This document shows, in pieces, positions 1 through 10,888 of a stretch of 10,888 nucleotides of DNA. How positions within the stretch are numbered: position 1 is the first letter of the stretch; the number at the start of each line of letters is the position of its first letter. The translations under genes and the position numbers were made by a program. The stretch lies in the IMG/VR virus record IMGVR_UViG_2600254997_000025. One strand, written 5' to 3'. The notes below the pieces were generated by a model, which saw nothing but the letters and a program-made list of their open reading frames with translations, searched no databases and was not told the origin of the DNA. This DNA comes from a virus. Its lineage: Duplodnaviria; Heunggongvirae; Uroviricota; Caudoviricetes.

Positions 1-228
1 GGAAACACCAAACACCTTTTCAACCAGTTTCAGGCCGTCACCGGCACCACACTGATTGCAGTACCAGGTGCCGCGCCCCTCCCTGTCATCAAAACGGAAG
101 CGGTCACTCCCGCTACAGACCGGACAGGGCTGATGACGGTTTTCCAGCACCTGAATCCCCAGCGCCGGGAGAATACGCGGCCAGTGGCCGAGCGCATGGC
201 TGACGGTGGCGGTTACGTTCATTTTCAT
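1..228 (-). CDS. P4 alpha-type primase, N-terminal zinc-ribbon portion (gene continues past the left edge of the window)
   Basis: Minus-strand ATG at 228-226 opens MKMNVTATVSHALGHWPRILPALGIQVLENRHQPCPVCSGSDRFRFDDREGRGTWYCNQCGAGDGLKLVEKVFGVS with no stop down to position 1. The CPxC...CNQC spacing is typical of the zinc-binding domain of P4 alpha-family primases. AAGGAG (revcomp of 238-243) lies 9 nt upstream. Absent from the ORF track because it is truncated by the window. Confidence 0.7.
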   Translation of the reverse strand, partial: MKMNVTATVSHALGHWPRILPALGIQVLENRHQPCPVCSGSDRFRFDDREGRGTWYCNQCGAGDGLKLVEKVFGVS

Positions 229-242
229 GGTGTTGTTCTCCT

Positions 243-563
243 TCAGTGCAGTACTGGCGCTTTTATGTGACGGGCACAGAGTTCATCCATCACAACCAGC
301 CCGAGAAAGGACAGCGACGGCGCGGCCTTCAGGGGGCCGGATTCCATTAAATCTTCCAGCAGGGCACAGGCTATCTGACGCCCTTTTTCCTCACCGTGCT
401 GGCGCAGATAAAAGCCTTCCAGCTCAGCGGCGATGGCCGCCTCCAGTGATTCAAGGGTGAGATGCGGGTAGCGGTGCTGACGTTCGCACACGGTCAGCCA
501 GGCACAGGCGACAGCGCGACGGTAAAGGGCAGCGCGTAAGACGGGCGGTAAGGGTGTTTTCAT
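243..563 (-). CDS. Small protein, 106 aa, immediately upstream of the primase gene (the position P4 cnr occupies, as recalled); function not recognised from sequence
   Basis: ORF in track. GGGAGG (revcomp of 571-576) sits 7 nt upstream of the ATG at 563. Its stop at 243-245 overlaps the primase RBS, giving a tight operon. Same strand as all neighbouring genes. Confidence 0.55.
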
Positions 564-698
564 TTGCTTTCCTCCCTGTGACAGATGACTGCATTCTGTG
601 CCGGTTGCATTAACTGATAAGGCATATCTGCGTCTCCTGAAGACGTGCGTATCCCTGCGCGAATACGCACATTTAATTTTTCGGGTGTCGTTTTTTAA

Positions 699-1154
699 TT
701 ACAGATAATTGCGGTAACTGTTATCCGGTGTGATTTCCGGGTCAGGCTCCGTGCGGGGAATTTCCCGCCATTCCCGCGCCACCGGTGCCGCCCGGCTGGC
801 CGGAACAGGGTCCTGCGGGTAAATATCCAGATATTTCACCCGCCATTTCTGTAATTCCGGGTCTCCGGCCATTTCTTTCAGTACCGCATGCCGGTTTACG
901 GGGCTGCGTTTAAACAGGTCAGGACGGTCACAGGTAAATTCCCGCAGAAAACGCCCCAGCGGGATGTCTGTGGTGCGCCCGTCAGCGAGGATACGCACAA
1001 GGATACTGAATTTACGGCGGTACGGGTTCCAGACAATGTCCGGGCAGCGGTACGGCATTTCCCACGGAATACCGTCTTCCAGAATGCCGACCACGGCCAC
1101 ATCGGGAAAACCGGCAGAACGGTAAATCTCACCGGGCTGGGGAAAATCAAACAT
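699..1154 (-). CDS. Hypothetical protein, 151 aa (same size and relative position as P4 orf151, recalled from memory)
   Basis: ORF in track. GGAG lies 9 nt upstream of the ATG at 1154, and the ATG overlaps the TGA (1149-1147) of the upstream frame. No motif recognised by eye. Confidence 0.5.
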   Translation of the reverse strand: MFDFPQPGEIYRSAGFPDVAVVGILEDGIPWEMPYRCPDIVWNPYRRKFSILVRILADGRTTDIPLGRFLREFTCDRPDLFKRSPVNRHAVLKEMAGDPELQKWRVKYLDIYPQDPVPASRAAPVAREWREIPRTEPDPEITPDNSYRNYL

Positions 1155-1434
1155 GCGTCCTGTCTCCCCGGTCTTTCTGCTGGGCGAGAAAATCGCGGCA
1201 CAGGCCTTTGGCTTTCAGCTCATTCAGCACAAAATCAATATCTTCATTCAGGTAGCTGAAAATATGCGGAATGTAGAGCTGATGCAGGCCGGAGAGTTCA
1301 CGGTGAATCAAATCACCCCCAACAAACTGGGATACGGCGCTGGCGCGGTTGAGCTTATGGTAAGCCTCAATGCTGAGGTGTTCACGGGCGTCATGACGCG
1401 CTGAGACGGTCTGAGGGGCTTTTTTATTACGCAC
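1147..1434 (-). CDS. Possible 95-aa protein with a GTG start (the position P4 epsilon occupies); uncertain
   Basis: Minus-strand frame is open from 1680 to 1147 but has no ATG. GTG at 1434-1432 is preceded by GGAGG at a 6-nt spacer and overlaps the stop of the 65-aa ORF (GTGCGTAA). Translation reads [95 protein letters not shown] competing plus-strand ORF 1153-1404 covers the same DNA. Confidence 0.3.
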
Positions 1435-1624
1435 GGGACCCCTCCACCACCGGCAGACGGGCAGCAAGGGAGAGCACATAGTCACGGACAAGGGAACGGC
1501 GGGCGCTGCGTTCATCACCGGCGACGGTGCGAAGCATACAGATACTGGGATGACGGTCTGCGCGACGGACAGCCGCAAACACAAAGACAAATTCAGGGTG
1601 TGAGGGGGTAAGGGTTGTAGCCAT
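1427..1624 (-). CDS. Possible small protein, 65 aa ([12 protein letters not shown]...VVEGSRA)
   Basis: Internal ATG of the 208-aa track ORF, preceded by a perfect AGGAGG (revcomp of 1633-1638) at an 8-nt spacer. That SD is itself part of the seqC-like repeat, so it may be coincidental. Confidence 0.3.
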
Positions 1625-1632
1625 GATGGCAG

Positions 1633-1676
1633 CCTCCTTGAAGTAACAGTTACAGCTACCACTAGAGTTCCTACGC
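1633..1676 (-). promoter_or_regulatory. seqC-like antisense target repeat downstream of the CI-like segment
   Basis: Plus-strand CCTTGAAGTAAC (1635-1646) and GTTCCTACGC (1667-1676) are identical to copies at 1859-1870 and 1876-1885. Also contains GCTACCAC complementary to the CI-like segment. Confidence 0.35.
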
Positions 1677-1680
1677 TCAT

Positions 1681-1740
1681 GGGTGGTAGCCCGGACGGGG
1701 GTAGGAATACCGGCCTTCAAGGAAACCGGCCAGCCCGAAG
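1681..1740 (-). ncRNA. Candidate P4 CI-RNA-like immunity RNA (seqB-like segment)
   Basis: On the transcribed minus strand this segment carries CCUUGAAGG, UUCCUAC and CUACCACC. These are complementary to CUUCAAGG and GUAGGAA in the two flanking repeats, and to GUGGUAG (revcomp of 1655-1662) in the downstream repeat only. It is GC-rich with internal GGCCGG/CCGG self-complementarity. Confidence 0.35.
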
Positions 1741-1856
1741 GCTGCCCCGCCCGGACCACCATTATCTGACAGAGGCTACGGTTTAAAAACCACAGCCAGA
1801 AAAACAGGTGTGCCGAAGCAACGACGTAAAAAAAAGACGCATGGCGCGTCATATGT

Positions 1857-1885
1857 CGCCTTGAAGTAACTCGGGTTCCTACGCC
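1857..1885 (-). promoter_or_regulatory. seqA-like antisense target repeat in the leader of the leftward operon
   Basis: Second copy of the CCTTGAAGTAAC...GTTCCTACGC pair, about 20-50 nt downstream of the predicted promoter on the minus strand. Confidence 0.35.
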
Positions 1886-1913
1886 CGGCTGCCGATTTTG
1901 CGGCAGCGGAAAA

Positions 1914-1943
1914 ACTATATCCGCAAATGCCGGAAAAAGGCAA
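1914..1943 (-). promoter_or_regulatory. Candidate sigma70 promoter for the leftward immunity/replication operon (PLE-like)
   Basis: Minus strand reads TTGCCT (revcomp of 1938-1943), an 18-nt spacer, then TATAGT (revcomp of 1914-1919). A 7-bp hairpin (GCTGCCG/CGGCAGC, 1888-1907) sits at the predicted start site. Confidence 0.35.
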
Positions 1944-1956
1944 GCCAGTGTATGGG

Positions 1957-2989
1957 TCCACCACATATTGCAATTTTTATTCTCTTTTAAAATATATTCC
2001 ACGGGCGTCATTAGTGCGAGCGCCTTGTGGGGTCTTTTGCTGTTATACAGCACCAGATATTCCGCCAGCTTCTGGTTAAATAGCGCCAGATCTTCAAAGA
2101 GTAAAATCTCATTAAATTCAATAAACTGCTCTCTTAACGTCCGGTTAAACGTTCACAGATAGCGTTTCATTTTTTGGCGTGTAGGGATAGGTCCAGAGGT
2201 TGTTTGATAGCGGCTTTCCTGCAGCGTTTTTGTCGAAGTTTCCCAGGAACTCTTTTCCGTTATCTGTGATTATCTGGCTGATACCGACCGGGAACAACCG
2301 GGCTGCGCGGCTGAAGAAGTGATTGACGATATCACTGTTGAGTGACGGCACAGCCAGCGCCAGCGCGTAATTGCTGCATTCGTCGATCATGGTGATGACA
2401 TAGCGACGCAGTTCGCCCATTCTGAGCTCAATGGCGTCCATCCCAATGAGCTCACCTGTCTTTACCGGGCGGTAGTGCTTTGGCCTGCGGGGTTTGGCAG
2501 ACCGCTTTTGACAAGCAGTGCCTTCCCCCGCGATCCCAGACGCACAGGTATCATCCGCATTTTATCATGTGCGGCAGCGATCATTCTGCCGATGGTGGAA
2601 ACACTCGGACAGGCCAGATAGCGCTGTTCGCACCAGGGCTTCAGGCGAACAAAAATCTGCTCTTTACCGAGGTTCGGCAGCTCTGTCCTGAGGCGTCGAA
2701 TCTCTTTCAGCACATCGGGATGCCAGTGTTTTTTTCGTCGCACCAGAGGTGCCTTACTGTGCGGGATTAGCCCCTCAGGTCCTTCCTTGTTCAGTAACTG
2801 ACGCCACCAGTAAAGCGTGCGGCAGGACACGCCAAAGGCTTCAGAAGCTGCAGAAATACCGTGTTTATCCCAGAAGTGCAGAGCCTTCATTCTCATTGTT
2901 GCTATATCAGCCATCACTGAAAGCCTCAACGCATAATCGGCCGTTTGGTAGTACTTAGGATAGCCAACCATCAGATGCTGCATTTGCAT
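1957..2989 (-). pseudogene. Degraded DDE transposase (IS481-like), split over three frames
   Basis: Track ORF 2462-2989 has an N-terminal HTH-like region (GISAASEAFGVSCRTLYWWRQLL). ORF 2145-2441 has an rve-type core with ITDNGKEF. The start of ORF 1427-2053 has the transposase C-terminal signature [18 protein letters not shown]. The pieces are in different frames with gaps. Confidence 0.5.
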
Positions 2990-3035
2990 AGTGCAATCTC
3001 CCCTTACTTATCCGGAGGCAATTGCAATATCTCTG
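1957..3035 (-). mobile_element. IS remnant of about 1.08 kb inserted between vis and the immunity region; boundaries approximate
   Basis: ATATTGCAATT at 1966-1976 is an inverted copy of AATTGCAATAT at 3020-3030, a candidate terminal inverted-repeat core. Only 11 bp is shared, so the ends are not precisely defined. Confidence 0.4.
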
Positions 3036-3082
3036 TGAACTTACACAGCCAGAAAAAGGGAGTTTTTGCAGAGCGGGCATCA

Positions 3083-3349
3083 TCATGCGTCGTACCCCCG
3101 TTTGCGTCCGGCAATGCGTCCGGCCATCCATGCGGTGACTTCAGAGTGCAGCCAGGCCACATTTTTACCGCCAAGACTCACCTGCGGCGGAAATTCCCCC
3201 TTACGGATGAGTTCGTAGATGGTCGAGCGTGACAGGCCGCACAGGTGCATCACTTCCGGAAGACGTAAAAAACGCTCCTGTGTGATGTCCGGCAGCGGCA
3301 TCAGTGGCGTCACAGGGGCGGGAGACGGGGAAGAAAAAACAGCTTGCAT
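3083..3349 (-). CDS. vis: Vis/AlpA-family HTH regulator (excision/transcription regulator), 88 aa
   Basis: ORF in track. ERFLRLPEVMHLCGLSRSTIYELIRKGEFPPQVSLGGKNVAWLHSEVTAWMAGR matches the AlpA/Vis helix-turn-helix pattern. GAGG lies 7 nt upstream of the ATG. The 88-aa length matches P4 Vis (orf88) as recalled. Confidence 0.75.
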   Translation of the reverse strand: MQAVFSSPSPAPVTPLMPLPDITQERFLRLPEVMHLCGLSRSTIYELIRKGEFPPQVSLGGKNVAWLHSEVTAWMAGRIAGRKRGYDA

Positions 3350-3451
3350 CGGGCTACCTCGTTAATGTCCATACAGCACCGGATAAGTCCGTCCGGCTTC
3401 GGGTAGCGCTTTATTTTGTGAATATTTTCAGCAGACGCAACAGGGGGGATT

Positions 3452-3469
3452 TGTTCCGGCAGCCTTACA
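3452..3469. promoter_or_regulatory. TGT-N12-ACA dyad, candidate Delta/Ogr activator site for a leftward late promoter upstream of vis
   Basis: TGTtccggcagccttACA seen directly. The dyad centre is about 110 nt from the vis ATG, compatible with a site centred near -55 and a leader of about 55 nt. Confidence 0.4.
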
Positions 3470-3495
3470 ATGCTTGTGTATTTTTTGTTCATCTC

Positions 3496-3525
3496 CACTT
3501 AAAGTCATTTAAAGCCACTTAAAGC
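3496..3525. repeat. Three tandem 10-bp direct repeats (CACTTAAAGT / CATTTAAAGC / CACTTAAAGC)
   Basis: Seen directly, with one-helical-turn periodicity, in the divergent intergenic region. Confidence 0.6.
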
Positions 3526-3628
3526 AATTCGTAATTTTTATAGTGAAATACAAATCGTTTTTTCTTATTCATTCCCGGCGAATTAATAAAAACAAACAGT
3601 AATAAACAGCACAAAAAGCCCATCAACG

Positions 3629-3733
3629 GGTGAACAGTGGTGAACAGACGGTGAACAGTCATTACTGCAATTGTTCACCCTTTAACTTACTGTATTACTT
3701 ATCTTTTTTCTTATGGTGAACAGAGGTGAACAG
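3629..3733. repeat. Iteron cluster: five direct GGTGAACAG copies plus one inverted TGTTCACC; resembles P4 alpha-binding iterons (crr/ori-like)
   Basis: GGTGAACAG at 3629-3637, 3639-3647, 3650-3658, 3715-3723 and 3725-3733, spaced 10-11 bp apart. Inverted TGTTCACC at 3672-3679. As recalled, P4 alpha binds TGTTCACC octamers in ori and crr. Confidence 0.55.
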
Positions 3734-3810
3734 TAAAATATAAAAAACAAACAGTAAGCCGGTTTTTCCTGCGACCTTTTCCTGGCTTGCCGGTCTGAGG
3801 ATGAGTCTCC

Positions 3811-3828
3811 TGTGTCAGGGCTGGCACA
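3811..3828. promoter_or_regulatory. TGT-N12-ACA dyad, candidate Delta/Ogr activator site of the sid late promoter (Psid-like)
   Basis: TGTgtcagggctggcACA seen directly. The dyad centre is about 80 nt upstream of the sid ATG at 3901. Confidence 0.45.
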
Positions 3829-3900
3829 TCTGCAATGCGTCGTGTTGTTGTCCGGTGTACGTCACAATTTTCTCAACCTGAAGTGACGAGGAGCCGGAAA

Positions 3901-4635
3901 ATGTCTGACAACACCATCCCTGAATATCTGCAACCCGCACTGGCACAACTGGAAAAGGCCAGAGCCGCCCACCTTGAGAACGCCCGCCTGATGGATGAGA
4001 CCGTCACGGCCATTGAACGGGCAGAGCAGGAAAAAAATGCGCTGACGCAGGCCGACGGAAACGACGCTGACGACTGGCGCACGGCCTTTCGTGCAGCCAG
4101 TGGTGTCCTGAGCGACGAGCTGAAACAGCGCCACATTGAGCGCGTGGCACGCCGGGAGCTGGTACAGGAATATGACAATCTGGCCGTGGTGCTGAATTTT
4201 GAACGCGAACGCCTGAAAGGGGCGTGTGACAGCACGGCCACCGCCTACCGGAAGGCACATCATCACCTTCTGAGTCTGTATGCAGAGCATGAGCTGGAAC
4301 ACGCCCTGAGTGAAACCTGTGAGGCGCTTGTCCGGGCAATGCATCTGAGCATTCTGGTACAGGAAAATCCGCTCGCCAACACCACCGGGCATCAGGGCTA
4401 CGTCGCACCCGATAAAGTTGTCATGCAGCAGGTGAAATCATCTTTGGAACAGAAAATAAAACAGATGCAAATCAGCCTCACCGGCGAGCCGGTTCTCCGG
4501 CTGACCGGACTGTCAGCGGCAACGCTCCCGCACATGGATTATGAGGTGGCAGGCACACCGGCACAGCGCAAGGTGTGGCAGGACAAAATAGACCAGCAGG
4601 GAGCAGAGCTTAAGGCCAGAGGACTGCTGTCATGA
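3901..4635 (+). CDS. sid: Sid-like capsid size-determination (external scaffold) protein, 244 aa
   Basis: Internal ATG at 3901 of track ORF 3835-4635, with GAGGAG (3888-3893) at a 7-nt spacer. Gives 244 aa (MSDNTIPEYLQPALAQLEKARAAHLENARLMDE...). First gene of a sid-delta-psu triplet, and its stop overlaps the delta ATG (ATGA at 4632-4635). The earlier ATG at 3835 lacks an RBS. Confidence 0.75.
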   Translation: MSDNTIPEYLQPALAQLEKARAAHLENARLMDETVTAIERAEQEKNALTQADGNDADDWRTAFRAASGVLSDELKQRHIERVARRELVQEYDNLAVVLNFERERLKGACDSTATAYRKAHHHLLSLYAEHELEHALSETCEALVRAMHLSILVQENPLANTTGHQGYVAPDKVVMQQVKSSLEQKIKQMQISLTGEPVLRLTGLSAATLPHMDYEVAGTPAQRKVWQDKIDQQGAELKARGLLS

Positions 4636-5132
4636 TTTACTGCCCGTCGTGTGGACATGTTGCTCACACCCGTCGCGCACATTTCATGGACGATGGCACC
4701 AAGATAATGATTGCACAGTGCCGGAATATTTATTGCTCTGCGACATTTGAAGCGAGTGAAAGCTTTTTCTCTGACTGTAAAGATTCAGGAATGGAATACA
4801 TTTCAGGCAAACAGAGATACCGCGATTCACTGACTTCTGCCTCCGGCAGTATGAAACGCCCGAAAAGAATGCTTGTTACCGGATATTGTTGTCGGAGATG
4901 TAAAGGCCTTGCACTGTCAAGAACATCGCGGCGTCTGTCTCAGGAAGTCACTGAACGTTTTTATGTGTGCACGGATCCGGGCTGTGGTCTGGTGTTTAAA
5001 ACGCTTCAGACCATCAACCGCTTCATTGTCCGCCCGGTCACGCCGGACGAACTGGCAGAAAGCCTGCATGAAAAACAGGAACTGCCGCCAGTACGGTTAA
5101 AAACACAATCATATTCGCTGCGTCTGGAATGA
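4632..5132 (+). CDS. delta: Delta-like late-gene transactivator with tandem Ogr-type zinc fingers, 166 aa
   Basis: Two Cys4 units: CPSCGHVAH...CRNIYC and CCRRCKG...CTDPGC. This is the duplicated Ogr-like architecture of P4 Delta, and the 166-aa length matches as recalled. Confidence 0.8.
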   Translation: MIYCPSCGHVAHTRRAHFMDDGTKIMIAQCRNIYCSATFEASESFFSDCKDSGMEYISGKQRYRDSLTSASGSMKRPKRMLVTGYCCRRCKGLALSRTSRRLSQEVTERFYVCTDPGCGLVFKTLQTINRFIVRPVTPDELAESLHEKQELPPVRLKTQSYSLRLE

Positions 5133-5205
5133 GGGCTGCCGGTTAACCCCGGCCGTCGCCGCACACCGTATTTTTATTCTTCAGCATGATGAGAAAGAGA
5201 TAACG

Positions 5206-5808
5206 ATGGAAAGCACAGCCTTACAGCAGGCCTTTGACACGTGTCAGAATAACAAAGCAGCATGGCTGCAACGCAAAAATGAGCTGGCTGCGGCCGAACA
5301 GGAATATCTGCGGCTTCTGTCAGGAGAAGGCAGAAACGTCAGTCGCCTTGACGAATTACGCAATATTATCGAAGTCAGAAAATGGCAGGTGAATCAGGCC
5401 GCCGGTCGTTATATTCGTTCGCATGAAGCCGTTCAGCACATCAGCATCCGCGACCGGCTGAATGATTTTATGCAGCAGCACGGCACAGCACTGGCGGCGG
5501 CACTGGCACCGGAGCTGATGGGCTACAGTGAGCTGACGGCCATTGCCCGAAACTGTGCCATACAGCGTGCCACAGATGCCCTGCGTGAAGCCCTCCTGTC
5601 CTGGCTTGCGAAGGGTGAAAAAATTAATTATTCCGCACAGGATAGCGACATTTTAACGACCATCGGATTCAGGCCTGACGCGGCTTCGGTGGATGACAGC
5701 CGTGAAAAATTCACCCCTGCGCAGAACATGATTTTTCGCGTAAAAGTGCGCAACTGGCATCACGTCAGTCTGTGTAAAATTCCCCGAAAATCCGCCTGTT
5801 TTTACTGA
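5206..5808 (+). CDS. psu: Psu-like polarity-suppression / capsid decoration protein, 200 aa
   Basis: Third gene of the late triplet, with AAAGAG upstream of the ATG. N-terminus MESTALQQAFDTCQNNKAAWLQRKNELAAAEQEY. The call rests on synteny plus recalled similarity. P4 Psu is recalled as about 190 aa, so the C-terminus may differ. Confidence 0.7.
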   Translation: MESTALQQAFDTCQNNKAAWLQRKNELAAAEQEYLRLLSGEGRNVSRLDELRNIIEVRKWQVNQAAGRYIRSHEAVQHISIRDRLNDFMQQHGTALAAALAPELMGYSELTAIARNCAIQRATDALREALLSWLAKGEKINYSAQDSDILTTIGFRPDAASVDDSREKFTPAQNMIFRVKVRNWHHVSLCKIPRKSACFY

Positions 5809-5810
5809 AA

Positions 5811-5841
5811 AAAGCCATGCATCGATAAGGTGCATGGCTTT
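5811..5841 (+). terminator. Hairpin immediately after psu stop, possible terminator of the late operon
   Basis: AGCCATGCA (5813-5821), 9-nt loop, TGCATGGCT (5831-5839): a perfect 9-bp stem flanked by an A run before and TT after. The T tract is short, so intrinsic termination is uncertain. Confidence 0.4.
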
Positions 5842-5916
5842 GCATGCGTTTCCCTGCCTCATTTTCTGCAGACCGCGCCATTCCCGGCGCGGTCTGAGCG
5901 TGTCAGTGCAACTGCA

Positions 5917-5944
5917 TTAAAACCGCCCCGCAAAGCGGGCGGGC
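5917..5944 (-). terminator. Candidate intrinsic terminator for the minus-strand cargo operon
   Basis: On the minus strand GCCCGCCCGC, loop TTT, GCGGGGCGG form a GC-rich stem (about 8 bp with one bulge) followed by TTTTAA. It lies about 35 nt downstream of the last cargo gene stop and is not followed by a T run on the plus strand. Confidence 0.4.
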
Positions 5945-5960
5945 GAGGCGGGGAGAGCAT
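5942..5960 (+). other. P2/P4-type cos site (cohesive-end 19-mer), uncleaved prophage form
   Basis: GGCGAGGCGGGGAGAGCAT matches 17 of 19 positions of the P2/P4 cohesive end GGCGAGGCGGGGAAAGCAC as recalled from memory. It sits directly after psu, as in P4. Confidence 0.6.
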
Positions 5961-5978
5961 TGCGCGCAGGTAAAAAAA

Positions 5979-6668
5979 TCATTTATTTTGTAATGCCGCA
6001 TCAAATCTGGTCTTGAGATCTTGGAATGGGATAACGAGTTTATCGATATAATCTTTATTATTATTTTGTAGAATTGCTTCAACAAAATCATTTAGAGGTG
6101 CATAGTTTTCTAATACTTTAGAATCGATAAAATCTTTATAGGACATACATTCAGCACCAATGCTAAGGCTTTCACCTATATACTTTTGTTCAAGAGATCT
6201 AATACAAGGAAAACCAATATCGTTCTCTCGTAGGGCTATAGAAATATTTTTGATTAATTCAGTTATTAACATTTCATCATTAGTTGGTGAAAATACAGAT
6301 GAATCTCTATTTTTCCTGAATTGATGTACCCAGCAAAAATATTGGCATAGATAGAATCTTGTACTATCAATATAATATTGATCCGACGATAGGTCATTGT
6401 GATCTTTAATATAACATAGCCTTCCTAAAAAACCATTTGCAGCACTAAGTAATGTTAACCCCCAACGTCCGATTTCAAGATCTCTTGCTTTTTTAAAATT
6501 ATAAGCACGTTCATCCTCTTTAATTCTCTGTTCACTTTCATATTTCAACTTATTTTTAAATGATTCTAACTCTCTTTTATCAATATGTTGTAAAAAAGCC
6601 TTACAAACAAATCCAATAATTGCAAATGAAATGCTTGATGACAAAATACCTTCCCAAAAGCTACTCAT
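5979..6668 (-). CDS. Small protein, 229 aa, with one predicted N-terminal transmembrane helix; third gene of the RT cassette (possible DRT1 partner / effector)
   Basis: ORF in track. Hydrophobic N-terminus FWEGILSSSISFAIIGFVCKAFL. The ATG (6668-6666) overlaps the TGA (6667-6665) of the nitrilase ORF, indicating translational coupling. AT-rich codon usage like the rest of the cassette. Confidence 0.65.
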   Translation of the reverse strand: MSSFWEGILSSSISFAIIGFVCKAFLQHIDKRELESFKNKLKYESEQRIKEDERAYNFKKARDLEIGRWGLTLLSAANGFLGRLCYIKDHNDLSSDQYYIDSTRFYLCQYFCWVHQFRKNRDSSVFSPTNDEMLITELIKNISIALRENDIGFPCIRSLEQKYIGESLSIGAECMSYKDFIDSKVLENYAPLNDFVEAILQNNNKDYIDKLVIPFQDLKTRFDAALQNK

Positions 6669-8512
6669 TTCTCACCTCGCTCTAATAGAGCATTATAGTC
6701 AAACCCTGGAGGATTGTGTTTAATAGTATCGGAGTTAATTCTGAATGAACGATATTGAGCCTCTCTCAATGCATATATATTTAAAGTAGTAGTTAGGATG
6801 CAATTGTTTTCCCCACCTTTTATATATATCTTATTTGAAATAGTGCTACTGGTCGGTTGTAGAACACAAGAACCGCCATAATGCGAAGTATTTGATTGAG
6901 CCACATAACAATGTAAATCCCGTGTCGCTGACTCAGTGATATGTTGATAATAATTTATATCTTGATTCCATACGCAAGCAAATAAAATATCCAACTGCGA
7001 ACGAAATAATGCTCTATGCTCGATATTAGCCAGTTCAAAACAGTTGTATGTAGAAAATGATACGTTTTTCCACTTAATCAAATGATACCGTTGTTTACTA
7101 GGTTTAGGAGAGGATATTTTTAACCTTAAAGAATTCAGCATCGTAATCTCACTAGGTGCGTAATGATTTTTCACTCGAAAAACTAACATACTGGATTTGT
7201 GTTTAAAGTTTGAAGTATAAGGCAGCATTTCAACCAAAATATTATATGCGCGTTCGTTAATAACCCAATGCTCTAATCCGAAAATCAAAGATATTTGTTT
7301 TCTCCTTGAATGTGCTGCCATAAAAGGTAACCACGACACAGGAATTGATAACTCAGGGAGTAGTAATATCTGCACATTTTCTTCAGTTGCCGAGTTGAGA
7401 ATACGATAAAGGTTTCTTTGCCGTTCATAACTTAAATTTGGAGACTGATCTTTTCTGCAAGCACTTTCAATATTACGACGTTCAACTCTCATATTTGCCA
7501 ACGCAACTTTTATTGTGTCATTACCACTTCTATCATCAATTCCTACCTTTATTTCAAGAGCTTTATTATCTTTTATCTTAGTAACAGAGCAATTTTTTAA
7601 GTGATGCTTATTTTCATGCGTAAACTTATGTAGTTTTCTTGTATGAAGAGCATCAATCAAATCGAAAAGCTGCTTTTCATCAGCATGAATATATCTAGGG
7701 GTTTTATTTAATTTATCATTATCAAGTGGAATACCATGCATCTTACTGTATAAATTCTCCTCAGTAAGATCTCCTTTATATTTAGTATAGTTAGCTAAAG
7801 GCCAAGACACTAGATTATGACGAATCAAATTACTGCTTCTAAATCTTTCAATTAGAACAGACATTCCATCGGACTGTTTAATTAAAGATTTCAAACCTTC
7901 CAAAGCTCTATTTTGTGGCTCTTTATCACCTAAAATGACATTTAAATCTAACAAAGCCAAATTCAAACAAAGAGAAATATCAATGTATTTCTGCATTCCA
8001 TTTTTAAGTTTTGGAGATATAACACTATCACCTTCCTTCCACTTCATTTTATTAATTGATTCTTTAATTTGTTTGTAAAAGGCGATTGAAAATCCATATT
8101 TTCTTGTAATTAATGTATACGATAGAACTTTCTCCCATAACCGACTGAACCTTAGAGAATTTTCACCTTTAAAAAACAGCGTTATTTGCTTTAAGGTATT
8201 CTCATTCGATGGAAGATTGCAAAGCCTATGAGCTAAGATATGTGATGATATATATTTTGATAATTCAGTTTCATTCTCTGCCAAACCTACAATACTTCTA
8301 AATTTATTTGCCGAACCATCAAGTAATATATCATAAGCAAATTTATCGAGATCGCTAGATATATGTTCTTCCGGTAAAAAACGAAATGCACTGCTTCTGT
8401 TCTCAATTTCTTGTTTGAAGACTTGTAAACCAGCCAAACTATGATCTTTATTGAAATAATGAAAAATCAATTTATCCTTTTGAATTGGTAATTCATGATA
8501 ACTCTCGGTCAA
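6665..8512 (-). CDS. Nitrilase (C-N hydrolase) domain protein; probably the C-terminal part of an RT-nitrilase fusion (annotated start is TTG)
   Basis: Nitrilase-superfamily catalytic triad context: Glu in ILLLPELS, Lys in LVFRVKNHYAPSE, Cys in TYNCFELANIEHR, plus HYGGSCVLQP. The frame is open 30 codons upstream of the TTG, back to the slippery heptamer in the RT gene. The first in-frame ATG is only at about codon 155. Confidence 0.8.
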   Translation of the reverse strand: MTESYHELPIQKDKLIFHYFNKDHSLAGLQVFKQEIENRSSAFRFLPEEHISSDLDKFAYDILLDGSANKFRSIVGLAENETELSKYISSHILAHRLCNLPSNENTLKQITLFFKGENSLRFSRLWEKVLSYTLITRKYGFSIAFYKQIKESINKMKWKEGDSVISPKLKNGMQKYIDISLCLNLALLDLNVILGDKEPQNRALEGLKSLIKQSDGMSVLIERFRSSNLIRHNLVSWPLANYTKYKGDLTEENLYSKMHGIPLDNDKLNKTPRYIHADEKQLFDLIDALHTRKLHKFTHENKHHLKNCSVTKIKDNKALEIKVGIDDRSGNDTIKVALANMRVERRNIESACRKDQSPNLSYERQRNLYRILNSATEENVQILLLPELSIPVSWLPFMAAHSRRKQISLIFGLEHWVINERAYNILVEMLPYTSNFKHKSSMLVFRVKNHYAPSEITMLNSLRLKISSPKPSKQRYHLIKWKNVSFSTYNCFELANIEHRALFRSQLDILFACVWNQDINYYQHITESATRDLHCYVAQSNTSHYGGSCVLQPTSSTISNKIYIKGGENNCILTTTLNIYALREAQYRSFRINSDTIKHNPPGFDYNALLERGEK

Positions 8513-8580
8513 CGTAAAGCCTTTCTCATCATTCGCTGCCTGTTTGATGAATCCATTAAGGGTTCGCTCTATGAATTTTA

Positions 8581-9540
8581 TTACTTCTTCACCTTTATCT
8601 TCTTTTTTAATGTCCGGGGATGAAAAACTAAAAGAATATCATCCACATAGCGACCGTAGTACGATGGATTAATTTTTGATTTAATATCTTTATCAAAACC
8701 CATTAAATACCAATTAGATAATATGGCAGAAGAAGTAAATCCAATTGGAATGCCTTTTGATGAAGGAGTTGAATGTGTCACACCAATATATGGAGATATT
8801 TTCTCTCTGTATTTTTGATGCATCAACCTCAATTTACTATTCAACAACATAGAAAGAGCTTTAATTTCTTCTAATTGTTCTTCGTCAATAATTCTATCAA
8901 TGGCATCAAAATCTATATCTATATTATAATAAAAACCCTTAAGATCCAGAGAAAGAATTGCAACATCATTTCGCTCTTTTTCTATAACTTCTATCGCTTT
9001 ATCGATACCACCATCTCGCCATTTATTATAATTATCAATGTATCTTTCAAAGATATTTTTTGAGGAGTTTTTTGGCGCATCGAAACTATTCTTAGAATAT
9101 TTTTTTATTACTTTTGATATTCTATTTCCATAAACCGAATCAGAAAACTTGTCATCTAGCATTGAACCAACAAAGATAGACCAGAGTGTTTCTATTAAAT
9201 ATATTTCAATAGGAGCAACGATCAAATAATTTACAGCACCTACTTTGTATTCATCTGATGTCTTATTATTACTTAAAAAAAGAGCTCCGCTCGTTTGCTC
9301 AATATCCAAATGGCTATCAATTATTTTTGGTAATAATTCAACATCAATTTTATTTAGCCACTCATTAAAGTTAATGTCATTATTATTTTCAAAAAAATCA
9401 ACCACTTTTTCTATTTTTTCGTCATAGAGAGAATCTTCAAATTGAGCGATTTCTTCCTTTAGGAAAAAATTTAAGTTTTCGTAGTAAGCATATGACTTAA
9501 GACAATTATATGCACTAACAACTATATCTTTTGTAATCAT
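8581..9540 (-). CDS. Reverse transcriptase (UG/Abi-type, defence-associated), 319 aa in this frame
   Basis: RT palm motifs: LSLDLKGFYYNIDIDF, GIPIGFTSSAILSNWYLMGFD (the GxPQG..S..L.N.YL-type motif) and YYGRYVDDILLVF (the YxDD catalytic motif). The ORF ends 6 codons after an A_AAA_AAG heptamer. Confidence 0.85.
   Translation of the reverse strand: MITKDIVVSAYNCLKSYAYYENLNFFLKEEIAQFEDSLYDEKIEKVVDFFENNNDINFNEWLNKIDVELLPKIIDSHLDIEQTSGALFLSNNKTSDEYKVGAVNYLIVAPIEIYLIETLWSIFVGSMLDDKFSDSVYGNRISKVIKKYSKNSFDAPKNSSKNIFERYIDNYNKWRDGGIDKAIEVIEKERNDVAILSLDLKGFYYNIDIDFDAIDRIIDEEQLEEIKALSMLLNSKLRLMHQKYREKISPYIGVTHSTPSSKGIPIGFTSSAILSNWYLMGFDKDIKSKINPSYYGRYVDDILLVFHPRTLKKKIKVKK
8602..8608 (-). other. A_AAA_AAG slippery heptamer at the RT/nitrilase frame junction
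   Basis: On the minus strand ACA TTA AAA AAG AAG reads A_AAA_AAG in the RT zero frame. A -1 shift here continues GAA GAT AAA GGT ... with no stop into the nitrilase ORF, exactly 30 codons to the TTG at 8512. Confidence 0.5.
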
Positions 9541-9631
9541 AACGCATCATTCCGTGTATAAGTCTGTTATAGATGAAAGTAAAACTGAAATTGATTAATA
9601 CCTAACAAAAACATACAGAAAAAATCAATTA

Positions 9632-10888
9632 TTAATATTTTTTTGCAAAATCAAATGGTGTTACGAAAGTCTCACGATTTGCTGATAGGAAATCCGCCCA
9701 CCATTGCATCATCAATCGACGTTCGTCCAAATGCTCTGAAGTATGGATATAAGCTGCACGAACATTATTGCGCTCCGAGTGGCTTAACTGACGTTCTATC
9801 GCATCATCACTCCAAAGCCCCGACTCCCCCAAAGCACCACCCGCCATTGTTCTAAAACCATGCCCACATACTTCCGTTTGTGTGTCGTAGCCCATAGTCC
9901 TGAGCGCATTATTAACTGTGTTTTCGCTCATAACTTTATTGGGATCATGATCACCGGGAAACAGTCTAGGATTATCTCCACTAAGCTTCTTCAACTCATC
10001 CAGCAAAGCTAGAGCCTGAGTGCTCAATGGAACAATATGTTCCTCTTTCATCTTCATCCCACGATAGGAGTAACGCACACCTTCGATTTCTTCACGCCGC
10101 GCCGGTATCCGCCAGCAGGCGTTATCAAAATCAAACTCATCCCATCGGGCAAATCGCATCTCACTAGAGCGAACGAAGGTAAGTAGAGATAACTCGACTG
10201 CAATACGCGTCATTTTGCGGCCACGATATGCCGCAAGGCGTGCCAGAAACTCAGGGAAACGGCTGGAAGGTAGAGCTGGATAGTGTCGTGCTTTAGTTGT
10301 CGATAACGCACCAGCCATATCGCTAGCCGGGTTCGAGTCGATATAATCGTTCTGTACGGCATACCGCATAATGGCCGTGACGCGCTGTTGCAGGCGCTGA
10401 GCGACGTCGTGTTTACCACTGACATCAACTTTTTTAATCGGGGCTAATAGGTGGCTAGTTTTGAGCTGGCGAATGTCGGACGAACCGATATGAGGGAAGA
10501 TATAAAGCTCAAGATAGCGAAGAACACGCGATCGATGGTCTTCACTCCAGCGCTTGTTACTGGCATGCCATTCGCGAGCAATGGTTTCGAAGGTATATAC
10601 CCCCGAATTCTCGGCCTGAGCTTCTTTCTGTTCGGCTTTTGGGTCAATGCCCTGCACTAACAGCTTTTTAGCTTCGTCGCGCTTTGCTCTTGCCTGAGCA
10701 AGCGTCACTGTAGGCCAAACACCAAAAGCGAGGCGATCCTCTTTTTTGTCAGAGGGGCGTCGGTATTTCATGCGCCAGTATTTAGAACCCTTGGCCGAAA
10801 CCTCGAGATACAAACCGCCGCCATCGGCCATTTTGTATGTTTTGTCTTTTGGCTTTGCGGTCTCGACCTGTCTGGCGTTGAGCTTCAT
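9632..10888 (-). CDS. int: P4-type tyrosine integrase (site-specific recombinase), 418 aa
   Basis: ORF in track. N-terminus MKLNARQVETAKPKDKTYKMADGGGLYLEV is typical of P4-family integrase arm-binding domains. C-terminal catalytic region with R (TFVRSSE), HGFR and the Tyr context VRAAYIHTSEH. The ATG sits at the last 3 bases of the window. Confidence 0.9.
   Translation of the reverse strand: MKLNARQVETAKPKDKTYKMADGGGLYLEVSAKGSKYWRMKYRRPSDKKEDRLAFGVWPTVTLAQARAKRDEAKKLLVQGIDPKAEQKEAQAENSGVYTFETIAREWHASNKRWSEDHRSRVLRYLELYIFPHIGSSDIRQLKTSHLLAPIKKVDVSGKHDVAQRLQQRVTAIMRYAVQNDYIDSNPASDMAGALSTTKARHYPALPSSRFPEFLARLAAYRGRKMTRIAVELSLLTFVRSSEMRFARWDEFDFDNACWRIPARREEIEGVRYSYRGMKMKEEHIVPLSTQALALLDELKKLSGDNPRLFPGDHDPNKVMSENTVNNALRTMGYDTQTEVCGHGFRTMAGGALGESGLWSDDAIERQLSHSERNNVRAAYIHTSEHLDERRLMMQWWADFLSANRETFVTPFDFAKKY

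Follow-up and report, generated by a model that had tools for sequence, protein, structure and literature searches.

The window, that is, the whole 10,888-nt stretch of DNA analyzed here, very probably carries the RNA-based immunity module of a P4-like satellite prophage at 1626-1945 on its minus strand, read leftward. The module runs from a PLE promoter through the seqA leader, the CI RNA and seqC to the kil gene. This reading is based on homology, RNA folding, complementarity and covariation across elements. The processing, translational block, Rho-dependent termination and immunity phenotype are inferred for the window copy by analogy with the P4 literature.

Judged from its sequence, the window is an E. 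coli prophage of the P4-like satellite type. Its satellite genes are alpha, orf106, orf151, epsilon, kil, vis, sid, delta, psu and int. Positions 1-1763 are 97% identical to P4 (X51522) 6742-8504, and positions 3047-5941 are 98% identical to P4 8728-11624. When 1100-2000 was used as the query, phage P4 matched over 1100-1948 with 94.5% identity, and the DNA flanking the module as a whole is approximately 94-98% identical to P4. The same element was found in 12 complete E. coli genomes at 99-99.7% identity, and a tRNA-Leu gene adjoins it on the int side in the E. coli relative examined. The module lies in the left operon, between PLE and kil-epsilon-orf151-alpha. The element type, gene order, promoter hexamers, RNA fold, Rfam families and two flanking targets are all shared with P4, as are the position of seqC on the kil ribosome-binding site and that of the timm region inside kil. 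The window differs from P4 in a spacer between seqA and CI that is 39 nt shorter, in changes to boxes a, b and c that are matched in every copy and in an insertion sequence (IS) within eta, beside the promoter.

Anatomy and proposed action of the module

A sequence-only reading of this DNA had drawn attention to direct repeats that flank a middle segment, and all of its repeat strings were found where it had placed them, within 1636-1676 and 1859-1884. The string CCTTGAAGTAAC is an exact 12-nt direct repeat (1636-1647 and 1859-1870), for which the chance expectation within 316 nt is about 0.003 (46,360 position pairs / 4^12). The string GTTCCTACGC occurs at 1667-1676 and 1875-1884 and sits within a 16-nt repeat of 88% identity (1661-1676 versus 1869-1884). 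The reverse-complement elements that the reading had seen in the middle segment are also present, GTAGGAA at 1701-1707 and CCTTCAAGG at 1714-1722. It had further described one element as complementary to the 1633-1676 repeat only; this is GGTGGTAG (1682-1689), complementary to GCTACCAC (1655-1662), and GCTACCAC has no copy in the upstream repeat. Its proposal that the middle segment can pair with both flanking repeats agrees with the perfect 7-bp and 8-bp pairs that this segment forms with each target.

The P4-style CI/seqA/seqC identity that had been suggested was upheld by Rfam matches, collinearity with P4 and covariation. Two Rfam families were matched on the minus strand over the full length of their models: C4 (RF01695) at 1679-1766 with 86.1 bits (E 2.5e-16, model 1-87 of 87) and isrK (RF01394) at 1830-1907 with 73.4 bits (E 1.4e-14, model 1-77 of 77). 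Both scores exceed the curated gathering thresholds of Rfam, which are 45 bits for C4 and 50 bits for isrK. The a1/b1 target motif, c4-a1b1 (RF03163), was matched at 1868-1920 on the same strand with 49.6 bits. The same families lie in P4's own region, with C4 at 8420-8507 (74.9 bits on cI) and isrK at 8615-8692. The family names derive from P1/P7 (C4, a1b1) and Gifsy-1 (IsrK), and C4 and IsrK are structural homologues of the P4 CI RNA and seqA (PMC3632133, PMC4825925). An alignment to the P4 immunity region, which the sequence-only reading had named as a check, gave a base-for-base match with PLE, seqA, cI, seqC and kil.

The boxes described below were placed by homology and complementarity, and all features are on the minus strand. 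PLE is a promoter of the constitutive type (1914-1943), with the -35 hexamer TTGCCT at 1943-1938, an 18-nt spacer and the -10 hexamer TATAGT at 1919-1914. It had already been proposed from the sequence as TTGCCT-18-TATAGT, and a promoter scan returned it as the only sigma-70-like site across 1350-2100. PLE is identical to P4 8699-8728, where the -35 occupies 8728-8723 and the -10 occupies 8704-8699, and X02534 annotates the latter hexamer as a consensus -10. Transcription presumably starts near 1907. The seqA leader, an IsrK-like element (1828-1907), was delimited by the isrK and c4-a1b1 matches and a terminator scan. It forms hairpin 1 (1888-1907) and hairpin 2 (1872-1887), which are 99-100% paired across 38 types, and it ends in an intrinsic terminator (1828-1850) with its stem at 1836-1850 and its U-run at 1828-1835. 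Box a1 (GUAGGAA, 1876-1882), the target of CI box a', is in the loop of hairpin 2, and box b1 (CUUCAAGG, 1859-1866) is the target of CI box b'.

The CI RNA is a C4-family antisense RNA that carries seqB and was located at 1679-1766 by Rfam and by its fold. It is homologous to P4 cI and, like it, has a closing stem and two hairpins; its seqB is complementary to the upstream seqA and the downstream seqC on one transcript. The segment at 1681-1740 that had been proposed from the sequence does hold CI RNA, but it was somewhat too short, given the Rfam match at 1679-1766 and a closing stem that spans 1684-1761. This stem has 17 bp (1684-1700 with 1745-1761), and between its arms are hairpin I (1731-1744) and hairpin II (1709-1730). 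Box b' (CCUUGAAG, 1715-1722) is in the loop of hairpin II, box a' (UUCCUAC, 1701-1707) is in the single-stranded joint from hairpin II to the closing stem, and box c' (GCUACCAC, 1683-1690) is on the 3' arm of the closing stem and is complementary to seqC only. Folding of the middle segment, another check that had been suggested, gave -53.3 kcal/mol (z = -5.0 against shuffles), and none of the 200 shuffles folded as well. The closing stem is acceptor-like, with a CCA-containing sequence 3' of it.

Downstream of CI, seqC (1633-1676) holds box a2 (GUAGGAA, 1668-1674), box c2 (GUGGUAGC, 1655-1662), which pairs with c', and box b2 (CUUCAAGG, 1636-1643), which overlaps the kil Shine-Dalgarno sequence GGAGG at 1633-1637. 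seqC thus reaches the kil translation start, and a stretch equivalent to timm lies downstream. The first gene of the regulated operon is kil (1427-1624, start ATG at 1624), an Icd-like gene of 65 aa that is near-identical to P4 kil and matches NCBIfam NF033153 (phage_ICD_like) with 75.7 bits. Positions 1468-1624 within kil correspond to, and are near-identical with, P4 8209-8365 (offset 6741) and, as the counterpart of P4 timm, may act as a Rho-dependent terminator. Epsilon (1147-1434) and orf151 (699-1154) follow in the left operon, as assigned from the P4 annotation, BLAST to P4 and the ORF list; no NCBIfam family was found for these two ORFs. Further left are orf106 and the start of alpha.

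In P4, processing of the untranslated PLE transcript yields CI, which pairs with seqA and seqC; the resulting premature termination keeps the replication genes off (PMC4825925). P4 CI is an RNase P substrate (PMC5499578), and timm is Rho-dependent (P4 8365-8209; PMC3177188). By analogy, constitutive PLE (1943-1914) would transcribe the seqA leader (1907-1828) with boxes a1 and b1. The transcript would then enter the C4-family CI of approximately 85 nt (about 1761-1684), which would expose b' in the loop of a hairpin and a' in an unpaired joint, and would continue into seqC (1676-1633), where a2, c2 and b2 are found and b2 overlaps the kil ribosome-binding site. CI would be excised from this same PLE transcript, its 5' end being made by RNase P in P4, and would pair in trans with seqA and seqC of new transcripts. 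Pairing with seqC would block kil translation and expose the Rho-dependent terminator in kil (1624-1468, the equivalent of timm). With epsilon, orf151 and the alpha primase silenced in this way, the prophage would stay quiescent, and superinfecting satellites that carry the same boxes would meet immunity. The escape route in P4 involves eta. In PMC10111431, which cites Forti 1999, kil is described as a truncated in-frame form of eta, and termination is said to be prevented when late-promoter transcripts are translated into full-length eta, in coupling with the gene upstream.

Pairing boxes and covariation among relatives

The promoter, stems and kil are near-identical to those of P4; the substitutions are concentrated in the pairing boxes, and each of the three boxes shows compensatory changes. 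Box a' is UUCCUAC in the window and UUCUCAC in P4, and boxes a1 and a2 are GUAGGAA in the window and GUGAGAA in P4. Similarly, box b' is CCUUGAAG in the window versus CCUGUGAA in P4, matched by CUUCAAGG versus UUCACAGG in boxes b1 and b2, and box c' is GCUACCAC versus GCUAUCGC, matched by GUGGUAGC versus GCGAUAGC in box c2. With its own targets, the window CI pairs at 7/7 positions of box a, 8/8 of box b and 8/8 of box c. The self pairs are perfect in the window and in P4, whereas the cross pairs between the two are interrupted, and the summed box duplex energies are approximately -57 kcal/mol for self and -34 to -36 kcal/mol for cross combinations. Since the window boxes are unlike those of P4 and yet matched at all copies, the window copy is predicted to be heteroimmune to P4, with a different immunity specificity.

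Relatives were collected from other genera, from E. coli genomes and from IMG/VR, the last by a DNA pattern scan for the conserved CI core. A search of genome contigs with a Kil probe gave at least five loci, and no two sampled loci came from one isolate genome. Enough flanking sequence was available for 131 modules, and 127 were parsed. These 127 hold 20 versions of b' and 7 of a', in 43 combinations. The window type is the second most common (11/127), and the P4 type is rare (2/127). At least 99% identity to 1626-1945 was seen in 126 E. coli records, and the best-matching E. coli genome is 99.7% identical over this region. Nearly all of the 47 distinct types have their own boxes fully complemented at the homologous upstream and downstream positions.

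Base pairs were counted in an alignment of 38 distinct types (A2). The types were picked to differ in their CI boxes, so the variation in CI is by design, while the matching of the targets to it is not. Helix a'-a1 (7 bp) is 100% paired with two-sided changes at 6/7 pairs, and helix b'-b1 (8 bp) is 99.7% paired with two-sided changes at 6/8, giving 12/15 pairs with two-sided changes between CI and seqA. On the seqC side, a'-a2 is 100% paired (two-sided changes at 6/7 pairs) and b'-b2 is 94.4% paired (6/8), so that 12/15 pairs in a and b are compensatory here as well. Most misses in b'-b2 arise where a few sequences are shifted in register by one base. Helix c'-c2 is 99.7% paired, with two-sided changes at 3/8 pairs, and the internal stems of CI are 100% paired, with such changes at 4/27 pairs. 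When the partner columns were slid by 1-3 positions, pairing fell to 31-51% for the two main structures as wholes and to 24-71% for box c. None of the 500 shuffles reached the observed percentage paired or the observed covariation score. RNAduplex matrices of CI against seqA and seqC for 17 elements were noisy because the stem sequences pair too, and they were replaced by box-level pairing and these column-wise counts. A local hairpin in seqC, formed by the 3' half of c2 with the bases before b2, was also considered and was rejected, as it was 74% paired and its slid controls were similar.

State of the window copy and alternative explanations

An IS481-family insertion sequence (1949-3046, minus strand) interrupts eta at 5 bp upstream of the PLE -35 and is flanked by a 6-bp target duplication, AGCCAG, at 1943-1948 and 3047-3052. 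It parts vis (3083-3349) and the late-promoter region from PLE. An IS at this site was found in none of the complete E. coli genomes compared; NZ_CP062910 likewise lacks it. The IS replaces the native upstream DNA and could change the strength of PLE. In P4, eta is a long frame that crosses PLE, seqA, CI and seqC and ends as kil. Translations of the window, a relative (L003) and P4 were compared, and what is left of eta in the window is a remnant (1427-1948, minus strand): the IS has cut off its 5' end, and one surplus T in the U-run of the terminator (indel at 1828) shifts its frame. The reverse transcriptase and the IS transposase frames are also broken. In the DNA shared with the closest relative compared, all four length differences (at 1828, 3742, 5732 and 8623) are single-base homopolymer changes, a pattern typical of sequencing error, and they may be such errors. 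If the changes are real, the immunity module has been kept and the circuit is probably incomplete: with eta truncated and frameshifted, the escape by late-promoter transcription and eta translation has probably been lost.

These features raise the possibility that a decaying satellite has left the module as an inactive relic, its promoter disabled by the IS and no CI RNA made. The IS only 5 bp from the -35 and the broken frames of eta, the reverse transcriptase and the IS transposase point that way. On the other hand, the promoter hexamers, all stems and all boxes are intact and match IS-free relatives, identity over 1626-1945 reaches 99.7% in the E. coli genome that matches best and the four length differences may themselves be sequencing errors, and we consider a relic unlikely. 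The state of eta also bears on whether the repeats reflect the coding constraint of a long ORF (eta, 'cI protein', 'ash' or 'Icd-like') instead of RNA pairing. On the minus strand, 1427-2053 is an open frame, long CDSs cover the homologous region in GenBank and PGAP annotations and eta is a real gene in P4 (PMC10111431). However, the variation is Watson-Crick compensatory between the inverted elements, which coding constraint does not predict, and the window boxes are still perfect even though its eta frame is broken by the frameshift and the IS. A purely coding origin of the repeats is thus scarcely credible.

The other two alternatives concern the identity of the RNAs. It is very improbable that the module is a P1/P7-type immI anti-immunity module (c4, icd, ant) of a P1-like or lambdoid prophage that controls an antirepressor, although several likenesses would fit one. 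The Rfam families matched carry P1/P7 names (C4, a1b1), kil matches the Icd-like family NF033153, and the P1-like phage D6 has approximately 70% DNA identity over CI and seqC, with c4, icd and ant in the same order. An Icd-like first gene with b2 over its Shine-Dalgarno sequence is present in the window, but it is followed by P4 epsilon, orf151, orf106 and alpha, with no Ant, Rha or KilA gene among them, and the window is colinear with P4 throughout, at 97-98% identity. Since the cargo is epsilon, orf151 and alpha, membership in the c4-icd-ant type fails on ant. The P4 and P1 systems are homologous in design, and the window copy is the P4 version. We give a small but somewhat larger chance to a role of the seqA-terminator unit (1830-1907) as an IsrK-like short RNA as well, a trans-acting activator or decoy that would end at the intrinsic terminator and, for example, titrate CI RNA or open the downstream ribosome-binding site. 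The full-length isrK match (73.4 bits) speaks for this, as does the conserved intrinsic terminator (1828-1850), in which one stem pair changes from GC to CG in 13 of the 38 types. The short IsrK isoform of Gifsy-1 acts in trans on the long isoform (PMC4825925), and a transposon screen in S. Typhi scored IsrK-like elements from P4-like prophages as required (PMC3632133). The P4 literature treats seqA as a CI target, and such a role would be compatible with P4-type immunity and would not replace it.

Related systems and box diversity

The window module shares its Rfam family and clan with P1/P7 immI, as well as the layout of a promoter, a1b1, a processed RNA and a2b2 over the ribosome-binding site of an Icd-like gene. 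The P1 C4 and P4 CI RNAs are both RNase P substrates (PMC5499578). The cargo of the P1 system is the antirepressor ant, in contrast to epsilon, orf151 and the alpha primase in the window. In the Gifsy-1 IsrK/STnc1160 system of Salmonella (orf45, anrP, anrQ), to whose isrK model the window seqA matches at full length, IsrK is a structural homologue of P4 seqA and a processed RNA lies downstream of it (PMC4825925). There, short IsrK activates translation of an antirepressor-like gene, whereas for P4-like elements this is putative only. The window element itself carries a UG5-nitrilase reverse transcriptase system, which sets it apart from the retron of the P4-like retronphage phiR73. phiR73 reportedly keeps the CI/seqA/seqC design with a different specificity (Sabbattini et al. 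1996, Virology 216:389), which makes it a precedent for such a change in a P4-like element. The phage-plasmid N15 is said (Ravin et al. 1999) to have a small processed C4-like RNA, CA, that acts by premature termination of downstream genes. CA RNA reportedly controls the antirepressor antA in a linear plasmid-prophage, and it is likened to the window module by description only.

The box diversity leads us to suggest, tentatively, that P4-like satellites might use a combinatorial RNA address code for immunity. The box copies are interleaved on the DNA (a1, b1...b', a'...a2, b2), and therefore swapping one box alone needs at least two separate sequence patches. Nevertheless, all four combinations of the common box alleles occur, and mismatched intermediates are almost absent among the sampled modules. 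Reassortment despite the interleaving would point to repeated recombination in patches, or to strong selection that favors new types heteroimmune to one another. In the proposed code, the window is one of the common types. A third box, c, connects the 3' arm of the CI stem with seqC, and it follows this arm more closely than the 5' arm of CI itself does, a hint of strand invasion or of an alternative fold. On seqC the boxes come as a2, c2, b2, an order that does not parallel the b', a', c' of CI, and all three duplexes cannot form a single continuous helix. This kind of module is already well studied, and we do not claim novelty for the diversity of its boxes. A large survey of P4-like satellites nowhere mentions the RNA, and the extent and combinatorial nature of the box diversity, together with box c, may go beyond the literature covered, a scope that did not include the older primary P4 papers.

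For annotation, these results locate a P4-type immunity RNA, together with both of its targets and the promoter, where pipelines label only an 'Icd-like' or 'ash family' protein. The a and b boxes predict mutual exclusion of satellites and could be used to type P4-like elements, though the practical value is modest. P4-like elements occur in a large fraction of Enterobacterales and bring anti-phage defence cargo with them. The IS and the broken eta in the window suggest that this satellite has retained its immunity but may no longer be inducible, which would amount to one stage in the domestication of an element with defence cargo.

Pairing boxes of the immunity module

The CI RNA of this P4-like element was found to carry a third pairing box, c, in addition to a and b. 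In the closing stem of CI, the 3' arm (1683-1690) is perfectly complementary to a segment of seqC at 1655-1662, which is located between a2 and b2. Among related modules, changes in the CI 3' arm were matched by Watson-Crick changes in the seqC c segment. By contrast, the 5' arm of CI itself tolerates G-U pairs opposite the 3' arm. The order of the boxes is not colinear, as seqC reads a2, c2, b2 and CI reads b', a', c'.

The spacer that separates the CI RNA from the seqA terminator is poorly conserved, and its length splits the elements into a short-spacer and a long-spacer group. In the window it spans 1767-1827; the P4 spacer (8508-8613 of record X51522) is 39 nt longer. Genome pipelines have called the long frame over these RNA genes "Icd-like protein", "ash family protein" or "cI gene product", and the CI RNA and seqA were not annotated in these pipeline records (locus L003, 4427-5026, and loci L009-L018 of the related modules).

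Insertion, cargo and frameshifts

An IS481-family insertion sequence (1949-3046), flanked by a target duplication (1943-1948 and 3047-3052), lies within eta, upstream of the promoter PLE and 5 bp from its -35 hexamer. It separates the left operon from vis and the late promoter. Its own transposase frame is broken into ORFs at 2462-2989 and 2145-2441. A search of 5,426 complete E. coli genomes found the element at this eta site in none of them.

The variable hotspot between psu and int (5979-9540, minus strand) holds a defence-type reverse transcriptase system, which consists of a UG5-nitrilase reverse transcriptase (RT; PADLOC PDLC02995) and a 229-aa membrane partner, RTasTM. The RT is 958 aa long in relatives; in the window a single-base change in the A-run near 8623 splits it into two pieces of 319 and 615 aa. 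Compared with the closest relative, NZ_CP062910, the window differs in length at four places, this one included (1828, 3742, 5732 and 8623), and each difference is a single base in a homopolymer run. The changes shift the frames of eta, psu and the RT, and could be sequencing or assembly errors rather than genuine decay.

Reassortment of boxes a and b

Boxes a and b were compared across 127 modules (loci L001 and L004-L138; alignment A2, with 38 distinct module types). Twenty versions of box b and seven of box a occurred in 43 combinations. For the common alleles, all four possible combinations were seen, despite the interleaving of the copies on the DNA (a1, b1...b', a'...a2, b2). The immunity boxes a and b are reassorted among modules.

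What the first reader, a model, noticed from the sequence alone, without database searches (positions are those of the whole stretch)
3452..3828. Iteron cluster flanked by two TGT-N12-ACA dyads in the divergent vis/sid intergenic region
Five direct GGTGAACAG copies plus one inverted TGTTCACC (3629-3733) and three tandem 10-bp repeats (3496-3525) sit between two TGT-N12-ACA dyads (3452-3469, 3811-3828). The octamer is what I recall as the P4 alpha-protein iteron (crr/ori). The dyads are positioned appropriately for Delta/Ogr-activated late promoters firing leftward into vis and rightward into sid. One compact region therefore seems to combine replication control and late transcription.
Basis: partly seen in the sequence, partly recalled or inferred. 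Interest (0 to 1): 0.45.

Follow-up and report, generated by a model that had tools for sequence, protein, structure and literature searches.

The report
Known P4 satellite origin and late promoters
This stretch is the already characterised replication origin of a P4-type phage satellite, flanked by its two helper-activated late promoters and a helper-sensing (Cox-box) array; it is ordinary and occurs in about one in five complete E. coli genomes.

Summary
In detail: every repeat and dyad is at the stated coordinates. The region is 97.4% identical to phage P4 (X51522 8981-9632). That record annotates it as the origin of DNA replication, with six 'ori type 1' and three 'ori type 2' repeats. It is therefore P4 ori (ori1), not crr. 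crr lies between attP and the 3' end of alpha, outside this window.

The two dyads match the Delta/Ogr sites of PLL (leftward into vis) and Psid (rightward into sid).

The 'three tandem 10-bp repeats' match the published P2 Cox-box consensus TTAAA(G/C)NC(A/C). They are the helper Cox site upstream of PLL, not replication control.

The region occurs in 1007 of 5426 complete E. coli genomes. In 81 related intergenic regions (window and P4 included) everything is 92-100% conserved except the Cox-box cassette.

That cassette has discrete equal-length alleles. Allele A resembles P2 Cox operators, C a Wphi site, and D (in a divergent element) 186 Apl operators. All satellite proteins stay 96-100% identical whichever of alleles A-C is carried. 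This side observation is the only possibly new element.

Verdict: already known; low interest.

The parts
3083..3349 (-). vis (P4 ORF88), the first gene of the PLL-driven leftward operon
   Evidence: 88-aa ORF. It is 98.9% identical to P4 ORF88. Annotated as an HTH regulator in E. coli relatives.
3403..3418 (-). Predicted PLL core: -10-like CAAAAT (minus strand, 3418-3413) and predicted start near 3405
   Evidence: Inferred from the dyad centre (3460.5) minus 55 bp, using the P2 geometry. The sequence was read. The stretch is 100% conserved in 80 relatives. Not measured.
3452..3469 (.). PLL activator (Delta/Ogr) dyad TGTTCCGGCAGCCTTACA
   Evidence: The TGT and ACA arms are identical to P4, and the three substitutions fall only in the spacer. 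Conserved in relatives.
3488..3546 (+). Cox-box array (allele A). Strong boxes are TTAAAGTCA 3499-3507, TTAAAGCCA 3509-3517 and TTAAAGCAA 3519-3527; weaker boxes sit at 3488 and 3538. This is the same feature as X51522's 'ori type 2 repeats'.
   Evidence: Box scores are. The consensus TTAAA(G/C)NC(A/C), the 10-11 bp spacing and Cox binding upstream of P4 PLL come from PMC3936717. The best hit of this array in the whole P2 genome is the Pc/Cox operator at 25951-25985.
3581..3602 (+). Left copy of a direct repeat (AACAAACAGTAA core) that brackets the iteron block
   Evidence: the repeat finder family D2. Function unknown.
3629..3658 (+). Type 1 iterons 1-3 (GGTGAACAG at 3629, 3639 and 3650)
   Evidence: Annotated 'ori type 1 repeat' in X51522. 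Invariant in 80 relatives.
3672..3679 (-). Type 1 iteron 4, in inverted orientation (TGTTCACC)
3680..3714 (.). 35-bp A+T-rich spacer (20% G+C), the likely unwinding region of ori1
   Evidence: composition; sequence. Conservation is 0.95-1.00. Its role is taken from my memory of Tocchetti et al. 1999, which I could not read here.
3715..3733 (+). Type 1 iterons 5-6 (GGTGAACAG at 3715 and 3725)
3736..3757 (+). Right copy of the bracketing direct repeat
   Evidence: family D2.
3811..3828 (.). Psid activator dyad I, TGTGTCAGGGCTGGCACA
   Evidence: Identical to P4. It shares TGTGTCAG with the P2 PO/PP activator site.
3849..3866 (.). Psid dyad II, TGTCCGGTGTACGTCACA, overlapping the -10 region (centre about -18)
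   Evidence: Identical to P4 and 100% conserved. Its assignment as a second Delta site is from memory (Julien & Calendar 1995; Reiter et al. 1998).
3863..3876 (+). Predicted Psid -10-like CACAAT (3863-3868) and predicted start near 3875
   Evidence: Inferred from the dyad I centre (3819.5) plus 55 bp. No full sigma-70 promoter is present. Not measured.
3901..4635 (+). sid, the first gene of the sid-delta-psu late operon
   Evidence: 97.5% identical to P4 Sid.

Best explanation
The vis-sid intergenic region of this P4-family prophage carries four known modules in about 550 bp.

1. ori1, the replication origin. It has six type 1 iterons (three direct, one inverted, two direct; start-to-start spacings of 10, 11, 22, 43 and 10 bp) around a 35-bp A+T-rich spacer. 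The C-terminal winged-helix domain of the alpha primase-helicase binds the iterons and opens the DNA. Replication also needs the second iteron site, crr, in cis; crr lies beyond the left end of the window.

2. PLL, firing leftward into vis. Its TGT-N12-ACA site for the zinc-finger activators P4 Delta or helper Ogr lies about 55 bp upstream of the predicted start.

3. A head-to-tail array of P2 Cox boxes just upstream of the PLL activator site, facing away from the promoter. Through it the helper's Cox protein switches on the satellite's left operon.

4. Psid, firing rightward into sid-delta-psu. It has one activator dyad at about -55 and a second at about -18.

Shown here: sequence identity to P4 and to its annotated features, and the pattern of conservation. 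Inferred by homology: protein binding, start sites and activity in this particular copy.
For: - Window 3300-3950 is 97.4% identical to P4 X51522 8981-9632.
- None of the substitutions relative to P4 touches an iteron, a decamer repeat or a TGT/ACA arm.
- crr is annotated elsewhere in P4, at 4291-4590.
- In the P2 record the activator sites are centred 55-58 bp upstream of the annotated late start sites. The same geometry puts the starts 26 nt upstream of the sid ATG and 56 nt upstream of the vis ATG, each preceded by a CA(A/C)AAT -10-like hexamer.
- No complete sigma-70 promoter is present, as expected for activator-dependent promoters.
- PMC3936717 gives the Cox-box consensus and spacing and states that Cox binds upstream of PLL. 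Three boxes score 8/8, 8/8 and 7/8 at exact 10-bp steps.
- The best match of the array in the whole P2 genome is the Cox operator at Pc.
- Conservation in 80 relatives is 0.92-1.00 everywhere except the Cox-box cassette and one 10-bp patch.
- Six exact iterons are present in 65 of 81 regions and three dyads in 78 of 81.
Against: - Nothing was measured in this copy: no start sites and no binding.
- The primary P4 papers on ori1, Delta footprints and Cox footprints are not in the held library. The minimal-origin limits, the -18 site and the PLL/Psid start positions therefore rest on my memory of them.
- The dyad count alone is not above chance.
- Only three strong Cox boxes are present, whereas 'at least six copies' are described. 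The extra ones here score only 6/8.
- This element may be decaying. It has a 1.1-kb IS remnant inside the left operon and a frameshifted cargo gene. Only the first ~76 codons of alpha are in the window, so the activity of this origin copy is unproven.
Confidence: 0.92

Rival explanations
1. The iteron cluster is crr, the cis replication region, rather than ori.
For: crr also contains type 1 iterons that alpha binds: ten are annotated in P4 at 4291-4590.
Against: - crr is defined by two 120-bp direct repeats lying between attP and the 3' end of alpha. No 120-bp repeat exists here.
- The region aligns to P4 9031-9582, not to 4291-4590.
- In the 99.8%-identical prophage L004 the crr-type iterons lie at 2828-3090. 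That is more than 2 kb to the left of window position 1.
Confidence: 0.02
2. The three 10-bp repeats are binding sites for a satellite-encoded protein (Vis, alpha or Cnr) that couples replication with PLL control, rather than sites for a helper protein.
For: - X51522 labels them 'ori type 2 repeat'.
- Recombination directionality factors such as Vis bind tandem repeats one helical turn apart (PMC7498355).
- Vis is known to regulate PLL (cited in PMC2603039).
Against: - The same Vis protein (WP_001149160.1) is encoded next to different cassette alleles.
- Alpha, ORF106, ORF151, Eps, Vis, Sid, Delta and Psu are all 96-100% identical to P4 regardless of allele A, B or C. No satellite protein co-varies with the cassette.
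- The motif does not recur as an array in the P4 attP region, where Vis binds.
- The sequence matches the published Cox-box consensus.
Confidence: 0.06
3. The sites are intact in sequence but are a relic. This prophage copy is defective, so the origin and promoters no longer function in vivo.
For: - A 1,098-bp insertion carrying truncated transposase ORFs sits between vis and the immunity region. It is absent from the 99.8%-identical L004.
- The cargo reverse transcriptase is frameshifted.
Against: - All cis elements are intact and identical in their functional positions to P4.
- Vis, Eps, ORF151, ORF106, Sid, Delta and Psu are full length at 97-100% identity.
- The frameshift could be a sequencing error.
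Confidence: 0.2

Closest known systems
Bacteriophage P4 ori (ori1), X51522 9086-9809
   Same: 97.4% nucleotide identity. It has the same six type 1 iterons in the same order, orientation and spacing, the same 35-bp A+T-rich spacer, and the same position between ORF88/vis and sid.
   Different: There are 14 substitutions and one 1-nt deletion over 571 bp, none in an annotated repeat. This copy is an integrated prophage with different cargo and an IS remnant nearby.
Bacteriophage P4 crr, X51522 4291-4590
   Same: It uses the same alpha-binding octamer.
   Different: crr is two 120-bp direct repeats next to attP and the alpha terminator. The region studied here has no such duplication and lies 4.7-5 kb away from crr.
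P2/P4 late promoters activated by Ogr/Delta (P2 PP, PO, PV, PF; P4 Psid, PLL)
   Same: A TGT-N12-ACA element lies about 55 bp upstream of the start, there is no -35 element, and the two promoters are arranged divergently like P2 PP/PO.
   Different: The P4-type dyads are perfect, whereas the P2 sites are imperfect. Psid carries a second dyad over its -10 region.
P2 Cox operator arrays (Pe-Pc switch and attP) and the Cox site upstream of P4 PLL
   Same: Head-to-tail 9-bp boxes of the form TTAAA(G/C)NC(A/C) at 10-bp steps. The best genome-wide match in P2 is the Pc operator.
   Different: Only three strong boxes are present here. In other P4-family elements the array is replaced by alleles B, C and D.
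Iteron-controlled plasmid origins (for example R6K, pSC101, P1)
   Same: Directly repeated initiator-binding sites at helical-repeat spacing next to an A+T-rich unwinding region.
   Different: In P4 the initiator is itself the primase-helicase, and a second distant iteron site (crr) is needed in cis. The statement that P4 replication is independent of DnaA is from memory (Tocchetti et al. 1999) and was not tested here.

Membership tests
P4 ori1 | Six type 1 iterons (TGTTCACC/GGTGAACA), arranged three direct, one inverted, two direct, at near-helical spacing | tested here: met
   Spacings are 10, 11, 22, 43 and 10 bp.
P4 ori1 | A+T-rich segment (about 35 bp) within the iteron block | tested here: met
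   3680-3714 is 35 bp at 20% G+C. The requirement itself is recalled from Tocchetti et al. 1999, which I could not read here.
P4 ori1 | Position between vis (ORF88) and sid, and homology to the annotated P4 rep_origin | tested here: met
P4 ori1 | Binding by the alpha protein and alpha-dependent replication together with crr in cis | not testable with these tools
   Only the first ~228 nt of alpha are in the window, and crr is outside it.
P4 crr | Two 120-bp direct repeats, each with five type 1 iterons, located between attP and the 3' end of alpha | tested here: not met
   No 120-bp repeat is present. The region aligns to P4 9031-9582, not 4291-4590.
Ogr/Delta-dependent late promoter | TGT-N12-ACA activator site | tested here: met
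   Sites at 3452-3469, 3811-3828 and 3849-3866. The consensus is cited in PMC3931495.
Ogr/Delta-dependent late promoter | Activator site centred about 55 bp upstream of the transcription start | not testable with these tools
   The geometry is taken from the P2 annotation. The predicted starts near 3875 and 3405 have plausible -10 hexamers but were not measured.
Ogr/Delta-dependent late promoter | No recognisable -35 element; dependence on an activator | tested here: inconclusive
   The consensus scan found no full sigma-70 promoter in 3300-3950, against 0.9 expected in shuffles. That is compatible with the feature but weak.
P2 Cox-box array | Multiple boxes of TTAAA(G/C)NC(A/C) in one orientation at 10-11 bp steps | tested here: met
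   Boxes score 8/8, 8/8 and 7/8 at 3499, 3509 and 3519. The consensus is from PMC3936717.
P2 Cox-box array | At least six boxes, giving a footprint of about 70 bp | tested here: inconclusive
   Only three boxes are strong. Candidates at 3488, 3538 and 3544 score 6/8, which is common by chance.
P2 Cox-box array | Located upstream of PLL and facing away from the promoter | tested here: met
   The boxes are on the + strand, 30-75 bp to the right of the PLL dyad, while PLL fires leftward.

The most novel reading that the evidence does not exclude

P4-family satellites whose proteins are 96-100% identical carry three discrete, equal-length alleles, A, B and C; a fourth allele, D, was found only in a more divergent P4-like element (GF3-3), whose proteins were not compared. 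Each allele is built of tandem ~10-bp units. Three of them resemble the operators of the excisionase/switch protein of a different P2-like helper: A resembles P2 Cox, C resembles Wphi Cox and D resembles 186 Apl.

Satellites would thus retune which helper's early protein wakes them by swapping only this cassette. I found no description of this in the searched library.
Probability: 0.5. Interest if true: 0.55.

Novelty: already known. Interest (0 to 1): 0.2.

Why it matters
For the finding itself, little is added. It re-identifies the textbook P4 origin and late-promoter region in one of many E. coli P4-like prophages (1007 of 5426 complete genomes). It is useful mainly as correct annotation: ori rather than crr, Cox boxes rather than replication repeats, and two Delta sites at Psid.

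The side observation could matter more. If the Cox-box cassette alleles really match different helpers' excisionase/switch proteins, they give a simple sequence marker for predicting which P2-like helper activates a given satellite. They would also be an example of helper specificity evolving by swapping a cis element without any protein change.

Tried and rejected
- **crr reading.** Rejected on the annotation and the alignment.
- **Vis-box hypothesis for the 10-bp repeats.** Rejected. Identical Vis proteins sit next to different alleles, and there is no similar array in the P4 attP region.
- **Co-variation of the cassette with a satellite protein.** None found.
- **Database-wide BLAST of the 50-nt cassettes against all phage records.** Too insensitive. 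Only allele D gave a significant hit (E = 8e-4), next to int of an Eganvirus.
- **Partner for allele B.** Only a weak match to the PSP3 pag-int spacer (score 13 against a null maximum of 12), which I do not trust.
- **Genome-contig scan with Sid.** Returned a single locus, so the comparison rests on IMG/VR and E. coli relatives with Sid at least 94% identical, plus one divergent element.
- **Primary P4 literature** (Tocchetti 1999, Reiter 1998, Julien & Calendar 1995, Ziegelin 1993, Halling & Calendar 1990, Lindqvist 1993, Christie & Dokland 2012). Not held.
- **Old X02534 annotation.** Its predicted '-10', '5' UTR' and 'put. ori consensus' features are 1984 predictions and were not used.

Full report
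**Observation**

- five direct GGTGAACAG copies at 3629, 3639, 3650, 3715 and 3725;
- one inverted TGTTCACC at 3672-3679;
- three tandem decamers, CCACTTAAAG/TCATTTAAAG/CCACTTAAAG, at 3496-3525;
- TGT-N12-ACA dyads at 3452-3469 and 3811-3828.

The octamer is far above chance: 6 copies against 0.26 expected, with none of 200 shuffles reaching 6. The dyad pattern is not above chance by count: 5 against 2.19 expected, with 16 of 200 shuffles reaching 5. Three of the five dyads do fall inside the 552-bp intergenic region.

The flanking genes are vis/ORF88 (3083-3349, minus strand) and sid (3901-4635, plus strand). They are 98.9% and 97.5% identical to the P4 proteins.

**Identity**

Window 3300-3950 is 97.4% identical to phage P4 X51522 8981-9632. 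That record annotates the stretch as 'origin of DNA replication' (9086-9809).

The pairwise alignment shows 14 substitutions and one 1-nt deletion over 571 bp. None lies in an iteron, a decamer or a TGT/ACA arm, and three fall in the spacer of the PLL dyad.

The whole-genome annotation places crr elsewhere: two 120-bp direct repeats with ten type 1 iterons at 4291-4590, between attP and the alpha terminator. The feature is therefore ori (ori1 in later nomenclature), not crr.

The window runs from the first ~228 nt of alpha to the start codon of int, so crr lies off its left end. In the 99.8%-identical E. coli prophage L004, crr-type iterons sit at 2828-3090, more than 2 kb to the left of window position 1.

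**Origin anatomy**

The iteron start-to-start spacings are 10, 11, 22, 43 and 10 bp, all close to multiples of the helical repeat. The 35 bp between the inverted iteron and the last pair (3680-3714) is 20% G+C, against 45% for the window as a whole.

This fits my recollection of Tocchetti et al. 1999 (J Virol 73:7308), which described a 123-bp minimal ori1 with six iterons and a 35-bp A+T-rich region. I could not read that paper here, so it remains a recollection.

The alpha protein carries a C-terminal winged-helix origin-binding domain after its primase and SF3 helicase domains (PMC2777425).

**Late promoters**

The P2 record supplies a calibration. Its annotated activator sites are centred 55-58 bp upstream of the annotated start sites of PO, PP, PV and PF. 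TGT-N12-ACA is the cited consensus for those sites (PMC3931495).

Applied to the window, this geometry gives two predictions:
- A Psid start near 3875, which is 26 nt upstream of the sid ATG and preceded by CACAAT at 3863-3868.
- A PLL start near 3405, which is 56 nt upstream of the vis ATG and preceded by CAAAAT on the minus strand at 3418-3413.

No full sigma-70 promoter is found in the region, which is compatible with activator dependence.

The third dyad, at 3849-3866, is centred 38 bp downstream of the first Psid dyad, at about -18. This agrees with my memory of a second Delta site in Psid (Julien & Calendar 1995; Reiter et al. 1998), but neither paper is held. Start sites were not measured.

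**The 10-bp repeats are Cox boxes**

PMC3936717 states three things. P2 Cox binds upstream of the P4 PLL promoter. Its sites, the cox-boxes, have the consensus TTAAA(G/C)NC(A/C). They are spaced 10-11 bp apart and, at PLL, face away from the promoter.

The window has TTAAAGTCA (3499), TTAAAGCCA (3509) and TTAAAGCAA (3519). These score 8/8, 8/8 and 7/8 at exact 10-bp steps on the plus strand, that is, pointing away from the leftward PLL. Single boxes are common by chance (35 at 7/8 or better in the window, against 33.7 in shuffles), so it is the phased triplet that carries the signal.

Scanning the whole P2 genome with this array gives its best hit at 25951-25985, which overlaps the Pc promoter where Cox acts.

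The record's label 'ori type 2 repeat' is therefore misleading. These repeats belong to transcriptional activation by the helper, not to replication.

**Comparative data**

The intergenic region occurs in 1007 of 5426 complete E. coli genomes, always on the chromosome.

I compared 81 intergenic regions: 77 from IMG/VR loci with Sid at least 94% identical, one from a genome contig (L010), P4, the window, and the divergent GF3-3 element, which was left out of the conservation profile. Conservation in 10-bp bins is 0.92-1.00 everywhere except 3480-3539 (0.70-0.87) and 3570-3579 (0.78). Six exact iterons are present in 65 of 81 regions and three dyads in 78 of 81.

Even the divergent GF3-3 element keeps the iteron block almost unchanged.

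**Cassette alleles (side finding)**

The variable stretch is not noise. It exists as discrete alleles of identical length:

| Allele | Sequence signature | Loci in comparison set | Complete E. coli genomes |
|---|---|---|---|
| A | P4 and window type, TTAAAG x3 | 36 | 439 |
| B | ...GCTTTAAAACGCTCTGGAAGGAGCTGGAA... | 26 | 373 |
| C | ...GGACTGGAAGGGTCTCAAAGGGTTCTGAAGG... | 18 | 238 |
| D | GGCAAAC repeated at 10-bp steps (GF3-3 element) | not in that set | 15 |

Alpha, ORF106, ORF151, Eps, Vis, Sid, Delta and Psu are 96-100% identical to P4 whichever of alleles A-C is carried. The binding partner is therefore unlikely to be encoded by the satellite.

I compared each allele with known or positionally equivalent binding regions for helper recombination directionality factors. 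The comparison used ungapped local scores against 300 shuffles and produced a diagonal pattern:
- A against P2 Pe-Pc: score 19, null maximum 14.
- C against the Wphi attP-int spacer: score 14, null maximum 12 (GGACTGGAAGGGTCTCAAAG against GGACTGGAAGGGCTACAAAG).
- D against the annotated 186 Apl operators at pR-pL: score 18, null maximum 12.
- D against the 186 Apl operators at attP: score 16, null maximum 10.

Within the 4-kb 186 segment, the two best hits of allele D are exactly the two annotated Apl arrays. Its only significant hit across all 50,697 phage records lies next to int of a 186-like Eganvirus.

Allele B has no convincing partner. The Wphi match is short. From memory, Wphi Cox can also activate P4 PLL, which argues against strict specificity. 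I rate the helper-matching reading at about 0.5.

**Verdict**

The finding is the known P4 ori flanked by PLL and Psid.
- The iteron identity and the late-promoter dyads are right.
- The crr label is wrong.
- The role assigned to the decamers is wrong.
- One dyad was missed.

Novelty: already known. Interest is low, apart from the cassette-allele observation.

Noticed in passing
window 3480-3539; loci L009-L088: The Cox-box cassette upstream of PLL exists as discrete equal-length alleles (A, B, C, plus D in a divergent element) among satellites whose proteins are otherwise 96-100% identical. Allele A resembles P2 Cox operators, C a Wphi attP-proximal site and D the 186 Apl operators. Alleles are found in 439, 373, 238 and 15 of 5426 complete E. 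coli genomes respectively.
   Followed up: yes
window 1949-3046: A 1,098-bp insertion is present relative to the 99.8%-identical E. coli prophage L004. It carries a 175-aa HTH/IS481-type transposase N-terminus (2462-2989, minus strand) and a 98-aa partial rve integrase core (2145-2441, minus strand). This is a truncated IS remnant sitting inside the PLL-driven left operon, between vis and the immunity region.
   Followed up: partly
window 5979-9540: The cargo between psu and int is a defence-associated reverse transcriptase system: RTasTM (229 aa, 5979-6668, minus strand) plus an RT_UG5-nitrilase. The latter is split by a frameshift into 8581-9540 (profile positions 1-316) and 6665-8512 (profile positions 344-958). 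The gene is intact (958 aa) in L004. This is either a pseudogene or a sequencing error.
   Followed up: partly
window 3849-3866: A third perfect TGT-N12-ACA dyad overlaps the predicted Psid -10 region, 38 bp downstream of the first Psid dyad. It is 100% conserved in relatives and is probably the second Delta site of Psid.
   Followed up: partly
window 3581-3602 and 3736-3757: A direct repeat with the core AAAAACAAACAGTAA brackets the iteron block, 155 bp apart. It is conserved in relatives and is not annotated in P4. Function unknown.
   Followed up: no
window 3570-3579: A second small variable patch in an otherwise conserved spacer between the Cox boxes and the iterons: CATTCCCGGC here and in P4, against TATTTCAGTG in many relatives.
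   Followed up: no
window 9632-10888; loci L010-L088: The integrase is 90.7% identical to P4 Int here but only 35-39% identical in many otherwise near-identical satellites. This points to exchange of the int/att module. In L004 the element abuts a tRNA-Leu gene.
   Followed up: no
window 3486-3493 (minus strand): A one-mismatch iteron, GATGAACA, sits between the PLL dyad and the Cox boxes. The same sequence is present in P4 at 9167-9174.
   Followed up: no

What the first reader, a model, noticed from the sequence alone, without database searches (positions are those of the whole stretch)
5809..5978. P2/P4-type cos 19-mer and structured junction separate psu from the cargo
GGCGAGGCGGGGAGAGCAT (5942-5960) matches the P2/P4 cohesive-end sequence at 17 of 19 positions as recalled. 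It is flanked by GC-rich imperfect hairpins (5923-5943) and preceded by the psu terminator hairpin. This puts the cargo directly at the packaged-genome end, so the cassette would travel in P2-packaged satellite particles. Two substitutions relative to the canonical cos raise the question of whether the element is still packageable.
Basis: partly seen in the sequence, partly recalled or inferred. Interest (0 to 1): 0.5.

Follow-up and report, generated by a model that had tools for sequence, protein, structure and literature searches.

The report
P4 satellite cos packaging site
This is the ordinary DNA-packaging (cos) site of a P4-type phage satellite, sitting where it always sits, next to the satellite's swappable anti-phage gene cassette; its two base changes are natural variants and give no sign of decay.

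Summary
GGCGAGGCGGGGAGAGCAT (5942-5960) lies exactly where phage P4's cohesive end begins: the P4 record ends at window 5941 and its base 1 aligns to 5942. The psu-side flank is 98% identical to P4. The 55-bp P2/P4 cos core (5913-5967) matches P4 at 52/55, P2 at 51/55 and 186 at 48/55.

It runs from about 5812 to 5967 and includes three TGCAT motifs (5818-5845). These sit at the same distance from the nick in 82 P2-like phages and 92 satellites. The "psu terminator hairpin" therefore lies inside cos.

The two substitutions fall at naturally polymorphic positions. T19 is the state in phage 186. G14 is common in satellites and also occurs in P2-like prophages.

In P4-proper satellites this allele was seen only with the RT(UG5)-nitrilase plus membrane-protein cargo. 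It looks like a recombination footprint that arrived with the cargo.

Cos adjacent to a defence hotspot, and this very cargo type, were published by Rousset et al. 2022, so the finding is already known. Cos looks intact. This copy, however, carries an IS481-family insertion, is about 13.7 kb, and has three homopolymer frameshifts.

The parts
5206..5777 (+). psu (polarity suppression / capsid decoration). The native stop is at 5775-5777. In this copy a 1-base deletion at 5731 shifts the frame, so the ORF runs on to 5808.
   Evidence: Pfam Psu, E 4e-86. Alignment to P4 and to L002 shows T6>T5 at 5731.
5812..5850 (+). Distal cos block with three TGCAT motifs (5818-5822, 5831-5835, 5841-5845). It overlaps hairpin 5811-5841, which may also terminate psu transcription. 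It is the probable terminase-binding part of cos (inferred).
   Evidence: TGCAT counts peak at -130..-100 in 82 phages and 92 satellites and are near zero elsewhere. Conservation profile. Fold z -4.5. The full stem is conserved only in satellites.
5869..5896 (+). Perfect 11-bp inverted repeat, CAGACCGCGCC-attccc-GGCGCGGTCTG. Function unknown. Only a short GCGCC..GGCGC core is shared across the family.
   Evidence: Fold -15.3 kcal/mol, z -5.1. Family-wide mean z is only about -0.75. Column pairing is 0.40 in phages and 0.62 in satellites.
5913..5967 (+). 55-bp P2/P4-family cos core: TGCATTAAAACCGCCCCGCAAAGCGGGCG | 19-mer | TGCGCGC.
   Evidence: 52/55 identical to P4, 51/55 to P2, 48/55 to 186. 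The 55-bp core concept of Ziermann & Calendar 1990 is taken as cited in PMC5694545 and PMC9594776.
5923..5942 (-). Imperfect GC hairpin followed on the - strand by TTTTAATGCA. It is terminator-like for the leftward cargo transcript (inferred).
   Evidence: Terminator scan hit on the - strand. The fold alone is not significant (z -1.8).
5942..5960 (+). 19-nt cohesive-end sequence (cosN). By homology the top-strand nick is at 5941|5942 and the bottom-strand nick at 5960|5961. Allele: A5-G14-T19.
   Evidence: P4 record end/start alignment. Annotated cosL/cosR of P2 and cos of 186.
5961..5967 (+). TGCGCGC, the last conserved bases of cos. The variable hotspot starts at 5968.
   Evidence: Forty contigs with the P4-proper left flank have at least 28 unrelated sequences starting immediately after TGCGCGC. 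Satellite conservation drops to background after 5967.
5979..6668 (-). Cargo gene 1: small membrane protein associated with the RT (PADLOC RTasTM).
   Evidence: PADLOC PDLC03013, E 5e-164, full length.
6665..9540 (-). Cargo gene 2: UG5-large reverse transcriptase with a C-terminal nitrilase. It is split here into 8581-9540 and 6665-8512 by a 1-base deletion in an A run at 8622.
   Evidence: PADLOC RT_UG5-nitrilase: profile positions 1-316 and 344-958 on the two pieces. It is a single 958-aa CDS in NZ_CP062910.
9632..10888 (-). P4-type tyrosine integrase, the far boundary of the hotspot.
   Evidence: 84% DNA identity to P4 int. Annotated as an integrase in L002.

Best explanation
Window 5812-5967 is the cos site of an integrated P4-like satellite.

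Mechanism, from established P2/P4 biology. When a P2-family helper phage provides terminase (gpM/gpP) and capsids, the excised circular satellite is nicked on the top strand at 5941|5942 and on the bottom strand at 5960|5961. This gives 19-nt 5' cohesive ends, and the linear genome is packaged into Sid-remodelled small capsids.

Nearly all conserved recognition sequence lies on the psu side: the TGCAT repeats, a spacer, and then the GC-rich core. Only 7 bp are conserved beyond the cohesive end. Anything can therefore be placed from 5968 onward, which is why the defence hotspot starts there.

Shown here: homology, register, conservation and allele distribution.

Inferred: that terminase binds the TGCAT block, that the nicks fall at the homologous bonds, and that this allele is cut efficiently.

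The substitutions G14 and T19, together with T at +20, are the states of a widespread Enterobacterales satellite allele, GGCGTGGCGGGGAGAGCAT|T. Position 5 keeps the P4/P2 state (A). The 19-mer is therefore most simply a chimera made by a crossover inside cos when the RT-nitrilase cargo was acquired.
For: Position and register:
- The P4 end/start aligns exactly at 5941|5942, and the left flank is 98% identical.
- Core identity is 52/55 to P4, 51/55 to P2 and 48/55 to 186. The window core is thus closer to P2 and P4 than 186's core is.

Extended conservation:
- TGCAT motifs sit at fixed distances in 82 phages and 92 satellites.

Polymorphism:
- In a capped sample of 120 IMG/VR contigs, position 5 is A/T/G, position 14 is A (63), T (49) or G (8), and position 19 is C/T.
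- G14 occurs next to portal and terminase genes in at least 12 P2-like prophages.
- In representative genomes of roughly 40 Enterobacterales species G14 occurs 52 times: 43 psu-adjacent and none portal-adjacent.
- The exact window 19-mer also occurs in divergent satellites with about 36% identical Psu, one of which (L011) carries a different HerA-type cargo.

Linkage to the cargo:
- An identical 71-mer is present in 30 complete E. coli genomes. All 16 whose cargo I examined carry the same RT cargo.
- Of 40 contigs with the P4-proper left flank, 36 have the canonical allele with at least 28 different cargos. The window allele occurs only with this cargo.
- A T5-G14-T19 satellite in Silvania carries a homologous RT (77% aa) plus TM (62% aa).

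Published context: the hotspot is adjacent to cos, and an RT-nitrilase+1TM system was validated as a defence (PMC9122126).
Against: - There is no experimental evidence that a P2-family terminase cuts the G14 allele.
- No isolated, propagated phage in the phage collection has the G14-type cos region. The G14 phages are prophage predictions.
- My scans fixed the other 16 positions of the 19-mer, so they say nothing about tolerance at those positions.
- This copy has an IS481-family insertion next to the immunity RNAs and is about 13.7 kb, against 11.6 kb for P4. It also carries frameshifts in psu and the RT. The element may not be mobilisable even with a good cos.
- The chimera reading rests on allele states, not on a reconstructed donor.
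Confidence: 0.8

Rival explanations
1. It is a decaying cos in a domesticated, no longer mobile satellite remnant. On this reading the substitutions are drift in a site no longer under selection, and the cassette now spreads only vertically.
For: - This copy has an IS481-family insertion at 1949-3046, just upstream of the isrK/c4-a1b1/C4 immunity RNAs.
- psu and the RT are frameshifted.
- Its length of about 13.7 kb exceeds the roughly 12 kb small-capsid capacity quoted by Rousset et al..
- A second lineage with the same cos and cargo is an IS1-truncated remnant.
Against: - The same cos allele is present, base for base, in IS-free copies in at least 12 E. coli genomes from pig, human, mouse and fly. 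These copies carry uninterrupted psu, sid, delta, alpha and int genes, although an ash-family pseudogene is annotated.
- G14/T19 is the majority state in many satellites across many genera and also occurs in P2-like prophages. It is therefore a maintained allele, not drift.
- The remaining 52 of 55 core positions and the distal TGCAT block are intact.
- All three indels are single-base losses in homopolymers, which is typical of sequencing error.
Confidence: 0.12
2. G14 is a satellite-adapted cos allele. It would change how helper terminase handles satellite DNA, either biasing packaging toward the satellite or restricting it to helpers with a matching terminase.
For: - In an allele-unbiased sample, G14 was present in 8 of 14 satellites and 0 of 77 phages (Fisher p = 4e-8, not corrected for relatedness).
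- In species-representative genomes, none of the 52 G14 sites is next to a portal gene.
Against: - G14 does occur in at least 12 P2-like prophages.
- P4-proper satellites mostly carry the canonical A14 allele (36 of 40).
- The enrichment can be explained by shared ancestry, together with rare cos exchange between phages and satellites.
- There are no functional data.
Confidence: 0.06
3. It is a chance GC-rich match with no relation to cos.
For: None beyond the GC richness of the 19-mer. The same 19-mer does occur once in an unrelated context in IMG/VR, in the two homologous contigs L008 and L009.
Against: 0.01 matches are expected in the window. The register with P4's ends is exact and 156/161 flanking positions are identical.
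Confidence: 0.01

Closest known systems
cos of satellite phage P4 (NC_001609 / X51522 ends)
   Same: Same position, between psu and the non-essential region leading to int. Same register of the cohesive end. 52/55 of the core and 156/161 of -135..+26 are identical. The TGCAT block and both hairpins are shared.
   Different: A14G and C19T in the overhang, and C>T at +20. In P4 the 5869-5896 stem has one mismatch; here it is perfect. The cargo is RT-UG5-nitrilase+TM instead of gop/beta/cII.
cos of helper phages P2 and 186
   Same: The 55-bp core, the 19-nt 5' cohesive end, TGCAT at -29, and the TGCAT cluster at about -130..-100. T19 and +20 T equal 186. A5 and +20 T equal P2.
   Different: In the phages the right flank leads into the portal gene Q/W and is moderately conserved. 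Here it is unrelated cargo. G14 is absent from P2, 186 and P4.
P4-like defence hotspot between psu and int, adjacent to cos (Rousset et al. 2022, PMC9122126; Moura de Sousa & Rocha 2021, PMC8628076)
   Same: Same architecture. The same cargo class ('RT from unknown group 5 with C-terminal nitrilase' plus a transmembrane protein) was found and validated there.
   Different: Nothing of substance. This copy additionally has an IS481-family insertion and frameshifts.
Reverse-transcriptase cargo next to cos: the P2-dependent retron-bearing P4-like element, and retrons Ec67/Ec86 in a 186-related prophage (known to me only as citations in PMC8628076, PMC9122126 and PMC5694545)
   Same: A reverse-transcriptase system inserted beside cos in a P2/P4-family element. 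The P4-like one is reported to need P2 for transfer.
   Different: Those are retrons. This is a UG5/DRT-class RT-nitrilase with a membrane partner.
Lambda cos (cosN plus the cosB terminase-binding repeats)
   Same: It works alike: a nicking site, with repeated short motifs on one side that are likely bound by the small terminase subunit.
   Different: There is no sequence relationship. The overhang is 19 nt rather than 12 nt. The repeat block lies on the opposite (right-end) side. From my own knowledge, P2 uses circular monomers as substrate.

Membership tests
P2/P4-family cos site | 19-nt cohesive-end sequence GGCGnGGCGGGGAnAGCAy at the position homologous to the genome ends | tested here: met
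   5942-5960. P4 base 1 aligns to 5942. The allele lies within natural variation.
P2/P4-family cos site | 55-bp conserved core (Ziermann & Calendar 1990, as cited in PMC5694545 and PMC9594776) | tested here: met
   5913-5967: 52/55 to P4, 51/55 to P2, 48/55 to 186.
P2/P4-family cos site | Flanking similarity beyond the core on the right-end side (the TGCAT cluster about 100-130 bp from the nick) | tested here: met
   TGCAT at -124, -111, -101 and -29. The same peaks appear in 82 phages and 92 satellites.
P2/P4-family cos site | Cleavage by P2-family terminase to give 19-nt 5' overhangs, and helper-dependent packaging | not testable with these tools
   This needs transduction assays or sequencing of virion DNA ends.
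P4-like satellite | Core gene set and order: ...eps, immunity RNA, vis, sid, delta, psu, cos, cargo, int | tested here: met
   Collinear with P4 at 84-98% identity. Pfam hits to Psu, Derepression and Ash. Rfam hits to C4, isrK and c4-a1b1. The primase gene alpha lies outside the window but is present in the near-identical L002.
P4-like defence hotspot (Rousset 2022) | Variable, low-GC cassette between cos and int that encodes a defence system | tested here: met
   GC about 0.30 against about 0.55. PADLOC RT_UG5-nitrilase plus RTasTM. At least 28 alternative right flanks follow the same left flank.
UG5-large / class 1 DRT system (RT-nitrilase + TM) | Single intact RT-nitrilase polypeptide together with the small membrane protein | tested here: inconclusive
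   The TM gene is intact. The RT is split by a 1-base deletion in an A run at 8622. This could be a real pseudogene or a sequencing error. The gene is intact (958 aa) in NZ_CP062910.

The most novel reading that the evidence does not exclude
The cohesive-end sequence itself is a recombination joint. Positions 1-13 carry the P4-proper state and positions 14 to +20 carry the state of a different, widespread satellite lineage. That second part co-inherits with the RT-nitrilase cargo. This would be direct sequence evidence for Rousset et al.'s speculation that cargo swapping proceeds through the cos ends, by annealing of heterologous cohesive ends or by a crossover within the 55-bp core. In addition, G14 is a largely satellite-borne cos allele, which hints that satellite and helper cos sites evolve as separate pools and might differ functionally.
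Probability: 0.2. Interest if true: 0.4.

Novelty: already known. Interest (0 to 1): 0.15.

Why it matters
It matters little by itself. It confirms that this window is a standard P4-like satellite whose defence cassette sits at the cos-proximal hotspot, an arrangement published in 2022 together with this cargo type.

It has two modest uses:
1. It gives a practical rule for annotators: cos spans about 155 bp on the psu side, and the cargo begins 7 bp after the cohesive end.
2. It gives a lead: alleles inside the 19-mer segregate with the cargo. A systematic survey could use this to locate the crossover points of defence-cassette exchange.

Tried and rejected
1. 'G14 is satellite-exclusive.' An unbiased sample suggested this. 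A G14-fixed scan rejected it by finding at least 12 P2-like prophages with G14 next to Q and P.

2. 'The hairpins are conserved structures.' Column-wise pairing and per-sequence folding across about 190 relatives show no family-wide structural signal for the 5869-5896 stem or the 5923-5942 stem. The 5811-5841 stem is invariant in satellites, so it gives no covariation, and it is not kept in phages.

3. Looked for an isolated phage with a G14 cos to prove function. There was none in the phage collection by megablast or blastn.

4. Tried to read Lindqvist et al. 1993 and searched for papers describing the Ziermann & Calendar 1990 deletion mapping of the minimal cos. Lindqvist 1993 is not held, and only secondary citations of the 55-bp core were found. 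I therefore cannot say whether the TGCAT block has already been described.

5. Checked whether L316, an IMG/VR contig of exactly 10888 bases, is the window. It is not.

Full report
**What is there.** The window is an integrated P4-like satellite. It is collinear with phage P4 (NC_001609, L001):
- window 1-1751 matches P4 6742-8492 at 97%;
- window 3047-5941 matches P4 8728-11624 at 98%;
- window 9691-10888 matches P4 int at 84%.

The gene order is orf106, orf151, eps, the immunity RNA region, vis, sid (3835-4635), delta (4632-5132) and psu (5206-). After psu comes the finding, then about 3.7 kb of low-GC DNA on the minus strand, then int (9632-10888).

**Check of the observation.** GGCGAGGCGGGGAGAGCAT is at 5942-5960. 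It is the only site in the window within 3 mismatches of the P2/P4 19-mer, against 0.01 expected by chance. The linear P4 record ends at window 5941 and its first base aligns to 5942, so the 19-mer is in exactly the register of P4's cohesive end.

The four junctions read as follows:
- P2: ...cgtgaagcgggcg|GGCGAGGCGGGGAAAGCAC|tgcgcgc
- 186: ...ataaagtgggca|GGCGTGGCGGGGAAAGCAT|tgcgcgc
- P4: ...gcaaagcgggcg|GGCGAGGCGGGGAAAGCAC|cgcgcgc
- window: ...gcaaagcgggcg|GGCGAGGCGGGGAGAGCAT|tgcgcgc

C19T is therefore the 186 state. The T at +20 is the P2 and 186 state. Only A14G is unlike all three reference phages.

The 55-bp core attributed to Ziermann & Calendar 1990 (as cited in PMC5694545 and PMC9594776) corresponds to 5913-5967. 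It is 52/55 identical to P4, 51/55 to P2 and 48/55 to 186.

**Extent of cos.** I oriented the IMG/VR contigs carrying the degenerate cos pattern on the nick (223 had enough flank; 206 were unique). I classified them by a psu gene to the left (satellite) or a portal gene Q to the right (phage). TGCAT motifs pile up at -130..-100 (about three copies) and at -29 in both the 82 phages and the 92 satellites, and are essentially absent elsewhere.

In the window these motifs are at 5818-5822, 5831-5835, 5841-5845 and 5913-5917. A MAFFT profile shows conservation from about 5812 to 5967 in both groups. To the right of 5967 the satellites fall to background.

In phages only the inner TGCA/TGCA part pairs. 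In satellites the whole stem is invariant. It may serve both as a terminator and as part of cos. That it binds terminase is my inference.

A perfect 11-bp stem at 5869-5896 (z -5.1) is specific to the P4-proper lineage. Relatives share only a short GCGCC..GGCGC repeat, and there is no family-wide structural signal.

The GC hairpin at 5923-5942 is not better than shuffles (z -1.8). On the minus strand it is followed by TTTTAATGCA and is the only terminator-like hit in the region, so it could stop the leftward cargo transcript. That too is an inference.

**Are the substitutions a problem?**
- In a capped sample of 120 IMG/VR contigs matching GGCGNGGCGGGGANAGCANNGCGCGC, position 5 is A/T/G, position 14 is A (63), T (49) or G (8), and position 19 is C or T. 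Both substitutions thus sit at naturally polymorphic positions.
G14 therefore exists in P2-like prophages.
- In one genome per species, G14 occurs 52 times across roughly 40 Enterobacterales species (Enterobacter, Citrobacter, Kluyvera, Serratia, Pectobacterium, Edwardsiella and others). Of these, 43 are psu-adjacent and none is portal-adjacent.
- The exact window 19-mer also occurs in divergent satellites whose Psu is only about 36% identical. One of them, L011, carries a HerA-type cargo.

I first thought G14 might be satellite-exclusive: 8 of 14 satellites against 0 of 77 phages in the allele-unbiased sample. One search refuted exclusivity, but the enrichment remains.

Two caveats apply. No isolated phage in the phage collection has this cos type. 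My patterns also fixed the other positions, so they say nothing about tolerance there.

**Linkage to the cargo.**
- The cargo is a PADLOC RT_UG5-nitrilase (958 aa when intact) plus the small membrane protein RTasTM.
- The 71-mer 5900-5970 is identical in 30 of the 836 complete E. coli genomes that match it. All 16 whose cargo I examined carry this cargo.
- Of 40 IMG/VR contigs with the exact P4-proper left flank, 36 have the canonical A5-A14-C19 allele, joined to at least 28 unrelated right flanks that begin immediately after TGCGCGC. The window allele appears only with this cargo.
- A Silvania satellite with T5-G14-T19 carries a homologous RT (77% aa) and TM (62% aa) in the same place and orientation.

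The simplest reading is that G14, T19 and +20 T arrived with the cargo from the G14/T19 satellite lineage, through a crossover between positions 5 and 14 of the cohesive-end sequence. This fits the speculation of Rousset et al. that cos ends seed cassette exchange. It is an inference from allele states only.

**State of this copy.** I compared the window with the closest complete-genome copy, NZ_CP062910 (L002), which is 99.8% identical.
- The window has a 1098-bp IS481-family insertion at 1949-3046, flanked by GCCAG. It lies about 30 bp upstream of the c4-a1b1/isrK/C4 immunity RNA cluster found by Rfam at 1679-1920.
- The window has three single-base deletions, all in homopolymer runs, at 3741, 5731 and 8622. 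The second changes the last residues of Psu. The third splits the RT. This pattern is typical of sequencing error but could be real.
- The att cores in L002 are about 12.6 kb apart. This copy is therefore about 13.7 kb, against 11.6 kb for P4 and the roughly 12 kb small-capsid capacity quoted in PMC9122126.

Cos looks intact, but mobility of this particular copy is doubtful for these other reasons.

**Comparison with what is known.** The hotspot between psu and int, directly adjacent to cos, was described for 5,251 E. coli loci. 'RT-nitrilase + 1TM' was one of the validated systems (PMC9122126). Later surveys repeat the arrangement (PMC8628076, PMC13586616). A UG5-large RT-nitrilase has also been shown to defend Sinorhizobium (PMC13436386). 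The finding is therefore a correct rediscovery of a known arrangement.

**Verdict.** The only potentially new points are the chimeric 19-mer and the satellite enrichment of G14. Neither is established here.

Noticed in passing
window 1949-3046: A 1098-bp IS481-family insertion sequence (HTH_32 + rve, transposase split into 175-aa and 98-aa ORFs), flanked by GCCAG. It is absent from the otherwise 99.3-99.8% identical E. coli copies. It sits between vis and the immunity RNA cluster, where P4's early promoter should be, so it may disable regulation of the satellite.
   Followed up: partly
window 3741, 5731, 8622: The only three indels relative to NZ_CP062910 are single-base deletions in A or T homopolymers. 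One alters the psu C-terminus (the ORF runs to 5808 instead of 5777) and one splits the RT-nitrilase gene. The pattern suggests long-read or homopolymer sequencing error rather than biology.
   Followed up: partly
window 1679-1920 (- strand): Rfam finds the P4 immunity system intact: C4 antisense RNA (1679-1766), isrK (1830-1907) and the c4-a1b1 targets (1868-1920).
   Followed up: no
IMG/VR and genome loci L015-L296 (cos position 14): G at position 14 of the cohesive end is strongly enriched in satellites: 8 of 14 satellites against 0 of 77 phages in an unbiased sample, and 0 of 52 portal-adjacent in species-representative genomes. It is not exclusive to satellites, since at least 12 P2-like prophages have it. 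T14 was seen next to portal genes or in unclassified contexts, never next to psu.
   Followed up: partly
window 5935-5941 and 5961-5967: The heptamers just outside the two inferred nick positions are near-symmetric: GCGGGCG| on the left and, as the reverse complement of the right side, GCGCGCA|. In some relatives both are GCGCGCA (for example L020). This is consistent with a two-fold symmetric nicking complex, as at lambda cosN.
   Followed up: no
L008 1695-1713 and L009 1409-1427: The exact 19-mer occurs in two homologous IMG/VR contigs with completely unrelated flanks. This is probably a chance match in a very large collection.
   Followed up: no
L012-L014 (E. coli FORC_031, E8, FDAARGOS_943): A second lineage carries the same psu-cos-RT cargo-int segment as a remnant. 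IS1 truncates the satellite just left of psu, and in some strains the RT is frameshifted or hit by IS1. The cassette can evidently persist after the satellite is destroyed.
   Followed up: partly
L282 4219-7815 (Silvania hatchlandensis): A divergent satellite (Psu 53% identical) carries a homologous UG5 RT-nitrilase (77% aa) and TM protein (62% aa) at the same cos-proximal position and in the same orientation.
   Followed up: no

What the first reader, a model, noticed from the sequence alone, without database searches (positions are those of the whole stretch)
5900..9640. Sharp compositional discontinuity marks the cargo boundaries
From about 5960 to about 9630 the sequence is visibly AT-rich, with Lys/Asn/Ile-rich proteins and long A/T runs, unlike the GC-rich backbone on both sides (sid-delta-psu and integrase). 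This is consistent with recent horizontal acquisition of the cassette from a lower-GC donor into a conserved satellite scaffold.
Basis: seen in the sequence. Interest (0 to 1): 0.4.

Follow-up and report, generated by a model that had tools for sequence, protein, structure and literature searches.

The report
AT-rich defence cassette in P4 satellite
The AT-rich block is real, but it is the already-described anti-phage "hotspot" of P4-like phage satellites, here holding a published reverse-transcriptase defence system; its low GC is a stable trait of such cargo, not a sign of recent arrival from a low-GC donor.

Summary
Window 5969-9612 has GC 0.31 against 0.53 on the left and 0.48 in int. GC3 is 0.20-0.25 against 0.47-0.65, and synonymous codon usage differs at p~1e-100. 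The block is the cos-adjacent psu-int hotspot of an E. coli P4-like satellite (Rousset et al. 2022). Its cargo is the validated "RT-nitrilase + 1TM" (UG5-large DRT) system of E. coli E101: the TM protein is identical, and the RT matches over the 400 aa available.

Cassette swapping at this slot is real, and spread within E. coli is recent, because 33 genomes carry copies >=99.6% identical in two int backgrounds. Composition, however, says nothing about recency or donor:
- All 44 distinct cargos sampled have GC 0.29-0.38.
- Orthologues in Serratia, Dickeya, Aeromonas and others are saturated at four-fold sites yet keep GC4 ~0.22, in hosts with GC4 0.7-0.9.

The "scaffold" is conserved only on the left, where the junction is fixed at 5967|5968. 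int is mosaic or unrelated between loci, and its 3' end travels with the cargo. The split RT gene and the altered psu end are almost certainly homopolymer assembly errors. Already known; low interest.

The parts
5206..5808 (+). psu (polarity suppression / capsid decoration gene), the last conserved backbone gene on the left. The assembled ORF is 200 aa, with an aberrant C-terminus caused by a 1-nt deletion in a T-run near 5732-5736. Relatives encode 190 aa.
   Evidence: Pfam Psu E=4e-86; comparison with L001
5923..5942 (-). Conserved GC-rich hairpin followed by TTTTAAT on the minus strand. It is terminator-like for the leftward cargo operon and lies in the backbone next to cos.
   Evidence: Terminator scan; >=0.79-1.0 conserved across 43 other-cargo loci
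5942..5961 (.). cos core (GGCGAGGCGGGGAGAGCAT), a rarer variant of the P2/P4 cohesive-end sequence.
   Evidence: Pattern match and conservation; P4 reference sequence in Rousset Table S2A; the hotspot is described as directly adjacent to cos
5967..5968 (.). Left cargo junction. Conservation across 43 distinct cargo types is >=0.91 up to 5967, then 0.33 at 5968 and <=0.3 beyond.
   Evidence: blast breakpoints at 5968 against L002/L003
5979..6668 (-). 229-aa single-pass membrane protein with a TM helix at residues ~8-26. It is the partner/effector of the RT-nitrilase and is identical to protein 2 of the validated E101 system.
   Evidence: PADLOC RTasTM E=5e-164; identity to the pFR76 protein; hydropathy
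6665..9540 (-). UG5-large RT-nitrilase gene, 958 aa in relatives. As assembled it is split into 8581-9540 (319 aa) and 6665-8512 (615 aa) by a 1-nt deletion in a T6 run (coding strand) at 8622-8626, directly after the YVDD motif.
   Evidence: PADLOC RT_UG5-nitrilase, residues 1-316 and 344-958 of a 958-position profile; Pfam RVT_1; adding one base restores a 958-aa ORF with 3 aa differences from L001; invariant YVDD, E730, K791, C834
9541..9631 (-). 91-nt spacer between the int stop codon and the RT start. The native promoter and RBS are presumed to lie here or in the int 3' end. No conserved structured element was found.
   Evidence: The active pFR76 clone starts at window 9663; alignment of upstream regions; the promoter scan found nothing convincing
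9632..10888 (-). P4-type tyrosine integrase (418 aa). Codons at 9632-9690 are AT-rich and co-vary with the cargo. A mosaic breakpoint lies near 10222/10223.
   Evidence: Pfam Arm-DNA-bind_3, Phage_int_M, Phage_integrase; mismatch maps; similarity start points

Best explanation
The AT-rich block is the cargo of the cos-adjacent psu-int hotspot of an E. coli P4-like phage satellite integrated at tRNA-Leu. The cargo is a two-gene anti-phage system transcribed leftward from next to int. It comprises a UG5-large reverse transcriptase fused to a C-N hydrolase (nitrilase) domain, and a small single-pass membrane protein.

Shown:
- It is the same system, by sequence, that Rousset et al. cloned from E. 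coli E101 and showed to protect against phage.
- Cassettes at this slot are exchanged between satellites. The left junction is fixed to the base just past cos. The right junction lies at or inside the 3' end of int, and recombination tracts can run ~600 bp into int.

Inferred:
- Exchange uses homologous recombination in psu/cos and in int, possibly primed by cos ends as Rousset et al. proposed.
- The low GC is not a donor footprint. It is the equilibrium composition of the mobile defence-gene pool that circulates through this hotspot, maintained at synonymous sites over saturating divergence in high-GC hosts.
- The most plausible reasons are an AT-biased mutation/selection regime for such cargo and/or benefit from H-NS-type silencing of costly immunity genes.

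The apparent splitting of the RT gene and the altered psu C-terminus in this window are homopolymer-length assembly errors.
For: Identity of the element:
- Psu, Ogr/Delta and integrase Pfam hits; P4 immunity RNAs by Rfam.
- Annotation of 99.7%-identical complete genomes; source contig with tRNA-Leu/ahr flank.

Identity of the cargo:
- PADLOC RT_UG5-nitrilase plus RTasTM.
- The TM protein is identical, and the first 400 nt and 400 aa are identical except one base, to pFR76 'RT-nitrilase + 1TM' of E. coli E101.
- Published descriptions.

Hotspot behaviour:
- TIR and gop-beta-cII cargos in otherwise 97-99% identical left backbones.
- 44 cargo types in 64 loci.
- Left junction at 5967|5968 in 43 types; right junctions at 9613-9691 or no similarity at all.

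Mosaicism:
- 0.3% divergence from psu to 10222, against 8.7% for 10223-10888.
- In L004, psu differs by 1.7% against 0.3% for the cargo.

Composition is general and stable.

Assembly errors: 3 substitutions against 4 indels in 8.5 kb of host core genes, and 0 substitutions against 7 indels in the IS481 copy. All four private indels in the satellite lie in base runs. Only one contig on record encodes the truncated product.
Against: - No expression, H-NS binding or phage assay was done for this copy, and the reason for AT-richness is inferred.
- I could read only the title and abstract snippet of the H-NS preprint.
- The full E101 insert sequence was truncated in the held supplement, so identity is verified only for the first 400 nt, the first 400 aa of the RT and the whole TM protein.
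- A real frameshift cannot be strictly excluded without reads. Another genome (FORC_031) is annotated with a frameshifted RT, and three carry IS insertions in it.
- Many database relatives are unnamed metagenomic sequences, so an unseen low-GC lineage cannot be ruled out.
Confidence: 0.9

Rival explanations
1. One reading: the cassette arrived recently from a donor of lower genomic GC, and its AT-richness is an un-ameliorated donor signature.
For: Composition is strongly atypical. Copies in E. coli are nearly identical, so spread within the species is recent.
Against: Every one of 44 unrelated cargos in this slot has GC 0.29-0.38. Orthologues that are saturated at four-fold sites keep GC4 at 0.21-0.27 in hosts with GC4 0.70-0.92. 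The named relatives closest to it (60-88% identity) are Enterobacterales and Aeromonas; nearly all the rest are other Gammaproteobacteria, and none is a ~30% GC organism. The int-RT-TM linkage is conserved across genera.
Confidence: 0.08
2. The cassette in this strain is a decaying pseudogene. The RT frameshift, the psu frameshift and the IS481 insertion are real steps of satellite degradation.
For: The IS481 insertion has a 6-bp target duplication and is a real event. In other genomes the RT gene is interrupted by IS1 or ISEc60, or annotated as frameshifted, and many copies sit in IS1-truncated P4 remnants.
Against: The same contig shows an indel excess in conserved host genes (holC, yjgR) and in the IS transposase, with almost no substitutions. 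This is the signature of homopolymer sequencing error. The truncated product occurs on one contig only.
Confidence: 0.1
3. The AT-richness is a by-product of protein-level constraint (Lys/Asn/Ile-rich proteins), not of nucleotide-level bias.
For: K+N+I is 23-30% in cargo proteins against 10-16% in backbone proteins.
Against: The bias is strongest at synonymous positions: GC3 is 0.20-0.25 and GC4 is 0.22. Unrelated protein families in the same slot share it.
Confidence: 0.02

Closest known systems
P4-like satellite psu-int (cos-adjacent) anti-phage hotspot (Rousset et al. 2022, PMC9122126)
   Same: The position is the same: between psu and int, directly after cos. The flanking genes are the same. 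Other satellites carry different cargos at the same junction, and the very cassette found here is one of the paper's validated systems.
   Different: Nothing essential. Details added here are the base-exact left junction, the variable right junction inside int, the mosaic breakpoint at ~10222, and the uniformly low GC of all cargos. I did not find these stated in the parts of the papers I read.
'RT-nitrilase + 1TM' of E. coli E101 (plasmid pFR76), classified as UG5-large, class 3 UG/Abi RT (Mestre et al. 2022, PMC9226505)
   Same: The TM protein is 229/229 identical. The RT is identical over the 400 aa available, except K73I. The first 400 nt of the insert are identical except one base. The operon layout and flanks are the same.
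   Different: The window's assembly has a 1-nt deletion that splits the RT gene, probably an artefact. Relative to L001 there are also V907I and H913N.
DRT11, a UG5-large system of Sinorhizobium meliloti (PMC13436386)
   Same: An RT fused to a C-terminal nitrilase domain. Both catalytic domains are required, and the protection is abortive-infection-like.
   Different: DRT11 lacks, and does not need, the TM partner. It is plasmid-borne in an alphaproteobacterium. Its sequence relationship to the window protein was not measured here.
DRT type 1 (UG1 RT-nitrilase, Gao et al. 2020)
   Same: The domain logic is the same (RT plus C-N hydrolase, often with a TM partner), and the nitrilase clade is related.
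   Different: The RT clade differs. PADLOC Drt1a scores are 36-54 bits, against 657-1485 bits for the UG5 model.

Membership tests
P4-like satellite defence hotspot | Variable locus lying between psu and the integrase of a P4-like element | tested here: met
   Psu, Ogr_Delta and integrase Pfam hits flank the block. AlpA, DUF5375 and primase are on the same element.
P4-like satellite defence hotspot | Directly adjacent to the cos packaging site | tested here: met
   The cos core is at 5942-5961, and variability starts at 5968.
P4-like satellite defence hotspot | Different gene systems at the same position in otherwise similar satellites | tested here: met
   TIR (L002), gop-beta-cII (L003), and 44 cargo clusters in 64 loci.
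UG5-large DRT (class 3 UG/Abi RT) | Reverse transcriptase domain with a YxDD catalytic motif, of the UG5 clade | tested here: met
   Pfam RVT_1 E=1.9e-10. PADLOC RT_UG5-nitrilase is the top hit by far. YVDD is invariant in 26 homologues.
UG5-large DRT (class 3 UG/Abi RT) | C-terminal C-N hydrolase (nitrilase) domain with a Glu-Lys-Cys triad | tested here: met
   PADLOC RTasNitrilase E=1.9e-34. E730, K791 and C834 (NCFE) are invariant. Pfam CN_hydrolase gave no hit at E<=0.01 on the window ORF, but it is precomputed on three homologues and reported by HHpred at 99.7% in Rousset Table S3.
UG5-large DRT (class 3 UG/Abi RT) | RT and nitrilase fused in one ~950-1000 aa protein | tested here: inconclusive
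   As assembled the gene is split into 319 + 615 aa. It is a single 958-aa ORF in 99.9% identical copies, and adding one base restores it. The split is attributed to assembly error.
UG5-large DRT (class 3 UG/Abi RT) | Downstream transmembrane partner protein | tested here: met
   PADLOC RTasTM E=5e-164. There is one hydrophobic helix at residues 8-26. The protein is identical to the E101 protein.
UG5-large DRT (class 3 UG/Abi RT) | Confers anti-phage protection | not testable with these tools
   Shown experimentally for the E101 system by Rousset et al., measured at room temperature. The TM partner is reported as necessary.
DRT type 1 (UG1) | RT of the UG1 clade | tested here: not met
   Drt1a models score 36-54 bits, against 657-1485 bits for the UG5 model. 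Rousset et al. state that the RT belongs to a different clade.
Recently imported island carrying a donor's composition (amelioration model) | Composition drifts toward the host's with residence or divergence, and a donor lineage with matching GC exists | tested here: not met
   GC4 is 0.21-0.27 in seven orthologues despite JC distances of 0.44-1.6, against host GC4 of 0.70-0.92. No low-GC organism appears among the named relatives.

The most novel reading that the evidence does not exclude
The uniformly low GC of every cargo in the P4 hotspot (44 unrelated cassettes at 29-38% GC) may be actively maintained rather than inherited from donors. The persistence of GC4 ~0.22 through saturating divergence in hosts with GC4 0.7-0.9 points the same way. 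One possible reason is that H-NS-type silencing of AT-rich DNA keeps costly immunity genes quiet until needed.

A second part of this reading is that the exchanged module is 'int 3' end + cassette', anchored on the other side at a base-exact point 8 nt past the cos core. That would fit a cos-end-primed recombination mechanism rather than generic homologous exchange.
Probability: 0.35. Interest if true: 0.45.

Novelty: already known. Interest (0 to 1): 0.15.

Why it matters
The finding adds little. Both the hotspot and this exact defence system are published, and the system has been tested experimentally. Its value is cautionary and methodological in three ways.

First, in this window base composition flags the defence cargo correctly. 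It also flags a conserved regulatory/iteron segment, and it misses a real IS insertion.

Second, low GC should not be read as 'recent, from a low-GC donor' for defence cassettes. The whole cargo pool of this hotspot sits at ~33% GC and stays there.

Third, apparent pseudogenes in old draft assemblies need an error check on neighbouring core genes before they are interpreted.

The base-exact left junction and the int-3'-end linkage are small but testable clues to how cassettes are swapped.

Tried and rejected
- I first took locus L080 (also 10,888 bp) to be the window itself. Direct comparison showed a different cargo and 90% int identity, so I rejected this. The true source was found through the truncated RT product.
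- Pfam gave no CN_hydrolase hit on the 615-aa ORF at E<=0.01. Domain assignment therefore rests on PADLOC profiles, invariant residues and published HHpred results.
- The cassette has no match in the plasmid or phage collections, even at blastn sensitivity.
- I looked for a conserved non-coding RNA or promoter upstream of the RT gene. The spacer is only 62-91 nt where int is present and is conserved only at the RBS. The promoter scan was no better than shuffles, with 14 sites against 20.5 expected.
- Rfam found nothing inside the cargo.
- The H-NS/immunity preprint could not be opened.
- The held copy of Rousset Table S2A truncates sequences at 400 characters, so full-length identity to pFR76 could not be checked.
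- Structure prediction and the large profile searches were not used. The cargo was identified unambiguously without them.
Full report

Yes. The sliding-window profile shows GC ~0.26-0.36 across 6000-9600, against ~0.47-0.60 to the left and 0.43-0.52 to the right. A maximum-likelihood two-breakpoint segmentation of the whole 10,888-bp window places the low-GC segment at 5971-9693. GC is 0.310 inside and 0.525 outside, with a log-likelihood gain of 233.8.

The left edge is abrupt: 50-bp bins read 0.64, 0.72, then 0.32, 0.26. The right edge is softer and lies about 60 nt inside the integrase gene.

At the coding level:
- The three cargo ORFs have GC3 of 0.20, 0.25 and 0.23, against 0.47-0.65 for the ten backbone ORFs and ~0.60 for neighbouring host genes.
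- Synonymous codon usage differs from the backbone with chi-square 599 (41 df, p=4e-100).
- FYMINK residues are 34-42% against 14-34% (14-24% apart from one IS481-derived ORF).

K+N+I is 23-30% against 10-16%. Long A/T runs are only moderately enriched, at 4.1 against 2.35 per kb.

**2. What is it?**

The window is a P4-like phage satellite of E. coli.
- Pfam identifies Psu (5206-5808), Ogr/Delta (4632-5132) and a P4-type tyrosine integrase (9632-10888).
- Rfam finds the P4 immunity RNAs: C4 antisense RNA, isrK and c4-a1b1 at 1679-1920.
- Twelve complete E. coli genomes match the whole window at 99.0-99.7% and annotate the same genes.

The exact source is the draft assembly GCA_000754045.1, contig ALNX01000056.1. 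There the element sits at tRNA-Leu next to ahr/yjgR, in a strain whose flank is 99.9% identical to EPEC E2348/69.

The AT-rich block holds two genes on the minus strand. PADLOC assigns them to RT_UG5-nitrilase and RTasTM. The 319-aa and 615-aa ORFs cover positions 1-316 and 344-958 of a 958-position profile, and RTasTM matches at E=5e-164.

The literature settles the identity:
- Rousset et al. 2022 described the psu-int locus, directly adjacent to cos, as a hotspot of anti-phage systems. They validated an 'RT-nitrilase + 1TM' system from E. coli E101.
- Mestre et al. 2022 classify it as UG5-large, a class 3 UG/Abi RT, and state that the TM protein is necessary.
- The sequence of the cloned insert (pFR76, Table S2A) starts at window position 9663 and is identical over the 400 nt held, except for one base (9323).
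- The TM protein is identical over all 229 residues. The first 400 residues of the RT are identical apart from K73I and the frameshift.

In an alignment of 26 homologues (44-88% identity), the RT motif Y298-V299-D300-D301 is invariant. So are the nitrilase triad candidates E730, K791 and C834, the last within NCFE. The partner protein has one hydrophobic helix at residues 8-26.

**3. The split RT gene is almost certainly an artefact.**

In the window the RT-nitrilase is broken into 319 + 615 aa by a 1-nt deletion in a T6 run on the coding strand (8622-8626), directly after YVDD. Adding one base restores a 958-aa ORF that differs from the nearest complete genome at 3 residues. psu is likewise frameshifted by T6->T5 near 5735, giving 200 aa instead of 190.

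I tested the assembly itself on the same contig:
- 8.5 kb of conserved host genes differ from E2348/69 by only 3 substitutions but 4 indels in short base runs. These truncate holC to 68 aa and also hit yjgR.
- The IS481 copy in the window differs from another copy by 0 substitutions and 7 indels.

An indel:substitution ratio above 1 in core genes is the signature of homopolymer sequencing error. The truncated product is on record from this one contig only.

A real inactivation cannot be fully excluded. Other genomes carry IS1 or ISEc60 insertions in this gene, or annotate it as frameshifted. I rate a real inactivation at about 10%.

**4. Boundaries and what is actually exchanged.**

Satellites with TIR cargo (L002) or the P4 reference cargo gop-beta-cII (L003) match the window at 97-99% up to 5968, then lose all similarity.

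Left junction. Anchoring 43 distinct cargo types on the cos core (window 5942-5961, GGCGAGGCGGGGAGAGCAT), per-position conservation is >=0.91 up to 5967. It falls to 0.33 at 5968 and to <=0.3 beyond. The junction is fixed to the base, 8 nt past the cos core match. A conserved GC-rich hairpin followed by TTTTAAT on the minus strand (5942-5923) lies just downstream of the cargo operon. It could terminate that operon (inference).

Right junction. The right side behaves differently.
- In 30 of 45 other-cargo loci the integrase has no DNA similarity to this one. Protein identity is ~35-40%.
- In the rest, similarity is 78-85% and starts between 9613 and 9691, most often at 9691. That is 59 nt inside int and almost exactly the compositional change-point at 9693.
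- This agrees with de Sousa & Rocha, who found that integrase phylogeny is uncorrelated with the other P4 core genes.

Mosaicism among genomes carrying this same cassette:
- From psu to 10222, divergence from the window is ~0.3%. For 10223-10888 it is 8.7% (58 of 666 positions).
- In L004, psu differs by 1.7% while the cargo differs by 0.3%.

The exchanged tract therefore runs from about cos to ~600 bp inside int. The compositional block marks the non-homologous core of the exchange, not its limits.

The int-RT-TM linkage recurs in a Serratia locus (80% aa), an unnamed 88% relative and Dickeya (69%). A remnant of the int 3' end precedes the RT even in a Cronobacter locus with no int gene.

**5. 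Does low GC mean recent arrival from a low-GC donor?**

The evidence says no, on three counts.

Generality. In 64 IMG/VR P4-like loci with a delimitable cargo, I found 44 distinct cargo clusters. Every one has GC 0.288-0.384 (median 0.331), against a backbone of ~0.53.

Stability.
- RT-nitrilase orthologues of 62-88% aa identity in Serratia, Cronobacter, Dickeya, Pantoea and Aeromonas have GC 0.31-0.33 and GC3 0.24-0.29. Their host flanks are 0.55-0.64.
- At four-fold sites the orthologues are saturated relative to E. coli: JC distance is 1.1-1.6, and 0.44 for the closest.
- GC4 is nevertheless 0.21-0.27 in all seven, against host core GC4 of 0.70-0.92.
- A donor signature undergoing amelioration would not stay flat through more than one substitution per site.

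Donors. Of 370 relatives found, those at 60-88% identity are from Enterobacterales and Aeromonas. Nearly all named relatives at ~45% are other Gammaproteobacteria; the exceptions are a Methylotenera and a Candidatus Dadabacteria MAG. None is from a ~30% GC lineage.

What does support recency is sequence identity, not composition. The cassette occurs in 33 of 5,426 complete E. coli genomes. All copies are >=99.6% identical, always chromosomal and always between psu and int. They occur at two different chromosomal loci and with two int alleles.

The cassette is absent from the plasmid and phage collections. The near-identical host strain E2348/69 has a different island at this tRNA-Leu.

Why the cargo pool stays AT-rich is inferred, not shown. 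A search hit (title and abstract only) states that immunity genes are often on AT-rich mobile elements silenced by H-NS. I could not open that paper.

**6. How the cargo works (from the literature, not tested here).**

The E101 system protects from its native promoter, and defence was measured at room temperature. It is reported to act against a podovirus-like phage, and the TM partner is reported as necessary.

The related DRT11 needs both RT and nitrilase catalytic residues. It behaves like abortive infection and works without a TM protein. The molecular trigger and the RT template are unknown. I found no conserved non-coding element next to the genes.

**7. Verdict.**

The feature is the known P4 hotspot carrying a known, validated UG5-large DRT system, so novelty is 'already known' and interest is low.

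The most useful by-products are:
- the demonstration that low GC is a stable, general property of this cargo pool;
- the base-exact left junction, in contrast to the variable right junction linked to the int 3' end;
- the exposure of the frameshifts as assembly errors.

Noticed in passing
window 1949-3046: An IS481-family element (99.4% identical to copies annotated 'IS481 family transposase') is inserted next to the P4 immunity-RNA region. It is flanked by a 6-bp direct repeat, AGCCAG, and is absent from the 12 closest complete genomes. Its GC is 0.50, so composition does not flag it. Its transposase is split into 175 + 98 aa ORFs by indels that look like assembly errors.
   Followed up: yes
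window 3450-3750: This is a second AT-rich dip (GC 0.33), but it lies in conserved backbone. It holds six GGTGAACA repeats at 3629-3732, against 0.26 expected by chance. From memory they resemble the iterons bound by the P4 alpha protein (crr/ori-type).
   Followed up: partly
window 1679-1920 (minus strand): Rfam hits above gathering score to C4 antisense RNA (1679-1766), isrK (1830-1907) and c4-a1b1 targets (1868-1920). This is the P4 CI-RNA immunity region. The long ORF 1427-2053 that overlaps it is probably not a gene.
   Followed up: partly
L097 1-8600 (source contig, host flank) and window 1828, 3741, 5735, 8622: The source assembly GCA_000754045.1 carries run-length indels in core genes (holC called at 68 aa; yjgR also hit) at a rate exceeding substitutions. 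Any frameshift in this window should be treated as suspect.
   Followed up: yes
window 10222/10223 (inside int): There is a sharp mosaic breakpoint. Genomes with the same cassette are ~0.3% diverged up to 10222 and 8.7% diverged beyond. This implies recombination inside the integrase gene, between its catalytic C-terminal part and its N-terminal arm-binding and central domains.
   Followed up: partly
L005-L008 (E. coli E8, 3359, FORC_031, AF14): About 20 genomes carry the cassette in a decayed P4 remnant (IS1-truncated psu, then the cassette, then int) at a different chromosomal locus next to a sugar-PTS/nanE-like cluster. In some, the RT gene is interrupted by IS1 or ISEc60, or annotated as frameshifted.
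   Followed up: partly
window 5955 and 5960 (cos core): This satellite has a minority cos variant, G at 5955 and T at 5960 (GAGAGCAT instead of GAAAGCAC). Only ~9-12% of the other cargo types sampled share it, as does a Klebsiella P4-like element in Rousset Table S2A. Whether it affects packaging by particular P2-like helpers is unknown.
   Followed up: no
L093 (Cronobacter turicensis): The RT-nitrilase+TM orthologue lies outside the psu-side slot of a P4-like satellite, whose own slot holds a SIR2-STAND gene. It is preceded by an int 3'-end remnant and followed by a TIR gene, which suggests tandem or decayed elements forming a small defence island.
   Followed up: no

What the first reader, a model, noticed from the sequence alone, without database searches (positions are those of the whole stretch)
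5979..9540. AT-rich RT + nitrilase + membrane-protein cassette in the cos-int cargo slot: candidate antiphage system (DRT type 1-like)
Three co-directional, translationally linked genes encode a reverse transcriptase with clear palm motifs (YVDD), a protein with a nitrilase-type Glu/Lys/Cys triad, and a small single-pass membrane protein. They sit exactly between the satellite cos site and its integrase, where P4 itself carries gop/beta/cII. That slot is known as a variable defence hotspot in P4-like elements. RT-nitrilase fusions correspond to the UG1 / DRT type 1 class of defence-associated RTs, whose mechanism is, as far as I know, not understood. This copy differs from the single-polypeptide architecture I recall for that class.
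Basis: partly seen in the sequence, partly recalled or inferred. Interest (0 to 1): 0.85.

Follow-up and report, generated by a model that had tools for sequence, protein, structure and literature searches.

The report
Known RT-nitrilase defence cassette, frameshifted copy
This is a copy of an already published and tested anti-phage system (a reverse transcriptase fused to a nitrilase, plus a small membrane protein) carried by a P4-like satellite of E. coli. Its apparent three-gene layout comes from one missing base that is probably a sequencing error.

Summary
The ORFs are real, but the finding is not new and the unusual architecture is not real. PADLOC places ORF-A (9540..8581) on positions 1-316 and ORF-B (8512..6665) on positions 344-958 of one 958-residue model, RT_UG5-nitrilase. 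ORF-C (6668..5979) is RTasTM. So A and B are one gene.

In E. coli copies that are 99.7-99.9% identical the gene is a single 958-aa protein. The window lacks one T of a T6 run (8623-8627), five codons after YVDD. The cassette is the 'RT-nitrilase + 1TM' system of Rousset et al. 2022 (plasmid pFR76, E. coli E101, P4 psu-int hotspot). That insert maps to window 5657-9663, and its protein 2 is identical to ORF-C. It belongs to UG5-large (class 3 UG/Abi), not UG1/DRT1.

The same protein ('DRT5L', Neville et al. 2026) makes covalently attached DNA without a template.

The source draft assembly carries many homopolymer indels: in psu, in holC, and about seven in an IS481-family copy that shows no clean substitutions. 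I therefore put the frameshift at about 70% artefact and about 27% real knock-out.

Novelty: already known. Interest: low.

The parts
6665..9540 (-). Single RT-nitrilase gene (UG5-large; intact form 958 aa, WP_000628823.1-like), here interrupted by a 1-nt deletion
   Evidence: PADLOC PDLC02995 covers positions 1-316 on ORF-A and 344-958 on ORF-B. The region is 99.8% identical to the intact 2877-nt genes of other E. coli, with one gap. Restoring the T gives a 958-aa ORF that differs from WP_000628823.1 by K73I, V907I and H913N.
8581..9540 (-). ORF-A as read in the window: residues 1-306 of the RT plus 13 out-of-frame residues (HPRTLKKKIKVKK) and a stop
   Evidence: Pfam RVT_1 matches residues 167-306.
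8638..8649 (-). YVDD, palm motif C of the RT
   Evidence: Read directly from the sequence. Y/V/D/D are invariant in 34 homologues.
8623..8627 (-). T5 run that is T6 in every other copy examined: the frameshift site (codons 305-307)
   Evidence: Alignments of the window with 4 and then 13 E. coli copies; comparison with L001.
8602..8608 (-). A_AAA_AAG heptamer, in phase only in the shifted frame. A -1 slip here would restore the nitrilase frame. Probably coincidental.
   Evidence: Sequence. No stable downstream structure, z = -0.27.
6665..8512 (-). ORF-B as read in the window: residues 344-958 of the same protein (helical middle region plus nitrilase domain), starting at a TTG
   Evidence: All of the 120 listed homologues that are not truncated E. 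coli fragments are single polypeptides of about 950-1060 aa.
6755..7510 (-). Nitrilase (CN-hydrolase) domain, residues about 678-929, with E730 (7354-7352), K791 (7171-7169) and C834 (7042-7040)
   Evidence: Domain limits come from the HHpred table of Rousset et al.. The triad residues are invariant. C834 aligns to DRT1 C1116. Foldseek top hits are nitrilase-superfamily amidases 5ny7, 6ypa and 2w1v.
5979..6668 (-). Partner membrane protein (RTasTM, cluster 1858; WP_000094232.1). It has an N-terminal TM helix followed by an all-helical bundle and overlaps the upstream gene by ATGA.
   Evidence: PADLOC RTasTM E 5e-164. Identical to protein 2 of pFR76. KD19 maximum 1.94 at residues 8-26. AF2 pLDDT 87.7, with no specific fold match. 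Overlap shown.
9541..9663 (-). Upstream region containing the native promoter, included in the published functional clone
   Evidence: The pFR76 insert starts at window 9663. The consensus scan found no promoter-like site here.
5923..5960 (.). Terminator-like hairpin for the cassette (5942-5923, minus strand) overlapping the cos-like 19-mer GGCGAGGCGGGGAGAGCAT (5942-5960)
   Evidence: The same motif occurs in the P4 and related sequences of Rousset Table S2A. Its identity as P4/P2 cos is from memory.
5206..5808 (+). psu (polarity suppression) gene bordering the hotspot. It also carries a T6->T5 shift at 5732-5736.
   Evidence: Pfam Psu call in L005; alignment A3.
9632..10888 (-). P4-type tyrosine integrase bordering the hotspot. 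tRNA-Leu lies beyond it in related loci.

Best explanation
The cassette is a copy of the published UG5-large 'RT-nitrilase + 1TM' anti-phage system, carried in the psu/cos-int hotspot of a P4-like satellite integrated next to tRNA-Leu. It has two genes, not three.

The first gene encodes a 958-aa protein: RT palm with YVDD, a helical middle region, and a C-terminal nitrilase-fold domain with Glu730/Lys791/Cys834. The second gene encodes a 229-aa single-pass membrane protein and is translationally coupled to the first.

In this window the first gene reads as two ORFs because one T of a T6 run is missing, five codons after YVDD. The source draft assembly is full of homopolymer indels. I put the missing base at about 70% sequencing artefact, about 27% genuine inactivating mutation, and the rest (about 3%) on the other readings.

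How the intact system works:
- Shown in the literature for this protein: it makes DNA from dNTPs without a template and stays covalently attached to it (protein priming).
- Shown for this system: it protects E. coli from phage when expressed from its native promoter, assayed at room temperature.
- Reported by Mestre et al., citing Rousset et al.: the membrane protein is needed.
- Inferred from DRT1 and DRT11: the DNA adduct drives oligomerisation through the nitrilase domains into a dormant assembly. A phage replication factor releases it. The nitrilase then acts on an unknown essential amide- or amine-bearing metabolite and infection aborts.
- Speculative: the membrane protein is a downstream effector or anchor.

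As written in the window, the gene would yield an RT fragment that ends right after motif C, and no defence.
For: One gene:
- ORF-A and ORF-B cover positions 1-316 and 344-958 of a single PADLOC model.
- All of the 120 listed homologues that are not truncated E. coli fragments are single polypeptides of about 950-1060 aa.
- In E. coli copies at 99.7-99.9% identity the gene is annotated as one 2877-nt CDS, WP_000628823.1.
- The only frame-breaking difference is T6->T5 at 8623-8627.

Identity with the published system:
- The pFR76 insert maps to window 5657-9663.
- The first 399 nt printed in the supplement differ from the window at one base.
- Protein 2 of pFR76 is identical to ORF-C.
- Protein 1 reads through the break as ...YVDDILLVFSSPDIKKEDKGEEV....

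Class:
- UG5-large, class 3, with TM cluster 1858.

Domains:
- RVT_1 hit.
- The profile's best PDB match is DRT1 9YFD in both the RT and the nitrilase regions, with Cys834 aligned to C1116.
- The AlphaFold model (pLDDT 77) matches nitrilase-superfamily amidases and the RTs of DRT9, AbiA and DGRs.

Mechanism from the literature:
- The 'DRT5L' sequence in the supplement of PMC13275509 is this E. coli protein. It synthesises covalently bound DNA without a template.
- The DRT1 model is set out.
- DRT11, a UG5-large system, needs both active sites and behaves like abortive infection.

Artefact:
- psu has the same kind of T6->T5 loss.
- holC in the same contig carries +1 and -1 indels 38 nt apart with an internal stop. 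The best-matching E. coli genome, out of 5426 that carry this region, has an intact holC.
- The IS481-family copy in the window differs from an intact element by about seven single-base A/T-run indels and no clear substitution.
- Only this one assembly encodes the 319-aa product.
Against: - Genuine frameshifts do occur in this AT-rich gene. The A6->A7 allele is found in at least two assemblies, from Korea and Nicaragua. About 40% of complete-genome copies are disrupted in some way. A real mutation therefore cannot be excluded.
- The window allele also has four private substitutions, three of them non-synonymous. This would fit relaxed constraint, but four is too few to say.
- The oligomerisation, trigger and substrate steps are transferred from DRT1, which has a different RT clade, size and TM partner. 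None of them has been shown for UG5-large.
- The DRT1 priming serine is reported as not conserved in other class 3 RTs.
- Plain Pfam hmmscan does not detect CN_hydrolase in ORF-B.
Confidence: 0.9

Rival explanations
1. The frameshift is real and this copy is a dead or decaying defence gene. The RT-nitrilase gene was knocked out by a homopolymer contraction in a satellite that is itself eroding, while the TM gene remains intact.
For: - Independent disruptions of the same gene are common in complete E. coli genomes: an internal stop at codon 174, A7->A6 at codon 145, A6->A7 at codon 41, IS1A at two sites, ISEc60, and IS1- and IS3-mediated deletions.
- The window allele has 3 non-synonymous and 1 synonymous private changes.
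- The satellite also carries an IS481-family insertion.
Against: The same contig shows indels that are hard to accept as biology. These are a double indel with an internal stop in holC, a psu frameshift of the same T6->T5 type, and an IS copy that differs from intact copies by A/T-run indels with no clear substitution. No other assembly carries this allele.
Confidence: 0.27
2. A genuinely split three-gene variant, with RT, nitrilase protein and TM protein made as separate functional products, comparable to UG5-small where the nitrilase is a separate ORF.
For: - UG5-small systems with a separate nitrilase ORF exist.
- ORF-B gives secondary hits to the RT_UG5_small and RTasNitrilase models.
Against: - The break is not at a domain boundary. 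It cuts the RT palm five codons after YVDD and removes the rest of the RT from ORF-A.
- ORF-B starts only at TTG, 68 nt downstream and in another frame.
- The DNA is 99.8% identical to single-ORF alleles and differs by one base in a homopolymer.
- UG5-small has no TM partner, whereas this cassette has one.
- The UG5-nitrilase (large) model scores far higher than UG5_small: 657 and 1485 bits against 258 and 198 bits.
Confidence: 0.02
3. Programmed or fortuitous -1 ribosomal frameshifting at A_AAA_AAG (8608-8602) rejoins the two ORFs. This would give a low level of full-length protein with five substituted residues (HPRTL for SSPDI).
For: In the shifted frame the heptamer is in the phase required for -1 slippage, and the -1 frame is the ORF-B frame. 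From memory, this heptamer is the dnaX slippery site and is shifty in E. coli even without stimulators.
Against: - There is no stable downstream structure, z = -0.27, and no upstream Shine-Dalgarno-like element in the sequence.
- In intact alleles the run is read ATT AAA AAA GAA, so the in-phase heptamer exists only as a by-product of the deletion.
- The deletion itself is probably an artefact.
Confidence: 0.03
4. A member of DRT type 1 (UG1).
For: - It shares the RT, helical region and C-terminal nitrilase layout.
- The best solved-structure match is DRT1 9YFD, E 1.4e-25, with the catalytic Cys aligned.
- Nitrilase phylogeny nests UG1 inside a UG5 radiation.
Against: - PADLOC Drt1a scores are 54 and 36 bits, against 657 and 1485 bits for UG5-nitrilase.
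- The protein is 958 aa, against 1200-1300 aa for UG1.
- Rousset et al. and Mestre et al. place the RT in UG5.
- The TM partner matches only RTasTM models.
Confidence: 0.02

Closest known systems
'RT-nitrilase + 1TM' of E. coli E101, plasmid pFR76 (Rousset et al. 2022, Cell Host Microbe; PMC9122126); I recall it is listed in DefenseFinder as Rst_RT-nitrilase-Tm
   Same: Same locus type (P4-like satellite, between psu/cos and int). Same two genes. The insert maps to window 5657-9663, the TM protein is identical, and the RT-nitrilase is identical over the 399 residues printed except K73I.
   Different: The window lacks one T at 8623-8627, which splits the first gene. It also has three amino-acid differences from the common allele: K73I, V907I and H913N.
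UG5-large, class 3 UG/Abi RTs (Mestre et al. 2022, PMC9226505); PADLOC RT_UG5-nitrilase + RTasTM
   Same: RT fused to a C-terminal CN-hydrolase with a downstream TM protein of cluster 1858. PADLOC E-values are 1e-197, 0 and 5e-164.
   Different: None at the family level, apart from the broken reading frame in this copy.
'DRT5L' of Neville et al. 2026 (Nat Struct Mol Biol; PMC13275509)
   Same: The sequence printed in their supplement is this E. coli protein. It was purified and shown to synthesise covalently attached DNA without a template.
   Different: They expressed the intact protein without the TM partner. No structure or priming site was reported for it.
DRT1 (UG1) of Klebsiella pneumoniae, PDB 9YFD
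   Same: Class 3 layout. The catalytic Cys aligns (C834 with C1116). It is the best solved-structure match. Its mechanism is the template for the one inferred here.
   Different: It has a different RT clade, 1229 aa against 958 aa, and works without a TM partner. Its priming Ser402 is reported as not conserved outside DRT1, and the optional partner Drt1b is a different protein family.
DRT11, UG5-large of Sinorhizobium meliloti RMO17 (Sanchez-Nieto et al. 2026, PMC13436386)
   Same: UG5-large RT-nitrilase. Both active sites are required, and its behaviour resembles abortive infection.
   Different: It has no TM gene, sits on a megaplasmid and is only a distant relative. The E. coli system is reported to need its TM protein.
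gop-beta-cII of P4 itself
   Same: Occupies the same hotspot and is also an anti-phage cargo.
   Different: The proteins are unrelated.

Membership tests
UG5-large / 'RT-nitrilase + 1TM' (Rousset 2022; Mestre 2022) | RT domain of the UG5 clade with an intact palm motif | tested here: met
   PADLOC RT_UG5-nitrilase E 1.3e-197 on ORF-A, next best family Drt3a at 3e-17. Pfam RVT_1 E 1.9e-10. YVDD at 8649-8638.
UG5-large / 'RT-nitrilase + 1TM' (Rousset 2022; Mestre 2022) | C-terminal CN-hydrolase domain with a Glu/Lys/Cys triad | tested here: met
   E730, K791 and C834 are invariant in 34 homologues. Cys aligns to DRT1 C1116. Foldseek top hits are nitrilase-superfamily amidases. Pfam hmmscan alone gave no hit.
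UG5-large / 'RT-nitrilase + 1TM' (Rousset 2022; Mestre 2022) | RT and nitrilase in one polypeptide | tested here: inconclusive
   As written, the frame is broken by T6->T5 at 8623-8627. Adding back one T gives the 958-aa fusion. The break is probably an assembly error, but reads were not available.
UG5-large / 'RT-nitrilase + 1TM' (Rousset 2022; Mestre 2022) | Downstream single-pass TM protein of cluster 1858 (RTasTM) | tested here: met
   PADLOC RTasTM E 5e-164. 100% identical to pFR76 protein 2. One hydrophobic segment at residues 8-26.
UG5-large / 'RT-nitrilase + 1TM' (Rousset 2022; Mestre 2022) | Location in the P4-like psu/cos-int hotspot | tested here: met
   psu at 5206-5808, a cos-like site at 5942-5960 and int at 9632-10888. 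The same layout with tRNA-Leu is seen in L001. C4 RNA and isrK hits come from the P4 immunity region.
UG5-large / 'RT-nitrilase + 1TM' (Rousset 2022; Mestre 2022) | [quoted passage not shown] | not testable with these tools
   Reported for the E101 allele and for 'DRT5L', the same protein. Not tested for the window allele.
DRT type 1 (UG1) | RT of the UG1 clade, protein of 1200-1300 aa | tested here: not met
   Drt1a models score 54 and 36 bits, against 657 and 1485 bits for UG5-nitrilase. The repaired protein is 958 aa. UG1 size is given.
DRT type 1 (UG1) | Priming serine (S402) in a disordered loop after the RT | tested here: inconclusive
   The profile alignment to DRT1 stops at residue 371-373. 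UG5-large has an invariant Ser-Ser (S383/S384, motif RSSAFRFLP) in a low-pLDDT stretch about 82 residues after YVDD. Equivalence is not shown.
DRT type 1 (UG1) | Optional TM partner Drt1b (cluster 85) | tested here: not met
   ORF-C hits only the two RTasTM models at E<=0.1.
UG5-small (RT plus separate nitrilase ORF, no TM) | Nitrilase encoded by its own gene after a complete RT of about 630 aa; no TM partner | tested here: not met
   The split lies inside the RT palm at residue 306. A TM partner is present. UG5_small scores are much lower than those of the large model. Family definition.

The most novel reading that the evidence does not exclude
The T5 allele is real and is a naturally attenuated version of a costly abortive-infection system, not simply dead. 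Ribosomes slipping -1 on the A_AAA_AAG heptamer 15 nt downstream of the deletion would rejoin the frames and give a low dose of full-length RT-nitrilase with five altered residues after motif C. About 40% of complete-genome E. coli copies carry an independently disrupted RT-nitrilase gene. Together these would point to recurrent selection to switch this system off or turn it down.
Probability: 0.03. Interest if true: 0.35.

Novelty: already known. Interest (0 to 1): 0.1.

Why it matters
It matters little as a discovery. The system, its hotspot, its family and part of its biochemistry are all published. The useful outcomes are practical:

1. This locus should be annotated as UG5-large RT-nitrilase + TM (frameshifted), not as a new three-gene DRT1-like architecture.
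2. Homopolymer miscalls in an AT-rich cargo gene can mimic a split-gene variant. Any unusual architecture should be checked against near-identical alleles before it is called new.
3. Open questions remain for this family: what the nitrilase hydrolyses, what the TM partner does, and which residue primes DNA synthesis in UG5-large. This sequence offers a candidate Ser-Ser motif but no answer.

Tried and rejected
- I first placed the frameshift in the A6 run (TTAAAAAAG), because a one-A insertion there would also give 958 aa. Alignment showed that the missing base is in the T6 run 15 nt upstream.
- Single-sequence searches of ORF-B and ORF-C against PDB sequences found nothing. A profile of 34 homologues was needed.
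- Pfam and NCBIfam give no family for ORF-B or ORF-C.
- The Rfam scan found no RNA family inside the cassette. This fits template-free synthesis, so no ncRNA model was built.
- A test for a frameshift-stimulating structure was negative.
- I asked whether the TM gene is preferentially spared by disruptions. With about 7 point or IS events and a 4:1 difference in target size, zero hits in the TM gene is expected about 23% of the time, so no claim is made.
- An attempt to align the DRT1 priming loop to UG5-large failed to extend past the RT.

Full report
**What is in the sequence.** Three minus-strand ORFs occupy the stated interval: 9540..8581 (319 aa, ORF-A), 8512..6665 (615 aa, TTG start, ORF-B) and 6668..5979 (229 aa, ORF-C). 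The block has GC 0.28-0.35, against 0.50-0.58 in the flanks. ORF-A matches Pfam RVT_1 (E 1.9e-10) and carries YVDD at 8649-8638. Pfam finds nothing in ORF-B or ORF-C.

**ORF-A and ORF-B are one gene.**
- In PADLOC, ORF-A aligns to positions 1-316 of the 958-position model RT_UG5-nitrilase (E 1.3e-197). ORF-B aligns to positions 344-958 of the same model (E 0). ORF-C is RTasTM (E 5e-164).
- Of 5426 complete E. coli genomes, 31 carry the whole cassette at 99.7-99.9% identity, always on the chromosome. In intact copies the first gene is a single 2877-nt CDS annotated 'RNA-directed DNA polymerase' (for example WP_000628823.1), followed by the 229-aa gene.
- Alignment shows the window lacks one T of a T6 run, GTTTTTTCA to GTTTTTCA, at window 8623-8627 (codons 305-307).
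- ORF-A is therefore residues 1-306 plus 13 out-of-frame residues. ORF-B is residues 344-958. Adding the T back gives a 958-aa ORF that differs from WP_000628823.1 only by K73I, V907I and H913N.
- All of the 120 listed homologues that are not truncated E. coli fragments are single polypeptides of about 950-1060 aa.
- ORF-B and ORF-C are genuinely coupled, with an ATGA overlap at 6668-6665 and GAGGTGAG upstream.

**Domains.**
- An alignment of 34 homologues (44-81% identity) has invariant YVDD. In the C-terminal third it has invariant Glu (LLPE), Lys (RxKNHYAP) and Cys (YNCFEL). These are E730, K791 and C834 in full-length numbering.
- A profile of this alignment finds DRT1 (PDB 9YFD) as its best solved relative (E 1.4e-25), in both the RT and the nitrilase regions. 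C834 aligns to DRT1 C1116.
- An AlphaFold2 model (mean pLDDT 77, pTM 0.75) matches nitrilase-superfamily amidases by Foldseek (5ny7, 6ypa, 3hkx, mouse Nit2 2w1v; target TM-score 0.57-0.63). It also matches the RTs of DRT9, AbiA, DGRs, DRT2 and retrons.
- ORF-C has one hydrophobic segment (residues 8-26) and a confident all-helical model (pLDDT 87.7). That model resembles only generic helical bundles.
- The ORF-C family is small, 29 clusters, and every named member comes from Enterobacterales. Several members come from contigs of the same length as those carrying the closest RT relatives, which suggests co-location.

**Context.**
- The related locus L001 shows the P4-like gene order: primase, icd-like, ash, HTH regulator, sid-like, ogr/delta, psu, the cargo, integrase, then tRNA-Leu.
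- The window has psu (5206-5808), a cos-like 19-mer (5942-5960), a terminator-like hairpin for the cassette (5942-5923), and the integrase (9632-10888).
- Rfam finds the C4 antisense RNA and isrK, which I recognise as parts of the P4-type immunity region.

**It is already known.**
- Rousset et al. 2022 (PMC9122126) surveyed the psu-int hotspot of P4-like satellites. They cloned 'RT-nitrilase + 1TM' from E. coli E101 (plasmid pFR76) and validated it as an anti-phage system, assayed at room temperature. They describe the RT as unknown group 5, reminiscent of type-I DRT but from a different clade.
- Their Table S2A gives the insert and proteins. The insert maps to window 5657-9663, and the 399 nt printed differ at one base. 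Protein 2 is identical to ORF-C. Protein 1 reads through the break as ...YVDDILLVFSSPDIKKEDKGEEVIKF....
- Their HHpred table gives CN_hydrolase at 99.7% probability for residues 678-929.
- Mestre et al. 2022 (PMC9226505) classify it as UG5-large, class 3. They state that the TM protein (cluster 1858) is needed for immunity.
- Sanchez-Nieto et al. 2026 (PMC13436386) place the E. coli system in the UG5 radiation and note that it protects against a podovirus-like phage. They also show that a TM-less UG5-large system (DRT11) needs both active sites and behaves like abortive infection.

**Mechanism.**
- Neville et al. [quoted passage not shown] The DNA adducts drive assembly of dormant filaments built on nitrilase tetramers. 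The nitrilase Cys is required, and T4 Dda is needed for activation.
- They also purified 'DRT5S' and 'DRT5L' and showed covalently attached, template-independent DNA products. The DRT5L sequence in their supplement is this E. coli protein.
- For the intact form of this gene, protein-primed template-free synthesis is therefore shown. Oligomerisation, the trigger, the nitrilase substrate and the role of the TM protein are inferred or unknown.
- As a lead only: UG5-large has an invariant Ser-Ser (S383/S384, RSSAFRFLP) in a low-confidence stretch about 82 residues after YVDD. DRT1 Ser402 lies 77 residues after its active-site Asp. The profile alignment does not reach that region.

**Is the frameshift real?**
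- The window comes from the draft assembly GCA_000754045.1, contig ALNX01000056.1. It is the only assembly on record that encodes the 319-aa product.
- The same contig has many single-base indels relative to close relatives:
  - psu has a T6-to-T5 loss at 5732-5736 that rewrites its C-terminus.
  - holC has a +1 and a -1 indel 38 nt apart with an internal stop. The region is present in all 5426 genomes, and holC is intact in the best-matching one.
  - 15.5 kb aligned to L001 holds five single-base indels, four of them in homopolymers.
  - The IS481-family element at 1949-3046 differs from an intact 1095-bp copy by about seven single-base indels in A/T runs and no clear substitution.
- Indels without substitutions are the signature of homopolymer miscalling. 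I therefore put the break at about 70% artefact.
- A real knock-out remains plausible, at about 27%, because the gene is often disrupted in nature:
  - an internal stop at codon 174 in strain M6, probably shared by the related mouse strains, judging from Rousset Table S1A;
  - A7->A6 at codon 145;
  - A6->A7 at codon 41 in strains from Korea and Nicaragua;
  - IS1A at two sites;
  - ISEc60;
  - IS1- and IS3-mediated truncations.
- Either way the split is not an architecture. It cuts the RT palm five codons after motif C.

**A curiosity.** In the shifted frame the codons TTA AAA AAG form the A_AAA_AAG heptamer in phase (8608-8602), and the -1 frame is the ORF-B frame. No stimulatory structure follows it (z = -0.27). 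In intact alleles the run is read in a different phase. I treat this as coincidence.

**Verdict.** The cassette is a known, validated UG5-large RT-nitrilase + TM system in its known hotspot. The copy is frameshifted, probably by sequencing error. Novelty: already known. Interest: 0.1.

Noticed in passing
window 5732-5736 (psu, + strand): psu carries the same kind of T6->T5 loss as the RT gene. This gives a 200-aa product with a rewritten C-terminus in place of the usual 190 aa.
   Followed up: yes
L005 1112-1318 and upstream (holC, source contig outside the window): holC of the source assembly has a +1 (CCC->CCCC) and a -1 indel 38 nt apart, creating an internal stop. The region is present in all 5426 complete E. 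coli genomes, and holC is intact in the best-matching one. This points to indel errors in the assembly.
   Followed up: yes
window 1949-3046: A 1098-bp IS481-family element is inserted in the satellite's ash/regulator region (absent from L001). Its transposase is split into several ORFs. It differs from an intact 1095-bp copy (WP_001178384.1) by about seven single-base indels in A/T runs, with no clear substitution.
   Followed up: yes
window 1679-1766, 1830-1907, 1868-1920 (minus strand): Rfam hits above gathering score: C4 antisense RNA, isrK, and the a1/b1 targets of C4. I recognise these as the P4-type immunity region, lying next to the IS insertion.
   Followed up: no
E. coli loci L002, L004, L006-L009, L016, L018, L019: By my count, roughly 13-14 of 33 complete-genome copies have a disrupted RT-nitrilase gene, through at least eight independent events (nonsense, two homopolymer frameshifts, three IS insertions, two IS-mediated deletions). 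The TM gene is intact wherever it is present. With the 4:1 difference in target size this asymmetry is not significant. The high loss rate might reflect a cost of the system.
   Followed up: partly
window 8602-8608 (minus strand): A_AAA_AAG, the dnaX-type slippery heptamer, is in phase only in the frameshifted reading. A -1 slip there would rejoin the two ORFs. No downstream structure was found.
   Followed up: partly
window 8395-8390 (codons S383/S384 of the repaired protein): An invariant Ser-Ser within the invariant motif RSSAFRFLP lies in a low-pLDDT stretch about 82 residues after YVDD. This is a positional analogue of the DRT1 priming Ser402 and a candidate priming site for UG5-large.
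   Followed up: partly
window 5979-6668 (ORF-C) and proteins P0121-P0149: The TM partner family is small, 29 clusters, and every named member comes from Enterobacterales. It has many invariant charged and aromatic residues in the soluble helical part (for example GRW, LLSxxNG, IRSxEQxYIG). No PADLOC model other than RTasTM matches it.
   Followed up: partly
window 5942-5960: The cos-like 19-mer GGCGAGGCGGGGAGAGCAT differs at two positions from the P4 sequence printed in Rousset Table S2A (GGCGAGGCGGGGAAAGCAC). A Klebsiella satellite in the same table has the GAGAGCAT version.
   Followed up: no
window 3742 and 1828: Two further single-base length differences in T runs relative to L001 (T6 against T7; T8 against T7), both in intergenic DNA.
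   Followed up: no

What the first reader, a model, noticed from the sequence alone, without database searches (positions are those of the whole stretch)
5979..6668. Third cassette gene encodes a small N-terminally membrane-anchored protein, translationally coupled to the nitrilase ORF
The 229-aa product has one hydrophobic helix at residues about 4-26 followed by a charged, Lys/Glu-rich soluble region with no motif I recognise. Its ATG overlaps the upstream stop (ATGA), implying stoichiometric co-expression. Small membrane proteins beside defence enzymes often act as abortive-infection effectors or anchors. The DRT1 system I recall also has a small second gene.
Basis: partly seen in the sequence, partly recalled or inferred. 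Interest (0 to 1): 0.5.

Follow-up and report, generated by a model that had tools for sequence, protein, structure and literature searches.

The report
Membrane partner of RT-nitrilase defence system
This gene encodes the small membrane-anchored partner of a published reverse-transcriptase–nitrilase anti-phage system carried by P4-like satellites of E. coli, so it is real but already known, and only how it works is still open.

Summary
The ORF is real: minus strand, 5979..6668, 229 aa. It has one N-terminal hydrophobic helix, and its ATG overlaps the upstream stop (ATGA).

It is not new. The protein is identical to WP_000094232.1 and to "protein 2" of plasmid pFR76, the "RT-nitrilase + 1TM" system of E. 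coli E101. Rousset et al. 2022 cloned that system from the psu–int hotspot of a P4-like satellite and showed it defends at room temperature. PADLOC calls the protein RTasTM (E = 5e-164).

It is the second gene of the operon, not the third. The "RT" and "nitrilase" ORFs are one 958-aa UG5-large gene, split here by a 1-nt loss in a T run. All four indels in the window fall in homopolymers, so sequencing error is likely.

Predicted topology is N-out/C-in, with an all-helical cytoplasmic domain that matches no solved fold specifically. The partner enzyme ("DRT5L") makes protein-primed DNA in vitro (Neville 2026). The role of the membrane protein is untested.

New here: the cytoplasmic domain belongs to an unnamed family. 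Relatives also sit beside SIR2+STAND genes and Lamassu-like SMC ATPase genes.

Most likely it is an accessory membrane-tethered partner or effector. Interest is low.

The parts
5979..6668 (-). Gene for the 229-aa RT-associated membrane protein (RTasTM, WP_000094232.1). It is the second gene of the two-gene UG5-large 'RT-nitrilase + 1TM' operon.
   Evidence: ORF list. PADLOC RTasTM PDLC03013 E = 5e-164, residues 1-229 of 229. Identical to protein 2 of pFR76 in Rousset 2022 Table S2A. Annotated WP_000094232.1 in E. coli genomes.
6591..6659 (-). Codons for residues 4-26, the single N-terminal transmembrane helix. Lys23, invariant in the close family, marks its cytoplasmic end.
   Evidence: Kyte-Doolittle 19-residue maximum of 1.94 at residues 8-26, the only segment above 1.6. 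AlphaFold helix 12-28. 64 of 71 family proteins have exactly one such N-terminal segment. 37 of 39 representatives have more K+R on the C-terminal flank.
6477..6587 (-). Codons for residues 28-64, a highly charged helical stalk. Its length varies greatly among distant relatives.
   Evidence: AlphaFold predicts one continuous helix over residues 31-89. In alignment A2 this region carries insertions of up to about 90 residues in relatives.
6120..6476 (-). Codons for residues 65-183, the conserved core of the cytoplasmic helical domain. Motifs: E-x-G-R-W...TLLS..NG..GRL, ST..Y..QY..W, IRSLEQ.YIG and C..Y..F.
   Evidence: Invariant columns in A1 and A2. hhalign against actinobacterial relatives gives probability 97.2% over columns 16-183. 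pLDDT is mostly 83-97.
6665..6668 (-). ATGA start/stop overlap between the RT-nitrilase gene and the membrane-protein gene.
   Evidence: Sequence. A 4-nt overlap also occurs in Morganella and Pectobacterium, and an 8-nt overlap in Pantoea.
6672..6678 (-). Shine-Dalgarno-like GAGGTGA inside the 3' end of the nitrilase coding sequence.
   Evidence: Read directly from the sequence. A comparable GGGGTGG is present in Morganella.
6665..9540 (-). UG5-large RT-nitrilase gene (958 aa when intact; the 'DRT5L' enzyme). Here it is read as two ORFs, 8581..9540 (RT) and 6665..8512 (nitrilase).
   Evidence: PADLOC RT_UG5-nitrilase: profile positions 1-316 and 344-958 of 958. Annotated as an intact 958-aa gene in nine E. 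coli genomes. The start of the sequence listed as DRT5L in the Neville 2026 supplement matches this gene's N-terminus.
8623..8627 (-). T5 homopolymer where intact alleles have T6. This 1-nt loss splits the RT-nitrilase gene.
   Evidence: Alignment with E. coli M19 and Res13. The read-through frame restores ...DDILLVFSSPDIKKED..., as in E101.
5923..5942 (-). Terminator-like GC hairpin followed by a T run, 37 nt downstream of the stop codon. It lies between the convergent psu gene and the membrane-protein gene.
   Evidence: scan_promoters_terminators found one site. Shuffles give 1.8 on average, so this is weak evidence.
5206..5808 (+). psu (polarity suppression protein) of the P4-like satellite, one border of the defence hotspot.
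   Evidence: Pfam Psu E = 4e-86; annotation. A 1-nt homopolymer difference at 5731 alters its C-terminus.
9632..10888 (-). P4-type tyrosine integrase, the other border of the hotspot. It sits next to tRNA-Leu in related genomes.
   Evidence: Pfam Arm-DNA-bind_3, Phage_int_M and Phage_integrase; annotation of M19.

Best explanation
**What it is (near certain).** This is the membrane-protein gene of the two-gene UG5-large 'RT-nitrilase + 1TM' anti-phage system. The system sits in the psu-int hotspot of a P4-like satellite.

**Shown or directly computed**
- The protein is identical to the one in the experimentally validated E. coli E101 construct.
- It has one N-terminal hydrophobic helix.
- It always lies immediately downstream of the RT-nitrilase gene and overlaps it.

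**Inferred**
- The helix spans the inner membrane with only about 3-6 residues outside. The remaining roughly 200 residues are in the cytoplasm.
- The cytoplasmic part is a charged helical stalk followed by a conserved helical bundle.

**Proposed mechanism (inference).** The cytoplasmic bundle binds the RT-nitrilase. In relatives that enzyme makes protein-primed DNA adducts, forms dormant filaments and kills through its nitrilase domain. The membrane protein would tether or couple the enzyme to the membrane. It would act as an accessory subunit that tunes or transmits activation. It would not be a self-sufficient toxin, and it would not be the only effector.

**Status of this copy.** If the frameshift in the RT-nitrilase gene is real, the system in this copy is inactive.
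For: **Identity**
- 100% identical to pFR76 protein 2.
- PADLOC RTasTM E = 5e-164, with RT_UG5-nitrilase upstream.
- psu and int flank the cassette.

**Defence activity**
- Rousset 2022 (PMC9122126) cloned both genes with the native promoter and saw defence at room temperature.

**Topology**
- Hydropathy identifies a single N-terminal segment.
- Family-wide, there is one N-terminal segment in 64 of 71 proteins.
- There is more K+R on the C-terminal flank in 37 of 39 representatives, and the median N-terminal tail is 7 residues.

**Fold**
- AlphaFold mean pLDDT is 86.6, and the model is all-helical.

**Linkage to the RT-nitrilase**
- The gene lies directly downstream of a 957-968-aa RVT_1 gene with a 4-8-nt overlap in Pantoea, Pectobacterium and Morganella.
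- dN/dS is about 0.05.

**Accessory rather than sole effector**
- DRT11, a UG5-large system without a TM gene, defends and needs its nitrilase (PMC13436386).
- DRT1 defends without DRT1b (PMC13275509).
- Relatives of this protein sit beside other enzymes that bring their own effector, such as SIR2.
- The gene is intact and unchanged in E. coli genomes whose RT-nitrilase is broken. The protein alone is therefore tolerated.

**Partner biochemistry**
- The sequence listed as DRT5L in Neville 2026 starts like this RT-nitrilase (only the first part was compared, and the held text carries small transcription differences). DRT5L made covalent DNA adducts without a template.
Against: - No experiment on this protein alone appears in the passages I read (keyword look-ups). 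Its necessity is asserted by Mestre 2022, citing Rousset 2022, where I found no deletion.
- No physical contact with the RT-nitrilase was modelled or measured.
- The transmembrane segment is strongly conserved (S10-S12, A16, G19, C22, K23). A passive anchor would not need that, so helix-helix packing or pore formation is possible.
- Gao 2020 reportedly found that deleting the TM gene of a DRT1 compromised defence (as cited in PMC13436386). That fits an essential effector equally well.
- The hydropathy methods used here are simple. No dedicated topology predictor was available.
Confidence: 0.5

Rival explanations
1. The membrane protein is the cell-killing effector. Its helices assemble into a pore or channel that is held shut by the RT-nitrilase or its DNA adduct, and that opens on infection. 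This is a Hailong-like arrangement, as Neville 2026 suggested for drt1b.
For: - Rousset 2022 calls it a 'transmembrane effector'.
- Neville 2026 raises the Hailong analogy for drt1b.
- The TM segment is highly conserved, with small residues and an invariant Cys-Lys.
- The family is swapped between unrelated defence systems, as effector modules often are.
Against: - There is only one TM helix.
- The stalk between membrane and conserved domain varies from about 35 to over 100 residues.
- The partner enzymes already carry effectors: nitrilase, which is required in DRT1 and DRT11, and SIR2.
- UG5-large and DRT1 systems without a TM gene still defend.
- The domain is slightly acidic overall (K+R 30, D+E 33), which is not typical of a DNA binder.
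- No fold match to known pore formers stands above generic helical bundles.
Confidence: 0.27
2. The protein is a negative regulator. It sequesters the RT-nitrilase at the membrane and keeps it inactive until infection, acting like an antitoxin.
For: - Tight translational linkage is typical of toxin-antitoxin-like pairs.
- The RT-nitrilase has been inactivated independently at least seven times among E. coli genomes. This suggests the enzyme is costly.
Against: - Related RT-nitrilases keep themselves dormant through their own DNA adducts and filaments (Neville 2026).
- They are carried without any TM gene in most loci: 31 of 299 UG5-large and about 18% of drt1 have one.
- The bias in gene loss is not significant once gene length is considered. 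About 1.7 hits are expected on the small gene and 0 were seen, P about 0.18 (my calculation).
Confidence: 0.1
3. The hydrophobic N-terminus is a cleaved signal peptide or lipoprotein signal, so the protein is exported. Alternatively, the ORF is a hitch-hiking gene unrelated to the RT-nitrilase.
For: The hydrophobic segment is at the extreme N-terminus, and a Cys follows it.
Against: - The segment before the helix has no positive charge (MSSFWE, net -1).
- Basic residues cluster after the helix. This holds across the family.
- GFVC does not fit a lipobox, which needs G/A/S at position -1 (established consensus; read from the sequence).
- Phobius called 1 TM in Rousset 2022.
- Synteny with the RT-nitrilase is conserved in all five loci examined, with overlapping codons.
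Confidence: 0.03

Closest known systems
'RT-nitrilase + 1TM' system of E. coli E101 (plasmid pFR76; Rousset et al. 2022, PMC9122126). Also called UG5-large with TM cluster 1858 (Mestre 2022), and RT_UG5-nitrilase + RTasTM in PADLOC. From memory, DefenseFinder lists it as Rst_RT-nitrilase-Tm.
   Same: The membrane protein is identical residue for residue. The gene order is the same, as are the psu-int hotspot of a P4-like satellite and the upstream intergenic sequence.
   Different: In this window the RT-nitrilase reading frame is broken by a 1-nt homopolymer loss. It also carries a K-to-I change at residue 73. In addition, two nucleotide differences from E. coli Res13 in the nitrilase part change residues (V569I and H574N), but the stored E101 sequence is cut before that region, so they could not be checked against E101.
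DRT type 1 (UG1 RT-nitrilase, Drt1a) with its optional membrane protein Drt1b
   Same: The architecture is the same: an RT fused to a C-terminal nitrilase, followed in a minority of loci by a small membrane-protein gene. [quoted passage not shown]
   Different: The RT here is UG5, not UG1. This protein matched no PADLOC model other than RTasTM, and Mestre 2022 places the TM proteins in separate clusters (85 and 1858). Homology to Drt1b could not be tested, because no Drt1b sequence was at hand.
DRT11 of Sinorhizobium meliloti (UG5-large without a TM gene; Sanchez-Nieto 2026, PMC13436386)
   Same: It belongs to the same RT-nitrilase family, and its behaviour resembles abortive infection.
   Different: It has no membrane partner. 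RT plus nitrilase suffice for defence, which shows the TM protein is not universally required in UG5-large.
Hailong (HalA membrane channel blocked by DNA made by HalB), as invoked by Neville 2026 for drt1b
   Same: A DNA-synthesising enzyme is paired with a membrane protein.
   Different: This is an analogy only. The protein here has one TM helix and a large cytoplasmic helical domain. No sequence or fold relation was found or tested.
SLATT-type accessory membrane proteins of RT and other defence systems (AbiA, UG17, UG23, DRT3, RADAR)
   Same: They are small membrane proteins exchanged between different defence systems, sometimes accessory and sometimes effector (Mestre 2022).
   Different: SLATT proteins have 2-3 TM helices. 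This family has one helix plus a distinct cytoplasmic domain, and it has no Pfam hit and no PADLOC match other than RTasTM.

Membership tests
RTasTM, the membrane component of UG5-large 'RT-nitrilase + 1TM' | Sequence match to the family profile or to the validated protein | tested here: met
   PADLOC PDLC03013 E = 5e-164 and PDLC03799 E = 1e-122, both covering residues 1-229. Identical to pFR76 protein 2.
RTasTM, the membrane component of UG5-large 'RT-nitrilase + 1TM' | Encoded directly downstream of a UG5-large RT-nitrilase on the same strand | tested here: met
   The upstream ORFs match RT_UG5-nitrilase over profile positions 1-316 and 344-958. The overlap is 4 nt. The upstream gene is frameshifted in this window.
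RTasTM, the membrane component of UG5-large 'RT-nitrilase + 1TM' | A single transmembrane helix | tested here: met
   One Kyte-Doolittle segment above 1.6, at residues 8-26. The same holds in 64 of 71 relatives. Phobius called 1 TM in Rousset 2022. It was not checked with a dedicated predictor or by experiment.
RTasTM, the membrane component of UG5-large 'RT-nitrilase + 1TM' | Location in the psu-int hotspot of a P4-like satellite (for the E. coli type) | tested here: met
   Psu, Ogr/Delta and integrase domains flank the cassette. M19 has the same layout next to tRNA-Leu.
RTasTM, the membrane component of UG5-large 'RT-nitrilase + 1TM' | Contributes to anti-phage defence | not testable with these tools
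   Only the two-gene construct was tested in Rousset 2022. I found no single-gene deletion in the passages read.
DRT type 1 (Drt1a + Drt1b) | The partner RT belongs to UG1/Drt1a | tested here: not met
   Drt1a models score 36-54 bits, against 1485 and 657 bits for RT_UG5-nitrilase.
DRT type 1 (Drt1a + Drt1b) | The membrane protein is homologous to Drt1b | tested here: inconclusive
   The PADLOC scan at E <= 0.01 returned only the two RTasTM models. I could not confirm that a Drt1b model is in that library, and I had no Drt1b sequence to compare.
SLATT pore-forming proteins | 2-3 TM helices and a SLATT domain | tested here: not met
   There is one hydrophobic segment. Neither Pfam (no hits) nor PADLOC (only RTasTM) gave a SLATT match.
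Sec- or lipoprotein-exported proteins | A positively charged n-region and a cleavage site or lipobox | tested here: not met
   The N-terminal flank MSSFWE carries no K or R. GFVC is not a lipobox. Basic residues follow the helix.

The most novel reading that the evidence does not exclude
The cytoplasmic domain of this protein defines an unnamed family with no Pfam entry and no solved structure. Members share one N-terminal TM helix, a variable charged stalk and a conserved helical core. At least three unrelated kinds of defence machinery have recruited the family:
- UG5 RT-nitrilases in Enterobacterales.
- SIR2 plus nSTAND1-WD40 NTPase operons in Actinomycetota (8 of 8 loci).
- Lamassu-like SMC ATPase operons in metagenomes (2 loci).

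It would then be a general, exchangeable membrane-tethered module of prokaryotic immunity, comparable in role to SLATT. The label 'RT-associated' would be too narrow.
Probability: 0.4. Interest if true: 0.5.

Novelty: already known. Interest (0 to 1): 0.2.

Why it matters
**For this window.** The gene and its system are published and experimentally validated. The finding mainly settles annotation. The cassette is a two-gene UG5-large 'RT-nitrilase + 1TM' system in a P4-like satellite hotspot. Its first gene is probably split only by a sequencing error.

**What is still open.** No study has shown what the membrane protein does. The recent mechanistic work on class 3 RT-nitrilases purified this very enzyme without its partner.

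The partner belongs to a wider family also found beside SIR2-STAND and Lamassu-like genes. If that holds, one experiment on the E. coli protein would inform several systems at once.

Tried and rejected
**Searches that gave nothing specific**
- Foldseek against PDB and BFVD gave nothing at E <= 0.001.
- The afdb50 library was not available.
- The sequence profile against PDB chains gave a best E of 0.036, to designed helical proteins.
- Pfam, NCBIfam and PHROGs gave no hit for the protein or for 36 relatives.

**Tool calls that failed**
- The search for related loci failed on two broad alignments for lack of a conserved stretch.
- The Mestre 2022 supplement is not held, so clusters 85 and 1858 could not be inspected.

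**Ideas considered and dropped**
- Preferential retention of the membrane gene when the RT-nitrilase decays: dropped as not significant once gene length is allowed for.
- Signal peptide or lipoprotein: rejected on charge distribution and the lack of a lipobox.
- A separate promoter for the gene: promoter-like sites were fewer than in shuffled sequence, 13 against 20.
- Neighbours of the 300-aa relatives were mostly without annotation, and only the SIR2-STAND and SMC partnerships recur.

Full report
**1. The observation**

The ORF at 5979..6668 is real, but it lies on the minus strand. It is 229 aa with an ATG start. Read on the minus strand, the junction is GAGGTGAGAA-ATGA-GT. The ATG overlaps the TGA stop of the upstream 615-aa ORF by 4 nt, and a Shine-Dalgarno-like GAGGTGA precedes it.

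Hydropathy shows one hydrophobic segment:
- The Kyte-Doolittle 19-residue maximum is 1.94, at residues 8-26.
- Only windows starting at residues 7 and 8 exceed 1.6.
- The best window anywhere else is 1.03.

The rest of the protein is charged (K+R 30, D+E 33). Pfam, NCBIfam and PHROGs return nothing.

The ORF is a gene under selection:
- 29 homologues were found in Enterobacterales.
- 49 alignment columns are invariant.
- Against the Morganella orthologue, pN is 0.14 and pS is a saturated 0.74, giving dN/dS of about 0.05.

**2. What it is**

PADLOC matches the protein end to end to RTasTM, the 'RT-associated transmembrane' model (PDLC03013, E = 5e-164). The two upstream ORFs match one 958-position model, RT_UG5-nitrilase, at positions 1-316 and 344-958.

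The flanking genes identify the setting:
- psu (Pfam Psu, E = 4e-86), an Ogr/Delta zinc-finger gene and a tyrosine integrase flank the cassette.
- In E. coli M19 the same block sits next to tRNA-Leu, together with other P4-like genes.

This is the psu-int defence hotspot of P4-like satellites described by Rousset et al. 2022 (PMC9122126).

Their Table S2A lists plasmid pFR76, 'RT-nitrilase + 1TM', from E. coli E101. Its protein 2 is identical to the window's protein, which I checked by string comparison. The cloned DNA starts at the same integrase 3' end. The two-gene construct, under its native promoter, gave phage resistance at room temperature.

Mestre et al. 2022 (PMC9226505) classify it as UG5-large plus TM cluster 1858. 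The gene is therefore already known.

**3. Two genes, not three**

Aligning the window with E. coli M19 and Res13 shows that the window lacks one base in a T run (T5 at 8623-8627 on the minus strand; intact alleles have T6). Reading through restores ...YVDDILLVFSSPDIKKEDKGEEVIKF..., as in E101.

All four indels between the window and M19 are single-base changes in homopolymers, at 1828, 3741, 5731 and 8622. The one at 5731 also changes the Psu C-terminus. This pattern points to homopolymer sequencing error, although a real mutation is not excluded.

The gene is annotated as an intact 958-aa gene in Res13, EC9952, JNE132847, 2022H047, B27, E8, 3359, L1_E925 and E2386.

**4. Linkage to the RT-nitrilase**

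In Pantoea, Pectobacterium and three Morganella loci the homologue lies directly after a 957-968-aa RVT_1 gene. In one Morganella locus that upstream gene is truncated. The overlap is 4 nt in Morganella and Pectobacterium and 8 nt in Pantoea. The start/stop overlap is thus conserved across four genera.

This supports coupled expression. It does not prove fixed stoichiometry.

**5. Shape and topology**

AlphaFold2 on a 20-sequence alignment gives mean pLDDT 86.6 and pTM 0.75. The model is all-helical:
- helices 3-10 and 12-28;
- one long helix over residues 31-89;
- a bundle of helices reaching residue 227.

Topology evidence comes from the family as a whole:
- 64 of 71 proteins of at least 180 aa have exactly one strong N-terminal hydrophobic segment. 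The exceptions include N-terminally truncated fragments.
- 37 of 39 cluster representatives have more K+R after the helix than before it.
- The tail before the helix has a median length of 7 residues.

By the positive-inside rule (established knowledge), this predicts N-out/C-in, with essentially nothing in the periplasm. A signal peptide or lipobox does not fit the sequence.

No specific fold relative was found:
- Foldseek against PDB and BFVD gave nothing.
- The PDB sequence profile search gave nothing below E = 0.036.

**6. What the partner enzyme does**

Neville et al. 2026 (PMC13275509) showed that DRT1 makes semi-random DNA by template-free, protein-primed synthesis. The adducts drive assembly of dormant filaments, and the nitrilase is needed for defence.

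They also purified 'DRT5L'. Its sequence in their supplement starts like this E. coli RT-nitrilase (MITKDIVVSAYN...). Only the first part was compared, and the held text has small transcription differences. DRT5L likewise made covalent DNA adducts. The membrane protein was not included.

On the membrane partner, the literature says:
- About 18% of drt1 genes have a neighbouring drt1b.
- DRT1 defends without it.
- drt1b might work like the Hailong channel.
- Sanchez-Nieto et al. 2026 (PMC13436386) showed that a UG5-large system without any TM gene (DRT11) defends and needs both RT and nitrilase.
- Mestre 2022 states that the TM protein is necessary in the E. coli system and cites Rousset 2022. 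I found no deletion experiment in the passages I read there.

A profile of the enterobacterial proteins, searched against 1.84 billion representatives, found 51 proteins at E <= 0.001. The longer relatives (240-340 aa) keep the same plan:
- one N-terminal helix;
- a charged stalk of very variable length;
- a conserved core with the motifs RW.NP.L, ST.Y.F.QYFCW, F.LQQR.IGE and C..Y..F.

PADLOC labels ten tested relatives RTasTM. Pfam has no family for any of 36 members.

Among 28 genome loci of the roughly 300-aa group, none has a detectable RT-nitrilase neighbour. Instead:
- Eight of eight actinobacterial loci have the order membrane protein, then SIR2-like protein (PF13289, E = 1e-24), then nSTAND1-WD40 NTPase.
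- hhalign links that group to the enterobacterial family with probability 97.2% and E = 3e-11 over 158 columns.
- Two metagenome contigs carry mid-distance members (PADLOC RTasTM, E = 6e-25 and 4e-22). Each is followed by an unannotated protein of about 570 aa and an SMC/Rad50-like ATPase that hits Lamassu LmuB (E = 6e-21).
- One locus lies beside a Gabija GajB gene.

The sample is small, and the contexts of most members were not seen.

**8. Mechanism**

Identity as the RTasTM component is near certain. For function, I favour an accessory, membrane-tethered partner of the RT-nitrilase (confidence about 0.5 for the whole statement). The reasons are:
- Related RT-nitrilases are self-sufficient and kill through the nitrilase.
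- In its other contexts the family sits beside enzymes with their own effectors.
- The stalk length varies widely.
- The gene is intact and unchanged in genomes where the RT-nitrilase is broken, so the protein alone is tolerated.

The main rival (about 0.27) is that it is the membrane-damaging effector, gated by the enzyme or its DNA adduct. Two observations fit that: the strong conservation of the TM segment, and the way the module is exchanged between systems.

A negative-regulator role (about 0.1) and export or hitch-hiking (about 0.03) are less likely.

**9. Decay of the RT-nitrilase**

Among 33 E. coli genomes with the locus, the RT-nitrilase has been hit independently several times:
- a nonsense mutation in the five mouse M strains;
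- different 1-nt frameshifts in JNE170426 and FORC_031;
- an ISEc60 insertion;
- IS1A insertions;
- two truncations.

The membrane gene is intact in all 31 genomes that have it. Given the fourfold difference in length, about 1.7 hits are expected on the small gene, so zero hits is unremarkable (P about 0.18).

**10. Verdict**

The feature is already known: a published, validated system with an identical protein. Interest is low (0.2).

The most novel reading still allowed is that this is a general membrane-tethered module shared by several defence systems (probability about 0.4).

Noticed in passing
window 8623-8627; also 5731, 3741 and 1828: Every indel between the window and E. coli M19 is a single-base length change in a homopolymer. 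Two of them break conserved genes: the RT-nitrilase at 8623-8627 and the psu C-terminus at 5731. This looks like homopolymer sequencing error, so ORF calls in this window should be treated with care.
   Followed up: yes
window 6665-9540 and E. coli loci L001, L002, L008, L018; hits H38, H39, H56-H58: The RT-nitrilase gene has been inactivated independently at least seven times among 33 E. coli genomes. The events are a nonsense mutation, two different frameshifts, ISEc60 and IS1A insertions, and two truncations. The downstream membrane gene stays intact in all 31 genomes that carry it. The bias is not significant once gene length is allowed for.
   Followed up: partly
window 1949-3046: An insertion of about 1.1 kb, absent from E. 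coli M19, is flanked by a GCCAG duplication. It is 99.4% identical to elements annotated as IS481-family transposase. In the window its transposase reads as three separate minus-strand ORFs.
   Followed up: partly
L039-L046 (Actinomycetota genome contigs), around 4900-10400 in each locus: A conserved three-gene arrangement: a relative of this membrane protein, then a SIR2-like protein of about 330 aa, then an nSTAND1-WD40 NTPase of 1200-1330 aa. It is present in 8 of 8 loci. No RT or nitrilase is nearby.
   Followed up: partly
L047 223-5827 and L048 443-4342 (metagenome contigs): Mid-distance family members that PADLOC calls RTasTM are followed by an unannotated protein of about 570 aa and an SMC/Rad50-like ATPase that hits Lamassu LmuB. 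This suggests a Lamassu-like operon with a membrane component.
   Followed up: partly
L022 430-3420: A relative of about 300 aa lies directly downstream of a Gabija GajB helicase gene (PADLOC E = 7e-243). This points to a defence-island setting.
   Followed up: no
L011 4979-6004 (Morganella, GCA_051206315.1): In this genome the gene upstream of the membrane-protein homologue is called as only 341 aa, against 968 aa in two sister loci. It may be another case of a broken RT-nitrilase.
   Followed up: no
window 5923-5942: A single GC-rich hairpin with T/A runs on both sides sits between the convergent psu and membrane-protein genes. It could terminate both transcripts. One such site is no more than shuffled sequence gives.
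   Followed up: no
literature: PMC9226505 versus PMC9122126: [quoted passage not shown] The Rousset passages I read describe only the two-gene construct and no deletion. The requirement appears to be untested.
   Followed up: partly

What the first reader, a model, noticed from the sequence alone, without database searches (positions are those of the whole stretch)
8512..8608. RT and nitrilase ORFs are joined by a -1 frame change exactly at an A_AAA_AAG slippery heptamer
The RT ORF ends 6 codons after the heptamer A_AAA_AAG (8608-8602, minus strand), the same heptamer used for -1 frameshifting in E. coli dnaX and IS3/IS911-type transposases. The -1 frame is open from the heptamer through the whole nitrilase ORF, which otherwise has only a TTG start and no ATG for about 155 codons. 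A -1 slip would give a fusion of about 958 aa. Three readings: programmed frameshifting that sets an RT to RT-nitrilase ratio; loss of one A from an ancestral A7 tract (pseudogenised or phase-variable gene); or a homopolymer sequencing error. No obvious upstream SD-like or downstream stem-loop stimulator was seen, so the readings are about equally weighted.
Basis: seen in the sequence. Interest (0 to 1): 0.8.

Follow-up and report, generated by a model that had tools for sequence, protein, structure and literature searches.

The report
One-base homopolymer gap, not programmed frameshift
A known anti-phage gene (a reverse transcriptase fused to a nitrilase) looks split here only because one T is missing from a run of six Ts, most likely a sequencing error, and the nearby "slippery" A-run is a coincidence, not a recoding signal.

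Summary
The sequence facts are correct. A_AAA_AAG sits in the 0 frame at 8608-8602 (minus strand), the stop follows six codons later, the -1 frame is open to 6665, and the fusion would be 958 aa.

The frame does not break at the heptamer. All 33 E. coli complete genomes with this gene, and 2 metagenome contigs, carry the same A6 tract. They have T6 where the window has T5 (8627-8623), 15 nt upstream. With T6 the gene is one 958-aa ORF, and that exact protein occurs on 201 contigs. In intact alleles the A-run reads AAA AAA in frame, so it is not a 0-frame heptamer. Relatives at 78-88% identity lack the A-run, and no stimulator is present.

The gene is the known UG5-large RT-nitrilase + TM defence system of the P4-like satellite hotspot, not UG1/DRT1.

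The source draft (ALNX01000056.1, E. coli E851/71) has other private one-base indels: psu (0 of 1,056 genomes share it), holC (0 of 5,417) and an IS481 copy. A homopolymer sequencing error is therefore most likely (about 0.7). A genuine inactivating mutation is second (about 0.25). Evolved programmed frameshifting is effectively excluded.

The parts
6665..9540 (-). UG5-large RT-nitrilase gene. In this record it is split into two reading frames. With one T restored it is one 958-aa ORF.
   Evidence: PADLOC RT_UG5-nitrilase profile (958 positions): ORF1 matches positions 1-316 and the downstream frame matches 312-958. Over the 3-kb comparison (6600-9600) that contains this gene, the window differs from the intact gene of NZ_CP062910.1 (WP_000628823.1) by 1 indel and 4 substitutions.
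8623..8627 (-). T5 run, the real site of the frame break. Relatives have T6 here (GTT TTT TCA TCC CCG).
   Evidence: All 33 complete genomes span 64 nt for a 63-nt query across this site, meaning one gap each. Two metagenome contigs have T6. All seven loci read directly have T6 and A6.
8602..8608 (-). A_AAA_AAG heptamer. It is in the 0 frame only because of the upstream one-base deficit. In intact alleles the same bases read AAA AAA G.
   Evidence: Not conserved in relatives at 78-88% identity.
8581..8622 (-). Out-of-frame tail of ORF1 (HPRTLKKKIKVKK, then TAA at 8583-8581). It replaces the native SSPDIKKEDKGEEV...
   Evidence: The proline of the native motif is invariant in the 31 aligned homologues.
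8623..9042 (-). Part of the RT palm domain encoded in ORF1, including the YVDD catalytic motif just before the break.
   Evidence: Pfam RVT_1 matches residues 167-306 of ORF1, profile positions 54-160 of 205, so the match is cut off at the T run.
6698..7522 (-). C-terminal C-N hydrolase (nitrilase-like) domain.
   Evidence: PADLOC RTasNitrilase, E 2e-34, on residues 363-637 of the downstream frame. Pfam PF00795 is recorded for homologues P0026, P0027 and P0031.
5979..6668 (-). Partner transmembrane effector gene. Its start overlaps the RT-nitrilase stop (ATGA).
   Evidence: PADLOC RTasTM, E 5e-164, full length 229/229. There is an N-terminal hydrophobic segment at about residues 4-26, and the start/stop overlap is visible in the sequence.
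9632..10888 (-). P4-like satellite integrase, one edge of the defence hotspot.
   Evidence: Annotated tyrosine recombinase next to tRNA-Leu in relatives. Pfam Phage_integrase.
5206..5808 (+). psu, the other edge of the hotspot. It carries its own private T5-for-T6 deficit near 5731.
   Evidence: PHROG Psu match. Indel seen. None of 1,056 genomes shares it.

Best explanation
The window carries the known UG5-large RT-nitrilase + TM anti-phage system in the psu-int hotspot of a P4-like satellite integrated at tRNA-Leu. In nature the RT-nitrilase is one 958-aa protein. In this record one T is missing from a T6 run (T5 at 8627-8623), right after the YVDD catalytic motif. Translation therefore runs out of frame for 13 codons and stops. 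The A_AAA_AAG heptamer lies inside that out-of-frame stretch by coincidence and is not the junction. The missing base is most likely a homopolymer under-call in an error-prone draft assembly (ALNX01000056.1, E. coli E851/71). If so, the real strain encodes an intact gene and no recoding is involved.

Shown: the position of the break, the intact state of relatives, the non-conservation of the heptamer, and the other private indels in this contig. Inferred: that this particular indel is an artefact and not a true mutation.
For: 1. Break position. The window and the intact allele have the identical A6 tract and differ by T5 versus T6. 33 of 33 complete genomes and 2 of 2 metagenome contigs have the longer run.
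2. Intact form is the norm. The exact 958-aa protein is on 201 contigs. There are 370 homologues, and the listed ones are, apart from about ten shorter or partial forms, 955-1060 aa and cover 98-100% of the query. The alignment of 31 homologues is continuous across the site.
3. Assembly quality. The window is positions 1-10888 of ALNX01000056.1. In 19.5 kb of that contig I found:
   - psu T5 for T6, shared by 0 of 1,056 genomes;
   - two indels 37 nt apart in the core gene holC, shared by 0 of 5,417 genomes;
   - seven small indel events (six single-base, one 2-nt), with almost no substitutions, in a 1.1-kb IS481 copy;
   - run-length differences at 1828 and 3741.
   Six of the 111 runs of 5 or more are discordant. 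The RT gene has 24 such runs, so about one artefactual indel is expected there.
4. The repaired protein carrying the window's own substitutions is not recorded elsewhere, and the window's exact 319-aa product is on this contig only.
Against: - A 319-aa product with the same out-of-frame tail, but on the common K73 backbone (P0137), exists on one other NCBI contig. The T5 state has therefore been seen twice. That could mean a real, inherited or recurrent mutation, or a recurrent under-call. I could not retrieve that contig.
- Real disruptions of this gene are common. 10 of 33 complete genomes carry IS insertions or other homopolymer frameshifts, and three assemblies share one of them.
- The window allele has 3 non-synonymous and 1 synonymous private substitutions, which is compatible with relaxed constraint.
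- The sequencing platform and the reads of this assembly were not available.
Confidence: 0.7

Rival explanations
1. The T6-to-T5 deletion is genuine, and the RT-nitrilase is a recently inactivated pseudogene (loss of a costly defence gene). The 319-aa product lacks everything after RT motif C, and the nitrilase part is not translated to any useful extent.
For: - The gene is disrupted in 10 of 33 complete genomes: IS1, ISEc60 and IS3 insertions, A7-to-A6 in L002, and A6-to-A7 shared by three assemblies.
- The same T5-type product is present in a second assembly (P0137).
- The private substitutions are 3 non-synonymous to 1 synonymous.
Against: The same contig has private one-base indels in psu, holC and an IS copy that no other genome shares. 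About one artefactual indel is expected in this gene's 24 homopolymer runs, so nothing is left that needs a real mutation to explain it. No complete genome has T5.
Confidence: 0.25
2. Evolved programmed -1 ribosomal frameshifting at A_AAA_AAG sets a ratio of a short RT to a full RT-nitrilase.
For: The heptamer is in the 0 frame in this record, six codons before the stop. A_AAA_AAG is among the most slip-prone motifs in E. coli (PMC4066793). Its presence after this particular indel has a chance probability of only about 1-4%.
Against: - The two-ORF arrangement is absent from all 33 complete genomes, both metagenome contigs and the roughly 100 full-length homologues among those listed.
- In intact alleles the A-run is in a different phase, and it is missing at 78-88% identity.
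- Homology changes frame at the T run, not at the heptamer.
- There is no upstream SD-like element and no downstream structure (z = 0.16).
- The short product would end inside the RT palm, which is not a domain boundary. Natural UG5-small splits lie near residue 610-630.
Confidence: 0.02
3. Phase variation or transcriptional slippage at the T6/T5 or A6 runs switches the defence gene on and off.
For: All frameshifts seen in this gene across strains lie in homopolymer runs.
Against: Runs of 5-8 bases are short for efficient slippage. The affected runs differ from strain to strain, with no single variable tract. 33 of 33 complete genomes have T6 here. The runs themselves are not conserved in relatives.
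Confidence: 0.03

Closest known systems
RT-nitrilase + 1TM system (UG5-large) of the E. coli P4-like satellite hotspot, validated as anti-phage by Rousset et al. 2022 (PMC9122126) and discussed in Mestre et al. 2022 (PMC9226505)
   Same: [quoted passage not shown]
- PADLOC profiles of exactly 958 and 229 positions match end to end.
- At least 99.6% nucleotide identity to RefSeq alleles.
   Different: In this record the RT-nitrilase is split by a one-base deficit in a T6 run. It also has three private amino-acid changes: K73I, V907I and H913N. I did not verify that the experimentally tested allele is sequence-identical to this one.
DRT11, the UG5-large RT-nitrilase of Sinorhizobium meliloti (PMC13436386)
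   Same: Same UG5-large family. [quoted passage not shown]
   Different: DRT11 lacks the TM partner and sits on a megaplasmid. It is a distant sequence.
DRT type 1 (UG1 RT-nitrilase)
   Same: RT plus C-terminal C-N hydrolase. It is sometimes accompanied by a TM protein.
   Different: Different RT clade and size (1200-1300 aa). The Drt1a profiles score only 1e-15 and 6e-10, against 1e-197 and 0 for UG5.
dnaX and IS3/IS911 programmed -1 frameshift sites
   Same: The heptamer A_AAA_AAG in the 0 frame.
   Different: Those sites are conserved and flanked by an upstream SD-like element and/or a downstream stem-loop or pseudoknot. Here there is no conservation, no stimulator, and the homology break is elsewhere.
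Adventitious rescue of one-base deletions at A-rich slippery sites (pDEST17 C_AAA_AAA; Belfield et al. 2007, PMC1851650)
   Same: A one-base deletion upstream of a lysine-codon slippery run could be partly corrected by -1 slippage. In that vector, 25-60% correction was reported.
   Different: That was a high-expression vector context. Reporter data without stimulators give only 2-10 times a 0.055% background. Here the corrected product would also carry HPRTL in place of SSPDI next to the catalytic motif.

Membership tests
UG5-large RT-nitrilase + TM defence system | RT domain of the UG5 clade with a YxDD catalytic motif | tested here: met
   The best PADLOC hit for both ORFs is RT_UG5-nitrilase (1e-197 and 0). 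Pfam RVT_1 scores 1.9e-10. YVDD is present.
UG5-large RT-nitrilase + TM defence system | C-N hydrolase (nitrilase-like) domain fused at the C-terminus | tested here: met
   RTasNitrilase profile, E 2e-34, on residues 363-637 of the downstream frame. Pfam-A gave no hit for the window's own sequence, but PF00795 is recorded for three homologues.
UG5-large RT-nitrilase + TM defence system | RT and nitrilase in one continuous polypeptide of about 950-1050 aa | tested here: not met
   Not met in the record as given: it has ORFs of 319 and 615 aa. Met once one T is restored, giving 958 aa with no stop, and met in 201 contigs carrying the identical relative. The failure is a lesion or an error, not a different architecture.
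UG5-large RT-nitrilase + TM defence system | Downstream transmembrane partner gene | tested here: met
   RTasTM, E 5e-164, 229/229 positions. N-terminal hydrophobic segment and ATGA overlap with the RT-nitrilase stop.
UG5-large RT-nitrilase + TM defence system | Anti-phage activity | not testable with these tools
   Reported for the E. coli P4-hotspot system (PMC9122126) and for DRT11. Not tested for this allele.
Programmed -1 ribosomal frameshift site (dnaX/IS3 type) | X_XXY_YYZ heptamer in the 0 frame within the overlap of two ORFs | tested here: met
   A_AAA_AAG at 8608-8602 lies in the ORF1 frame and inside the 8638-8584 overlap.
Programmed -1 ribosomal frameshift site (dnaX/IS3 type) | Heptamer and two-frame arrangement conserved among homologues | tested here: not met
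   33 of 33 complete genomes and 2 metagenome contigs have one continuous frame. The A-run is absent at 78-88% identity. The 31 aligned homologues are continuous.
Programmed -1 ribosomal frameshift site (dnaX/IS3 type) | Stimulatory element: an upstream SD-like sequence and/or a downstream stem-loop or pseudoknot | tested here: not met
   The 72 nt downstream fold no better than shuffles (-6.7 kcal/mol, z = 0.16). The 32 nt upstream hold no GGAG/AGGA-type motif.
Programmed -1 ribosomal frameshift site (dnaX/IS3 type) | Protein homology changes frame at the heptamer | tested here: not met
   Homology changes frame at the T run, 15-19 nt upstream. The five residues between the T run and the heptamer match relatives only in the downstream frame.
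Programmed -1 ribosomal frameshift site (dnaX/IS3 type) | Trans-frame protein detected | not testable with these tools
   Needs a western blot, mass spectrometry or a reporter assay.
DRT type 1 (UG1) | RT of the UG1 clade, 1200-1300 aa | tested here: not met
   Drt1a profiles score far below UG5. The length is 958 aa, against 1200-1300 for UG1.

The most novel reading that the evidence does not exclude
The T5 allele is real. It is tolerated, or recurs (it was seen on two backbones), because the A_AAA_AAG heptamer 15 nt downstream lets a small fraction of ribosomes slip back into the native frame. That would yield a low dose of full-length RT-nitrilase with SSPDI replaced by HPRTL: a 'saviour' slippage that turns a toxic defence gene down but not off.
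Probability: 0.04. Interest if true: 0.4.

Novelty: not a real feature. Interest (0 to 1): 0.08.

Why it matters
This matters mainly as a caution. An in-frame slippery heptamer next to an ORF junction is weak evidence for recoding in AT-rich genes. Here 12% of random one-base deletions would be followed by such a heptamer. Comparison with near-identical alleles placed the real lesion 15 nt away, in another homopolymer.

For annotation, the locus should be read as the known UG5-large RT-nitrilase + TM system of a P4-like satellite, with a probable homopolymer error. The same draft contig should be treated as indel-prone, since psu, holC and an IS copy are also affected.

A side observation could be followed up separately: this defence gene is disrupted in about a third of the complete genomes that carry it.

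Tried and rejected
- Plasmid collection: no match.
- Viral contigs with the junction pattern: no match.
- GTDB species-representative genomes: no relative by protein and no match by junction pattern.
The second T5 assembly therefore could not be inspected.
- Exact look-up of the repaired 958-aa protein carrying the window's own substitutions: not in the collection.
- Literature search for the sequencing platform of E851/71 (ALNX00000000): only the strain name was found.
- 'Loss of an A from an ancestral A7': rejected, because intact alleles have A6.
- The 323-aa cluster mate P0122 as a second frameshift near the site: rejected, because it is the product of an IS3 insertion after GGTGAAG.
- UG1/DRT1 membership: rejected.
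- The split as a natural UG5-small-like arrangement: rejected, because that split lies near residue 610-630, not inside the RT palm.
- My first whole-window alignment was unusable because terminal gaps flooded the output. It was redone.
Full report
**1. The observation**

On the minus strand the 319-aa RT ORF (9540..8581) ends ...GTT TTT CAT CCC CGG ACA TTA AAA AAG AAG ATA AAG GTG AAG AAG TAA.
- A_AAA_AAG is therefore at 8608-8602 in the 0 frame, six codons before the stop.
- The -1 frame is open to 6665.
- The listed ORF in that frame starts at TTG 8512, and its first ATG is 155 codons later.
- A slip at the heptamer would give 958 aa.

What is not as written is 'exactly at'. The downstream frame is already open from 8638, ten codons upstream of the heptamer.

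**2. What the gene is**

- Both ORFs match the PADLOC profile RT_UG5-nitrilase, which has 958 positions. ORF1 covers positions 1-316 and the downstream frame covers 312-958. E-values are 1e-197 and 0. The Drt1a (UG1) profiles reach only 1e-15 and 6e-10.
- The next gene (5979..6668) is the RT-associated TM protein (E 5e-164, 229/229 positions). Its start overlaps the RT-nitrilase stop, and it has an N-terminal hydrophobic segment.
- In near-identical E. coli genomes the locus lies between the integrase and psu of a P4-like satellite at tRNA-Leu.
- This is the 'RT-nitrilase + 1TM' UG5 system that Rousset et al. validated in the P4 hotspot (PMC9122126). Mestre et al. call it UG5-large (PMC9226505).

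**3. Where the frame really breaks**

- 33 E. coli complete genomes carry the gene at 99.6% identity or more. Most span 3002 nt for the 3001-nt query.
- In NZ_CP062910.1 the gene is one 2877-nt CDS encoding 958 aa (WP_000628823.1).
- The junction there reads GTT TTT TCA TCC CCG GAC ATT AAA AAA GAA GAT. The A6 tract is identical to the window's. The T run is T6 where the window has T5 at 8627-8623.
- Over 3 kb the window differs from that allele by this one indel and four substitutions.
- A 63-nt probe across the site finds 33 of 33 genomes with exactly one gap.
- All seven loci read directly, including two metagenome contigs, have T6 and A6.
- Restoring one T gives a 958-aa ORF that differs from the common protein at K73I, V907I and H913N.
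- Homology to relatives follows ORF1 through ...YVDDILLVF, then the other frame from SSPDIKKEDKG. The Pfam RVT_1 match stops at residue 306, which is the T run.

In intact alleles the A-run is read AAA AAA in frame. It is a 0-frame A_AAA_AAG heptamer only in the shifted reading that the missing T creates.

**4. Is it a recoding signal?**

- 370 homologues were found. About 100 of the 120 best listed are 955-1060 aa and cover 98-100% of the query. About ten are shorter or partial forms.
- 31 of them aligned without a break across the site, with an invariant proline three residues after the T-run position.
- Relatives at 88, 80 and 78% identity read GAA AAA GAA, GAA AAA GAA and GAA ATA GAA at the heptamer position.
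- The 72 nt downstream fold no better than shuffled sequence (z = 0.16). The 32 nt upstream have no SD-like motif.
- The gene is 31% GC and carries 15 in-frame X_XXY_YYZ heptamers in its intact frame.
- A random one-base deletion is followed by some in-frame heptamer before the new stop in 12% of cases, and by A_AAA_AAG in 0.8%.

The coincidence is mild and was noticed after the fact. Evolved programmed frameshifting is therefore excluded for practical purposes.

**5. Error or real mutation?**

The window is positions 1-10888 of ALNX01000056.1, from assembly GCA_000754045.1. That accession series belongs to E. coli E851/71 (PMC3897749).

Compared with near-identical references, this contig shows an excess of private one-base indels:
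- psu has T5 for T6 near 5731, giving a 200-aa Psu where 190 aa is expected. None of 1,056 genomes shares it.
- The core gene holC has two indels 37 nt apart. None of 5,417 genomes shares them.
- The IS481-family copy at 1949-3046 has seven small indel events (six single-base, one 2-nt) and almost no substitutions relative to intact copies. Its transposase is split into three ORFs.
- Run lengths differ at 1828 and 3741.
- Six of 111 runs of 5 or more are discordant. The RT gene alone has 24 such runs, so about one artefactual indel is expected in it.

This pattern of many indels, few substitutions, and homopolymers hit even in core genes is the signature of homopolymer miscalling.

Three results point the other way:
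- The same T5-type 319-aa product on the common K73 backbone (P0137) exists on one other NCBI contig. I could not inspect that contig.
- Genuine disruptions of this gene are frequent. 10 of 33 complete genomes have IS1, ISEc60 or IS3 insertions or other homopolymer frameshifts, and one frameshift is shared by three assemblies.
- The window's private substitutions are 3 non-synonymous to 1 synonymous.

I put the artefact at about 0.7 and a real inactivating mutation at about 0.25.

**6. Residual novel reading**

If T5 is real, the heptamer could still let some ribosomes return to the native frame. The literature gives a wide range:
- Without stimulators, E. coli heptamers give only 2-10 times a 0.055% background in reporters. 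A_AAA_AAG is among the best motifs (PMC4066793).
- In contrast, 25-60% rescue of one-base deletions was seen at C_AAA_AAA in an expression vector (PMC1851650).

The rescued protein would carry HPRTL in place of SSPDI next to the catalytic YVDD and would displace an invariant proline. I give this reading about 4%.

**7. Verdict**

The locus is a known defence system. The apparent RT/nitrilase split is a one-base deficit in a T6 run, most probably a sequencing error. The slippery heptamer is incidental.

Noticed in passing
window 5206-5808 (+), indel near 5731: psu has T5 where relatives have T6, which changes the C-terminus (200 aa where 190 is expected). None of 1,056 E. coli complete genomes with this segment shares the shorter run.
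   Followed up: yes
window 1949-3046: An IS481-family element, 1098 bp, with a 6-bp target duplication AGCCAG, is inserted in the P4-like element. It is absent from the closest relatives. Its transposase is split into three ORFs by seven small indel events, with almost no substitutions relative to intact copies.
   Followed up: partly
L013 1107 and 1144 (contig ALNX01000056.1 positions 18434 and 18397, outside the window): The core gene holC carries a one-base insertion and a one-base deletion 37 nt apart, and the gene is called as only 68 aa. None of 5,417 E. coli complete genomes shares this, which points to poor indel accuracy in the assembly.
   Followed up: yes
related loci L002, L003, L015, L016 and hits H13, H14, H24, H28-H33: The RT-nitrilase gene is disrupted in 10 of the 33 complete genomes that carry it. 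The causes are IS1, ISEc60 and IS3 insertions and frameshifts in other homopolymer runs. One A6-to-A7 allele is shared by three assemblies. This may reflect recurrent loss of a costly defence gene.
   Followed up: partly
protein P0137 (not in the window): A 319-aa product with the same out-of-frame tail (VFHPRTLKKKIKVKK), but K73 in place of I73, is recorded on one other NCBI contig of 187 kb. The T5 state has therefore been seen in a second assembly. That contig could not be fetched.
   Followed up: partly
window 1828 and 3741: Two more homopolymer length differences from the closest relative: A8 versus A7, and A6 versus A7. I did not check whether they are private to this assembly.
   Followed up: no
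window 6665-6668 (-): The RT-nitrilase stop and the TM gene start overlap (ATGA), which suggests translational coupling. A premature stop in the RT gene could therefore also lower TM expression.
   Followed up: no
window 9323, 6823, 6805 (and 7421, synonymous): The window's allele has three private amino-acid changes (K73I, V907I, H913N) against one synonymous change, relative to the protein found on 201 contigs.
   Followed up: partly
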